Positions 1 to 50,836 of a DNA stretch of 50,836 nt are shown piece after piece. The DNA is taken from the IMG/VR virus record IMGVR_UViG_3300020016_000007, positions 1 through 50,836 of that record; one strand, 5' to 3'. Under the pieces are notes generated by a model. That model had not been told where the DNA came from. It saw only the letters and a list, made by a program, of their open reading frames with translations, and searched no databases. Position numbers and translations under genes: made by a program. How positions within the stretch are numbered: position 1 is the first letter of the stretch; each line of letters opens with the position of its first letter. The stretch is from a virus. Taxonomy: Duplodnaviria > Caudoviricetes.

Positions 1-59
1 TAGCTTACACGATATCATCGTACACGCGCGTCTCGGGTGCGATGATATCGTGTAAGCTA
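1..59. repeat. Terminal fold-back inverted repeat (20-bp perfect stem)
   Basis: 1-20 is the exact reverse complement of 40-59; bases 1-16 differ from those preceding the right-hand repeat copy. Confidence 0.85.
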
Positions 60-142
60 CTTCTCTCGTAAGCATACTCATGGTATACGGTATTGCAGAT
101 ACCATACGGTATAAGTTACATTGATACGTAAGCAATCCATAA
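17..142 (+). repeat. Left copy of 126-bp terminal direct repeat
   Basis: 17-142 is identical to 50711-50836 (atcgtacacg...caatccataa); true DTR or assembly overlap. Confidence 0.9.
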
Positions 143-183
143 GTAATACTTAAGAAGCCAGCAACCTTAAGCAATACTTATGA
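68..183. repeat. Cluster of TAAGCAATACTTA-like imperfect palindromes near the terminus
   Basis: gtaagcatactca (~68), gtaagcaatcc (~128), taagtaatactta (~140), taagcaatactta (~168). Confidence 0.5.
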
Positions 184-800
184 GGCTTACGGCTTAGGTT
201 CCGTTAGTTCCAACCTTAAAGAACATAGTATGAACTATAGGTATCGTTCTATATATGTTCCATCAGACTGTGTGCTGCACTGCACAACGGCAATAGGCCG
301 TAGGATTGAATAGGAAGGCCAAGGGATAGGGTCTAAATCAAAGCTAGGTCCAGATGGTAGGCAGCGCATGGCATCTAGGCGGGCTTCTAATTGAATGTTG
401 CACCGCAACAGCTATGCAGTCTGTGCATACCTCAATCACAGTGTTGCCACAGTTCCTATGTTCTGGACGCATATCTAACCAATATCATCACGAAACCGTG
501 AATGTGACTGATATCACATAGATCGGCCTTTGTGTCGCCACATTTGGCGTGGTAAGATGGTTTGTTGATCGGGGTTCCGGTTGGCACCGCTGCACTGCAA
601 CATACCACTGGCCTACGGGTTTCCAGTGTCAAGGGCAAATGCAGAGGGGTTGTTTGGGCAGGCATTCCGCTTGCCAACTCCGGCTTAGGCTGGGGTTACA
701 TTGTGAAACGCTATCTCAATCGCCTATGCCTGCCCCGCAATCGGGGAAAGGAATAGACGATGCAATATCCCGTTAACTACCTTGGTTCACGTCCCAACAA

Positions 801-1124
801 ATGGGAACTAATCATCAGCCTGACAGGTTTGACTGTGTGGGTTGTATGGTTTGTTTCGATGGTGACGCTATGATTGCTTTCATTCATAGGGAAACCATCG
901 AACAACGCGCTAAGACTGTCACTCTAAAGGCAACGCCTTATGAGCGTAAACAGTTAGCGCCGACAACCCATAGGCTGCACCGCTTTGATTACTTAATCGG
1001 AGAGATGCAACCTAACTACCCAATGCCTGCTATTCGATACAAAGCAGAGATATTGCCCGATAGGGTAATTCTCTGGGAACGTATCGGGCTTTGGTCTTTC
1101 AAGTATCTTGCTCTGACAATCTGA
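801..1124 (+). CDS. Hypothetical early protein (true start possibly ~870)
   Basis: ORF on the early-arm strand; no recognisable motif. Confidence 0.35.
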   Translation: MGTNHQPDRFDCVGCMVCFDGDAMIAFIHRETIEQRAKTVTLKATPYERKQLAPTTHRLHRFDYLIGEMQPNYPMPAIRYKAEILPDRVILWERIGLWSFKYLALTI

Positions 1125-1179
1125 CAGGTTAACAACGGGGCAGCCACGGGCGATTGAGAAGCAAAAACGGAGAGAAACT

Positions 1180-2388
1180 ATGTTGAAAGCTAAACAATTG
1201 ACTGCTATTCGCGAAACGTTCCTTGAAGCAGCTGGCCATGATCTGCGCCTGACCGATGAAAGCCTTTCGGCTGTCATTGAGAAGGATGTGGCCAAATGGG
1301 ACGAAATGGACGGGGAGGATAAGATCGAATTCCTTACCCGTTGCGAGGAAGCAATGGCTGGTATCGCCATTACGGACCCCGGCATTTCGGCCATCGTTTC
1401 GCGTATCACTGCGGATGCCGATTTCGTCAAGGAAATTGACATTTGCATTGAAGCAGCAATGAAGAACAAGACAACGGCTGTTGACATTGCTTCACACTTA
1501 AAACGTGTTCTTCCGAAGCAAATCTTGGCGTCGGCACCGTGGCCGGGTTCGAAAGCGGAAACCGGCAAGCGTACCGTTCCCGGTTCGAATGAACTGGCTG
1601 ATATTGTCGAGACTACGGATCAAACGGGCAAAGCAATTCGCACCGTTTGGCACAATGATTTCGTTTCAACCATGCCGAAAGGCAAGGAATTCGAAACGGA
1701 TATTGACGATGTGAAACGGGAGCAGAAAGCCGCCGGTTCTGTCCCTCGTTTCAAGGGCAAGAGCATTTCGAAGCGCGACCTTGCGGCCATGCTGTCAACT
1801 GCTACGGCACAACGCAACGCCATGCGAGGAATGTTCAAACGTGCTTTCGCTCTCATCAAGCAATTGATTGAAATTGAAGGCATGGAGCATGTCACTTGTG
1901 ACTTTATCAAGGGACATGACAAAGCGCGTTGCGCGATGTGGCCGAAAGAGTATGGTAAGGGGAAGGCCGAAGGTATTCTAGTTACCAATGCTCCTAAGCC
2001 ATTGTGGATGGCACCCGCCGACAATCCGGGCGAGGGCCGGGATTTCAGCGTCACACAGGTTCTTGCATTCGATGTTGCCAAGGCATTGCGTATGCCCAAC
2101 GGCGGCACAATGGCGGAACTGGTTTCGACAGCCAAAACTGAAACGGCAACGCCAGAGGCAACGGCATACACACCCGAACAACTGGACGATGCCGTTGTTA
2201 CGACGTGGCGGAACCTCAGTGAACGGGACAAGATGGCTGCACTTCGCACCCGTCTCAACAGCCCGGACAATGAGGATACCAAAGAAGCCTATTGCGCTCT
2301 TTACCTCTTGCTTAAGCCCATCTATACGGCCAATGAGAAGTGGTATAACGAACGGCTTAATGGGCCGGTTGAAAAGACTGGCACCTAA
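1180..2388 (+). CDS. Hypothetical 402-aa early protein
   Basis: Long ORF, GGAG RBS upstream, followed by an intrinsic terminator. Confidence 0.85.
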   Translation: MLKAKQLTAIRETFLEAAGHDLRLTDESLSAVIEKDVAKWDEMDGEDKIEFLTRCEEAMAGIAITDPGISAIVSRITADADFVKEIDICIEAAMKNKTTAVDIASHLKRVLPKQILASAPWPGSKAETGKRTVPGSNELADIVETTDQTGKAIRTVWHNDFVSTMPKGKEFETDIDDVKREQKAAGSVPRFKGKSISKRDLAAMLSTATAQRNAMRGMFKRAFALIKQLIEIEGMEHVTCDFIKGHDKARCAMWPKEYGKGKAEGILVTNAPKPLWMAPADNPGEGRDFSVTQVLAFDVAKALRMPNGGTMAELVSTAKTETATPEATAYTPEQLDDAVVTTWRNLSERDKMAALRTRLNSPDNEDTKEAYCALYLLLKPIYTANEKWYNERLNGPVEKTGT

Positions 2389-2403
2389 CTACAACTAATC
2401 CTT

Positions 2404-2435
2404 GCCCCTGCCCTAATCGGCAGGGGTTTTTTTTT
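2404..2435 (+). terminator. Rho-independent terminator
   Basis: gcccctgcc/ggcaggggt stem followed by a T run. Confidence 0.9.
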
Positions 2436-2547
2436 GTGCCTGCTTTCCGTGGCATGTGGCATCCTGTATACCAGCAATTTCTGACAGGTCCAAACCACAC
2501 TCGTACGTCCGGCCGAAACTATTCATAATCAATCATGTATACATCCG

Positions 2548-2623
2548 ATTATAGCTATAGCTAAATTCACAGTCGATCTTAGCTCGTCAAGACTGGTTAA
2601 CCTCAAACTAATTATAGCTATAA
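2548..2623. promoter_or_regulatory. Two ATTATAGCTATA copies (palindromic, operator-like)
   Basis: Copies at 2548-2559 and 2611-2622; ttatagctataa at 2612-2623 is a perfect palindrome just upstream of a promoter. Confidence 0.4.
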
Positions 2624-2632
2624 GTTCGCCGT

Positions 2633-2661
2633 TTGATTCCAAAAGATTACTGTGGTACTAT
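2633..2661 (+). promoter_or_regulatory. Sigma70-type promoter with extended -10
   Basis: TTGATT-17-TACTAT with TGn before the -10. Confidence 0.6.
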
Positions 2662-2904
2662 TCAGATAATGGAGAGAAGAAATGAAGGAAGCGACGGGCC
2701 TCTAGTCCTAGCGGGCCAAGCCATTCTCCAACACGTCGGTGATGCCTTCATTGATGTACGTCTACCATTGGTCCACAAACAAATGGTATCGTCATATAGG
2801 GTTCAAGGAACCCGTATAACCTAACCCTACTACGGGGAACGCATGACTTAGGCTCTGCGAGGGAAGCGTAGTAACCTTGCTTGCAGGTATAGCAAGCTCT
2901 TACC

Positions 2905-3083
2905 TGTGTTGCCATCAGCCCTGAGTGTAGGTCTGGGACTGCGTATACCTCGCCCTTCTGTATTCATCTTGTTTTCATGTGTTAGTAACCCCTGCCACAG
3001 TGCACAGTAACACATGAACTCAGCATGATACGTAGGCCAAGCAGACGTATGCTTCCTTTACATTCAGGGCTGACGCCAGCACA
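2905..3083 (+). ncRNA. 179-nt rod-like structured RNA element
   Basis: Nested pairings 2905-2911/3077-3083, 2915-2924/3064-3073 and 2974-2984/3008-3018, plus intermediate G-U-containing stems; no credible ORF. Confidence 0.6.
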
Positions 3084-3104
3084 TCGCTGGAATAGGAGGA
3101 CTAT

Positions 3105-3323
3105 ATGTCAGCACGTAGTGCGTATTGCACCGGATGCGGCGTAACGTTTATGCGTATGCATCAAATGATTAATCACCGTCGCACCGATAGGTGCGGTGGA
3201 CGTTTCTTGCCACCCGAAGAACGGGAGAAGCTGGACGAAGCACGCTTCTTCCGTGAAGCTGCTGCTCGTGCAGCACGTCCTGCGAAGAAGGTTCGCTCTG
3301 ATCTCCCGTATTGGGAGGTTTAG
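3105..3323 (+). CDS. Small zinc-finger-like protein
   Basis: C-x2-C-x12-H-x5-C (CTGC...HRRTDRC); GGAGGA RBS. Confidence 0.7.
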   Translation: MSARSAYCTGCGVTFMRMHQMINHRRTDRCGGRFLPPEEREKLDEARFFREAAARAARPAKKVRSDLPYWEV

Positions 3324-3515
3324 ATGATTATCATCATCATGGGTTGGACCAGAGAAGGTAAACCCCTCAACATGTACAAGATTGATATGTCTGTGACCGA
3401 GCACAAACATATCGACGATGTGGTGAGTGTATACAAACGTATGCATCCTAGTGCTGTCCGTGTTACGATGGACATTGCTTTACCTCTGTGTGACATGGAG
3501 GTTCCTAATGTCTAA
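3324..3515 (+). CDS. Hypothetical early protein
   Basis: GGAGG RBS; abuts the previous gene. Confidence 0.65.
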   Translation: MIIIIMGWTREGKPLNMYKIDMSVTEHKHIDDVVSVYKRMHPSAVRVTMDIALPLCDMEVPNV

Positions 3516-3732
3516 ATGTATTTGTAAGTTCAAGGCTGTGGGTCAGCCAATGAACCTCAACGGGTGCACCGTACACGAGGATGATTACACGTGTGATTTA
3601 TGTCCTCTCCACTTGTGTGCCATCTATCGTCCATCACGAGAATTCGTAGTGGGAAAGGACAGCTGGCCTGTATGTGTATGTGGCCATGTTGCACAAGATC
3701 ACAACGTGAGGGTCATATCATGTATCTTCTAG
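3508..3732 (+). CDS. Cys/His-rich small protein (probably metal-binding)
   Basis: GGAGG RBS; CxC, CxxH, CxxC and CxCGH motifs. Confidence 0.6.
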   Translation: MSKCICKFKAVGQPMNLNGCTVHEDDYTCDLCPLHLCAIYRPSREFVVGKDSWPVCVCGHVAQDHNVRVISCIF

Positions 3733-3908
3733 TTGTAGGCTACCTTAACGGAGCCAGCGAATACTATGGTCCCTTTCCTACTGAGGATAGGGCTAGGCAG
3801 TACGCTGAAGCTGTCGAGATTGACCTTAAACCTCAGCGTTGGTTTGTAGTACCTTTGATAGTGCCTTACTTCACTGTCGTTCAACGTATCATATGGGTGC
3901 GAACATGA
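3720..3908 (+). CDS. Hypothetical early protein
   Basis: ATG with GAGG RBS; overlaps neighbours in an operon-like way. Confidence 0.55.
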   Translation: MYLLVVGYLNGASEYYGPFPTEDRARQYAEAVEIDLKPQRWFVVPLIVPYFTVVQRIIWVRT

Positions 3909-4054
3909 TGGTGTGGTATTGCCCACTAGATGGGCTGGAATACCGCTGCCTACTATTGGTGGGCTGGCGGGTAGTACATCGGCTTGATGTCGATGGTAAG
4001 CCGTGGGTCAAGATGGTGAAGGACAAGGAAGTATCCTTATCATGTCTGAACTGA
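3905..4054 (+). CDS. Hypothetical small protein
   Basis: ATGA-coupled to the upstream gene. Confidence 0.45.
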   Translation: MMVWYCPLDGLEYRCLLLVGWRVVHRLDVDGKPWVKMVKDKEVSLSCLN

Positions 4055-4227
4055 AGGAGATATGTATTCAAGATGCTGTCAATCCACCTTTAACTAGAAA
4101 GGAACTGAAGAGATTAGTCCGCGTACTTAAAAGTCTATGTCCTATCCATGCGATAGACACAGACTTGAAAGTAAACATCATCAAACGGGAAATCACCGTA
4201 GGCAATACCGTCTATTGGTGGGAATAA
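4042..4227 (+). CDS. Hypothetical small protein
   Basis: AAGGA RBS; fits the operon. Confidence 0.5.
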   Translation: MSELKEICIQDAVNPPLTRKELKRLVRVLKSLCPIHAIDTDLKVNIIKREITVGNTVYWWE

Positions 4228-4238
4228 TCGGAGCAAAC

Positions 4239-4547
4239 ATGACTAATGTGGTAAAAGCAATGGCCCAAGACCTCCAGCGTATTCCGGAGGTGGATAGATT
4301 ACCGAAGAGTGTTGAAGATGTCTGTGACATCATCGGCAATCAGTTCGGAGATACTGCCAACATGCTCGAAGATCGTGCTGAGGCACTGATCGGACGAGCG
4401 CAAGAGTTGAAGGACATGGCGAAACGTCTTCGTGAAGCCAGTGTCAACGTGCCTGTGAACTTGAAGAAGTGGGTTGGCGTCGAGATCGATTACCGAGACG
4501 CCGGTTTCAAGGTCAGTTCCGTCAACCCTGATCCTAACTACCGATAG
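4239..4547 (+). CDS. Hypothetical coiled-coil protein
   Basis: GGAG RBS; helical charged sequence. Confidence 0.7.
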   Translation: MTNVVKAMAQDLQRIPEVDRLPKSVEDVCDIIGNQFGDTANMLEDRAEALIGRAQELKDMAKRLREASVNVPVNLKKWVGVEIDYRDAGFKVSSVNPDPNYR

Positions 4548-4616
4548 TACGGCGTGGTTGTAGGTTATCCTTAAACCTTCATTCATAAGTCTGACAGGTC
4601 GCAAAGGAGCACTATT

Positions 4617-4793
4617 ATGCTGGAAATATTTATCTGTGTCGATGATGAACGTGACGAAGAGACGGGGGAGATGCTCGGTATTACACTGAGTATTCCTAAG
4701 AGCACTGACCCCGTTGATCTCATCAACGCTATCCGTACGCTGTACCCTACCTGTACGTTCTACAGCGTAGACCAATCTCCGGTGACGGAGTAA
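4617..4793 (+). CDS. Hypothetical small acidic protein (58 aa)
   Basis: AAGGAG RBS; read manually (MLEIFICVDDERD...). Confidence 0.6.
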   Translation: MLEIFICVDDERDEETGEMLGITLSIPKSTDPVDLINAIRTLYPTCTFYSVDQSPVTE

Positions 4794-4796
4794 GCC

Positions 4797-4958
4797 ATGA
4801 CAGACATCATGCTGATTCAAATACTTCGCAATCAACTTACGGACATGTCCAGTGTATTATCCTATGCTATTACGCAGAAGGATAAGGCCCGCCATAGTGA
4901 GTATGAGTTACGTATTAATGAAACTAAGGCTCTGCTAAGAGCAGTGGATAAGTCCTAG
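4797..4958 (+). CDS. Hypothetical small protein (53 aa)
   Basis: GGAG RBS; read manually (MTDIMLIQILRNQ...). Confidence 0.5.
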   Translation: MTDIMLIQILRNQLTDMSSVLSYAITQKDKARHSEYELRINETKALLRAVDKS

Positions 4959-5012
4959 TATATCTAACCTGCGGCGGATCAACGCTTTTATCACGAATAT
5001 CGGAGGTTGTCA

Positions 5013-5198
5013 ATGTCTAAAACGACATATTGGTTCGGTTATTATAAGACCCTCGGGAAGGTTGCTGCTTCTCGGTGGAGCAGTGACTCACGGCCTTCTC
5101 CGGGTAATTTCTACACCGTCAAGATTTCGGAGGAAGAGTTTCAGCTGCCAATCACAGTATTAATGAAGAGGTATCCCTCACCGGAGCCTCCGAGTTAA
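5013..5198 (+). CDS. Hypothetical small protein
   Basis: GGAGG RBS. Confidence 0.6.
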   Translation: MSKTTYWFGYYKTLGKVAASRWSSDSRPSPGNFYTVKISEEEFQLPITVLMKRYPSPEPPS

Positions 5199-5207
5199 GG
5201 TAGCCAT

Positions 5208-5236
5208 TTGCGTTCAAAGATTTCCTGAGGTATAAT
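5208..5236 (+). promoter_or_regulatory. Sigma70-type promoter
   Basis: TTGCGT-17-TATAAT in an intergenic gap. Confidence 0.7.
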
Positions 5237-5281
5237 ACTACTATGATCGAGTTGGGACTTGATCGTAATCGGGAGGAAAGT

Positions 5282-5941
5282 ATGGCTAACCGGAATATCC
5301 AACAGAAGATACTCAAGAACAAGCGGCGAGGAAGATACGCCCGCTTCAGTGGGAGTACTACGCGTGTCATATCGCGTACTGTCCAAGTCTTAGAGCAAGA
5401 GGGCGAGGATAAAGTCAGAGTAAAAGACGTTGAGGTTTACGTTGGCCCCGTCAGTCTTAGCAAGCAAGTCATATCTACTGGCCGTGGTCCTGACAAGGAA
5501 CGGCTGCGGGAATACTTCGAACGTGTCCACAGTTACGATCAGTCCCTGCCCGATGTGATCTTTGGTTCCCATTGGATGGGTTCAGAGAAGTATTCGACTG
5601 AGCGTCGCAGTGAATCCGGCTTGCGGTTGAAACTTCCAGATATCGCAGGCCAGTATGCAGAATTCATCAAGGGTATCCCACGCGAGATGCGTATCCGCTT
5701 GGTGGATAACACCACAGGAACACTGGACTTGTATTTCAATATGACCCAGTTCTTCTTCGTGGATGTGGATTATCGTAAGCACTTCATCCGACGAAGCACG
5801 ATATATCCAACAAAGAAGAGAGCACTTGATGCTCTCAAAGATCAGAGAGTCAGGTGGGTCGAGGTACTCTCCTCACCAAAGAAGGCTCCGAAGTTTGAAC
5901 GAATTGGTAGCGGCAACCCGGTGGCTCCTCCCAAGAGCTAG
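5282..5941 (+). CDS. Hypothetical basic protein
   Basis: GGAGGA RBS; own promoter upstream; Arg/Lys-rich N-terminus. Confidence 0.75.
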   Translation: MANRNIQQKILKNKRRGRYARFSGSTTRVISRTVQVLEQEGEDKVRVKDVEVYVGPVSLSKQVISTGRGPDKERLREYFERVHSYDQSLPDVIFGSHWMGSEKYSTERRSESGLRLKLPDIAGQYAEFIKGIPREMRIRLVDNTTGTLDLYFNMTQFFFVDVDYRKHFIRRSTIYPTKKRALDALKDQRVRWVEVLSSPKKAPKFERIGSGNPVAPPKS

Positions 5942-5950
5942 CCGTTACCA

Positions 5951-6000
5951 GCCCCCGGCATAGTGACTAGCCCCGACGCTCCCTGCCGGGGGCACTCTTT
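5951..6000 (+). terminator. GC-rich hairpin, possible terminator or processing site
   Basis: gcccccggca/tgccgggggc 10-bp stem; weak T tail. Confidence 0.45.
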
Positions 6001-6109
6001 CCCTGTAATGTTGAGTAGTAGCCGTAGCGCATCATCCTACGGTATTTTTTTGTATCTATTTTTCTAAAACGGTAGTTTTATTAGTCCATTTCGGACGTTG
6101 GAGTGAACA

Positions 6110-6577
6110 ATGGAGAGAGCTATTGACTTCGTAAGACAGTTCGAACCGATCTACAACAGAGACCCGGAGTGGTGGAATGTCACCTTCTTCTTCGGTAGTC
6201 TCTTGGCAGGACTAGTCGTGTACGGCGTTTATCGTTGGGAGCGTAGCCGTACGTGGTATTGGAATAACGTCATCCCTTTCGGGAGGGGTAGAATGTCACG
6301 TCGGCGGGCAAGAAGAGAATACGTTCGTAGAGATGCGATCGACAAGTTAGTGGATTACGTGGAGGAGAGGGTTTTTCATGGGGAATATACCCGTGCTGAA
6401 GCCAATGAACTCTATCGTGATGCACGAAAGTATTGGCCGGTGAAGGAACTATTTCCATCACCTGTTCTGCTGAAGGAGAACATCCAAAGCCGTTTGGCAA
6501 GACAACAGAACCAACCTGTTCCTCTGCCGGATAAACCAAAGCCGAAGCATATGTTCGACAAGCCAGCGAAAGCTTAG
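6110..6577 (+). CDS. Membrane-anchored hypothetical protein
   Basis: GGAG RBS; hydrophobic segment VTFFFGSLLAGLVVYGVY. Confidence 0.75.
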   Translation: MERAIDFVRQFEPIYNRDPEWWNVTFFFGSLLAGLVVYGVYRWERSRTWYWNNVIPFGRGRMSRRRARREYVRRDAIDKLVDYVEERVFHGEYTRAEANELYRDARKYWPVKELFPSPVLLKENIQSRLARQQNQPVPLPDKPKPKHMFDKPAKA

Positions 6578-6617
6578 CTCAACCCAGTCGGAGGGGTTCC
6601 GATAAACGGAGAAGAAG

Positions 6618-8057
6618 ATGCAAACGGGAACTATCGTAAGACGCAATGCTGGGACATTCATTCCAAATGCCTTCTTAGAGAAGGTACTGGAGGCTAACCC
6701 CAATGGGTGGGGAGCAGCCATCGTCTCGGACGACAACGGCGAGAAGTCTCTTCTGATCAACCACGGTACTGACCTGACCGTGGAGTTCATTCAGGAGACG
6801 ATGCAAACGTTCGAGAAGAACGACATCACCTTCTATTTCGCCAGTTCGGAGGATGCCCTCTCCGAAGAAAGCACGTCGCCGTATATCCTCGTCGAGATGG
6901 ACGGCGTTCCAAAGATCATCGCCTTCATCGAAGGCAACTTCCCCGGCCACGCCAAGACGGATTCCGCTCTGCCGCCGGAGTACCACATGGTGCATGAGGT
7001 CCTGAAGGATAAATTTCAGGGTCTCTATGACATGGTGGATGGTGATCTCACGAAGTTGATGGAGACGGTGAAGAAGCCCTTCTTCCGGAAGGAGATGCTT
7101 CTCAACTCTGTCTCACGCGGCAACATCACTATCGTCGCCGCGAACGGCGAATCGGTGTCGTTCGTCCAAGGTGATACTCAGGCTGAGTTCCCGTGGGGCT
7201 GGACCAGCAATACTCATGGTTACGAAACGGAGGGTAAGAAGGAACCGCCGAAGGAGCCGCCGAAGAAGGCAACGATGTTCGAGAAGATCGGAAAGTCTAC
7301 GGTGAGGGAGAAGGCAACGCCGCCGTCTCCAGCAGCTGCTGAGGCAGCGGCTTCGGCACCGAAGGCTGAGACAGCAGTTATCAAGAACTACACGACCAAG
7401 AAAGACAAGCCCCCTGCTCATCTCAGTAGGAAGGATAAGGGTAATTGGTACAAGCACAAGATCGGTTACAAGCCGAAGGGTTGGGAGAACGCTGTATCCA
7501 TTGACGTCTACGTCGATCCGCAAGGCAAGGTGATGTCCTTCAGTCAAGTGAAGGCTCTCGGCACCGAGGCCATCGGCGTGCTTCAGCTGGCGAAGAACCC
7601 CGAACGCGACAAGGACACCGAGACGGAGAACCTTCCGGAGAACCAGATGACCAATGCCCCTGCCGCCGGGGAGAAGGCCGTCACTACGGAAGTATTACCG
7701 TTGATGTCACCCGACACCCGGAAACACATCCAAGCGCTCATGAAGGATGCCGGGGTCCAGAAGACTATCTCCGAGAACGCCGACATGATCCTCAAGCCGG
7801 ACAAGGTGCAGCAGCAGGAGGCAAAGTTTGCCGACTTCGCGAAGCAGCTTGGCGACAAAGTGGACATCACGGACTTCATCAAGTGGAGTTACGAGATGCG
7901 GCTCCAACTCGGCAAGACACGTCCGGATGGACTGGCAGTTATGTGCCAGACATTCGCGACGATGCTGGCCAAGTATATGCTTAAGGAGGGTAACACTGAA
8001 CTGAGCACACCGGCGAAGAAGAAGCCGATGTTCGAGAAGCTGTCGGCTGCTGGCTAG
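6618..8057 (+). CDS. Degenerate class II (Ntn) glutamine amidotransferase-like protein with long C-terminal extension
   Basis: NPNGWG (cf. NPDGxG) and WGWTSN motifs; lacks the N-terminal catalytic Cys and HNG motif. Confidence 0.55.
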   Translation: MQTGTIVRRNAGTFIPNAFLEKVLEANPNGWGAAIVSDDNGEKSLLINHGTDLTVEFIQETMQTFEKNDITFYFASSEDALSEESTSPYILVEMDGVPKIIAFIEGNFPGHAKTDSALPPEYHMVHEVLKDKFQGLYDMVDGDLTKLMETVKKPFFRKEMLLNSVSRGNITIVAANGESVSFVQGDTQAEFPWGWTSNTHGYETEGKKEPPKEPPKKATMFEKIGKSTVREKATPPSPAAAEAAASAPKAETAVIKNYTTKKDKPPAHLSRKDKGNWYKHKIGYKPKGWENAVSIDVYVDPQGKVMSFSQVKALGTEAIGVLQLAKNPERDKDTETENLPENQMTNAPAAGEKAVTTEVLPLMSPDTRKHIQALMKDAGVQKTISENADMILKPDKVQQQEAKFADFAKQLGDKVDITDFIKWSYEMRLQLGKTRPDGLAVMCQTFATMLAKYMLKEGNTELSTPAKKKPMFEKLSAAG

Positions 8058-8158
8058 GCACAGTAGGCGTCTACTGTGGAGCGGCAGAAATGCCATCCCA
8101 CCATCGGGATTGGAGGGCTTCTAGTCCCGGTGGTGGTCCTATTAACCTCGGAGGGAAC

Positions 8159-8803
8159 ATGTTCGAATCAGTTAAAAGATTATTCCGCCAAGACCCTGAT
8201 AGGTCGGCGGAGGCATGGCACAGGCAATGTGAGTTGACACCAGACATCTGGTATCTCGAACAACATCATCGTCAGCTTATCTTCGTAGCTGATGATCTGA
8301 TGACAGACCACCGTCATAATCATATTCTGACGGAAGCGTCGGCATCAGGGGTTGACCCAATGCATCCGTACGCGTATACTCTCGATGATTACAAGTTCTA
8401 TCTGAAGGACCTCGGCAAGGTAAGTCACCCTGTCTTGATGGAGAAGGATGCAGAACTCACCGGCTTCGTCCGGTTCCCTCCTGAGCCTGCTCAGGTGAAG
8501 GGAGAATTGTGGTCAATTCGACCGTATCAGTTTATTAAGCTTGACAAGCTACGGCAGAATGGTATACAATTCGTCCGTAAGCGTGTATCCATTTTCCTTC
8601 CTGCAGTCGATGTCGTCTACACCAAGCAGCAACCCAATCCTAAGCTGGTGACAGCGAATGGTGTGGTTCGGGCGTGGATGTACGTCGGTATCCCTGAGTA
8701 TTGGGATACCCAACTTGGTGGTGTATTCGCTACCAAGGCTGCTCCGATGTACGAGCACGACTACCCAATCCCCGAAGTGAGAAGATTCTACAAGTTTGAG
8801 TAA
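8159..8803 (+). CDS. Gamma-glutamylcyclotransferase (GGCT/AIG2)-like protein
   Basis: IFVADDLM..H.HN, VKGELWSI, LDKL and RAWMYV follow the GGCT motif order; YGTL is degenerate. Confidence 0.6.
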   Translation: MFESVKRLFRQDPDRSAEAWHRQCELTPDIWYLEQHHRQLIFVADDLMTDHRHNHILTEASASGVDPMHPYAYTLDDYKFYLKDLGKVSHPVLMEKDAELTGFVRFPPEPAQVKGELWSIRPYQFIKLDKLRQNGIQFVRKRVSIFLPAVDVVYTKQQPNPKLVTANGVVRAWMYVGIPEYWDTQLGGVFATKAAPMYEHDYPIPEVRRFYKFE

Positions 8804-10310
8804 GATAGTCGAACAGCATATTCCCTGCCCCAGTTGCCCATCTTCTGATGCTTATTGCATCTATGAGGATGGGCACGGGTATTGTTTTTCTTGTTCCTTT
8901 TTTAAGCCTAAGGATAATCTAATTTTAGAAGATAAATTTACCTTTGAGTATTTACCCTACAGAGGCATTAACAAAGAAACATTTAGAAAATACAACGCCA
9001 TCACCAAGGTGGATGCGGATGGGAAGCCCGTTGCAATCTCATACCCACACCCGGACGGACAGAGTGCTAAGGTAAGAACATTACCGAAGGACTTTAAGTA
9101 CGTAGGCGATGTATCTAAAGTCGGTTGTTTTGGTACTAATGTGTTTGCGCCCGGCAGTCACAAATACCTAACCATCACAGAGGGGTACGAAGATGCTCTA
9201 TCACTTTATCAGGTTCTTGGTAGTCCTGTTATTTCTGTTAAATCAAGTGGCTCTGCTCTTCTTGATTGCACCAAGGATCGGAATTACATTAACTCCTTCG
9301 AGCGCATATACTTGGCTTTCGACGGAGACGGGCCGGGCAGAGAAGCGACTGCGGCCGTGGCTAAGTTGTTTGACTACAACAAACTCTACGTCGTCCGATA
9401 CCCCGGAGGAACAAGAAAGGATGCGAACGACTATCTCCAAGCCGGAGAACAATCCGAACTAAGAAATCTGTGGTGGAATAGCAAGAAGTTCCTCCCGGAT
9501 AACATCTCATCGTCGTTTGATGATTTCGAGAAGGAACTATTGACACCACCTAAGTACGGTGTGTCATGGCCATTCCCCACACTGACGTACATGACCTACG
9601 GGTTACGTACGAAGGAAGTCGTCCTCATTACCGCACAGGAAGGTGTCGGTAAGACTGAGGTGATGCACACTCTCGAACATCATTTATTGAAGGAGACAGA
9701 CGATGCCATCGGTGCGATCTATCTTGAAGAGTCAAAGCAGCGGCACTTACAATCAATTGCGGGGATTGAGCTACAAGCTCCAGTACACCTGCCGGACAGC
9801 GGCTATTCGACTGGCGAGGTATTCAGTGCTCTCAAGTCGGTGGTGCGCACCGATGATCGGCTGCACATCTATAGTCATTTTGGTTCTGATGATCCAGAAA
9901 CTCTTCTCGATACTATTCGATTTCTCGTTACTGCACGTGGCTGCCGGTGGATTTTGTTTGACCTTATTTCTCTGGCCGTGGCTGGTCTTGGCGGAGATAG
10001 AGAGAGAGAAGCCCTCGAATACCTCTCCGCCCGCCTCGAAATAATGACACAGGAGTTAGACTTTGGGTTGATAATGGTGAGTCATGTCAACGACTTCGGT
10101 CAGACACGTGGCTCACGAATGATCAGCAAGAATTGCCACATCCGGATTGATCTAACTCGTGATGTCACCAACCCTGATGACAGAGTTCGATTAATGACAG
10201 TTGTATCCATAAGTAAGAACCGTCCTGCACGTCGTACAGGTCCGGCAGGCCAGCTTCTATTCAACGATATAGCCTGTACTCTGAAAGAGGACACAGATGT
10301 CATGGCTTGA
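8796..10310 (+). CDS. T7 gp4-like DNA primase-helicase
   Basis: N-terminal Zn ribbon CPSC...CFSC, TOPRIM EG.ED and DGD, SF4 Walker A AQEGVGKT, VSH and KNR motifs. Confidence 0.95.
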   Translation: MSKIVEQHIPCPSCPSSDAYCIYEDGHGYCFSCSFFKPKDNLILEDKFTFEYLPYRGINKETFRKYNAITKVDADGKPVAISYPHPDGQSAKVRTLPKDFKYVGDVSKVGCFGTNVFAPGSHKYLTITEGYEDALSLYQVLGSPVISVKSSGSALLDCTKDRNYINSFERIYLAFDGDGPGREATAAVAKLFDYNKLYVVRYPGGTRKDANDYLQAGEQSELRNLWWNSKKFLPDNISSSFDDFEKELLTPPKYGVSWPFPTLTYMTYGLRTKEVVLITAQEGVGKTEVMHTLEHHLLKETDDAIGAIYLEESKQRHLQSIAGIELQAPVHLPDSGYSTGEVFSALKSVVRTDDRLHIYSHFGSDDPETLLDTIRFLVTARGCRWILFDLISLAVAGLGGDREREALEYLSARLEIMTQELDFGLIMVSHVNDFGQTRGSRMISKNCHIRIDLTRDVTNPDDRVRLMTVVSISKNRPARRTGPAGQLLFNDIACTLKEDTDVMA

Positions 10311-10467
10311 CGGAATAAGCAGTACTGAGCGTCGTGAAATGATGGAAGAAATCTGTAAAGCATTTCATGACATGCTTATCACAGAAGTTGAACTTCGCCA
10401 ACAACTGGGGAAGTTAGGGTATAACGCTACCGAGATCGAAGAGAAGATTGAAGAGAATAGGCCATAG
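10297..10467 (+). CDS. Hypothetical small protein (56 aa)
   Basis: GAGG RBS; read manually (MSWLDGISSTERRE...). Confidence 0.55.
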   Translation: MSWLDGISSTERREMMEEICKAFHDMLITEVELRQQLGKLGYNATEIEEKIEENRP

Positions 10468-10555
10468 GAGTTGGGGATGGTTATCAGTGGCAAAGGAAGC
10501 ACCTACGACTACTACGAAGCACTACAACTAATTAAAAATAAGATGGGATCAACCC

Positions 10556-10747
10556 ATGAAAAACCGATCTCCGTTCACGAAGGAGATTGTGTTGATGGCG
10601 TTAATGGGACAATCAGCGGGACAAATAATCCAGAAATTGAAAACAGTCCCCCCAACGACGATCTACGACATAATCCGTAAATATACGAAAGAAGTTCGTA
10701 TCCTCATTAGGGAACTCCCTGAGGATCAGGAAGAGTTAGACCTCTAG
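10556..10747 (+). CDS. Hypothetical small protein, possibly HTH
   Basis: SAGQIIQKLKTVPPTTIYDII is helix-turn-helix-like. Confidence 0.45.
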   Translation: MKNRSPFTKEIVLMALMGQSAGQIIQKLKTVPPTTIYDIIRKYTKEVRILIRELPEDQEELDL

Positions 10748-10755
10748 GAGGTAGT

Positions 10756-11145
10756 ATGACAATCATGGAAGAACCAGTTCGGGAAGAACTGAGAGAAACT
10801 CAGTATCCTAAACTCCGGGTTCTTACCGGAGGTAAGGGTCCACCAGAACCTCCACCAGTAAATAACTGGTTAGCCGAATTAGCTGTAGGTACGACATTCG
10901 TAGCACGTGAACGTACCATGAAACAACAGCTTGACTACAATCTCTATCATGTGCTATTTAAAGACCTCCCGAAGGTGATGCTCCTAACATGGAAGCTCCC
11001 TGATGGAAAGTTATTAGATTGTTACGTAGACCCACAGAGGTTTAGTAACAGAATGGAACTAGGAGTTGTCCTAGGGATAGAAACAGAGGCGGAACAACCG
11101 CCCAAGGAAGTATCATATGACCCAGACGGTGATCGGTCCGATTGA
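10756..11145 (+). CDS. Hypothetical protein
   Basis: AGGAGG RBS. Confidence 0.75.
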   Translation: MTIMEEPVREELRETQYPKLRVLTGGKGPPEPPPVNNWLAELAVGTTFVARERTMKQQLDYNLYHVLFKDLPKVMLLTWKLPDGKLLDCYVDPQRFSNRMELGVVLGIETEAEQPPKEVSYDPDGDRSD

Positions 11146-11296
11146 CCATGCGACGTGGTATACTATGCGTCAGTTGAAAGATAATATTAGGTTCATGGAG
11201 CAGAACGCTAAAGAATATAGCGTCAGTCTCAAAGGTGAACAAGATTTACTTAGGCACTTTATGAGTAGTGTCGTCAAACGAAAGGAAGCCGCGTGA
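11117..11296 (+). CDS. Hypothetical small protein (59 aa)
   Basis: AAGGA RBS; read manually (MTQTVIGPID...). Confidence 0.45.
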   Translation: MTQTVIGPIDHATWYTMRQLKDNIRFMEQNAKEYSVSLKGEQDLLRHFMSSVVKRKEAA

Positions 11297-11460
11297 ACAA
11301 CTATAACGATAGAGGCACTCTGCTGGACAGAGCAGCTAAAGCTGTGGCGAATATTACCGTCATTGGCGTCTGCTGCACTGTGTTGGCAGCAGTGGTTTAT
11401 CTGGCAAGCCAGCACATCAACTGCGTTGACTTCTTTCAGAAGTTCTGTGTAATCCACTGA
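11293..11460 (+). CDS. Small putative membrane protein
   Basis: GTGA-coupled start; one hydrophobic stretch. Confidence 0.4.
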   Translation: MNNYNDRGTLLDRAAKAVANITVIGVCCTVLAAVVYLASQHINCVDFFQKFCVIH

Positions 11461-11467
11461 TAATTAA

Positions 11468-11489
11468 GCCCGCCTTCGGGCGGGTGTTT
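11468..11489 (+). terminator. UUCG hairpin upstream of polA (terminator or stabiliser)
   Basis: gcccgcc-TTCG-ggcgggt followed by gttt. Confidence 0.5.
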
Positions 11490-13455
11490 GGTAATTTTGA
11501 GAATAGTAATAGACATCGAATGTAATGCTCTCAACAACCCTGACAGGTGTTGGGTGATCGTGTGTAAGGACATAGACACAGGGAGTTACCATGTCTTCAG
11601 GCATCTTACAGAGGACCCACAAGAGGCTCGTGACTTCAGAGAATTCTGTAGTAAGGTTGACTTATTCGTGGGCCATAATTGGCTTGGTTACGACTGGCCT
11701 GTGCTTGTATTACTGGGTCTTCTTGAACCTCGTGATATTGTACCTCACTCGCTCGATACCCTCATAATATCCAAACTAGTCGATTATTCTCGGAATGGAC
11801 ACTCCATCGAGGACTACGGTCGAGAGTTTGGGTTAGAGAAAGGTAAATTCACCGACTTTTCTAAATACTCCCAACAGATGGAAGATTATTGTGTCAGAGA
11901 TGTGGACATATGTGAACGGATATACCGTAAGTTTAACCGTTATATATCTGATGTTAGTCACAGTGCTTCAATACTATTGGAACAGAGGTTCCAATTGGTG
12001 GTTAATGATCTTTCTAGAAACGGTTTTGCTTTTAATCGTAGCAAAGCTGATGGCCTACTCAGTAGGGTAGAGAAAGAATTAGCTATACTTGATAAAGATA
12101 TTCTTGAAGCATTTCCTCCTAAATTGAAGTTGATTAGGGAAATTCATCCTAAGGAGACTAAGTATGGAACCCTTAGCCGAACAGATTTTCGATGGCTTCA
12201 AGACAACGATCTTTCGGAGTATAATGGTGGGCCTTTCTGTCGGTGCAGTTGGACTGACTTTAATCCTAGTAGTCATAAGCAGATCGTTTCTGTACTGAAT
12301 GACGCAGGGTGGAAACCGACGGACCGGACACAGACCCACATAGATACCCAAAGAAGGTGGGATCGGCTAAAGTATGCTAAAGGGAATAGAATAGCACTTG
12401 ACACCGAGAAAAAAGAAGTCTATACTAAGCTCCAAGAATTAAGTAAGACTGGCTGGAAAGTCAACGAAGTTAACTTAGAGACTTTACCCCCCAAAGCCCC
12501 TCCTCCCGCCCGTTCGCTGGCGAAGCGCATCCTGCTTGAGGCTAGACGCCGTACCCTTGTGGAATGGCTAGCCCTCGTGTCCCCTACCGATGGCCGTATA
12601 CACGGTAAGTTTTATGGTATTGGTGCGTGGACACACAGGATGGCGCATCAAAATCCCAATACTGCCAACATCCCCAACGAGTATGACACTGCGGGTAAGA
12701 AGAAGCTGCTCGGCAAAGAACTCCGCTCTCTTTGGTGTGCACCTCGCAATCGTCTGCTCGTTGGGGTTGACGCAGAAGGAATTCAGTTACGTATCTTCGC
12801 TCATCTGATTAACGATCAGGAGTTTACAGATGCCCTTGTCAATGGCCGCAAAGAAGACAAGACCGATCCGCATTCACTTAACCAGTCAATTATTGGCAGT
12901 GCATGTAAATCCCGAGCAGCTGCTAAGCGATTCATTTACGCACTTCTCCTTGGTGCGGGAATGCCGAAGCTGGCTGAAATTCTTGGGTGTTCAATATCCG
13001 ACGCAGAGAAAGCTCTTGGTAATTTGCTGGATAGATACTCCGGTTGGACGTACCTTAAGGAACAGGTTTTTCCGAAGGATGCAAAGCGGGGATGGTTTAC
13101 AGGGTTGGACGGCCGTAAGGTATCCATACCCGGAGACACAGTAAGCAATCGTAAACATCTAGCGATGTCAGGCTACCTACAGAATGGCGAAGCCGTCTGT
13201 ATGAAATTAGCTACTCTTAAGTGGTATGATAAGTTAAAGAATTACGATGCAAAGTTGGTCAACTTAGTTCACGATGAATGGCAGGTTGAAGTCCCCAACA
13301 ACATGGAGATAGCGCTTAAAGTCGCTGCAACAATGTCAGACAGCCTTCGTGAAGTTGGGGATGACTTGAAGCTCAATTGTCCGTTAGCGGGGAGCTATTA
13401 CAATGATGACGTCAAGGACTACACCATCGCAACGAATTGGGCTCACACACATTGA
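11488..13455 (+). CDS. Family A (T7 gp5-like) DNA polymerase with 3'-5' exonuclease (start may be 11497)
   Basis: ExoI DIE, ExoII GHN..YD, ExoIII YCVRD; motif A DAEGIQLR, motif B R...KRFIY, motif C VHDE. Confidence 0.97.
   Translation: MVILRIVIDIECNALNNPDRCWVIVCKDIDTGSYHVFRHLTEDPQEARDFREFCSKVDLFVGHNWLGYDWPVLVLLGLLEPRDIVPHSLDTLIISKLVDYSRNGHSIEDYGREFGLEKGKFTDFSKYSQQMEDYCVRDVDICERIYRKFNRYISDVSHSASILLEQRFQLVVNDLSRNGFAFNRSKADGLLSRVEKELAILDKDILEAFPPKLKLIREIHPKETKYGTLSRTDFRWLQDNDLSEYNGGPFCRCSWTDFNPSSHKQIVSVLNDAGWKPTDRTQTHIDTQRRWDRLKYAKGNRIALDTEKKEVYTKLQELSKTGWKVNEVNLETLPPKAPPPARSLAKRILLEARRRTLVEWLALVSPTDGRIHGKFYGIGAWTHRMAHQNPNTANIPNEYDTAGKKKLLGKELRSLWCAPRNRLLVGVDAEGIQLRIFAHLINDQEFTDALVNGRKEDKTDPHSLNQSIIGSACKSRAAAKRFIYALLLGAGMPKLAEILGCSISDAEKALGNLLDRYSGWTYLKEQVFPKDAKRGWFTGLDGRKVSIPGDTVSNRKHLAMSGYLQNGEAVCMKLATLKWYDKLKNYDAKLVNLVHDEWQVEVPNNMEIALKVAATMSDSLREVGDDLKLNCPLAGSYYNDDVKDYTIATNWAHTH
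12398..12426 (+). promoter_or_regulatory. Near-consensus sigma70 promoter inside polA
   Basis: TTGACA-17-TATACT, same hexamers as the late promoter at 49433-49461. Confidence 0.6.
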
Positions 13456-13493
13456 TTGTGAACCCGTATGGGAGGAGGATGAAATAATTTTAT

Positions 13494-13523
13494 TTGACAT
13501 GTACACCAAAGATGGTGTATGGT
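13494..13523 (+). promoter_or_regulatory. Possible sigma70 promoter upstream of the SSB / DIP1984-like / ncRNA block
   Basis: TTGACA-18-TATGGT with AT-rich upstream sequence. Confidence 0.4.
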
Positions 13524-13559
13524 TAGGAAGTAAGCGTTTATTGAGATATTGTGAGGATT

Positions 13560-13721
13560 ATGATGACGAGTTACGCAGTTAATTGTGCATTTAACGAAAC
13601 CATTTTTATTGATGCTTCCGATAAGGAAGAGGCTGAAGATTTGGCCAAAGAAAACTTTGAGGTTGAGTACGGTTTAGCACCGGGTCAATGCTCCATTGAA
13701 AGTATAGAGGAAATTAAGTAA
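13560..13721 (+). CDS. Small acidic hypothetical protein
   Basis: GAGG RBS; read manually (MMTSYAVNCAF...). Confidence 0.5.
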   Translation: MMTSYAVNCAFNETIFIDASDKEEAEDLAKENFEVEYGLAPGQCSIESIEEIK

Positions 13722-14210
13722 TTGGCTTCAGAATTTATTGACGTTCAAGGCAAGGTGTCTTGGCTCCACGCGGTTAATTTCAACCGCTTCGACAAATGGA
13801 GCGTAACCCTACATCCCGATACCCGTAGCCTTGAGGTCATTAGAGACTTACAGGCTCAAGGTATTAAGAACCAAATGAAGAAGGACGACGATGGATATTA
13901 CATCCAGTTCAGTCGTGAACCTACCAAGCTTATGCGTGGTAAAGTCGTTGCCTTCCCTGCTCCAAAGGTAGTTGACAAAGAAGGAAAACCCATTGATGGG
14001 TCAGGGGTTGGAAACGGCAGTGATGCCACAGTCCGATTGGAAGTCTACCAACACGGAACTCCTAACGGAGGGAAGGCTAAAGCTGCACGCTTCGATTCGA
14101 TCAGGATCGACGCTCTCGTACCTTTCGATCGGTCGAGGGACTTCAAGACTGATGAAGAAAAAGAAGCTAATAAATCATTAACTGAAGCTCCTGAACCATT
14201 GTTTAATTAA
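13722..14210 (+). CDS. Single-stranded DNA-binding protein (T7 gp2.5-like)
   Basis: KWSVTL, PKVVD..GKP...VGNGS.A.V.LEVY OB-fold pattern, acidic tail with terminal Phe; follows polA. Confidence 0.75.
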   Translation: MASEFIDVQGKVSWLHAVNFNRFDKWSVTLHPDTRSLEVIRDLQAQGIKNQMKKDDDGYYIQFSREPTKLMRGKVVAFPAPKVVDKEGKPIDGSGVGNGSDATVRLEVYQHGTPNGGKAKAARFDSIRIDALVPFDRSRDFKTDEEKEANKSLTEAPEPLFN

Positions 14211-14221
14211 GGTATTTAAAG

Positions 14222-14755
14222 ATGACTATTACAGAAGCATTAGCTGAAATTAAGACTTTAGTGAAGCGTATCCAGAGCAAGAGGGAATTCATTGAGACCT
14301 ACCAGTTTCGCATTGATAGTCTCAAGGACCCTCTTGATAAGGACGGCGGCTCTGCGAAGGCTGTCTCCGAAGCTCAGCAGGCCGTCTCCGATCTGGAAAA
14401 GCGTATCGTTCTGCTCCGCAGCAAGATTGCTGAAGCCAACTCCAGCAACACCATTACTTTGGAAGGCACTGAGCTTTCTATCGAGAATTGGTTAATCTGG
14501 CGTCGGGAGATTGCCCCTGGTCAGGAGCGTTTCCTGAATGCGTTGGCGACTAGGCTAAACAATGCTCGTTCACAAATCCTTGGTCAGAAGGTGTCTTGGG
14601 GTGGTACTAAAACCTCAGAGGACAAACAAGTTGACCTTGTTGTCAATCTTGACGAGGCCAAGCTAAACTCCGACAAGGAAAAGATCAAGAATATCCTAGG
14701 CCAACTGGATGGGCAACTGTCCCTGAAAAACGCCACTATTCAGTTGGCTGCTTAG
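14222..14755 (+). CDS. DIP1984/DUF6847-like helical protein
   Basis: MT.TEAL...K...KRI start, I..AN....I core and LD.QLS.KNA...L end recall this family; recognised from memory only. Confidence 0.55.
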   Translation: MTITEALAEIKTLVKRIQSKREFIETYQFRIDSLKDPLDKDGGSAKAVSEAQQAVSDLEKRIVLLRSKIAEANSSNTITLEGTELSIENWLIWRREIAPGQERFLNALATRLNNARSQILGQKVSWGGTKTSEDKQVDLVVNLDEAKLNSDKEKIKNILGQLDGQLSLKNATIQLAA

Positions 14756-14760
14756 TATCT

Positions 14761-14863
14761 CTGGGGTGAGCCATTGAGACAGCTCCGCGTATGTGGTGTG
14801 GATCAAGATGTGGTAGACAAGAGAACGCGGGTCAGCCGCTGCGTCCCCGAAAACGCGGCTCCA
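14761..14863 (+). ncRNA. Structured RNA element ending in CCA
   Basis: Stems ccgcgt/acgcgg (14785-14830) and agccgc/gcggct; ends ctCCA then atttt. Confidence 0.3.
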
Positions 14864-14868
14864 ATTTT

Positions 14869-15138
14869 ATACTTTCGATAGCGAAGTGAGAAAACAATAA
14901 GCAAGTGGCCCGCTTAGGGCAATGATTCGAAATCATGCTTATGGTAGCAAACCGCAGGCTTACCATGCTCCTTCAAAGATCAACGCTCAGACTTTAAAGT
15001 TCATTAACTTCAAAGGTTAAAGCGTAAAGATCAAAGCTATTTAAAAACCCCTTACATAGTCTGGGTGTGTCAGAAATGATACACAACTGCCCGCTTATAG
15101 GCAGTATCTCAGGACGAAGGGCTGCTATATGGAAGTAT
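14869..15138 (+). ncRNA. ~270-nt multi-branched RNA with a central 7-nt-periodic NNYAAAG tract
   Basis: Closing stem 14869-14882/15124-15138 with G-U pairs; internal hairpins ataagc/gcttat, gccc/gggc, atggta/taccat, actgcc/ggcagt; heptamers at 14972-15036. Confidence 0.65.
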
Positions 15139-15150
15139 TTTAATTTGTTA

Positions 15151-15218
15151 ATTTGGGTTAAGCTTGCTGGACGGCATTTTTACCTCCTTTCCTATGCTTG
15201 CCAGCCAGAAACCCAAAT
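15151..15218 (+). ncRNA. Hairpin sRNA displaying an anti-Shine-Dalgarno loop
   Basis: atttgggtt/aacccaaat and gctgg/ccagc stems; loop tttttACCTCCTTtcc. Confidence 0.55.
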
Positions 15219-15220
15219 CT

Positions 15221-15295
15221 GCCGAGGACTCCCTGTAATACGCAAAGCGTTATATCGGGGGATAAACTGAAGTGATAATATCCTCCTCGGTTCCA
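15221..15295 (+). ncRNA. tRNA-sized element with acceptor-like stem and 3' CCA but no canonical D/T arms
   Basis: gccgagg/cctcggt + T + CCA; 75 nt; internal long hairpin. Confidence 0.4.
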
Positions 15296-15300
15296 TTTTC

Positions 15301-17053
15301 TGTCAGTGGTGTAGAAAGCGTAGAAAGACCTGACAACACAGGAAGACTTATGGGCTCCGCTCGGCATGGACCGGGTATAGTTGTACTGTTCTGGTGCGTG
15401 CACAGCACACCAATCCTAGTAGGACGTCTTAGGACGCTACTACCGAGACAACGTGAGCCGGTAGTTTGACCGAACGGATGGAGGCGCGGATTTACGACCC
15501 GTGTGACAGAAGAACTGTCCCTCGTAGTCCAAATACTTGAGGGATACCCCAGTATGTAGGTGTGATAATATCAGGTACATGCTGCAGCAGGCATAGGTTA
15601 GGCCCGGCCCCCATCAGTGACGTGGGTCTTGTCACAAACCAAGGTGTATATCGCTTCCCCTCCTGTGATGCAGGTTAAACATCAGCAATAGTCCTCTAGG
15701 GACACCACCCATCTTCTAGGAGTAGATGGAATGGGTACGTGCAACACGTACGTTAAAACGGTGAGGTGAGCAAAGGCGGAGGCCAACACCAACCAAGACG
15801 TATGCTCTGGTAGACAGCACTAAGTAGTCCTCGTAGACACTTCTTACCACATCGGTGGAATAGAAGGCCAGTAATGGCAGTGGTGCATTTAGTAGAGGTA
15901 GGAACGTCAGTGAGACGAGTCCACTGTGAATGGTGCACCGGCATTTAGAATGCCCTTAGGCGTTGAAACAGTGAGGACAAAAGTCCACTATCTTGAAGTA
16001 GTGGTACGGCTCGCAAAGCCCCCATGTGAATAGGATAGTGGCACCTATAGAAGCGACCACCCCTTTGTCGGGTATAGCCCGTCCTGAAGGAAGTTAGCTT
16101 CGATGTTATCTGCACAGGTGAATTCGTGATGAAAGGTCCGTCTTACCTAGGTTGAATAAGAGCAGTCATGACGTAGCTCTGGGGCTCCCAACCGACGATG
16201 GATGTAGAGACGATTGCCGCCGTCCCGTGCATGGTTAAAGAGAGTAGAACCTCTCAACGGTAGTAAAGTGGGTTCAAATCCACCATCATAGATGAAGCTC
16301 AGATAATGGAAACAACAGTACCGCTAAGGTACTAAACGCACTCAAACCCATTAAGCGCAAGATCGGCCCTGAACCGATCCTAGGCACTGGCTATGAACCA
16401 TCAGTCCCATGTATACGCATGACCCCGAGGGGGTCCTAGACTACGCTCTGCGTTGACGAAGCTCTGGGCCAAGGCTGAAAAGGACTAGCAGGTTGGTCGC
16501 GAACACTCCGTAACCGATCCCTCCGTGGCGGTGGTGAACCGCAGTCCTACGACGCAGAACGGAGAAACCAATACGGAAAGGACAGACCGTCCGGATGTCT
16601 AACATCTGGTCACTCTGTTAACGCCATCCGGCTGTTTACCGGATTGGCCAACTACTCTCAGCATCGAGAGGGAATACGAACGACGACTACAAGTAGTTAG
16701 AGCAGGAACAAAACTGGCTCACACGAAGGTGTAGGAGTGATCAGCATCTCAGTCTCTGTATATGTACACTATCTTACACAGTGGAAACCGCCTCAAGATG
16801 TGCTCTGAGCGAATACAGCCGGGACCTGATCCGTACGAACGTAGATTGTGAGAAGGGTAATCAATCCCCTCACGACGTCCTGAACCTCAACACTCCTCAA
16901 ATTCCAGCAGATTACTGGATACAGGTGGAGTATTTACGAACGGAGATCGTAACCATGAGATTCACCAACGATGCAGCCCCCAGAAGATTCACGAGGGGCT
17001 CCTACATCAGGAGTTCCTTAATAAGCCATCGGCAACTTGGACAACCTCCTTAA
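15301..17053 (+). ncRNA. Giant structured noncoding RNA (~1.75 kb; boundaries approximate)
   Basis: No credible CDS; >25 hairpins, e.g. 15417-15442, 15735-15751, 15985-16004, 16317-16333, 16361-16379, 16447-16455/16550-16558, 16591-16609, 16623-16648, 16975-17000; G-U pairs favour the + strand. Confidence 0.65.
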
Positions 17054-17155
17054 CAAAGAGGGGCGATAGTTAGCGATGGGGCCATGACTACCACGTGTCA
17101 TATACCGTGGCGCTCTGGCCCCGCCCCCAACGCCCCCACAACTCGGAGAAGTGTT

Positions 17156-17482
17156 ATGAGCAAGAATGGATCAGATTTGGTCGCAGTGTTGGAATACCTC
17201 GACCGCAAGCAGAGCTTCAAGCCGCCCAAGTCGGGCCGTAAGACTAAGAAGCTTGTTATCCCTGATGAATTCGACTTGATTTCCTACGTTCAGAAGAAGG
17301 AAGAAGAAGTCGAACGTTGGAAGAAGTATTTGAAGGACAAAGAGAAGTTGGAAAAGAAGGAAGAGAAGAAGCCAGAGTATAAGGGTCCGTCCCTGAAGTT
17401 CGTTGAGTGGTACATCATTGGTATTCTTTCTTATCCTCTCGTAGGCCATTTGTGGCAGCTAGCAACAACGGTGCCGAAATGA
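17156..17482 (+). CDS. Lys/Glu-rich protein with C-terminal membrane segment
   Basis: GGAG RBS; WYIIGILSYPLVGHLW. Confidence 0.7.
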   Translation: MSKNGSDLVAVLEYLDRKQSFKPPKSGRKTKKLVIPDEFDLISYVQKKEEEVERWKKYLKDKEKLEKKEEKKPEYKGPSLKFVEWYIIGILSYPLVGHLWQLATTVPK

Positions 17483-17778
17483 CAACCAGTAAAGACATCA
17501 ACAGTACTGAGTTTCCACGTGCGAAGAAGAATGGTTGGTTAGAAGCAGCTGATGTTCTTGACGGGCCTGAACAAGAATGTTATCCTCTGGTATATGTAAC
17601 CAATCCCAATCACGGTGGTAAAATAACTTGCCATAAATGTGGAGGGTTTATTCCTGAGGAAGATGCAATAAGCTATTGGAGCTTTCAGCATAGTGATGAG
17701 TTTCCTCATGCACATTTTCACAAAGATTGTTACAACGAATACGAACATTACTACGGACTGGATAAGCCTATTGACTAA
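17479..17778 (+). CDS. Hypothetical Zn-binding protein
   Basis: ATGA-coupled; CHKC...HxxC. Confidence 0.55.
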   Translation: MTTSKDINSTEFPRAKKNGWLEAADVLDGPEQECYPLVYVTNPNHGGKITCHKCGGFIPEEDAISYWSFQHSDEFPHAHFHKDCYNEYEHYYGLDKPID

Positions 17779-18619
17779 CATCCACCAACTAATCCCTGAC
17801 ATCTACAAACTCGTGGGGTCCGACAATGGCTGGCTCACCGATCTGGTCGCATCCGATATGGGTGACGACGTTGCAAGCGCTCTCAAACTTTCCTTCGGAC
17901 CCCAAGAGCCGCGTGGTTTACGTCTCAGCGGACTTGGCCCCTCCTGCCCTAAAGCTCTCTGGCATCACATCCGTACCCCCGAGCTTGCAGAACCCCTTCC
18001 TCCATATGCCCGTATCAAATATGCCTACGGACACATCATCGAGCACCTCGTTGTCGGTCTCGCGAAAGCCGCAGGACATGAAGTAACAGGAGAGCAAGAT
18101 GAAGTCTCTGTTGATGGAGTCACCGGCCATCGGGACTGCGTTATTGATGGCTGCATCGTTGATGTCAAATCTTCTTCTACCTTTGGCCTTCAGAAGCTCA
18201 AAGACAAAACTATTGCACAAGATGATAGTTTTGGGTATCTGGATCAACTTGACGGGTATCTTGTGGGGTCAATGGATGATCCTCTGGTCCGTACTAAGGA
18301 CCGGGCCTATCTCTTGGCTGTAGACAAAACCCTCGGACATATGGTATTATATGAGCACAGATTCAGAGAACAATCTATTAGGAAACGAATATCTGATTAC
18401 AAGCAGATTATTCGATCGGATCAACCACCTCGATGCGAATGCGGGATTGTCCCTGACGGCAAAAGTGGCAATCTTAAGCTCGATACAAAAGCTAGTTATA
18501 GTGCTTTCCGCCACGTATGCCATCCGGGCCTGCGGACGTTTCTTTACGCGTCAGGACCCGTCTACCTAACTAAGGTAATACGTCCTCCCGCACCACACAT
18601 TATTGAATTGAGAAATTAA
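17771..18619 (+). CDS. PD-(D/E)XK (Cas4-like) exonuclease
   Basis: LRLS.LG..C...LW, GH..E, GHRD...D...VDVKS and Q..GY motifs. Confidence 0.85.
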   Translation: MTNIHQLIPDIYKLVGSDNGWLTDLVASDMGDDVASALKLSFGPQEPRGLRLSGLGPSCPKALWHHIRTPELAEPLPPYARIKYAYGHIIEHLVVGLAKAAGHEVTGEQDEVSVDGVTGHRDCVIDGCIVDVKSSSTFGLQKLKDKTIAQDDSFGYLDQLDGYLVGSMDDPLVRTKDRAYLLAVDKTLGHMVLYEHRFREQSIRKRISDYKQIIRSDQPPRCECGIVPDGKSGNLKLDTKASYSAFRHVCHPGLRTFLYASGPVYLTKVIRPPAPHIIELRN

Positions 18620-18807
18620 TGGTTGATCGAATTGAAATCCAAAAGGCAGTCAATGGGTATGTTGTTACTTCAAGGTACCGTGATGCTGAAAATACTATTA
18701 TTTTCAAAGATATGCCTCAGCTAATCCATCATCTTGATGATTGTTTTGCTAAACCGTTTAAAGAATTAACTTATGTAGTTAAACTTGTGAAAGAACCAGA
18801 AACTTGA
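18619..18807 (+). CDS. Hypothetical small protein
   Basis: TAATG-coupled; IEIQKAVNGYVV. Confidence 0.55.
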   Translation: MVDRIEIQKAVNGYVVTSRYRDAENTIIFKDMPQLIHHLDDCFAKPFKELTYVVKLVKEPET

Positions 18808-18945
18808 TAGAAAAATGGAAGAAGAATGCTTGGCGTTTCATTTGGACACAACGTCGAGATGAATTAATTAAAGCATGTGAACGTTACCCGAACTCCGACA
18901 GGTATTCGACGCGGAAGATTGAACTTGAAGAATTGAACGCAAAGC

Positions 18946-19299
18946 TTGCAGAACTCGACGCGGAATAAATATCTTCTTAGGAAATTTGGAATAACAGAGG
19001 TACAATACGATGAGTTACTTCTCAAGCAGAATGGCTGCTGTGGAGTTTGTGGACGAAAAGCTGAGGAATTCAAAACCCGGCTCGCCGTTGATCATGACCA
19101 TTGGACGGGACAGATACGGGGACTATTATGCTCATTCTGTAATCGACGAGTCATTGGACGTTACAGACTTGACAAGGGATGCGACCTTCTTAAGAGAGGT
19201 TATGAGTACCTCACAAGAGAATACCCCGGCTGGATAGTACCACCTAGAAGGAAAAAGAAACATGGTAGGAAAAGATTACGACGAATTCGACCTGCGTGA
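18946..19299 (+). CDS. Recombination endonuclease VII-like protein
   Basis: FGIT..QY..LL..Q.G.CGVC, LAVDHDH.TG.IRGLLC..CN. Confidence 0.9.
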   Translation: MQNSTRNKYLLRKFGITEVQYDELLLKQNGCCGVCGRKAEEFKTRLAVDHDHWTGQIRGLLCSFCNRRVIGRYRLDKGCDLLKRGYEYLTREYPGWIVPPRRKKKHGRKRLRRIRPA

Positions 19300-19389
19300 T
19301 GCACGTAATGTCGGGTTTTGGATTGGTGCGCTGTCCGGGTCTGTCGGGACATTCGTCCTGTGCTTATTGGTGGGGTTATATTTCTCAAG

Positions 19390-19539
19390 TTGACTGACTA
19401 CGCTGCCATCCTTGATGTATACTCCATCGAGGAACTACTGGAACTGAACGATCTTACTACAGAAGACTTACTTATTTATTTAGTTGAGGAAGGGTATCTT
19501 TCCCTTCCTTCCATTAAACCATTAGAGTTCGATGACTAA
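19390..19539 (+). CDS. Small acidic phage protein
   Basis: YSIEELLELNDLT.ED.L..LVEEG. Confidence 0.5.
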   Translation: MTDYAAILDVYSIEELLELNDLTTEDLLIYLVEEGYLSLPSIKPLEFDD

Positions 19540-19649
19540 AACAAAACACCCTAAGGACCGTGCAGAACGTTTGAAGGTTAAGGCTAAGAAGAAGCCTATC
19601 CACAGTAACGCTTCGCCGGTCTATCGCCTCCTCAAAGAGAAGGAAGAAC

Positions 19650-19868
19650 GTGATGCCGCTTCCGAGGGACTACCGAAACACCGAAGTCTACATCTCTGAA
19701 GGTAACATTTGTGACCTTCTTGCATCTTTCCTCTACCAGACACAAGTTGTAGGGGATTACGACGAAGTTCTTTCCGTCTCTTTGGGAGAACGCCGTCCTG
19801 ATGGAATGTACGCCATCAGCTTTATGCATATTCCGCGTAAAGAAGCTATCCTAGTTGTACACAAGTAG
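19650..19868 (+). CDS. Hypothetical protein
   Basis: AAGGA RBS. Confidence 0.55.
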   Translation: MMPLPRDYRNTEVYISEGNICDLLASFLYQTQVVGDYDEVLSVSLGERRPDGMYAISFMHIPRKEAILVVHK

Positions 19869-19900
19869 TTAATTAGGGCCATTGCCCCAAGGAAAAGAAA

Positions 19901-20092
19901 ATGACACATGAAAACACGATTCCCGCTGATATCAATATTCCGGTCGATCTCGTCGAAATTCTCGACGAAGCAGGCAACCCCACCGGACAGTACCGAATTG
20001 CCCCCGTGGACGGAGCAACCTATAGTGACGGTGAAACCCCATACGAGGGGACCACGGTCACGGAAGACACCCCCGATCACGTCGTCCACTAA
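19901..20092 (+). CDS. Small acidic hypothetical protein
   Basis: AAGGA RBS; followed by a terminator. Confidence 0.6.
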   Translation: MTHENTIPADINIPVDLVEILDEAGNPTGQYRIAPVDGATYSDGETPYEGTTVTEDTPDHVVH

Positions 20093-20110
20093 TTTACCGA
20101 TGTAACGAAG

Positions 20111-20147
20111 AAGGAGCTAGGTTATCTCCGTTTCCTAGCTCCTTTTT
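20111..20147 (+). terminator. Rho-independent terminator
   Basis: aaggagctagg/cctagctcctt stem plus T run. Confidence 0.8.
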
Positions 20148-20160
20148 CTATGGAGGTATT

Positions 20161-20829
20161 ATGTTAGGAAAGAAGAAGTATATTTCAATACGTCAGAAGT
20201 ATTTCGGTGAATCTGCTAGAGAAGCTAAATTTAATTTCAGTAAATATAAGGAAGTAAAGATGGGATTTGATTTTAATAAGATTGTTGAATTTGTTGATTG
20301 CCCAATGGCACAACCAGCACCCAAGTGTGTACCTGTGTGTTGCAAAAAAGAAGGGACAGCCCCCATGCGTTACAATGACAACTACGCTCATGCTTCCGTC
20401 AACGCTCCTCAGTCTGATCTGGCTACCAGCCGTGATTACTTCATGCGTCGTCTGAAAGAGGTGAGTTCCACCCTCGGTGACCTTGCTGAGAAGTTCAACC
20501 TCCACGTTGACAACACCCCGAAGAACTTCAAAGACCTGATTGACGCAATTAAGAACGACAAGTTCACGCTCGATCCTAAGGTTGTGAAGAAGTTCGAAGC
20601 TCTTGATGATAATGACGAGGATGGCAAGAAGTATTGGTTCAATATGACCTACGGCATCATCTGGGATGGCCCTAAGGCTGACCAGAAGGGCTATGAAGAG
20701 GCAATGGAGGAACTGAGCAAGGCAGAAGATTCTGCCCGTGACGCCATCATGGCTGCTGCCAATGCTGGTGATATGAAGGCTGCGGTTGAAGCTTTCGCTG
20801 CTTGGACTCCCACCGTGGGAAACGCCTGA
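20161..20829 (+). CDS. Hypothetical protein (start uncertain: 20161, 20260 or 20365)
   Basis: Long ORF; last gene of the + arm. Confidence 0.75.
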   Translation: MLGKKKYISIRQKYFGESAREAKFNFSKYKEVKMGFDFNKIVEFVDCPMAQPAPKCVPVCCKKEGTAPMRYNDNYAHASVNAPQSDLATSRDYFMRRLKEVSSTLGDLAEKFNLHVDNTPKNFKDLIDAIKNDKFTLDPKVVKKFEALDDNDEDGKKYWFNMTYGIIWDGPKADQKGYEEAMEELSKAEDSARDAIMAAANAGDMKAAVEAFAAWTPTVGNA

Positions 20830-20904
20830 AGGCTCAGACCATTAGCCTATTAAAATGGTTCAAAAACATTAGGGGAACAAACCCCTAACGACCAGCGCAA
20901 AACT

Positions 20905-20940
20905 AAAGCCCCTAGGGATTTCTCCTTAGGGGCTTTTTTT
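20905..20940. terminator. Bidirectional terminator between the two genome arms
   Basis: aaagcccctaggga/tccttaggggcttttttt at the convergence point. Confidence 0.9.
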
Positions 20941-20963
20941 GTGCCTAAATTGGTAGAATGTTA

Positions 20964-21140
20964 CTAAATCTCTATGCCACCAAGTTCTTTAAGTTCCACG
21001 TCTTCGAGTTGTTTATTCTGTTGCTGCTGAGGTGGAGTTACAACCATACTGTCATCTACATCTTCTGGTACAATCCAGTCTGATGCTACTTGATGAAATT
21101 CATCATCATAGAAGGCACCCTTAGAATCACCTATTGTCAT
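20964..21140 (-). CDS. Small acidic hypothetical protein (58 aa)
   Basis: ATGA-coupled; read manually (MTIGDSKGAFYDDE...). Confidence 0.45.
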   Translation of the reverse strand: MTIGDSKGAFYDDEFHQVASDWIVPEDVDDSMVVTPPQQQQNKQLEDVELKELGGIEI

Positions 21141-21385
21141 CGTGCTTTATATCCTTTGTGCGGCGGTTGTCTCTTTCGGTTCGCGCGTCTAGAAGTAACC
21201 TTAGTAGGAACATGATCGAGACTACCAGTAGGGTGATACCCAACGTGATCAAGTTCTTTTCTGTCACCTTTGTGTACCAAACCTTTCTTCATGGCCTTAT
21301 AGCGTGCACGACCTCTAGCGGCACGTCGTTTCTTCTGAATCGCAGAAGACTCCCATTTGTTTTCTTTAGCGTAATTACGGGCCAT
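21137..21385 (-). CDS. Small basic HNH-like protein
   Basis: ELDHV...S...NR pattern of short phage HNH proteins. Confidence 0.55.
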   Translation of the reverse strand: MARNYAKENKWESSAIQKKRRAARGRARYKAMKKGLVHKGDRKELDHVGYHPTGSLDHVPTKVTSRRANRKRQPPHKGYKAR

Positions 21386-23745
21386 TATTTCCTACTATTT
21401 AACTGCCTCAAGAAGTCCTTGACTGACATTCCCGGAGGGATTTCATCAGTCTGTATTCCTGTGATTTGTTCGTCTGACAGGTTACCTTTGATTACGCCAC
21501 GTGTTTGGTAGGACTCCAAAGGTTCTGCATTAGAGCCAGTTGGGTTCCTTATAAATGATTGGACGTCATTTGAAGGTTCTGCAGCAAACTTATTGGCAGG
21601 ACCTTTCTCGTTAATCTTATATCCTTTACTGGAGATCATAGCTCTCATAATCTGAGCAGGAACTCCTTCGATATCTTTAGTCGGAGAGAAGTTAGCAGCC
21701 TTGAGAGTCCTGAAGACAAATGCATCTACATTACTACCTTCAACCTTAGCTATCTCAGCGAGATTACCTAATACCATATTGAGGTTCTGAGTTACAGGAT
21801 TATCTGTACCATTCTTATCACGAAGCATCAATCGGGTATGCTTACTATCCCAAGATAGATCGTAACTACCACCAGAGTTCTTAACTAGTTCGTTGATAGT
21901 ACCGACTTGATTTCTAATCAATCCAACAGCTTCTCCTTGTGCCCAGTTAGAATACTTAGGCCAAGCAGTAGGCTCGACAGAAGCAGCATGAGCACGAATA
22001 GCCTGTGTAACAGCAGGAGCAGTCAATGTAGCAAATGCAGACGACCTACCTTGTACGACACGGCCTTTCGTATCGTCATAGTAATCATCCATGAACTTAC
22101 TGAGGACATCACGATTACTAGGATCGTAGAAATACTTAATTGCATTACTCTTAGCTTCAGGAGCAGCTGTAGGATCAGTAATGACTTTAGTTAATCCTGT
22201 TAGATTCTTATAAGCTTGTCCGGGCAACGGAGTACCAGAGATATTACCAGCCTGACGCATCTCATCAATACTCTGAGAGAATGTATAAGTCTTGCCGTCT
22301 GCTCCTTTGTAACCGCCAGTCTGTGCAATAGCTTGCTGTCCCATTTCTTTTATTAAAGGTTGGACATCAGTATTTAATCCTGCACCAAGCATTGACCCTA
22401 CAATATCAGGAGCTAACTGAGGTATTAATTTATTAAAGACAGAAGCCGTTTGAACTCGACCTCCAACAGTAGGGTCTTTCAAAACCTTAAATGTAGCATT
22501 GCGCTGAGTAGCTTCAGCAGCCTCACCTAACGTATAAGCAGGACCGAATTGTTTATCCTTGATGAATTCAGATGTCTTTTCAAACAACGCCCCTACCGAG
22601 GAATTAATAATCTTCTTAGTCTCTTCAGGTCCAATGATATCTGCGACAGATTTACCTAACGTACCATCTGCTAGTTTAGGACGTGTATTCAAAAGCATAG
22701 CCGTCTGTGTATAAGTCTTAGCCTTAATAGCTTCGTACTGTTGGCTTAGATTGCGGTAAACATCATCGTTTGCTTTACCCTGATTTACAGTTAAATCATA
22801 CATCTGATCCGACAACTTAGCAGCTGATACACCTCCTTGGGCAGCCAGCATCTGATCATTAGCAAACGCTATCGTAGCTGCGTGATTAGCTGCAGCAACA
22901 GCGTAATTAGTAGCATTAGTTATCTGTGTCTTTTCATCCTGACTTTGAGACTCAAACTGAGCCTTCTTAAGAGCAAGAGCATTTAGTTGTCCTTGATTGA
23001 ATGCTAACCATTCCATAACCTTATTACTATCACCAGTAGCATTATACTGCTCAAGTGCCTTTTTAGAGCCGGGAAAACCAGAATTACTTACAATCTGATG
23101 TTGCCAGAATGTGGTTTCTTTGTCTGCCTTAGCTGCACGCTGGGCGATATCTGTACGAAGACTATTGACTAGTTCGTTAGCGATATCCTTACCAGTAGCC
23201 TTCTGCATTGTAGCATCGACGTACTCACGCCAACCGGGGTATGTAGCTCTGAGGTCCTTCAGCTGTGCATACAGCTTCATATCAATCTCAGTGTTGCTAG
23301 GCTTACCTGAAGCCTGCGCAGCACCTAATCGTTCGACGTTCTTCAATCCTGCTGCCAACCCCGGAGGTACGTCAGGAGAATTAACATTAGCCATGATGTC
23401 TACTGGACCTGCAGAAGCTACTTCTGTAGTGCCAGTTGCAGGAGCAGCAGGACCAAGCCCTGTAGGGTTAGCCTTGAGTTCTTTTAGCGCGTCAATATAT
23501 CCATCAGTCAATGGGTCTACACGACTGTAGACGTCATTCTTGATGACACCCTTGACTGTACTGTCTGCTAGTTCTGCAATACCTTCGAAGGCTTTGCCTG
23601 CAGTGGCAAGAGCTATTCCTGTAGCTTTACCTGAATATTCCCCAGACTCATCTGCCTTCGGCTGTGATATAGGTTCCGAGTATCCTTTAAGGAAACTAGG
23701 CATCTTATCTTGGCCGGGAGCGACCTGTGGGTTTAATACGGCCAT
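21385..23745 (-). CDS. Internal virion (ejection) protein
   Basis: 786 aa, Ala/Gln-rich helical; last of three genes after the tail nozzle. Confidence 0.7.
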   Translation of the reverse strand: MAVLNPQVAPGQDKMPSFLKGYSEPISQPKADESGEYSGKATGIALATAGKAFEGIAELADSTVKGVIKNDVYSRVDPLTDGYIDALKELKANPTGLGPAAPATGTTEVASAGPVDIMANVNSPDVPPGLAAGLKNVERLGAAQASGKPSNTEIDMKLYAQLKDLRATYPGWREYVDATMQKATGKDIANELVNSLRTDIAQRAAKADKETTFWQHQIVSNSGFPGSKKALEQYNATGDSNKVMEWLAFNQGQLNALALKKAQFESQSQDEKTQITNATNYAVAAANHAATIAFANDQMLAAQGGVSAAKLSDQMYDLTVNQGKANDDVYRNLSQQYEAIKAKTYTQTAMLLNTRPKLADGTLGKSVADIIGPEETKKIINSSVGALFEKTSEFIKDKQFGPAYTLGEAAEATQRNATFKVLKDPTVGGRVQTASVFNKLIPQLAPDIVGSMLGAGLNTDVQPLIKEMGQQAIAQTGGYKGADGKTYTFSQSIDEMRQAGNISGTPLPGQAYKNLTGLTKVITDPTAAPEAKSNAIKYFYDPSNRDVLSKFMDDYYDDTKGRVVQGRSSAFATLTAPAVTQAIRAHAASVEPTAWPKYSNWAQGEAVGLIRNQVGTINELVKNSGGSYDLSWDSKHTRLMLRDKNGTDNPVTQNLNMVLGNLAEIAKVEGSNVDAFVFRTLKAANFSPTKDIEGVPAQIMRAMISSKGYKINEKGPANKFAAEPSNDVQSFIRNPTGSNAEPLESYQTRGVIKGNLSDEQITGIQTDEIPPGMSVKDFLRQLNSRK

Positions 23746-26700
23746 TATTGTTCTCTTTTATGTAATTGTTGATACGCTTCATTGTATATTTGTCGCTTAT
23801 CCGTTGGGATCAAAGACAGATAAAAACGATCGAGGTTTTTAGCCAGCGTACCACGATTCATTGTAGCCAGTCGTTGGATAGCTTTAGCTTGCATTTCTAA
23901 CGGGACCATTGCTGACTCCAGTTGAAAGAATGCATTAGTCATATGTTTAATAGCTTGATCTCTATTACCATTAAGAGCATCTTGCTGACCCAGATATGCA
24001 TAATGTTCGAAGTCATTGATAGCACGTAGATAGTTCTGTTGACGTTCTTTATTAATCTTATTACGCAAATACATATCGTCTTCTACGACGTCACGTAATC
24101 CACTTAATGTCCTGAACATAGCATCAATCTTACCTATGTCATTAACAGGACGTCCGTGGCTATCAAGCCACTTACCGTAGGCTTCAGCATAAATCATACG
24201 CCTACCCATCTTCCATGAATTGATGACATCAGGAGCTTGATACCAATCATCCATAGTTAACTTAAAGACTTTCTTATTAGGATCAGACTGAAGCTGACTA
24301 TACATAGCTTGTGTAAACGGAGACAGACGAGACAACGTGTCTCCAATCTTACTACCGACAGCACCAGTTAATATCTTCCAGAAGGGAGTATCAGCTTCTA
24401 ATAGATCACGAAGGATTTGGTAACCACCGGGACCGAAGCGGTTATTGAAGTCATAGAATGTTCCCTTTGACATATCCATTCCACCAGTGATAGTAGCACC
24501 TAACATAGAGAGAGGTCCTTCCATCAGCAGTGTTGAAACCATATTCTTACCGGGAACATAGCCATTCTCAAGAGCCTTCTGACGGATCAAATCTCCACCG
24601 GGAATAAGTGTCAATCCTGTAGAAGTAACTGCACCGAATAACATACTATTAATAAGGAACATCTTGGCACGTACTTTCATACGTCCAGCGAATGTCGGAG
24701 CAAGATTACGACTCCAGAAAACGTCTCCAACCTTCTTAATGTAGTCAAAGAACATCATCGGAACACCAACTAATCCTTTATTAAGGATGGTATTGGCATC
24801 ACGACTCATAAGTGAATTAAAGTAGTTAGCTCTGTAGAGTATCTGTCCTTCTTCGACCTGAGTAATCTTCTTGAAGGGATTCTTCTTTCTGAACTCATAG
24901 AAAGCAGTATAGTATGCACCATACCGGACATTCTGGTTAGCTAGGTCGAAGAAAATCTGACTACTACGAAGGAAGCGCCCACCATCGCTGATAAAGAAGT
25001 TCTTCTTATGCATACCATTGTCTAGTGATATAGTATTACCAATCACTCCGAAGCCACTACGATCTAAGAACTTCATAGCTTCAGTGAACTCGCCGGGACG
25101 CCATCCGAACATAGTAGCTTTAGTATCCATTGCAGATACTATATCTGGTTTCTTATTGATACGACTCCATTGATGCAACAAAGCTCCGAAGCTACCAGCT
25201 GCAGCATGATCGACATCTGCAAGAGCATAGATAGTTGCATACGCCATACTCTGCGCAGTCAACTGTGTCCAATTAAGCAATCCCAGAGTAGTGTGGAATG
25301 TCATACCTCGTAGGAAATCTACTGGAGCACTGACACGATCAAGTAACCATTCAGGAGCCAGTAGAGGAGCCTTAATGATCTTGCCTAACGTAGGGGCTTT
25401 ATTAGAAACTGCAGCGATTGGTCTGCTGACTTCTGCTGCGTATATAGCATCAGACATCGACTGACGCAGACCATGCATCACAGTATCAATCTTACTAGGC
25501 TCTCCTAGGAAATCTTTGATCTTATAACGATTAGTCTCTGCGTTGATACGACGTAGTGCAGTATCTGGATTGCTCTTAAGCTTACCTTCTCTGAGATACC
25601 AGAAAGGAGAAGAACGAACTAGAGCCTTCGGGTCTTCGAAGAGATCGAGGTTCTCTTGAAGCCAATGTTCCGCTGCCGTGATTTTCATGTCATCCATATA
25701 GATAGAAGACACTGCACGTTCCATAGCTCTAGTAAGAGCCGTAATAGGATCAGTTAAACTTGCAGGACGGAATTCATAGAATGGTCTAGCACCGCTACCT
25801 TTATTGAAGAACTCATTTAGAGCATACGAATCTCTTGGTTGCGTATAAGCAACTTGGAAGTTACGTGCTAGCGATCCATGTTTAGTACCATCAACGAATG
25901 TACTTACGATACCACCATCAGGGGTAGTCTTAGTATATTTCTCAGCTAATTGCTGGTCTAAGTCTGCAATGGTTTTACCCTTCGGGACAACTCTGAATTC
26001 CTGACGGGGATCAGAACTGAAACGCGGAGGTTGTATTTCACCAGTTACAGGATTTTTACTAGGGCGGAAGCCTGCATAAAGCTTCTTCCACTCAATATCG
26101 AAGACGTTCTTAGCATAAGCTTTAGCGCCTCTAGCGTCTCTAGCACGTATCAACCGTGCTATTTCATTCATATGTTTAGCGAAATCTTCGCCTTGTGCAC
26201 GACTAGTAACAAAACCAAACGTACTATCACCTTCATAGATATGTTCGAATTTGCTACCAACCTTCTGAGGGCGAATGATAGATTGCTTGACAGAATGGTC
26301 ATAATCATACTCCCAGTGTCCACCACCTCGGTAGCCAACTTGGTCATATGTAATAGGCTTAACCTTCATATTGTTACTAAAGATATAACGAATACGAAGT
26401 TCATTACCATCACTGTCTGTACGACTGATCGGACGAGCTTCTGGATTATATATTTGCCCGCCAGTAAACTGTCCATGCTTAACAAGCTCACGGAAAGCTT
26501 CTTTGTTATCAGGGTTCATATTATGCCAATACTTCTCGCTTCCATCCGAGGAAACAATAAGCATCACATCATCGCCAATGGCAGGAACTTTATTCAGAAG
26601 CTGGGCTTCGAACCACGGAGAGTCAGTGTTCTCTCCATCCTTATTGGTAGAGAACTGCATCTGCATCACACCCAACCGTGCCTTATTACGATAAGACATA

Positions 26701-29126
26701 ACTGAACGTAGCACATGATCGAAGTGATCAAGTCTAGTAATAGCGAGATAAGCAGATTGTTCTAATTCAGAAGCAGGACGTTGGTAGTTAGTCAACCAAT
26801 GGTTTTGTATTTCTTGGGGCGTCTGCATATAGTACCCCGGAAGTTTAGTAACAGGGTCTTCTGCAGTCTGTGCAAATACTAATGCACGAGTGAAGTCTTT
26901 AGCAGGAGTACGTCCAACACCTTTAAGGTAAGTAGCAGGGCGGTGAGTAATAAGATCATCACGGTAAAGTTTTTCAACTGGAGCTATCTCTTGCTGGACA
27001 AACTCTAAGAACCTTGTTTGCCCGAAGACAGTCTTAGCTCGGTTCTCGTTCTCTACAACAGACAAGGTGTCATAAGGATTACGGACCAAACCTATGACAG
27101 CATTACCTACTTTAGTAACACCTCCGGTATCTTTATTACTTATACTCTTGGCTTTGTCTTCAAGTACTAATGCATCTCTGATGCGAGTTTGAACTTCATT
27201 CAGAGGAATAGTAACAACAAGGTGGAAGCCTAATCCTTGCTGTTCAATACGAGCAGTCTGCTCAGTTACTTCAGGAAGGAACTTACCAGTCTTAGTATTA
27301 TAAGGAATCATACCCGGCTGAGGTGTCGGAGAAGAGTCAACTTCAATGCCGTGTGTTACATAAAAACGAGTGCCTTTTTCATCAGTTTTTACACTCTCAA
27401 AGTCTTTAGCAGCAGCTTTAGGAATATAAAGAATATCAGCCGATTCACCTCCTACAACAATAGGATAACCATTGATAATAGCGTGATTACGTGCAAGCTC
27501 AGAAGAACTAAACCGATTACCGTCGTAGTTACCGATGTATACATCAATAGCTGTGGTATTCGAGTAAGGCTCATAGCGAGCGTCTGCGTTAAGGATTGTA
27601 TTTTGTTTACCGGGGAATAATGACCCGATGTTATCAAGTATATCTCGGTAGCCTTGCTCTGCAAGGACAGGCGTACGCATCACACGTACACTCTCTGTTA
27701 ATACATTGACAGCACGGTTCTCGTAGCCGTCTGCAGCACTCAGGAATCTTGTGTGTTGCTCTCTTGACAGGTCTCCCGGAGCATTACGTATAAGATCGGT
27801 ACGTGTTCGGTGTAGACTGAATAGGGTGTCTGTAGCATCACGAAGAGGATCAGGTTGAGTAGTACTTACGATAGCCTTCTGTACCGCAGCTTCTCTGGTA
27901 TCACCAGCACCCTCAGCAATCGTAGCCTTCGTGATCTTAGGAGAAGCAGAGGATTGAAGAACATCTGTGATAACCTTAGTCATCTGTTGGACCTGAGTTT
28001 CAGGAGGAACAGGACTACCGCGCAGGACTTCCTGCACAGACATAGCACCTCTACCTAGATTGTCAGACTCTATTAGAGCAGGAGGTCTGCCAGCAGGTCC
28101 AGCAGGAGGAGGAGGTCCACCACCGGGACGATACACACCATCAGGACCGGGGGCTAAGCCACCACGGTCTATAGGAGCAGCACGAGTGTTTCTTATCTGT
28201 CCTTTCGGAGCAACTAAACCAAGTGTAGCAACATTAAGAACTTCTAGAGCACTATCGAGGAACTTATCACTGGTGCTCATACCTACGACAGACTGGACAA
28301 ACTTATAAGCTAAGTCCTTATCGTAAGAACTAATAGCATTAGTAAGCCTATCCATCTCTGATTGGAATTGATCAGGAGGAAGCTTAAGAAGCTCCATTGC
28401 TTTGTTGTCTAGGATATTACCTAGGAAGTCAACGCTATCTGTATTAAGGTTCTTACGAAGAACATATCCTTCATAGAAACCCAGACTGAGTAGTTGTTTG
28501 AAGTCTAGGTCAGTAGGCGAACGATGTGTGATACCAAGAAAGTCTTTGAAGTTATATTGAGGTATCTTATCTAATTCAGCCTTGAGGTTCTCAGCTTTAG
28601 TTACAGCGTATTCTTTATTAGAAAGAATATCACTTCCCTTATCGAAGTACGCCTTGACTGCTTCAGAGTTATTTATTTCAGCATCCGTAAGGATGTTGTC
28701 AGGAATACGAGCAGCAGCTTCTTTAGTTGCATTGACGTACGCACGAGCATATGTCTGTTCGATGACTCCACCGGGACGTACTTCAGGAGGAGTTAAAGAT
28801 GCGATATCATTAAGAGTAAGTGTAGAGCCCTTAGTGGCAGCGAGATCAATGATAGCCTTCTGACGGACTTCCATTGCACCAGCTGTGATATTAAGAGCAG
28901 CATTCTCGCGGAGAACAGACTCTTTACCACCAGCGATATTACGATAGATTTCATCGTAGTCTTGCTTGACAATATCCCCCAAGCCCATATGAGCTTTATA
29001 GGCGCGTGACTTCGCAACCTCTTCATTAGGAGGCTGAGGAGGAGATATTCCTGTATCAATGTTTAATGTAGGTTGAGGCGGAGCGCTCTCAAGAGAAATA
29101 GGTTGAGAGACTTCTTCGGGTTCCAC
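23745..29126 (-). CDS. Large internal virion (ejection) protein
   Basis: 1793 aa; position typical of podovirus gp16-like proteins. Confidence 0.75.
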   Translation of the reverse strand: MEPEEVSQPISLESAPPQPTLNIDTGISPPQPPNEEVAKSRAYKAHMGLGDIVKQDYDEIYRNIAGGKESVLRENAALNITAGAMEVRQKAIIDLAATKGSTLTLNDIASLTPPEVRPGGVIEQTYARAYVNATKEAAARIPDNILTDAEINNSEAVKAYFDKGSDILSNKEYAVTKAENLKAELDKIPQYNFKDFLGITHRSPTDLDFKQLLSLGFYEGYVLRKNLNTDSVDFLGNILDNKAMELLKLPPDQFQSEMDRLTNAISSYDKDLAYKFVQSVVGMSTSDKFLDSALEVLNVATLGLVAPKGQIRNTRAAPIDRGGLAPGPDGVYRPGGGPPPPAGPAGRPPALIESDNLGRGAMSVQEVLRGSPVPPETQVQQMTKVITDVLQSSASPKITKATIAEGAGDTREAAVQKAIVSTTQPDPLRDATDTLFSLHRTRTDLIRNAPGDLSREQHTRFLSAADGYENRAVNVLTESVRVMRTPVLAEQGYRDILDNIGSLFPGKQNTILNADARYEPYSNTTAIDVYIGNYDGNRFSSSELARNHAIINGYPIVVGGESADILYIPKAAAKDFESVKTDEKGTRFYVTHGIEVDSSPTPQPGMIPYNTKTGKFLPEVTEQTARIEQQGLGFHLVVTIPLNEVQTRIRDALVLEDKAKSISNKDTGGVTKVGNAVIGLVRNPYDTLSVVENENRAKTVFGQTRFLEFVQQEIAPVEKLYRDDLITHRPATYLKGVGRTPAKDFTRALVFAQTAEDPVTKLPGYYMQTPQEIQNHWLTNYQRPASELEQSAYLAITRLDHFDHVLRSVMSYRNKARLGVMQMQFSTNKDGENTDSPWFEAQLLNKVPAIGDDVMLIVSSDGSEKYWHNMNPDNKEAFRELVKHGQFTGGQIYNPEARPISRTDSDGNELRIRYIFSNNMKVKPITYDQVGYRGGGHWEYDYDHSVKQSIIRPQKVGSKFEHIYEGDSTFGFVTSRAQGEDFAKHMNEIARLIRARDARGAKAYAKNVFDIEWKKLYAGFRPSKNPVTGEIQPPRFSSDPRQEFRVVPKGKTIADLDQQLAEKYTKTTPDGGIVSTFVDGTKHGSLARNFQVAYTQPRDSYALNEFFNKGSGARPFYEFRPASLTDPITALTRAMERAVSSIYMDDMKITAAEHWLQENLDLFEDPKALVRSSPFWYLREGKLKSNPDTALRRINAETNRYKIKDFLGEPSKIDTVMHGLRQSMSDAIYAAEVSRPIAAVSNKAPTLGKIIKAPLLAPEWLLDRVSAPVDFLRGMTFHTTLGLLNWTQLTAQSMAYATIYALADVDHAAAGSFGALLHQWSRINKKPDIVSAMDTKATMFGWRPGEFTEAMKFLDRSGFGVIGNTISLDNGMHKKNFFISDGGRFLRSSQIFFDLANQNVRYGAYYTAFYEFRKKNPFKKITQVEEGQILYRANYFNSLMSRDANTILNKGLVGVPMMFFDYIKKVGDVFWSRNLAPTFAGRMKVRAKMFLINSMLFGAVTSTGLTLIPGGDLIRQKALENGYVPGKNMVSTLLMEGPLSMLGATITGGMDMSKGTFYDFNNRFGPGGYQILRDLLEADTPFWKILTGAVGSKIGDTLSRLSPFTQAMYSQLQSDPNKKVFKLTMDDWYQAPDVINSWKMGRRMIYAEAYGKWLDSHGRPVNDIGKIDAMFRTLSGLRDVVEDDMYLRNKINKERQQNYLRAINDFEHYAYLGQQDALNGNRDQAIKHMTNAFFQLESAMVPLEMQAKAIQRLATMNRGTLAKNLDRFYLSLIPTDKRQIYNEAYQQLHKREQ

Positions 29127-29776
29127 TAGTACAAACTTCCTGTTATATTAAAAGGATTGAACCCACTACTTGCGCTTGAACTCTTGCCAAAGCCTTGTGA
29201 GAATTGTCCTACAATAGGACCAGCTTTCATTACAGTACCTCCAAGAGATGTTAATCCTTGAGCTTCAGCAGACTTGCCACTAGCCTCAGCCATATCTCCA
29301 CCGAGACTGGCCATCTGGATTTTATCCTGAGATATAACGCTGTTGTAACCAGCTATCTTTCTACCACTAGCAAGCGCACTATCGACACCAATTTCATTAA
29401 AGAAGCCTTGATCGGCAATCTGCGCCATACCACCTTGTAATCCTGTACCAAATTGAGCACCTTGGTTAACTGCGGTAGATAATGATTGAGACCGTGCACG
29501 TTGAACATTACGCATGTTCTCAAGCTGCATACGACGACCTTCTAGTTCCATTTGCTGTTGTTTAACGTCATTGATACCTTGTTCTTGACGGGCTACATCC
29601 ATAGAAACACCAGCTTGCTGTTTGGCAATCCTAGCTTTATCTTCTTCAGCATGTGACTGTTGCACACCACCGAAGATACTCATTCCTAATCCGACAGCAC
29701 TAACTGCTGCACCTAGAAAATTACCTGTAAGGGCATTAAGTCCAAAGCCTGCTAATGCTCCAAAATCAAAGGACAT
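29126..29776 (-). CDS. Internal virion protein (gp14-like)
   Basis: Hydrophobic Gly/Ala N-terminus, Gln-rich coiled coil, Gly-rich C-terminus. Confidence 0.7.
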   Translation of the reverse strand: MSFDFGALAGFGLNALTGNFLGAAVSAVGLGMSIFGGVQQSHAEEDKARIAKQQAGVSMDVARQEQGINDVKQQQMELEGRRMQLENMRNVQRARSQSLSTAVNQGAQFGTGLQGGMAQIADQGFFNEIGVDSALASGRKIAGYNSVISQDKIQMASLGGDMAEASGKSAEAQGLTSLGGTVMKAGPIVGQFSQGFGKSSSASSGFNPFNITGSLY

Positions 29777-32091
29777 TATATACTCATATTCTGTGTTTCA
29801 AACGTAGACCACCCGAAGATATTAAAAGGCTCGCCGTCTGTAGATTGTAGTTTAAATTGAAGTATCAAGCCTCGACCTCGGATGCGATGTTTACGAATAA
29901 TGACTGCGAAGTTAGGATTTAAATTATTTACTAACTGTAACGTACTCCATTTCCCGCTATTACCAGTTATGGCGTAATCCCACAATCCTTGTATTTTATA
30001 CGAAGTAGGTTCGTCATTCCCAGAATACATATAAATATACGGAATTTGAAAATGGCGTTGAGCTTGTCCATGAACTTTATACCCAGTTACAAAGAAGCTT
30101 GTATAATTAATTCCACCTGTAACAGTCACCCAGTCTTTATAACTAATATCATATTCTTCAGCGTAAAAAAGATTACTATTAGATGAAGATGGATACTTAA
30201 AGCTCGGAGGAACCGTACCGGGAGAAGATACATACAGTATCCCATTTATACTGGCTGTTGTAGTCGCATCTATAGTATAAGGATAGAAAGCTTTATTATA
30301 CGTATTGTAGTTAAGAATTCTATTAAACGAATACCGATCAGTAGCATTAGCGAATTCAGTATCACGGTAAACCCACTGTATTACGTAATCAATAGGATGA
30401 TAAGCACCACGGACGTACTTCTTACAAGTAACAGGAATTTCATTATAGAAAGAAAGAATAGTCCCAACCGTAATAGGGTTGACTTCTAATCCACCTTGCT
30501 GTGAAGGTTGTATCATGTAGATACCTTCTTCATTCCAAAAGTAAGGAAGACCATTGACATTAATGAAGGAAGTCGAACTAATACTTCTGACATAAGATAT
30601 ATTAGTTACAGTATAGTCATTCGCAGAGAAACCAATACCTCTACTCCCAGTTATAAACCAAATGCCATTAGATGCGAAGACAAGTAAACCATTCTGAATA
30701 GGGAATAGTTTATAGATATTACCACTTCCAAGGATAGTTATAATACCACCATCGGTAGGAAGAAGATCAAATAATGTTTCAGAAGTAGGATCGTTCTGTT
30801 GATAACATTTACTTAGATCAGTTGGGGATTGAACTATCTGGGAGAAATATATATTCTCTGTCCAAGTGTATTGAGCAGCATCTCCCGTAGGAGCTTGCTG
30901 TGCGTCCACACCAGTAAACCAAGCACGACCTGCGAACCAAGCGCCAGTTCTGGGTCTTGACGTTGTAGTTATATTAGTAACAGGTTGACCTGATACACCT
31001 GATTGATTTTGATTAAACGCATTCAGAATGTAGTGTCCCTTAGGAGCATTACCTGATGTAGGTGTAAAGTTATTAGCTGTAGTCGCCGGATCGAAGACGC
31101 CAGAAGAATTCTTAAATCTCCACCAGACATCTGAATTGGATGGGAAGCTTCCAGTAGCTACGCCGAACGATGAAGCATAACCAAGACTAATCGGGTAGAT
31201 AGTCCAGCTACTTCCTGTAGCGACACCCGGAGTTTGCTGGAACGTTGCAGCGTGAACTACTAGTGTAGTTCCTGCATAGGAGGTCACTGTTCCTGTTGCG
31301 TATGCTCCTGCATACATTCCGGGGAAGTCAGGACCTGTATAAACAATTTGAACAGTCTGTCCGGGAGATACTCCGACTAGACCAGCAGCTACAGTAAAGT
31401 TAGGATTGACATTTCCTGCCCCAGAATTCCAAGGAGTTGTTGACAAACCCGTCCAAGCATTGACTGTAATCCATCCTTGGTTACCTAAATTGTATCCATG
31501 TTCAGCAGTAAGAATTGACGTAGGAGGTCTTATGTCAGCACCGATTGGTTCTGAATATCCTGTGAAATCTCTTACTTGAACAGGTATAGAAGTAGCTGTA
31601 ACAGTGTTACCTGCGTATGTACAATATATTGGTTCGCAATTAGGATGGAAGATAAGTAAATAACCATTACCGTCTGCGTACTGACATTCAGCAGTAAAGT
31701 CAAAAACAATTGTATTAATTGCAATGAAGGTTAAAAGATTAACTGTCGTTGCGAGTTTCTGAGTAGACAGAGGGGCAGTAGCAGTAACAGCACTAGACTT
31801 GTAGAAATAAATATCACTACCAACTTGACGAACAACTAATTGAGTTAATCCATCCCCACCCGCTAAATCCCACTTATAATCTGATAAGCCATTATTTGTA
31901 CGACTCTTTGAAAATGGAATTCCATTCAGTTCTTTATCTACACCTAAACGACGTGTAACATTACCTACAAGTGTATAGACACAATTATCTGTATCCGTCG
32001 CTGCATTCTCAGGGAAATTCAACCCTGTAAATTCAGTGATAAGACCTTTAGTAAAATTGTTTTCTACAGAAGTAATTACTTGGGAAGGCAC
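29776..32091 (-). CDS. Tail tubular protein B / nozzle
   Basis: NNFTKGLITE start, IYFSQ...CYQ.NDPT, RGRG..LQ; beta-rich 771 aa. Confidence 0.85.
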   Translation of the reverse strand: MPSQVITSVENNFTKGLITEFTGLNFPENAATDTDNCVYTLVGNVTRRLGVDKELNGIPFSKSRTNNGLSDYKWDLAGGDGLTQLVVRQVGSDIYFYKSSAVTATAPLSTQKLATTVNLLTFIAINTIVFDFTAECQYADGNGYLLIFHPNCEPIYCTYAGNTVTATSIPVQVRDFTGYSEPIGADIRPPTSILTAEHGYNLGNQGWITVNAWTGLSTTPWNSGAGNVNPNFTVAAGLVGVSPGQTVQIVYTGPDFPGMYAGAYATGTVTSYAGTTLVVHAATFQQTPGVATGSSWTIYPISLGYASSFGVATGSFPSNSDVWWRFKNSSGVFDPATTANNFTPTSGNAPKGHYILNAFNQNQSGVSGQPVTNITTTSRPRTGAWFAGRAWFTGVDAQQAPTGDAAQYTWTENIYFSQIVQSPTDLSKCYQQNDPTSETLFDLLPTDGGIITILGSGNIYKLFPIQNGLLVFASNGIWFITGSRGIGFSANDYTVTNISYVRSISSTSFINVNGLPYFWNEEGIYMIQPSQQGGLEVNPITVGTILSFYNEIPVTCKKYVRGAYHPIDYVIQWVYRDTEFANATDRYSFNRILNYNTYNKAFYPYTIDATTTASINGILYVSSPGTVPPSFKYPSSSNSNLFYAEEYDISYKDWVTVTGGINYTSFFVTGYKVHGQAQRHFQIPYIYMYSGNDEPTSYKIQGLWDYAITGNSGKWSTLQLVNNLNPNFAVIIRKHRIRGRGLILQFKLQSTDGEPFNIFGWSTFETQNMSI

Positions 32092-32387
32092 TAATCTATT
32101 ACCTGATTGATCTCGATATTACGAGGATTGTAATAAGCGTCAGCGTATTTCTTAAGTGCCTTGAAAGAAGTAAACTTACACTTCAAAGGTTCAGGAACTC
32201 CTCCCATATCATACTTAAAGGACCACAGAGTTGTCTGCGGGTCCATGACGGCATGTAATTTATTTTCACCATTAAACAATCTAGGGTCAGCAGCACCTAG
32301 TGTATTAAGAGGTTTCTTGCCTTCCATTACAGAAAGAGATAACACTCTATCTGCGCTTTTCATTTTACTTTCAGGCGATATTGCCAT
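32091..32387 (-). CDS. Hypothetical protein between tail A and tail B
   Basis: GGVPEPLKCKFTS motif; translationally coupled. Confidence 0.6.
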   Translation of the reverse strand: MAISPESKMKSADRVLSLSVMEGKKPLNTLGAADPRLFNGENKLHAVMDPQTTLWSFKYDMGGVPEPLKCKFTSFKALKKYADAYYNPRNIEINQVID

Positions 32388-33286
32388 TAGAATGCATCCC
32401 ATCCACGTGCTTTGAATTGACTGATATTACTGCGATAGCCTCCACCGTGCCTACCGAAGTCAGGGAGAGCGTCAAAGTAAGTCGGTCTGTCTATGACAGC
32501 CTTCTTCTTTTGAACCGCTGTCCAGCCTCGCTTAACCTCTTGTGTGGCTAATGCGTGTGGCTGTTGCTTCAATTCATAAAAGGCTAATGCGGTTGCTTCA
32601 TTGACAAGTAACTGGAACTCTTCATCTGCCAGACCGGGGATAAAGCTGTCTTCCATTTCAAAATGAGGGACTACTCTACCTAGAGCCATAGTCTTACTAG
32701 CTTGAAGTGTAGTATCTTGAGTATTATCAAAGGCATCAAAGATGACGTAGAAGTTGCTCAAGATCGTACAGAAGCGGGGCTGTTGTTGGTTCTTGTAATA
32801 GAACGTATAGTTAGTATCGTAGTTATTACTTGTATCTTGGAAGGTAAAGCTTTCGACGTCAGACTCTTCAGGATTAAACCTGTTTACCATGTCTATAAAC
32901 TGCCTGACAGGTAATATCGTGACATACAAATACCCCGGAGGTGGGTTCACCCCACTGCCAGAATTATTCTGAAGATCAGTATTAATACCGTGACTACCAA
33001 CTGAAGTACCGTCTGTGATATTACTATCGAAGTACTTCAACCATTTAATCTCCGCAATGCCTGTAGGAACGTACATCAATACTGGAGAAGTAGCATCAAG
33101 AGAAGGATCAAGCTGGATAAGTTGATCATGTTCAGGGATACCAACTCGACTAACGATGTCGAAGTATTTATTCTTGATTATATTAGCAACCTGAAGAGAT
33201 TCCGGAGAATCACTGATGCTATTGACTTCATCAGAACTCATCCTTGAAAGAATGTTCTGAGTCATGTCAAGAAGTGTTTGTTTCAT
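32387..33286 (-). CDS. Tail tubular protein A (adaptor)
   Basis: TLLDMTQNILS.MSSDEVNSISD..ES.QVA N-terminus typical of gp11-like proteins. Confidence 0.85.
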   Translation of the reverse strand: MKQTLLDMTQNILSRMSSDEVNSISDSPESLQVANIIKNKYFDIVSRVGIPEHDQLIQLDPSLDATSPVLMYVPTGIAEIKWLKYFDSNITDGTSVGSHGINTDLQNNSGSGVNPPPGYLYVTILPVRQFIDMVNRFNPEESDVESFTFQDTSNNYDTNYTFYYKNQQQPRFCTILSNFYVIFDAFDNTQDTTLQASKTMALGRVVPHFEMEDSFIPGLADEEFQLLVNEATALAFYELKQQPHALATQEVKRGWTAVQKKKAVIDRPTYFDALPDFGRHGGGYRSNISQFKARGWDAF

Positions 33287-33651
33287 TTACGGTTCCACAT
33301 ATTGATGCCGATATTACCAAGTAGGAAGACTACGACTGCGTAAGGAAGATAAGATACGCTATCCGGGTATTTCTCGACATGAAACATCAAGTCAGGATAA
33401 CGGATAGCTACGACAGTATCCCACCCAATAAGCATAGCCCAGACAACAGTCGGAAAACACAGCATGTCACGCATAAGGCGAAGACCGATGTCATCTTGAG
33501 TTGTCTGGATTATCTGTGCAGATACCTTAGATTCTTCGATATCAGAACTACGATTAGTCTTCAGCGTGTCAAGTTTTACATCTTGCCACTTCGTGAAGAT
33601 ACTAATGATGCCCTGAATGATCGGGCCAAGTAAAGGTATCCAACTTAACAT
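33283..33651 (-). CDS. Membrane protein, holin candidate
   Basis: Several hydrophobic segments; in the lysis cluster. Confidence 0.55.
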   Translation of the reverse strand: MLSWIPLLGPIIQGIISIFTKWQDVKLDTLKTNRSSDIEESKVSAQIIQTTQDDIGLRLMRDMLCFPTVVWAMLIGWDTVVAIRYPDLMFHVEKYPDSVSYLPYAVVVFLLGNIGINMWNRK

Positions 33652-33992
33652 TACTTAACTTCCGGAGTTTCGGAGAGAGTCTTTTTAATCTGTTTCTTAG
33701 CTTTTTTGACCACAGGAGCTTCATCAACAGCTGCCTGAACCTTCAAGAGAGGATCATTAGCGCGACGGGTAATTTCAGAGAAGATACCCTTTACAAAAGC
33801 AATAGCCCCGAGAGCCATTACCTGAGTCTTATTAAAAGCAGTCCCTGCCCCAAAGAGAGAGGTAAGAGGAGACCAGTCCATAAATCCTACACCAGCTACA
33901 ATAAGACCAGTGAGAGCCGTAATACGAGCTTCGATGATTGACCCGACCGGACCAAGTACGGTCCAAATCTTGTCTTTAATTTCCTTGAACAT
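33651..33992 (-). CDS. Membrane protein, holin or antiholin candidate
   Basis: Two hydrophobic segments and a basic C-terminus; directly downstream of the endolysin. Confidence 0.5.
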   Translation of the reverse strand: MFKEIKDKIWTVLGPVGSIIEARITALTGLIVAGVGFMDWSPLTSLFGAGTAFNKTQVMALGAIAFVKGIFSEITRRANDPLLKVQAAVDEAPVVKKAKKQIKKTLSETPEVK

Positions 33993-34698
33993 TTGTCGTC
34001 TTTCTATTTCGATAAAGATGTACACCAACGTCAATCGCCAGTGCTAGGGCAGCAGCGCCCAGTGTGTATAGTATCCAGTGATCAGCAAAGCCATTCCACG
34101 TAGTGGCTAGTCCACTGACAGTACCAGCAGCAACAACAGTTCCAACCGGAATAGTTGCTTTCTGGAAGACTCCCATGAACTTCAATAAGCCAGCGCAACC
34201 AAGCTGAGTATCAACGTGATTAGGATCGTAAACCCCATCAGCAACATACTTGCCTTTGACATACTGATTAGTCCCTGCCCAGATATAAGGTGAAGGAACA
34301 CCCTTGTTGTAATAACCTAATCCGTTATACTTCTCCAATAAAGCTAACGTTCCACCGACGGACCAATCATGGTTAGCGGCAGCATAAGGTGGACATTTAG
34401 TGAGTGCATCAACTGCACCATCTTCCCAAGTAGCGAACGGTCCACGTCCTTTAGGCTTGTGTGTAGATTTCTTATTAAGAGGGTCGCCTTGCCCTAATTG
34501 TGTATTCCAATTCTGTGAAGCTTCACGCTCATGGATAACAGCAATGACATGCCAAGGAACACCAGTAAGTTTTTCAACCTTCTGATATCTATCCTTACTT
34601 GCCATCAAACGATTGGCGACCTTCTCAAATAGAGGTCCTTTATCAGCGGAGACTTTACAGTCAGCCCAACGTTTAGCGTTTTGTTCTTGAAGAGTCAT
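33976..34698 (-). CDS. Endolysin (lysozyme-like, COG5526-type) with C-terminal TM segment
   Basis: IH.RE.S, QGDPL, GRGPF..WE, LEKYNG.GY, SPY.W.GT, GKYVADG motifs. Confidence 0.85.
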   Translation of the reverse strand: MTLQEQNAKRWADCKVSADKGPLFEKVANRLMASKDRYQKVEKLTGVPWHVIAVIHEREASQNWNTQLGQGDPLNKKSTHKPKGRGPFATWEDGAVDALTKCPPYAAANHDWSVGGTLALLEKYNGLGYYNKGVPSPYIWAGTNQYVKGKYVADGVYDPNHVDTQLGCAGLLKFMGVFQKATIPVGTVVAAGTVSGLATTWNGFADHWILYTLGAAALALAIDVGVHLYRNRKTTNVQGN

Positions 34699-35741
34699 CG
34701 TGCGCGCCTAGCTCCTATAAAGCCATAATATTTGGGATTACTTGAACCGCCAGTAAAGTTAGCGTAGCAACTCAAGAAGATTGTAGTCGTACTTGCGAGA
34801 GATATTCGTCCACTTCCTGCAGAGACAGCGATGTTAGAAGTTGTACTTCCAACCCACATAGTCATCATACCATTATTAGGACGTGTAGGAACTGTAGCCG
34901 ACGTGGATGAAATCCAAGCTTCTGAAACAAGTAAAGTACAAGCCCCTGCGTTATCTGAATAGACAACACCATCGACATCCCAGTCACCTGCTGTTAAAGA
35001 GATGCTAGTGATATTAACTGGAGTAGCAGTAGCTGTTGCAGGTGTTTCACCAGCTATCAATACCTGAGAAGATATATACTCGCCAAGAGTCCCAGCAGTA
35101 GCAAGACCGCTAGTCGCAACAGCGGGTATAGAGCCTGCATTGATTCTAAGGTCATTTGTAGAGTTCGTTAATCCTGTGCTTAGTGTGAATGCACCTGTGT
35201 TACCTGCAATGCTTGTGACAGCACTGACTCCCTGTATACTAGTAAGAGTTGCTCTCTTCAATGCATTGCTTGCAGCAGAGTCTACAATCATTACCGAGTC
35301 AGCACCGATTGGAGTAGCTTTGCTAGTCAAGGCAGGGATAGAAATATCTGCAGGAGCAGCTGCACTTCCAGTAGAGTTGCCCTTCAAAGTAAAGGCAGCC
35401 ATATTAGTTTCACTAGCCCAACCAAAATCGAAGCTAGTATTGCTGTTCTTAGTAAGCTTCTGTCCGGTTGTACCACCTGCAGGAACATTGCCTGCAGCTA
35501 CTGTTACAGCATTAAGCTGTGCAAGAGTTACTGGTTCTGCATTTGTAGTAGCAGTCGGTAGATTAAGAATAGGATTACTATTCATATCAATACTAGCCCC
35601 CATTGTATTGGGGGAAGTACCGTCTCTACTAAGAGTATTATCAAACGCTGTTTCCAACGTTTGATTATTACCATTTATAATAGTAACTGCAGAAGTTTCA
35701 TTCTGCAGATTTACTAAATCGTTGAGTGTTATCTTAGACAT
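34695..35741 (-). CDS. Tail fibre/spike protein 2
   Basis: N-terminal anchor FDNTLSRDGTSPN.M...DMNSN; Thr/Ser/Gly-rich. Confidence 0.75.
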   Translation of the reverse strand: MSKITLNDLVNLQNETSAVTIINGNNQTLETAFDNTLSRDGTSPNTMGASIDMNSNPILNLPTATTNAEPVTLAQLNAVTVAAGNVPAGGTTGQKLTKNSNTSFDFGWASETNMAAFTLKGNSTGSAAAPADISIPALTSKATPIGADSVMIVDSAASNALKRATLTSIQGVSAVTSIAGNTGAFTLSTGLTNSTNDLRINAGSIPAVATSGLATAGTLGEYISSQVLIAGETPATATATPVNITSISLTAGDWDVDGVVYSDNAGACTLLVSEAWISSTSATVPTRPNNGMMTMWVGSTTSNIAVSAGSGRISLASTTTIFLSCYANFTGGSSNPKYYGFIGARRAR

Positions 35742-37546
35742 TACGCATTCCATTCCACTGCGAGGTGTGTGCTACGAGGGCCTGTAAATGAAGATTGTCC
35801 ACCAGTACCTGAGTTACCTTGTCGTTCGAGACCATAGAAAGTCTTCAGACCTGCGAAAGGCGTAATTCGGAGAGAAGCTCTGGGGATGAACCCCATGGCA
35901 CCACCACCGGGAGAACCAGAGTTATCTATGTTACAACTTCCCTCTTGACCTGAGAAATTCAATGTAGTATCTACACCGATAGCACATTCATAACTCGCAT
36001 TTGCACCGGGAGTAAGAGTATTAAGAGCAACACTTCTAGGAAGCTCAGCTGAGATAGGCTCTTCAGGATACCCTGAAAGAACTTCAATACTGAATGAATT
36101 CCCTGAGAATGCACTCTCACAGACATTCCAAAGCTGTGTAGTAACCGGAGTATAGAATTTGCTAGTGGCATAAGTACCAGCCATAAGCTTCAACGGAACT
36201 CTGTTGTAGTAATTCCAAACACCATATGTTCTACTCGGACCGTAAGTTAGAGTAGCTGATAATTGCCCGTTAGTTGCAGTATCAATATGAATAGTACCGA
36301 GATATATACCTTCGAACTGAGCGGTAGTAATTGTAGTAGAAGCTCCAGTTCGGATTGTCATAGAAGCGTCGTTGACAAGAACACCATCATTATGAGTAAG
36401 TCTGCGTCCATTAGCAGGAGCAACTTTATTGAAGAATTGAATTTGAGCTACGCGTAGAGCATTAATACCATTGCCATCAAAACCAACCCGATGGTAACGA
36501 TAAGCTTGGGTCTCTGTCTGAGAGATAGGAATTGTGAAGACAGTACCAGCCACACCATTATCATTGCCACGCCAGACTGTAATCAAATGCCAGTTGACAT
36601 TATCATTACTGCCGTAGACGTAAAATCCTTCGACTGAAGGTGCGTTACCTAATATCGAACTATCTGTACAAGCATAAACAACAACCTTAGAGATTGTCTT
36701 AGTAACACCAGCACCCCAGTCTTGACCGAGGTAGTTTGCTTCACTATTATTGGAAGGCGAGCCTAGTTGTGCGATACTTCCTGCGGAAGTCTTACTTGTC
36801 GTTCCATCGAAAGCACCACCCGGATTAGTCCAAGCTAATGGTGTAGTCCCTGTAGTAATTGTTACATTAGGTGTAATCAAAGTTTCTGTGGAAAGCATAC
36901 CTGCATCCCAAAGACGTGTACCAATCTTAAGTGTACCGCTGTCCATAACAGCGAAGACATCATGAAGAGTATTGGCTGCCCAGTTAACCGAGCCAGCTAA
37001 ACTAAGTGAGAGACCTACTTGGTCGGTAGAATTAGCTGTGAAATTCCTTGTAGTCCATACCCCGCCTGTATAAGTAGGAACAGTCTTACCTGTATATGGA
37101 GCGTAATATAATGTTTGGGAACCTGTGACATCCGCAGACATAACAGGATTGCCAGAAGAAATAGTTAACCTACCACCAAAGGCTGGATTAGGTGCTCCAG
37201 CTACTGACGAAGTTTGCCATGAAACATCGTAATTAGTGCCACTATTTTTAGTAAGAACTTGACTTGCTGTACCGCCGAGTGGGAGTGTATTGATTGTACC
37301 CCCGCTAGCTAATGCTGACACGTCAGCTAAGCGAACAGGATCAAGACTTCCTGTAGGTGCAGGAAGATTTATAATACGGTTTGAATTCATATCCAGAGTG
37401 GCATTCATCTGATTAGGACTAGTGCCATCTCTGGATAAAGTATTATCAAAAGCATTCTGAACAATCACACTGTTTTGGTTGATCGTCGTAGATGCAGTTG
37501 TGGCGTCGATTAGACTACCAACTGGATTTAGTGTGATTTTGGTCAT
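35741..37546 (-). CDS. Tail fibre/spike protein 1 with a discoidin (F5/8C)-like insert
   Basis: Same N-terminal anchor; AFDG...YGSNDNVNW...YRY.R pattern. Confidence 0.75.
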   Translation of the reverse strand: MTKITLNPVGSLIDATTASTTINQNSVIVQNAFDNTLSRDGTSPNQMNATLDMNSNRIINLPAPTGSLDPVRLADVSALASGGTINTLPLGGTASQVLTKNSGTNYDVSWQTSSVAGAPNPAFGGRLTISSGNPVMSADVTGSQTLYYAPYTGKTVPTYTGGVWTTRNFTANSTDQVGLSLSLAGSVNWAANTLHDVFAVMDSGTLKIGTRLWDAGMLSTETLITPNVTITTGTTPLAWTNPGGAFDGTTSKTSAGSIAQLGSPSNNSEANYLGQDWGAGVTKTISKVVVYACTDSSILGNAPSVEGFYVYGSNDNVNWHLITVWRGNDNGVAGTVFTIPISQTETQAYRYHRVGFDGNGINALRVAQIQFFNKVAPANGRRLTHNDGVLVNDASMTIRTGASTTITTAQFEGIYLGTIHIDTATNGQLSATLTYGPSRTYGVWNYYNRVPLKLMAGTYATSKFYTPVTTQLWNVCESAFSGNSFSIEVLSGYPEEPISAELPRSVALNTLTPGANASYECAIGVDTTLNFSGQEGSCNIDNSGSPGGGAMGFIPRASLRITPFAGLKTFYGLERQGNSGTGGQSSFTGPRSTHLAVEWNA

Positions 37547-37809
37547 TAAGTTGCCGTTGTGATTGCAGTCCAGCCAGTCGTTCCGTTAGTATTGACATAC
37601 AAACGAGTAGACGTGCTAGAACCTGCGGTGCTCAGACAAAGCGTGCCTTTAGGGGCAGAGAATGTCGGAGGGGAGACAGAACTTACTGTGATGTAAGGCT
37701 GTGCCGAAGAAGCAAGCTGAGCACTGGTTTGGGAGTCATAGGTAAGAACCTGTGCATCCTGAATCTCAGTGTTACCTTGCATATTATAATTTAGTGTAGG
37801 TAGAACCAT
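37546..37809 (-). CDS. Small virion protein
   Basis: PTFSAPKGTL...STSTRLYVNT.G...W fibre-associated motif. Confidence 0.55.
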   Translation of the reverse strand: MVLPTLNYNMQGNTEIQDAQVLTYDSQTSAQLASSAQPYITVSSVSPPTFSAPKGTLCLSTAGSSTSTRLYVNTNGTTGWTAITTAT

Positions 37810-37856
37810 TTGTTTTCTTTCATAAAGAAAAGGGGGTGCGTCCACCCCCAAGTCAG

Positions 37857-38384
37857 TTACTGGGTGATAGTACCGATACCACGATACTTGATACGAATCT
37901 TCATAACACCGTTAGTAAACGTACCCACGTTTGTAAGCGTGATGTAAGCAAAACCATCAGTGAAGTTAGTAGTCGTACCAATAGCGGTACCTGCCGCACT
38001 CACACCAGCAGTGTAGATAACCTTTTTACCCGCAGGGGTAACGGTTGCCAACACTTCACCAGTGATGAAGGAACCAGCGGCAGTGCCACCAGTACCAGTC
38101 GTTGCGCGGTCGGCTCGCATCGTTCCGACGGAGAACGACGTACCACCAGCAGCTGCAACTTCGACGTCCATTTCAACCTGCTCAACAAAGCAGTTTGTGG
38201 GGAACATCGTAGTATTAGCAAGGATAGTAGTCGCACCCGCAGCGGTATTCGCGAGGGTAACGGTCAACTCGATTTCGCGAGTCTCACCGTAAGAGAGGTA
38301 GTCACCAGCCGTAGTTGGGACTGCCTTAGAAGTTCCGTATTGCCTAAACAGGCCATCCGGATCGAGATAATTGCCACCAGCCAT
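37857..38384 (-). CDS. Capsid decoration / minor head protein
   Basis: Directly downstream of the MCP; AAGGAG RBS; Thr/Gly/Ala-rich beta protein. Confidence 0.65.
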   Translation of the reverse strand: MAGGNYLDPDGLFRQYGTSKAVPTTAGDYLSYGETREIELTVTLANTAAGATTILANTTMFPTNCFVEQVEMDVEVAAAGGTSFSVGTMRADRATTGTGGTAAGSFITGEVLATVTPAGKKVIYTAGVSAAGTAIGTTTNFTDGFAYITLTNVGTFTNGVMKIRIKYRGIGTITQ

Positions 38385-38396
38385 AGTTTGTTCTCC

Positions 38397-39356
38397 TTAG
38401 GCAGGCACTGCAGCGAGTGCAGTGAGTATAGTGACCATGTTCTCAGGCCGATAAAGCTTAAAGCCGTATTCAGCGATAGTGAGATACTCTTCCTGTTGCA
38501 GGTCCTTGTTAAACTCACTGTAGACAGTGGGCATCTGACGGAAGCCACCAATCCACGGCGTAGTATCACCGGGAGTTGCAGAGAAGAAGTAGTTCGCTAC
38601 ACCGTTACTAACAGCGATGGAGTTGATAGTTTCCGAAGCAATCGCCGGGAGGTAATTGCTGACATAGATATCAAAACCATAGATATTGAAGCGGAATTTA
38701 AAGCCCGTAACAATACCATCACGCGTGACATCACCCCACATAGGCATGGGAGAAATCAAGTTGACGAGGTTAGCTTGGGTCTGAAGCGTATAAGCCACAG
38801 AGGGGTCAACGACAGCACAGAGGTTCACCAGCGGCACGTTGGCCTTAGTGAGAGCGTACTGAGCTTTAGCGAAGTCGGCCAGAGTGATAGTCTGTCCGGT
38901 TCCGCCTGCGACCCAACGATGGGAAGCGCCGTTAATAGTGTTGAGGTTAGATGCAGTTTGTCCAGAGTTCGCGACTGCGAAAATCCGAGTTTCAACAGCT
39001 TCCATGAGCGCACGATGCTGACGAGGCACGAAGGCCGCGATCACATCCTGAGCATAAAAGCTATCTCGCTTAAACTTTTCGCTGATTGCGTTAGCAGAGT
39101 ACTTATACTGGTCGAACGAGAACGTGAAGTTACCCGTATCGAACTGGTTGTACTTAACTGCCATGTTTTCATTGAAGTCGGCAGTTTCTGCTTCACCAAT
39201 CGACGGAATATTTAAAGTATAGCCATCGGGGAAGTCGGAGAGAACCTTAACAAACTTCATCGCATTCAGTTCATCGAGCAGGAGTTCTTTGATCTGACGC
39301 GACCAAAGGTTAGTCCTTACAAGAAACTGATTGTTCATGTCGGTAAAACCGGCCAT
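38397..39356 (-). CDS. Major capsid protein
   Basis: LWS..I...L.DEL, FPDG.TLNIPSIG, YG.KLYRPEN; follows the scaffold gene. Confidence 0.9.
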   Translation of the reverse strand: MAGFTDMNNQFLVRTNLWSRQIKELLLDELNAMKFVKVLSDFPDGYTLNIPSIGEAETADFNENMAVKYNQFDTGNFTFSFDQYKYSANAISEKFKRDSFYAQDVIAAFVPRQHRALMEAVETRIFAVANSGQTASNLNTINGASHRWVAGGTGQTITLADFAKAQYALTKANVPLVNLCAVVDPSVAYTLQTQANLVNLISPMPMWGDVTRDGIVTGFKFRFNIYGFDIYVSNYLPAIASETINSIAVSNGVANYFFSATPGDTTPWIGGFRQMPTVYSEFNKDLQQEEYLTIAEYGFKLYRPENMVTILTALAAVPA

Positions 39357-39381
39357 AAATGAAGTCCTTAAAAGTTGTTAT

Positions 39382-40101
39382 TTAATTACGTCCATAGAAT
39401 GCCTCTTCGCCAATTTCAATGACGTCGTTATGCATCTGGACAGCGATTTTAGGATCAAGGTACAATTTAGGATTGCTCTTCTTGAGTTCCTGATAGTAAG
39501 CCCAGTCTCGTTTGTTACTAGCGCGTGGTGCGAAATTGTCATTTCTCTGCGCTGAACGTGGAGGGGTTTGAAAATTTTCTTTCATTTCGTTATTCAATCC
39601 AACTAAGCGAAAGATCGCATCGGGAGATTCCATAGCAATTTCTTGAATCTTTTCATCAGGTAGTCCTGTTTCTCGGAGGACAGCTTGATAGCTGTTACCG
39701 AATCGTTCCCTGAGTTTATCTTGAACCAGCTTAGCATTAGCCGCTTGACGTTCCTCGCGTCGCGTTTTAGCGATGGCTTCGGTTATCTTCTTGTCAATGT
39801 CTATAGGTTCGGGTCGGCTCTCTATTACTTCGTTCGCTGGGGTGTGTTCGCTATTAGAAGGTCCTGCCTTATTTAGTCGATCAACTAATTCTTGCAGGCT
39901 AGCCTGTGCATCCAATTGTTTCTTAGCTTCAAGGTAATCCTTGGAGATATCGTCTTGTCGCTTGGTCAGCGTCTTGACAAACAGATCGGAGTTAATCTTA
40001 GCTTCGAGGAGTTCTTCCTTGGACTTGTCTTTCCATTTGTTTAGAAGTTCTTCTCGTTCTGAAGTCTCGTTTTGGTCAACGGGTTCTTCGAATAAATTCA
40101 T
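39382..40101 (-). CDS. Scaffolding protein
   Basis: Acidic coiled coil ending YYQELKK.NPKLY; precedes the MCP. Confidence 0.8.
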   Translation of the reverse strand: MNLFEEPVDQNETSEREELLNKWKDKSKEELLEAKINSDLFVKTLTKRQDDISKDYLEAKKQLDAQASLQELVDRLNKAGPSNSEHTPANEVIESRPEPIDIDKKITEAIAKTRREERQAANAKLVQDKLRERFGNSYQAVLRETGLPDEKIQEIAMESPDAIFRLVGLNNEMKENFQTPPRSAQRNDNFAPRASNKRDWAYYQELKKSNPKLYLDPKIAVQMHNDVIEIGEEAFYGRN

Positions 40102-40343
40102 TTTGCCTCTTGGTCTAGGTTTATAAGTTTGGATATCTTTTTAAGACAACGGTTGTATCCAATCATATCCGCTTGTCTAAGTTCCCAATTGGGAAGATTG
40201 TAATCGTTTGCTTCCGGCTCTATCTTCTCTTCATCGAGAAGAGTCTGCATTCTACGGAAGACTACTTTTGAACCGAGTAGTTGGTTCTTGAAATCCGCTT
40301 GTTCTGCCTCGGTCTTGAGGTGTTTGTACCAAGCAGATATCAT
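40098..40343 (-). CDS. Hypothetical head-module protein
   Basis: DY..PNW...QAD..GY.R motif; between portal and scaffold. Confidence 0.7.
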   Translation of the reverse strand: MISAWYKHLKTEAEQADFKNQLLGSKVVFRRMQTLLDEEKIEPEANDYNLPNWELRQADMIGYNRCLKKISKLINLDQEAK

Positions 40344-40483
40344 TTAACTCTCTTAAGTTTGGGGTTCTTTTTCTTAGCAGCAGGAGAAGCCTTCCGAGAA
40401 GCATTGGCGAGAATAGCACCAGCTGACTTCTTAGATATGCCTTCCTTCTTGGCTATCTTATTCTGTACAGATTTAAAGCTCAT
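40340..40483 (-). CDS. Small basic protein (47 aa)
   Basis: Read manually: MSFKSVQNKIAKKEGISKKSAGAILA...; overlaps both neighbours. Confidence 0.55.
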   Translation of the reverse strand: MSFKSVQNKIAKKEGISKKSAGAILANASRKASPAAKKKNPKLKRVK

Positions 40484-40676
40484 CGCGGCTCTCTGGGCCT
40501 TCGTCGTCATTGTCTACAGAATCAGTAAAACCAATGACACGTCCCCAGCCAGCAGGCGGAGGAGGCAGTCCAGTTTCATTGTAACTAGTAGATGACTTCA
40601 TTTGAACAAAGCATCCTTGAGGGCCTAATGCAATAGCATCAGTCATAATGTCGTTTTGATTACGGATGTTAACCAT
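40473..40676 (-). CDS. Hypothetical small protein
   Basis: Coupled to the portal stop codon. Confidence 0.5.
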   Translation of the reverse strand: MVNIRNQNDIMTDAIALGPQGCFVQMKSSTSYNETGLPPPPAGWGRVIGFTDSVDNDDEGPESRDEL

Positions 40677-42535
40677 TATTGTGTTCCTAGTGTTCCTGTG
40701 GGAGTCGATCCCATAGGTGGGTTACGAGTAAGTCCAAGGCCGGGATTTGCCCCTTTAGCCGATCCATCTAGATCGAAGTCTTCACCTACGCCTGTAGCTG
40801 TACCCATCTGCTGATGAAGCTTCTCTTGGAGAACCTGAACTTGAGCCTGAGCATCCGCCTGTTCGGCCAATGCGATGTACGGTGTCACGACTTCGTAGTC
40901 TGAAAGATCAAAGGTCTGTTCGAGTATCTTAGCAAGCTTCACTCCTGAGAAGTGCGGCTGGACCGTCTGCCAAAGCCCCGACCCTGTAAGAGCCGTAAGA
41001 TTCTGGACAAGCTCAGCTTGTTCGGCGAAATGTCTGGCAGCGATAGGTTTGATCCTTCCAACGCCCGTAATATCTTCGACGGTAAGCGTTTCGAAAGTAG
41101 CGACTTTGAACTCATCATCGAATACCTTGATAGTTGTCGAGCCTGACAGGTTCCTTCGAGCTAATTCCAACATTGCGTTAAGAATGGGCTCGATGATCTG
41201 TTCTTCGAATTGATTGATTTTATTCTGGAAGATACGGGCTGAGGCATTCTCTAACCGCTGTACTTCGTATTTAGTTTTCTCACCGGGAGACCGGAAGCCC
41301 ATGGCTTCGCCGGGGGCACCCGCCATCTTTTCCATAGTCTCAGCAAGCATAGCCATCTTGGACTCAGCTTGCATAATCTGGACATCAGGCTGGACGAGTT
41401 CTACGTCACCTTCGTCCGAGACGAATATCTTTTCGCCCGGCTGCCACGTGAAGTCTTCGACGAAACCTTTGATCTTTTGGACTGGGTAGGCCGTGAGGTC
41501 CCAGATGTCCGCAGCCATATTTTCCAAGTGATCAAGACGGTACTGCATACCAACAAGGTTATCGAGGGGACCCATCCCCCAAAGATTGTCTTGTCGCTTC
41601 CTCCATGGGACGTGGTATATAGGAGGTTGGCCAAAGAAACTAGGGTTAGGTTTGTTACCAATAAGCTTATGTCGATCCACGACAGTGATGACTCGATTCT
41701 TTTCAAACGTGTCAGTGTAGTGGTCATACCAATCCCCATAGTAAGTTAATACTTCGCAATAATCCGATTGAAGATAAGAACGGAAGGAACTAAATCCATC
41801 CATGGCATAAAGGCGATCCCGTTGAGACCAATCTCCTTCGAAAGTCCGTGCGTGATACCTAACCTTCTTGAGATAGTTATATAGTTCTTCGTATTCTGCT
41901 CGGTTCTCATCGTTAGACATTCTGTCTAACATCGACTTAAGTTCACCCATAGAAACTATGGAACGAACAAACTTAGGGGAAGAACTGAAGTCTTCCGCCG
42001 CAGGATTCATCACCATATCTAAAGGATTAATACGACGTACCGAAGGACCGATGTAACCTGCTTGTGTACCGAAGGGTTGCTCAACCCGATAGTCCTGCCA
42101 CTCTACAGTGGCAAAACAGTTCCCGAAATCAATGTAATCCAGAATGATCTTATCAATCTCATGTTTAAAACTAGGTTGCTCAATAGCCCAAGACATATAA
42201 TTGACAATAGCATCACGTTTCTCAGATGAGTTTGAGTCTCTTTCATTTGCTTCCCATATCAACCATTTTCGTTTAGGGAACAAAGTAGCAGTATAATTGC
42301 TGTAAAGATTATCCCTAATTTGACAAAGCTTGGGGATTGTGGTACGGTTCTTCCAAGGATTTGCTGAGTTAGTCGTCTGGCTTGTATCGGTAGCATAAAC
42401 ATAACGACGTATCTCCTCTTTATCATTCTTCCATACATTACGGAGTGTATCCCACTCAACGTACTTTTCAGTCAAACGTGTAGCCAGAAGATCAGGACTA
42501 AGGATGTTTTCTAGTTCAAGGACCTTCCCGGTCAT
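40676..42535 (-). CDS. Portal protein
   Basis: PWKN.TTIPKLCQIRDNL, DNLWGMGPLDNLVGMQYR, R.PGEKT.YEVQ; follows the terminase. Confidence 0.92.
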   Translation of the reverse strand: MTGKVLELENILSPDLLATRLTEKYVEWDTLRNVWKNDKEEIRRYVYATDTSQTTNSANPWKNRTTIPKLCQIRDNLYSNYTATLFPKRKWLIWEANERDSNSSEKRDAIVNYMSWAIEQPSFKHEIDKIILDYIDFGNCFATVEWQDYRVEQPFGTQAGYIGPSVRRINPLDMVMNPAAEDFSSSPKFVRSIVSMGELKSMLDRMSNDENRAEYEELYNYLKKVRYHARTFEGDWSQRDRLYAMDGFSSFRSYLQSDYCEVLTYYGDWYDHYTDTFEKNRVITVVDRHKLIGNKPNPSFFGQPPIYHVPWRKRQDNLWGMGPLDNLVGMQYRLDHLENMAADIWDLTAYPVQKIKGFVEDFTWQPGEKIFVSDEGDVELVQPDVQIMQAESKMAMLAETMEKMAGAPGEAMGFRSPGEKTKYEVQRLENASARIFQNKINQFEEQIIEPILNAMLELARRNLSGSTTIKVFDDEFKVATFETLTVEDITGVGRIKPIAARHFAEQAELVQNLTALTGSGLWQTVQPHFSGVKLAKILEQTFDLSDYEVVTPYIALAEQADAQAQVQVLQEKLHQQMGTATGVGEDFDLDGSAKGANPGLGLTRNPPMGSTPTGTLGTQ

Positions 42536-42635
42536 TAGTGATACCCAATCCCAAACAGAACATCTCTAAATTCATAAGCAGTAACAGCTATTAATATTAA
42601 TATTGAAACTGAAATAATAACTTTCGCTATATCGG

Positions 42636-44201
42636 TCATACTGTTCCGCCAAATCGTTGGTTAAATTGCATAGGTTGGTCTGTGTTCTTTTTAATAGAAA
42701 ATAAATTCATGGGCGGAACTGCAAAATCTATTGCAGATGCCAGTGCGTCTTTGACGTCATCGTGTGCTGGATTAACAAATACTAGCTCTTCTTCAAGAAC
42801 CTGAGTATTACCTCCTTGATAATGCCAAATCTGATGGTTAGCATATCGAGGTTCGAGGATGCTCATGATGCGTTCCTCTTTCGATCCCTGCCATCGGCTA
42901 GGACGGTATTCGTCTACCGCCAGCGATAACCCGTGAGGACGTATATAATTGTCTTTAAGGTCTTTAACAATGACCTGTTGTGCCACCGATACTTCGCAAC
43001 GTATCTTTCTAAATCCCCATTTCTCATATAGTTTAAGAATATGGAGGAAATAATCAGAAATTTTATCTGTCTTAAAGCGGTCAATCTCAAGGATATAGTA
43101 GTTGTTAAGGCCATCTACGCCCAAGACAACGATTGATGTGAAATCGGATTTCTGCCCAGTTGAATACGCGAAATCAACGGACGCAACCACATTAAGTCGT
43201 TCTCGTTTAAAGAACCAGTTGTAGTCTCGCCGGGCAAGATAGTTCTGATCATAGTATTGGAATAAATCCCGCTGGATAGGGGAAGAATCAATATCGTGTG
43301 GGTCGTTGTAGTATTGGGCTCTGAAGTGTACTTTGTTGAGATATTGGGATCGTTTTGTATCAAGGACTTCTTGGTTGAATCCGTACCACTTCCCGTCTGT
43401 GCTCTGACTGCGGGGCCATATATATTCCCCTGTACCATCCCCCACAGTTTCGACAGGATACTCTTTAATGTCGAAAAGCTGATTGTCATTTGACCTTATC
43501 TTGTTGCCGAATTCGTCATATGATTCCCGTTCCATAGCTGATAAAGAAGAATACAAATCTAATGGGTGGTATCTCGTACCAACAACCATTTCCATAGCAT
43601 CTACTGTTTCAATCGAAGCCAAGAGACCATATTGGTCCCTAACCTTTTCACGACCTTCTTCAGTGTAAGCGTTATTAGATACGACCACATCGTCCATAAC
43701 AGCGATATCGCAATGCATACCGACAATGTTCGTAGTAAGACCCGCTGTAAAAATGCTTGGATCACGAATGTAATCTGCTTTCCTTTGAGGATGGTCTATT
43801 GAGATTTCTCTTTCAGTCCATTTCTCACGCTTAGCTTCTTCCTTCTCTATCATCTCAGGCCAATGAATACGATAGTTATCTGAAGTAAGAATATCCTTCA
43901 TAAATTTCAACTGCTTAGTAGCAAGGTTGCTAGTAGAAGAAATATAAAGAATTCTAAGCGAAGGATTCTTAGTAAGCATCCACGTACACCATAGTGCGAT
44001 CAGCGCGCTCTTCATGTGATCGCGAGGCAGAAGAAGTAACATATGTTTCTTAGCATTGCTGCTAGTCCACCATGAAATTACTTCCCTGTGGATATTACCA
44101 AGCATTCGTTTAGGTTGGACAAGATTGATGTAAGACTCAAAGCTGTTTAAGGCTAGTGCTTTACGTTTATCTCGTGCGGTCTGTAAATCTGATTTCTTCA
44201 T
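42636..44201 (-). CDS. terL: Terminase large subunit
   Basis: Variant Walker A LLPRDHMKS, Walker B IAVMDD, GTRY, nuclease VDFA...SD and HDD..D. Confidence 0.95.
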   Translation of the reverse strand: MKKSDLQTARDKRKALALNSFESYINLVQPKRMLGNIHREVISWWTSSNAKKHMLLLLPRDHMKSALIALWCTWMLTKNPSLRILYISSTSNLATKQLKFMKDILTSDNYRIHWPEMIEKEEAKREKWTEREISIDHPQRKADYIRDPSIFTAGLTTNIVGMHCDIAVMDDVVVSNNAYTEEGREKVRDQYGLLASIETVDAMEMVVGTRYHPLDLYSSLSAMERESYDEFGNKIRSNDNQLFDIKEYPVETVGDGTGEYIWPRSQSTDGKWYGFNQEVLDTKRSQYLNKVHFRAQYYNDPHDIDSSPIQRDLFQYYDQNYLARRDYNWFFKRERLNVVASVDFAYSTGQKSDFTSIVVLGVDGLNNYYILEIDRFKTDKISDYFLHILKLYEKWGFRKIRCEVSVAQQVIVKDLKDNYIRPHGLSLAVDEYRPSRWQGSKEERIMSILEPRYANHQIWHYQGGNTQVLEEELVFVNPAHDDVKDALASAIDFAVPPMNLFSIKKNTDQPMQFNQRFGGTV

Positions 44202-45811
44202 TTAATTCGGGTAGTAAAGTATTTACCTTTAATCTGATCGTGGAGATAACCTCCAGAAGACTTTGCGTTTACTAGACTTTTAACCTTATTTGCATCAACG
44301 TTAGAATAGTGATAAACCTTATCGTTTTGGAACTTAACGACAAGTTCATTAGAGTTTCTGTTATGGGCTACTTCTGCTATGTTGGTAGAATCAAGTTTAA
44401 CAACATTAGGCTTAAGTCCACCTTCTAACTTGTGCCATCTTCCCGCGAAGACTATAAGCTCTTCAGGTGTTGGTACGATTATATCGTACGATATACCTGA
44501 TTGGAGAGCAGCTAAGTAAGACGGGTGTAATACATAACCGAAGTCTGAGAACCCTGTGAATACGACTACCGAGGGAACGAAAGCCGGTTGGAGAACTTCA
44601 AACTGCACCGAAGCATCTAGCTGCGGTGATCTCTTAAACTGTGGTTGTTCAAACGGACTAAAGACGTACGGCTGAACAACTTGAACTATTACAGGAAGAT
44701 TGACAAAAGACTGATCAACCTGAAGTATCTTCTTCGATTGAGGCTGCTCAAACGGAGAGAAGATATATCTTATGTCGGACGCCACAAAAGGAGCGTTCGT
44801 AAAGCCTTCTCGATAAACCTTTACTATCTGCGGCTGACTGAACTGTGTAAAGACATAGTTCTGAACTACAGGCGGTATAGGACTATTTAAGAAGTCCTGC
44901 TGGATAATTCCAGATTTCTTTGGTACTCCAAAGTCAGAGAAACCAGAGAAATTAACTGTAGTGACTACAGGAGTCAGGAAGGTCGGAGTACTTAAGAAAT
45001 CAGGTTGGATTAATCCAGCCTTCTTAGGCATTCCGAAGTCTGAGAAGACAAACGGTTGAGTTACAACCTGAACAACGGGTAGGTTTACAAAGGAATAGTC
45101 TTGCTGTAAGACCCTTTTAGTAAACGGTTGTTCAAATCTACTGAAGACCGTAGTCTGAACAGGGGGTGTAAAAACAAACCCCGTAAACCCTTGTTGCTGA
45201 CTTTTCTTGTTTTGTACAAGACTGAAGTCTGCGAAATTTCCAGTTACGGTAGTAACAACAACCGGAGCTTGAAATAAAGCACGGGCTGTGTCAGACTGAG
45301 GTCTAACCTTAGAATACTGCGGATCAGAAAACTTACTGAATACCGGAGTAACTACAGGCGGTGCGAAGACAAAACCTGTGAACCCTTGTTGCAGATTCTT
45401 CTTAGTTTGAACTAAGTCGAAGTCTGAAAAGTCTCCCCCAGCAACTACTGTAGTTGCAACCACTATGGGTTGAAGTTGAGTAGTTAAGTCTGTCTGAGGT
45501 CTGACCTTAGTAGGCTGAGGTTGACTAAACCCTGTAAAGACCGGAGTAACCGTAACTACTTGAGCTACAGGTTGAGTTACGAACCCTTGATTGTGAGTTA
45601 TCTGCTTCTTAGCAGAAGGTTGACTAAACGACGTAAAGACTGTCGGTTGTCTAACTTGTACAGGAACGAAGCCAACGTATGTTGTAGATACGACCGCAAT
45701 CGGTAGTTTACGTGGAGTAGGGTCTGAAGAGAAAGAAGAGAAGCTAGGGCCGGACGATATAGACGGTAGCTGTCCTAAGGCTAGCTCGCCTAAAGTGCCG
45801 AAGCCAAGCAT
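44198..45811 (-). CDS. Repeat-rich protein with a C-terminal KTSC domain
   Basis: MLGFG.LG..ALG start, many F[ST].F.[QD] repeats, C-terminal STNIAEV....EL.V.F....VY.Y..V.......L..A.S.G.Y....IK..Y. Confidence 0.7.
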   Translation of the reverse strand: MLGFGTLGELALGQLPSISSGPSFSSFSSDPTPRKLPIAVVSTTYVGFVPVQVRQPTVFTSFSQPSAKKQITHNQGFVTQPVAQVVTVTPVFTGFSQPQPTKVRPQTDLTTQLQPIVVATTVVAGGDFSDFDLVQTKKNLQQGFTGFVFAPPVVTPVFSKFSDPQYSKVRPQSDTARALFQAPVVVTTVTGNFADFSLVQNKKSQQQGFTGFVFTPPVQTTVFSRFEQPFTKRVLQQDYSFVNLPVVQVVTQPFVFSDFGMPKKAGLIQPDFLSTPTFLTPVVTTVNFSGFSDFGVPKKSGIIQQDFLNSPIPPVVQNYVFTQFSQPQIVKVYREGFTNAPFVASDIRYIFSPFEQPQSKKILQVDQSFVNLPVIVQVVQPYVFSPFEQPQFKRSPQLDASVQFEVLQPAFVPSVVVFTGFSDFGYVLHPSYLAALQSGISYDIIVPTPEELIVFAGRWHKLEGGLKPNVVKLDSTNIAEVAHNRNSNELVVKFQNDKVYHYSNVDANKVKSLVNAKSSGGYLHDQIKGKYFTTRIK

Positions 45812-45812
45812 A

Positions 45813-46559
45813 TTACCTCATTCGGCGTGCGCCGATAAATCCGTAACCAGTTCCACTGCCACTAGCGAAAGAGGCAGAACCAACTAGAAATATAGTTGTA
45901 GTGGAATTTAAAATCTGTTGAATAGGACCGGCTCCTACCCCTATTTGAGAAGCGGATGTCCCAACCCATTGCTGCATACTTCCACCGCCCGGACGTGTAG
46001 GGTGGGTGTTACTTACAGTACTGATGGATGACTCTACTTGAATAATATTCGCACCAGCTTGAACGTAAATGTTCCCCCAGACTTGCCAATCTCCAGCTGT
46101 CAATGAGATACTAGTAATGTTAATGGCTGTGCCGCTAACCATACTAACACCACTACCTTGCACAATATTAGAAGAAATGAATTCCCCAACATTACCTGCA
46201 TTAGCAGCTACGTTACTACCTAGGCCGGGTATTTGACCGGGCTGTAGCGCTCCTGTATCTTCAGCTAGAAGGACTAAAGCTACTTGAGGAGGATTCGTAA
46301 AGGAGACTTTACTTCCGGTGGAAGAAAATAAGATGGTAGTTCTAGCAATCGTAACCGTACCTGAAGTGTAAGTGCCTTGGCCGACTTCCCATTGAGTAAG
46401 ATCAGCACTCTCCGCTCTGTAATGGTATGTATTACCACTAGTAGCACCTGCAGAAGCTGGAGTTTGATACCCAGTTACTGCTGCAGACACAACAAAGTCT
46501 CCGGTACCATTACTAGTAGCCAGAAATCTACATACATCTACAAAAGAGGCTACAGTCAT
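45813..46559 (-). CDS. Virion / fibre-associated protein
   Basis: QWEVG.GTY...T..R N-terminal domain; C-terminal domain paralogous to fibre 2. Confidence 0.65.
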   Translation of the reverse strand: MTVASFVDVCRFLATSNGTGDFVVSAAVTGYQTPASAGATSGNTYHYRAESADLTQWEVGQGTYTSGTVTIARTTILFSSTGSKVSFTNPPQVALVLLAEDTGALQPGQIPGLGSNVAANAGNVGEFISSNIVQGSGVSMVSGTAINITSISLTAGDWQVWGNIYVQAGANIIQVESSISTVSNTHPTRPGGGSMQQWVGTSASQIGVGAGPIQQILNSTTTIFLVGSASFASGSGTGYGFIGARRMR

Positions 46560-46819
46560 GCTATTCGGAGACGCTCACGCGCCTCCATTCTTTTCATTTT
46601 CTCTTCGAAGGGATCACACCCTTTGCCTACACAATTCCCACAGATGAAGGACGGGCGGTGTTTATCTCCACAGAGATGACAAATACCACCCATATCTTCA
46701 GCGCGCATCATAGGTTTAACAACCTTGACACGATTGCAATGGGCACAGGTGAACGTATCCCGCTCACCCGTTCCCGGATCAGGCCCTGTAATGATAGTAT
46801 ATCCTTGCGCTTGGCGCAT
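46556..46819 (-). CDS. Zn-binding hypothetical protein
   Basis: CAHC, CHLC and CGNC motifs. Confidence 0.65.
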   Translation of the reverse strand: MRQAQGYTIITGPDPGTGERDTFTCAHCNRVKVVKPMMRAEDMGGICHLCGDKHRPSFICGNCVGKGCDPFEEKMKRMEARERLRIA

Positions 46820-46822
46820 GGA

Positions 46823-47302
46823 TTACTCTACAAAGAAGATAGTCGCGACGCCAGTAGAAGCATAGGTAGGAGAATAAGCACGACAACCGACACCAGTTAC
46901 AGTAGTAGCTGGAATGATCATTGCTGACTTCTCATCACGAGCGATCCAACGCTGTGAGTTACGTTGATTGAGTGCAACGGCCATAAGCGAGACGCCCATC
47001 GTGGGTTCTGCAGTATGATTGCCTGTAGCAACAAGACCAGCGGCTGTATCAGCTAGGTCCATCGGAGAAGGAGTTAAAGCAGTACCTGTACCAACAGTGG
47101 TATTTCGGATGAACTCCCACGTGATTGCGCAGTCTGTGGCGTTAGGAGCGCCATCTGCACCCACTTCCCATTCATAAATCCAACCACGCTTCAGCGTAGC
47201 TGCACCAGTGAGGGCAGTAAGGTTGATGAGGGTTTTACCGGGAGAAGCAACGAGTGATTGCTGAGTACCGGCTTGTTTGTTGTTAGTAGAATAGAGAGCC
47301 AT
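46823..47302 (-). CDS. Hypothetical, probably structural protein
   Basis: Thr/Ala/Gly-rich beta-type sequence; AAGG RBS. Confidence 0.7.
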   Translation of the reverse strand: MALYSTNNKQAGTQQSLVASPGKTLINLTALTGAATLKRGWIYEWEVGADGAPNATDCAITWEFIRNTTVGTGTALTPSPMDLADTAAGLVATGNHTAEPTMGVSLMAVALNQRNSQRWIARDEKSAMIIPATTVTGVGCRAYSPTYASTGVATIFFVE

Positions 47303-47311
47303 TTTTACCTT

Positions 47312-47608
47312 TTATGGGAAGACGCCAGCGACGGTTGTTACGTGCTGTCCGCCATTAGTGTAGGGGGAGACAGAACAATTAAGACTACCATCAGGTGCCC
47401 TAATTGGGTTTGGAATACCTCCTACAGGAGCAGGAGAATTAGTTATATAGATTGCACCACAAGGGTGAGTAGAACCAACGTAACTACCACCGGGAGCTAC
47501 GATAGCATTTTGAGCACCGTCTACACTTATAGAACCAGTATAGGCTGCTCCACTGACGATAGCGATATTAATAGAACCATCTGCAGCGTGTAATCCAGTA
47601 TATGCCAC
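47312..47608 (-). CDS. Hypothetical, probably structural protein
   Basis: Repeated Y[TV]G and DG[SA] motifs. Confidence 0.6.
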   Translation of the reverse strand: MAYTGLHAADGSINIAIVSGAAYTGSISVDGAQNAIVAPGGSYVGSTHPCGAIYITNSPAPVGGIPNPIRAPDGSLNCSVSPYTNGGQHVTTVAGVFP

Positions 47609-47964
47609 TAGTCTTGTTCTTCTTTAAAGAGTTTCTTTACTTTTTTAGAAACTGGAGTTAATTGGGAATCGTCAGTATTGACGTAAATTCCTTTGATAGC
47701 TGCATTACGAACGCGCATATTCCAAAGGTCATCTCTGATGTTTGTAACTCTAGAATCGAGACCAGAGAATCTTATATCGTCGTGTCTTTCATGATATTCT
47801 AGTTTCTCAAGAATAGTTTGTTCAACACTTTTAATTTGCTGAAATACAAAGTTTTTAATCCCTGAGAATTGGTTGGACAGCCACCAAGCTAATCCCCATA
47901 CAGTGCCTCCTACGAAGACACCTACAGACAAACCTACTAAAATCACATCAGGTATCTTGTCCAT
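47608..47964 (-). CDS. Membrane-anchored hypothetical protein
   Basis: N-terminal TM segment followed by a coiled coil. Confidence 0.65.
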   Translation of the reverse strand: MDKIPDVILVGLSVGVFVGGTVWGLAWWLSNQFSGIKNFVFQQIKSVEQTILEKLEYHERHDDIRFSGLDSRVTNIRDDLWNMRVRNAAIKGIYVNTDDSQLTPVSKKVKKLFKEEQD

Positions 47965-47967
47965 TCA

Positions 47968-48174
47968 TCACCGAAAGTCTAGGTTGCCCATAGCCTTGAT
48001 ATCAGCACGACGTTCTTCTAGAGTTTCGTCACCTGAAAGGATGCGAAGATCACCTCTTTCCTTAGCATACAACATATCTTTAGTAATATGTTCTATGGAA
48101 TATTGTTTCTTCGGAGGAAGTGAGACATCATCAATGGTGATATCTTTATCAGTCATGTTAGTAATTACATACAT
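47968..48174 (-). CDS. Hypothetical small protein
   Basis: Coupled ORF on the late strand. Confidence 0.55.
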   Translation of the reverse strand: MYVITNMTDKDITIDDVSLPPKKQYSIEHITKDMLYAKERGDLRILSGDETLEERRADIKAMGNLDFR

Positions 48175-48422
48175 TAAATCAACGATTTGTTGGGCATAAG
48201 AAGAGGGTTCTTGAACTTACTAGCAGCTGCTTCTGAATCAAGAATAAGTTTTAATGCCTGTTGGGTTATAATACCATTCAGGACTAACAGCCCCTTGAGG
48301 TCTAGTTGTTCTAGACTCTCTTGGAGCTGATTAGTCTTTTTAGAAAGATCAGGGACGTTATTTATAGCCTTTAACCTTCTTGTCTTTCTTTTTGTCTTTC
48401 TTGGAACCTTCTTTGATTCCAA
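48174..48422 (-). CDS. Hypothetical small protein (start uncertain)
   Basis: Late-strand ORF; 5' part overlaps a short Lys-rich ORF at ~48358-48471. Confidence 0.35.
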   Translation of the reverse strand: MESKKVPRKTKRKTRRLKAINNVPDLSKKTNQLQESLEQLDLKGLLVLNGIITQQALKLILDSEAAASKFKNPLLMPNKSLI

Positions 48423-48477
48423 GTTTCTTATCTCTGGCCATATCGGCCTTTTTAGCGAGCGACATAGCCATGATTAG

Positions 48478-48687
48478 TTACACCTGAGGAGTGTTAGCAG
48501 TAACAGCGTCCTGAAGCTTCTGGGTGTTAGCTGTGATATCAGCAATAACCTTATCGAGAGCAGCTGGATCGTTAGCAGCCTGAGCATCCTTAAGCTGTTG
48601 GACAATACCGTTCAGAAGAACGATGATTGAGTCTTCTACAGTCGATTGAGCAGCGACTGCAGCATTGATGTCTTGGATTGTAGCCAT
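48478..48687 (-). CDS. Ala-rich coiled-coil small protein
   Basis: MATIQDINAAV...AVTANTP; AAGG RBS. Confidence 0.65.
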   Translation of the reverse strand: MATIQDINAAVAAQSTVEDSIIVLLNGIVQQLKDAQAANDPAALDKVIADITANTQKLQDAVTANTPQV

Positions 48688-48907
48688 GAGTATGTTAACC
48701 TTAATGTTAAGTTCGTGTAGGAGATATAGTTGTAACCAGTTACGGTCTCGGTGATGTCGATGACGATGCATCAGACTGCAATTTGGGACCAAGCAATGGA
48801 GCCTACGAAGAGAGGCAGGGCCATAGTTGGTGCAAGCCAGAGTGCGACAGTGCCAGCGACTAGAAAGCCGACAGCAAAGATAACCTTAACGATTGAAAAC
48901 GCTTGGG

Positions 48908-49333
48908 TCATTTCGTCCAACCAGTCTTCACAGGTTGTGATTTAACTGTATCGGTAGTCTTATTAAGTTTTTGGTCTAGCTTCTTATCAGCTTCTGCCTT
49001 ACGGCGTTCGATGTCTTTCTGATTAGCTTCTGCCTGACGTTGACGGAGAGCCTGAGCTTCCGCTACTTCGTTGGCAGACGTATCATAAGACGGAGGAATA
49101 CCTAGGCGGACAGCCTTGACGTCTTCATCCTTGACGGTATTGACGTTATCGTATTTGCTAGGGTAGTTCTTCTCGATAGACTTCTTTTCGTCTTCAGTGA
49201 AGTAAACATCCTTTAGTTTAACATTCTCACCATTACCATCAGAATACGTGACGTAGATGATCTCGTCAGGAATACTGTGGACGGGTTGCGTGATAGCTCC
49301 GACGGAGACCTCACGGTTCTTATAAATAGCCAT
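48908..49333 (-). CDS. Hypothetical protein, first gene of the late arm
   Basis: 141-aa ORF directly downstream of the late promoter. Confidence 0.75.
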   Translation of the reverse strand: MAIYKNREVSVGAITQPVHSIPDEIIYVTYSDGNGENVKLKDVYFTEDEKKSIEKNYPSKYDNVNTVKDEDVKAVRLGIPPSYDTSANEVAEAQALRQRQAEANQKDIERRKAEADKKLDQKLNKTTDTVKSQPVKTGWTK

Positions 49334-49360
49334 ATTTTTCTTTCTAAGACTCAGGGAGCC

Positions 49361-49389
49361 TTGACTTATAATTAGAATTGATATATACT
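49361..49389 (+). promoter_or_regulatory. Sigma70 promoter (rightward)
   Basis: TTGACT-17-TATACT. Confidence 0.75.
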
Positions 49390-49432
49390 ACGGGGAGGTC
49401 TATTTAGTAGTTCTTATGTTACCCTTAACATT

Positions 49433-49461
49433 AGTATACACTAAAATCACAGAGATGTCAA
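49433..49461 (-). promoter_or_regulatory. Sigma70 promoter (leftward, late arm)
   Basis: Minus strand TTGACA-17-TATACT. Confidence 0.8.
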
Positions 49462-49465
49462 GGAA

Positions 49466-49807
49466 ATGAAGGTTTTAGTATGTGGAAGCAGGACTTTTAC
49501 CAATTACGAAAGAATGAAAGAAACATTAAATGCTTATAACATCACAGAAATCATCCACGGAGGGGCCAGAGGTGCAGATACACTTGCCGGACGATACGGG
49601 AATGAAGTTTCTATACCTATGCAGGTCTTTCTTGCCGAGTGGAACACCCATGGACGAAGCGCAGGCCCAATCCGTAATAGACGAATGCTCACAGAAGGCG
49701 ACCCTGAAATGGTTATTGCCTTCTGGGACGGAAAGAGCAGAGGAACCCAGAATATGATTGATCAAGCAAAGAAAGCAGGAGTGCCTGTTCATGAAGTTAC
49801 AATTTAG
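49466..49807 (+). CDS. SLOG family protein (YspA/DUF2493-like)
   Basis: VLVCGSR.F, IIHGGARGAD, SAGPIRN..M, FWDGKSRGT..MI. Confidence 0.9.
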   Translation: MKVLVCGSRTFTNYERMKETLNAYNITEIIHGGARGADTLAGRYGNEVSIPMQVFLAEWNTHGRSAGPIRNRRMLTEGDPEMVIAFWDGKSRGTQNMIDQAKKAGVPVHEVTI

Positions 49808-50069
49808 CGACCTAGGCAGTATGAATGTTCCGAAGTATTGTCGGAAGATCATGAAGATGGATGACTACCCTAAAACGTTAGAAATCTATCGTGGGGATAT
49901 GCTTTGTTTGACCGTAAACGTCGATAAGGCTAGTAGGCTTCTACTCGTAGAGAATGATAGAGTTGGACCCGTTTACAAGAAATACGTCCCAATGTCAGAA
50001 GAAAAGAAGCAGAGATTACGTTTAAAAGGGGCAACACTGAGGTCAGCATCTACCCAAGGAGAGGTTTAA
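49791..50069 (+). CDS. Hypothetical protein
   Basis: AGGAG RBS; LEIYRGDMLCL. Confidence 0.6.
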   Translation: MKLQFSDLGSMNVPKYCRKIMKMDDYPKTLEIYRGDMLCLTVNVDKASRLLLVENDRVGPVYKKYVPMSEEKKQRLRLKGATLRSASTQGEV

Positions 50070-50357
50070 ATGACAAAAGAGTACCCTACTAGCCTAGAGG
50101 GGCTAAAATCGCTCAGTGAGGCTCAGTTAGACGATTTACAGTGGGCGAAGGAATTTATGGAAAGATATGAAAGAAAACATCGTTTACAACCTAGATTTAA
50201 ACATAGAGGTAAAATGAAACAAGATGATCCTTGGTGGAAGCCGTTGGTTTTAGAGAACGGTAAGCTAGACGATACGAAGACTACCTCTGAGTATGAAAGA
50301 GGTTATATAGATTGTTGGAATGAAAATGAAATTAGACACAATTATAGATTTAGATAA
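50070..50357 (+). CDS. Hypothetical protein
   Basis: GGAGAGG RBS. Confidence 0.6.
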   Translation: MTKEYPTSLEGLKSLSEAQLDDLQWAKEFMERYERKHRLQPRFKHRGKMKQDDPWWKPLVLENGKLDDTKTTSEYERGYIDCWNENEIRHNYRFR

Positions 50358-50710
50358 ATGGAATGTTTACGCTATGGGTGATTTGAAGGTACCTTTGATT
50401 ATTGGGGGTGTGATATTGGTGTCGTTTGTTGTCGCGGAGATATTAGGAGCTTGGTGGAAGAATGGGAATTAAGTTTAAGCAAGAAAGTATATTCCACGAA
50501 TGGAATAAGGAAAAGGATGGATTAGATATCTTAGTTATTCTTGAAACAGAAGATAAACAATTCCATCAAATGGTGAAATTTATTCCTAAATCGTATATAG
50601 AAAAATTTCTGGCGAGATAAATTTGAGGTGTACTTCATGCGCGATCAAGGGACCCCCGACCCCCTATGGTCGGTTTTGGGCCGTCACGGCATTCAATCGC
50701 GCACGATTTA

Positions 50711-50836
50711 ATCGTACACGCGCGTCTCGGGTGCGATGATATCGTGTAAGCTACTTCTCTCGTAAGCATACTCATGGTATACGGTATTGCAGATACCATA
50801 CGGTATAAGTTACATTGATACGTAAGCAATCCATAA
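50711..50836 (+). repeat. Right copy of 126-bp terminal direct repeat
   Basis: Identical to 17-142. Confidence 0.9.

What the first reader, a model, noticed from the sequence alone, without database searches (positions are those of the whole stretch)
14756..17155. A ~2.4-kb noncoding RNA island containing a giant (~1.75 kb) structured RNA in a 50-kb podovirus
Seen: the rest of the genome is tightly packed with genes, but this stretch (about 5%) between the DIP1984-like gene and the exonuclease cluster has no credible CDS. It is almost continuously tiled with hairpins, e.g. tagtag/ctacta 15417-15442, gtacgtg/cacgtac 15735-15751, ggtgca/tgcacc ~15882-15939, ccacta/tagtgg 15985-16004, agtacc/ggtact 16317-16333, tctgcgttg/cgacgcaga 16447-16558, ccggatgt/acatctgg 16591-16609 and agcccc/ggggct 16975-17000. 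There are nested multiloops, a T-loop-like GTTCAAATC (16272-16280), and G-U pairs that work only on the + strand. Established: phages encode large ornate RNAs (GOLLD, ROOL), typically under about 1 kb. Inference: this is a polycistronic ncRNA operon whose largest member may be an undescribed giant RNA class.
Basis: partly seen in the sequence, partly recalled or inferred. Interest (0 to 1): 0.92.

Follow-up and report, generated by a model that had tools for sequence, protein, structure and literature searches.

The report
Giant structured RNA in soil phages
A 1.8-kilobase stretch of a soil phage genome that codes for no protein is a large, intricately folded RNA of a kind not catalogued before, and dozens of related phages keep diverged versions of it at the same place.

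Summary
The gap is real. Window 14756-17155 is the longest ORF-free run of a complete 50.8-kb phage record, and no stop-codon reassignment opens it. It shows no codon periodicity, unlike its flanks.

Its core (about 15294-17063, + strand) is a conserved structured RNA. Six distinct homologues from viral and soil metagenome contigs give 206 predicted pairs. Of the cells, 87% are paired against 35-39% in slid controls. Ninety-three pairs change on both sides, against 24-30. A structure predicted from three sequences holds in the other three.

Nothing known matches. That covers all of Rfam 15 (the library that should hold GOLLD, ROOL, tRNA, tmRNA and the introns), an SSU rRNA model run by name, ARAGORN and GenBank phages.

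Of 48 assessable close relatives, 39 have a gap of at least 900 nt at the same site. Their sequences differ, but 36 of 52 gaps carry tRNA-type T-arm hairpins and 17 of 52 carry CCUCCUUA. A second lineage also covaries (35 of 78 pairs).

A separate ~280-nt RNA (14862-15140) travels with the upstream 177-aa gene.

Caveats: local folding z-scores are no better than in coding flanks, transcription is only hinted at, and the function is unknown. The best guess is a GOLLD/ROOL-like ornate RNA that engages tRNA or ribosome machinery.

The scan flagged a homologue in another genome before (e1-6338547).

The parts
14862..15140 (+). Unit A: a separate ~280-nt structured RNA closed by a long stem (about 14869-14882 with 15124-15138). 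It has two covarying hairpins and a central A/U-rich tract with repeated YAAAG words. It accompanies the 177-aa gene at 14222-14755.
   Evidence: A8: 34 predicted pairs, 19 with changes on both sides, across 7 rows. The block was found by nhmmer in L003, L017, L028, L029, L031 and L055. These are the loci that also encode a p177 homologue. L001, L002 and L091 lack both.
15141..15293 (+). Spacer with window-specific hairpins. It is not conserved in relatives.
   Evidence: Mostly deleted or unalignable in L003, and absent from L001, where the giant RNA follows the SSB gene directly.
15294..17063 (+). Core of the giant structured RNA (~1.77 kb).
   Evidence: Six distinct homologues aligned in A1. 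206 predicted pairs in 43 helices. 87.2% of cells paired against 35-39% when partners are slid. 93 pairs changed on both sides against 24-30. 0 of 500 shuffles reach the observed values. Held-out test. No codon periodicity.
15298..16397 (+). 5' domain (~1.1 kb), closed by the long-range helix 15298-15307 with 16386-16397.
   Evidence: Helix 1: 9 pairs, 3 with changes on both sides, 90.7% of cells paired. Window coordinates.
15550..15584 (+). Best-conserved hairpin of the 5' domain: a 9-bp covarying stem that encloses the invariant UGAU...AUCA hairpin (AGGUGUGAUnnUAUCAGGU).
   Evidence: Helix 9: 14 pairs, 6 with changes on both sides, 100% of cells paired. Also. The motif served as the search pattern.
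15819..16045 (+). Variable peripheral segment, absent from the closest relative.
   Evidence: Missing in L001. A 47.9-kb soil contig of run X11 joins across it, skipping 225 nt.
16126..16289 (+). Expanded cloverleaf-like four-way junction. It has an acceptor-like stem (16126-16131 with 16284-16289) and two enlarged arms. The T-loop hairpin lies directly before the 3' strand of the acceptor-like stem.
   Evidence: Compensatory changes among win, L001 and L003: GUGAUG/CAUCAU, AGAAUG/CAUUCU, UAGACG/CGUCUA. The same holds for 16214-16223 with 16257-16266. ARAGORN and Rfam do not call it a tRNA.
16268..16283 (+). T-loop hairpin GUGG-GUUCAAAU-CCAC (in L001 and L003: GGAG-GUUCAAAU-CUCC).
   Evidence: T-arm hairpins are present in 36 of 52 syntenic gaps on the + strand, 0 on the reverse complement and 0.7 in shuffles.
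16505..16615 (+). Best-supported sub-domain: three nested helices plus a hairpin, with invariant GGUGA, AAAYCAAUAC and CUA loops.
   Evidence: A4: 24 pairs, 17 with changes on both sides, 99.3% of cells paired against 25-45% slid, 0 of 500 shuffles. Covariance model R1 scores the six homologues at 89.6-113.6 bits. The next best hit in 774,498 bases scores 14.2 bits.
15792..15815 (+). Repeated hairpin, copy 1: a 4-bp stem with a conserved 10-12-nt loop, WGAY-N(2-4)-RCUC.
   Evidence: ACCA.AGACGUAUGCUC.UGGU.
16792..16813 (+). Repeated hairpin, copy 4. Looser copies lie near 16166-16186 and 16452-16471.
   Evidence: Stems are CUCA/UGAG (win), CGCA/UGCG (L001), ACCA/UGGG (L003) and GGUA/UACC (L089), with the same loop. 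Strict pattern: 9 on the + strand of the gaps, 1 on the reverse complement, 0.25 in shuffles.
16904..16917 (+). Hairpin with the conserved loop CAGAUUA. Other lineages share it.
   Evidence: Helix 41 (100% of cells paired, 2 pairs changed on both sides). The same hairpin, with a few flanking bases, recurs in L038 and, with one loop change, in L052.
17044..17058 (+). Invariant 3' word ACCUCCUUAACAAAG. The CCUCCUUAA part is kept in all six homologues and in a second lineage.
   Evidence: CCTCCTTA occurs in 17 of 52 gaps, against 4 on the reverse complement and 0.9 in shuffles. It occurs once on the + strand of the whole window.
17075..17155 (+). G+C-rich hairpin whose loop carries CAUGAC...GCUCUG, then a C-rich tract and the RBS of the next gene (ATG 17156).
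   Evidence: The stem covaries: GGGGCCA/UGGCCCC (win), GGGGGGCA/UGCUCCCC (L003), GGGGGCA/UGUCCCC (L089), UGGGC/GCCCA (L091).

Best explanation
Window ~15294-17063 (+ strand) is the gene for a very large (~1.8 kb), highly structured non-coding RNA of an uncatalogued class.

Shown:
- It is not protein-coding.
- Its helices are kept by compensatory changes in six diverged homologues.
- It lies in the replication and recombination gene block, between the gp2.5-like SSB (plus an optional 177-aa gene with its own small RNA) and a small Lys/Glu-rich membrane-type protein followed by the Cas4-like exonuclease.
- Most close relatives of this soil podovirus group keep a 0.9-2.2-kb ORF-free stretch at the same site. 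These stretches carry shared signature words: T-arm hairpins, CCUCCUUAA, a CAGAUUA-loop hairpin and GCUAAAAC.

Inferred:
- It is transcribed rightward with the neighbouring genes.
- It folds into a ~1.1-kb 5' domain and a ~0.66-kb 3' domain with swappable peripheral arms.
- It acts in trans as an RNA or RNA-protein scaffold, as is suspected for the phage RNAs GOLLD and ROOL.

Its exposed modules are a tRNA-elbow-like T-loop in an expanded cloverleaf, 4-5 copies of one hairpin with a conserved 10-nt loop, and a 3' word. That word equals, as I recall it, the anti-Shine-Dalgarno tail of 16S rRNA, and it is close to rrn boxA. These modules suggest that the RNA engages the host's tRNA-handling, ribosome or Nus machinery during infection.
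For: Non-coding. ORF 16781-17053 is only 57% identical in protein to its L001 counterpart and has no match in L003. The surrounding DNA blocks are 80-88% identical to L001.

Structure:
- A4: 24 pairs, 17 changed on both sides, 99.3% paired against 25-45% slid.
- A2: 36 pairs, 16 changed on both sides.
- A3: 27 pairs, 19 changed on both sides.
- Whole RNA: 206 pairs, 93 changed on both sides against 24-30 slid, 0 of 500 shuffles.

Held-out test. Helices predicted from win, L001 and L003 alone were scored in L002, L091 and L089.
- A4: 84% of held-out cells paired, against 20-45% slid.
- A2: 65%, against 32-43%.
- Whole RNA: 56%, against 35-40%.
- In A4, 14 of 15 held-out cells changed on both sides remain standard pairs.

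Strand: 139 G-U against 35 A-C cells.

No known family. No DNA match in 50,697 GenBank phage records.

Conserved locus: 39 of 48 close relatives have an ORF-free run of at least 900 nt (median 1206 nt). Among distant relatives it is 1 of 8 (median 58 nt).

Signature motifs are strand-specific and far above shuffles.

A second lineage (L004, L005, L006, L010, L011, L052) has 78 predicted pairs, 35 changed on both sides, including three T-arm hairpins.

Bridging hits link the lineages through L038, L052, L036, L029 and L031.

Comparison with GOLLD and ROOL, from passages of PMC12286853: they are phage RNAs, often near tRNA islands. tRNAs sometimes sit in the GOLLD linker. GOLLD binds ribosomes in pull-downs.
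Against: - Local folding z-scores do not differ from those of coding flanks.
- Only six distinct sequences carry the core family, and most structures were predicted on the alignments that were then counted. only partly removes this circularity.
- For the whole RNA the held-out signal is modest: 56% paired, and 85 of 157 cells changed on both sides remain standard pairs.
- Model R1 finds nothing outside the six. Homology of the other gaps therefore rests on short shared words and weak collinear nhmmer hits.
- No promoter or terminator above chance flanks the RNA.
- Transcription is not shown. A soil metatranscriptome holds two exact 151-nt contigs inside the RNA (16217-16367 and 16422-16572). 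That run was found with words from this very stretch, and DNA carry-over cannot be excluded.
- No conserved palindromic loops were seen that would point to GOLLD-like multimers.
- Every functional statement is inference.
Confidence: 0.6

Rival explanations
1. The island is a precursor, not one giant RNA. A long transcript is cut at the repeated hairpins or tRNA-like modules into several RNAs of ~300 nt, in the manner of tRNA punctuation or rRNA-operon processing.
For: Copies of the WGAY..RCUC-loop hairpin lie roughly 270-370 nt apart (15797, 16170, 16455, 16797, ~17100). The same hairpin occurs in another non-coding region, at 2840. Segments are gained and lost as modules between relatives. 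T-arm hairpins are the commonest shared feature. Earlier scan notes on other phages read similar islands this way.
Against: Long-range helices with compensatory changes tie distant parts together: 15298-15307 with 16386-16397, 16199-16205 with 16338-16344, and 16741-16749 with 16821-16829. T-arms have no adjacent acceptor stem beyond chance, which RNase P would need: 7 of 7 pairs in 7 of 50 T-arms against 181 of 1040 control sites. No self-cleaving ribozyme was found by Rfam.
Confidence: 0.2
2. It is a cis-acting leader for the downstream genes: an over-sized nut-like or antitermination region (boxA-like word plus hairpin) and translational control region, with no role in trans.
For: The 3' word CUCCUUAACAA matches the rrn boxA plus spacer as printed in PMC2724277 (passages) at 10 of 11 positions. 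A covarying hairpin follows it, about 30 nt upstream of the next RBS. The RNA is co-oriented with its neighbours and has no terminator.
Against: Only the last ~110 nt would be needed. About 1.7 kb of covarying multi-domain structure upstream is not explained. In other lineages only CCUCCUUAA is kept and the AACAA part varies. Cultured relatives run the same gene order without any such region.
Confidence: 0.08
3. It is a decaying tRNA island: remnants of phage tRNA genes with no function of their own.
For: T-arm hairpins are abundant. L072 has a real tRNA-Met near this locus. L055 carries a tRNA-half-like piece.
Against: Decay does not preserve helices by compensatory change or keep invariant loops. 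1 of 74 loci has a recognisable tRNA. Most of the covarying structure is not tRNA-like.
Confidence: 0.04
5. It is a DNA-level element (replication origin) or a set of small or recoded protein genes.
For: It lies inside the replication module. A dip in G+C (0.40-0.41) occurs at 14850-15300. Small ORFs of 65-90 aa exist.
Against: G-U-tolerant compensatory changes are an RNA signature. There is no codon periodicity and indels break the frames. The ORFs are not conserved as proteins. No stop reassignment opens the region. The G+C dip lies in Unit A, not in the giant RNA.
Confidence: 0.03

Closest known systems
[quoted passage not shown]
   Same: It is phage or prophage encoded, very large and multi-domain, with a conserved part and a variable part, and it is associated with tRNA-type elements. 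tRNAs sometimes sit inside the GOLLD linker. Its function is unknown and ribosome binding has been reported (PMC12286853, passages).
   Different: No match in the all-Rfam scans at gathering score or at E up to 10. I did not check that the GOLLD model is in the library. This RNA is about twice the size given for GOLLD ('many members exceeding 800 nucleotides'). It lies in the replication module of soil podoviruses, not beside a tRNA island. It carries T-arm hairpins rather than whole tRNAs. No palindromic kissing loops were seen.
ROOL RNA (rumen-originating, ornate, large)
   Same: A large ornate RNA of phages and prophages, often near tRNA islands, with no known protein partner or function (PMC12286853, passages).
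   Different: No match in the all-Rfam scans (same calls, same limit). The size, sequence and helices are unrelated. Whether this RNA multimerises is untested.
tRNA and tRNA-like modules (T-arm / T-loop)
   Same: A 4-5-bp stem with a UUCRANY loop. In the window's lineage it sits in a four-way junction directly before the 3' strand of an acceptor-like stem.
   Different: Neither ARAGORN nor any Rfam model calls it a tRNA or tmRNA. There is no 7-nt anticodon loop. The arms are expanded to ~164 nt. In other lineages the T-arms stand alone, without acceptor stems.
boxA-spacer-boxB (nut) sites of lambdoid phages and rrn leaders
   Same: A single-stranded word close to rrn boxA plus spacer, followed by a hairpin, upstream of a gene block. 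The boxA sequences are as printed in PMC2724277 (passages).
   Different: Only 10 of 11 positions match in the window's lineage, and fewer elsewhere. The invariant part is CCUCC, which is anti-Shine-Dalgarno-like. No N-like protein was identified. The word lies at the end of a 1.8-kb RNA rather than just after a promoter.
3' tail of 16S rRNA (anti-Shine-Dalgarno); sequence recalled, not from a tool
   Same: The 9-nt word ACCUCCUUA is identical.
   Different: No other SSU rRNA similarity is detectable. Here a purine-rich stretch follows the word, and the two may pair locally.

Membership tests
GOLLD | Match to the family's covariance model (conserved 3' domain) | tested here: not met
   All-Rfam scans gave no relevant match: window at gathering score, 0 matches; 14500-17400 at E up to 10, only two chance hits to unrelated families; 11 + 5 + 4 relatives' loci, none. 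I did not confirm by accession that the GOLLD model is in the library.
GOLLD | Encoded by phages or prophages, next to or containing tRNAs | tested here: inconclusive
   Phage-encoded: yes (complete virus record). No tRNA is present, only a tRNA-like junction and T-arm hairpins.
ROOL | Match to the family's covariance model | tested here: not met
   Same all-Rfam scans, with the same limit.
tRNA / tmRNA | Cloverleaf (or tRNA-like domain plus tag) recognised by ARAGORN or Rfam | tested here: not met
   Window: 0 genes. 74 loci: 1 tRNA, in L072 and outside the gap. No tRNA or tmRNA match appeared in the all-Rfam scans, even at E up to 1-10.
tRNA / tmRNA | T-arm: 5-bp stem with a 7-nt UUCRANY loop | tested here: met
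   36 of 52 syntenic gaps, against 0 on the reverse complement and 0.7 in shuffles. The window has a 4-bp stem with an 8-nt loop at 16268-16283.
SSU rRNA | Match to Rfam RF00177 | tested here: not met
   0 matches at E up to 10, while 14 of 14 control genomes match.
Group I / group II introns | Match to an intron model, and a host gene split by the element | tested here: not met
   No intron-family match in the all-Rfam scans. The flanking genes are complete. In L001 the full-length SSB gene (88% identity over 162 aa) ends just before the RNA.
nut-type antitermination site | boxA word bound by NusB/NusE, followed by a protein-binding hairpin | tested here: inconclusive
   10 of 11 identity to rrn boxA plus spacer as printed in PMC2724277. 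A covarying hairpin follows. Binding is not testable here.
Self-cleaving ribozymes, RNase P RNA, OLE, raiA, Y-RNA-like (YrlA) | Match to the respective Rfam models | tested here: not met
   No match to any such family in the all-Rfam scans. I did not confirm that each of these models is in the library.

The most novel reading that the evidence does not exclude
This is the founding member of a superfamily of 1.3-2.2-kb RNA machines carried by a whole clade of soil podoviruses. They would be the largest structured RNAs known in bacteria or phages apart from ribosomal RNAs and introns. They evolve fast in sequence but keep tRNA-elbow (T-loop) modules and a 16S-tail/boxA-like 3' word. They would act by mimicry to capture or reprogramme host translation, tRNA-modification or Nus factors, possibly as a large RNA assembly of the kind seen by cryo-EM for GOLLD and ROOL.
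Probability: 0.25. Interest if true: 0.95.

Novelty: new variant of a known kind. Interest (0 to 1): 0.85.

Why it matters
Very few large structured RNA classes are known in bacteria and their viruses. Those without a known function (GOLLD, ROOL, OLE, raiA) are long-standing puzzles. A paper of 2025 found that GOLLD and ROOL form RNA-only cages (PMC12286853).

This RNA is roughly twice the size given for GOLLD, is unrelated to any catalogued family, and sits at one fixed place in dozens of related soil phages. That provides three things:
- a new, well-delimited target for structure determination;
- a natural series of diverged versions for covariation analysis;
- testable handles, namely the T-loop modules, a repeated hairpin with a fixed loop, and an anti-Shine-Dalgarno/boxA-like word.

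It also shows that a 'gene-free' 4-5% of a phage genome, which standard annotation leaves blank, can be the most constrained RNA structure in it.

Tried and rejected
- Alternative genetic codes (TAG, TGA or TAA read as sense) open no frame.
- Small ORFs: orf90 is not conserved as a protein, and orf67 and orf65 have no or only trivial matches.
- Thermodynamic z-scores: the first script timed out. The smaller rerun shows no difference from coding flanks, so this test gives no support.
- Promoter and terminator scan: nothing above shuffles.
- Pattern AGGTGTGATNNTATCAGGT in IMG/VR: 13 stretches, of which 3 are the known homologues. The other 10 are chance matches in unrelated, apparently coding DNA.
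- The 3' word pattern gave two further unrelated loci, L086 and L087.
- The genome collection holds no copy of the core pattern, so no host or prophage lead came from it.
- The pattern for the CAGAUUA hairpin was too strict and returned only 3 known contigs.
- Model R1 found no distant members.
- ARAGORN with lowered thresholds and introns allowed gave only noise on both strands.
- An acceptor stem next to T-arms is no more frequent than at random sites.
- Palindromic loops as a sign of kissing-loop multimers: none conserved.
- SSU rRNA derivative: rejected.
- Direct repeats: only one 15-nt pair. It led to the repeated hairpin.
- RNA library. Run X12 holds two exact 151-nt contigs inside the RNA, one diverged contig in Unit A, and a 53-nt partial match in the exonuclease gene. 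The run was chosen with words from the RNA and consists of contigs, so the lack of cover over the flanks says nothing.
- Literature. Four searches were answered. I saw listings and abstracts only, except for passages of PMC12286853 and PMC2724277. None describes this RNA. Supplements were not opened and might list further RNA classes.
- Cultured relatives have no gap, so no laboratory phage with the RNA was found. They are Sinorhizobium phage phiM6 and Roseobacter phage CRP-13, whose exonucleases are 40.4% and 38.6% identical to the window's.


Full report
THE REGION

The window is a complete, linear 50,836-base virus record (CheckV completeness 100). Its left arm is transcribed rightward and its right arm leftward.

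The genes around the finding are as follows:
- primase-helicase, 8796-10310;
- family A DNA polymerase, 11488-13455;
- gp2.5-like SSB, 13722-14210;
- a 177-aa protein of unknown function, 14222-14755;
- the gap;
- a small protein whose real start is most likely ATG 17156;
- a Cas4-like exonuclease, 17693-18619;
- endonuclease VII, 18946-19299.

With a 100-aa threshold the ORF-free run 14756-17083 is 2328 nt. It is by far the longest in the genome.

IT IS NOT CODING

- No single stop-codon reassignment opens a frame across it.
- Substitutions against two relatives pile up at third codon positions in polymerase, SSB and exonuclease (p from 1e-5 to 2.5e-24). They are flat in 15294-17062 (p=0.51 and 0.6).
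- Indel runs there mostly break frames: 29 of 38 and 19 of 20 are not multiples of three.
- The largest internal ORF (90 aa) is 57% identical in protein to its L001 counterpart and has no match in L003. The surrounding DNA blocks are 80-88% identical to L001.

NOTHING KNOWN MATCHES

- Rfam 15 gives no hit at gathering scores for the window or for 11 relatives' loci.
- At E up to 10 it gives only chance hits.
- ARAGORN finds no tRNA or tmRNA in the window. It finds one tRNA in 74 related loci.
- The SSU rRNA model finds nothing, while 14 of 14 control genomes match.
- A sensitive blastn against 50,697 GenBank phage records finds nothing.
- A pattern scan of 185,579 species genomes finds nothing.
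- Four answered literature searches turned up no description. I saw listings and abstracts only, plus passages of two papers.

HOMOLOGUES

The exonuclease retrieved 70 IMG/VR loci. By sequence, the gap matched L001 and L003 over most of its length, and L002 in parts.

A 22-base pattern from the best-conserved hairpin then found 7 metagenome stretches. These add two new versions, L089 and L091 (L094 scores the same as L091), plus copies of L002 and L003. That makes six distinct sequences.

The alignment shows the pattern typical of a structured RNA. Invariant blocks alternate with stretches that vary in sequence and length.

COVARIATION

- Sub-domain 16505-16615: 24 predicted pairs, 17 changed on both sides. 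99.3% of cells are paired, against 25-45% when partners are slid by 1-3 columns. None of 500 shuffles reaches the observed values.
- Region 15478-15660: 36 pairs, 16 changed on both sides.
- Region 16495-16750: 27 pairs, 19 changed on both sides.
- Further covarying hairpins lie at 16361-16379 and 16904-16917 and in the terminal hairpin.
- Whole RNA: 206 pairs in 43 helices, 87.2% paired against 35-39% slid. 93 pairs are changed on both sides against 24-30. 0 of 500 shuffles reach the observed values.

These structures were predicted on the same alignments that were counted. I therefore predicted helices again from win, L001 and L003 only, and scored them in L002, L091 and L089:
- A4: 84% paired, against 20-45% slid.
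- A2: 65%, against 32-43%.
- Whole RNA: 56%, against 35-40%.
- In A4, 14 of 15 held-out cells changed on both sides are still standard pairs. For the whole RNA the figure is 85 of 157.

G-U cells outnumber A-C cells 139 to 35, which fits the + strand.

Against all this, z-scores of 150-nt windows are no better than in the coding flanks. I take that as a weakness of the z-score test for an RNA built on long-range helices.

ANATOMY

A long-range helix (15298-15307 with 16386-16397; 3 pairs changed on both sides) closes a 5' domain of ~1.1 kb. A 3' domain runs on to ~17063.

Peripheral arms come and go. L001 lacks 15819-16045 and has about 145 other letters in place of 16619-16679. An independent 47.9-kb soil contig shows the same joints.

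Three kinds of module stand out.

(a) An expanded cloverleaf-like junction at 16126-16289. Its last arm is a T-loop hairpin placed directly before the 3' strand of the closing stem.

(b) Four or five copies of a short hairpin with a conserved loop, WGAY-N(2-4)-RCUC, and covarying 4-bp stems. At site 4 the stems are CUCA/UGAG, CGCA/UGCG, ACCA/UGGG and GGUA/UACC. GCUCUG occurs 5 times on the + strand of the window's RNA, 0 times on the reverse strand, and 0.3 times in shuffles. One more copy lies in the early non-coding region, at 2840.

(c) The invariant 3' word ACCUCCUUAACAAAG (17044-17058), followed by a covarying G+C hairpin, a C-rich tract and the next gene's RBS. As I recall it, the word equals the anti-Shine-Dalgarno tail of 16S rRNA. 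It also matches the rrn boxA plus spacer at 10 of 11 positions, as printed in PMC2724277. I cannot tell these two readings apart.

THE WIDER FAMILY

- Among the 48 close relatives that can be assessed (exonuclease at least 50% identical, at least 3.5 kb of upstream sequence), 39 have an ORF-free run of at least 900 nt at the same place (median 1206 nt). Among the 8 distant ones it is 1 (median 58 nt).
- The cultured relatives phiM6 and CRP-13 have no gap.
- The gap sequences fall into many clusters with no mutual blastn similarity.
- They nevertheless share strand-specific words. Figures are gaps out of 52 on the + strand, then on the reverse complement, then the shuffle mean:
  - T-arm hairpins: 36, 0, 0.7. 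There are often 2-4 per gap.
  - CCUCCUUA: 17, 4, 0.9.
  - GCUAAAAC: 10, 0, 1.1.
- Profile searches give collinear bridging hits. L038 matches the window's lineage at both ends and the L004-type lineage in the middle. L052 and L036 share longer words that are identical or nearly so.
- The L004-type lineage (six sequences, 59-89% identical) has its own covarying multi-branch structure: 78 pairs, 35 changed on both sides, with three T-arm hairpins as terminal branches. It ends in the same way, with ...GACCUCCUUAA, a hairpin, GGAG and ATG.
- The T-arms are not tRNAs. ARAGORN and Rfam reject them, and they have no adjoining acceptor stems beyond chance.
- My reading is one fast-evolving superfamily. 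That homology rests on short motifs and weak hits: model R1 found no member outside the six.

THE REST OF THE ISLAND

Positions 14862-15140 hold a separate structured RNA (34 pairs, 19 changed on both sides). It is found in the loci that encode a homologue of the 177-aa gene and in no others. The spacer 15141-15293 is not conserved.

EXPRESSION AND HABITAT

The stretch occurs in soil metagenome runs of 13 studies. One soil metatranscriptome holds two exact 151-nt contigs inside the RNA. This is a weak hint only.

WHAT IT MOST LIKELY IS

It is a genuine, very large structured non-coding RNA of an uncatalogued class. The closest known kind is the ornate phage RNAs GOLLD and ROOL. They are also phage-borne, linked to tRNA elements and of unknown function, and GOLLD has been reported to bind ribosomes (PMC12286853, passages).

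Its tRNA-elbow, repeated-hairpin and anti-SD/boxA-like modules suggest that it works by engaging host tRNA, ribosome or Nus machinery. That is inference.

The main rival is that the transcript is cut into several smaller RNAs.

Noticed in passing
window 14222-15140: The 177-aa gene and the ~280-nt structured RNA about 110 nt after its stop codon travel together. The RNA block was found by nhmmer in L003, L017, L028, L029, L031 and L055, which all encode a homologue of the protein. L001, L002 and L091 have neither. This is a candidate protein-RNA pair. Pfam does not confirm the DUF6847/DIP1984 label (E=0.64).
   Followed up: partly
window 2840-2863: A further copy of the repeated hairpin (CGCA.UGACUUAGGCUC.UGCG) lies in the early ORF-free region 2399-3107. 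The hairpin may therefore be a general binding or processing signal of this phage and not peculiar to the giant RNA.
   Followed up: no
window 17084-17482: The annotatable ORF starts at 17084, but the conserved RBS and ATG are at 17145-17158. The 108-aa product is Lys/Glu-rich with a hydrophobic C-terminal helix. Small proteins of the same make-up follow the giant RNA in other lineages (L002, L089, L004-type). None has a Pfam or NCBIfam match at E up to 0.01.
   Followed up: partly
L055 about 2790-2890 (alignment A8): The variable part of the small RNA in L055 contains a T-arm hairpin and a stretch that looks like the 5' half of a tRNA (acceptor strand plus D-arm). L003 and L017 have T-arm hairpins at the same spot, and the window has AUGA-UUCGAAA-UCAU.
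   Followed up: no
L072 4303-4376: This is the only true tRNA (Met, CAU) in 74 related loci. It lies upstream of the 177-aa gene homologue in a more distant relative.
   Followed up: no
L001 against window 15294-17155: The similarity is a mosaic. Stretches that read identical in the alignment (for example 16340-16520 and 16688-16760) alternate with strongly diverged or replaced segments. This suggests recombination between RNA modules of related phages.
   Followed up: no
L029 and L031, about 2100-2510 and 3257-3545: nhmmer finds the small-RNA block twice in these loci, but the upstream copy overlaps the SSB gene homologue (2145-2624 in L029) and aligns poorly, so it is probably spurious.
   Followed up: no
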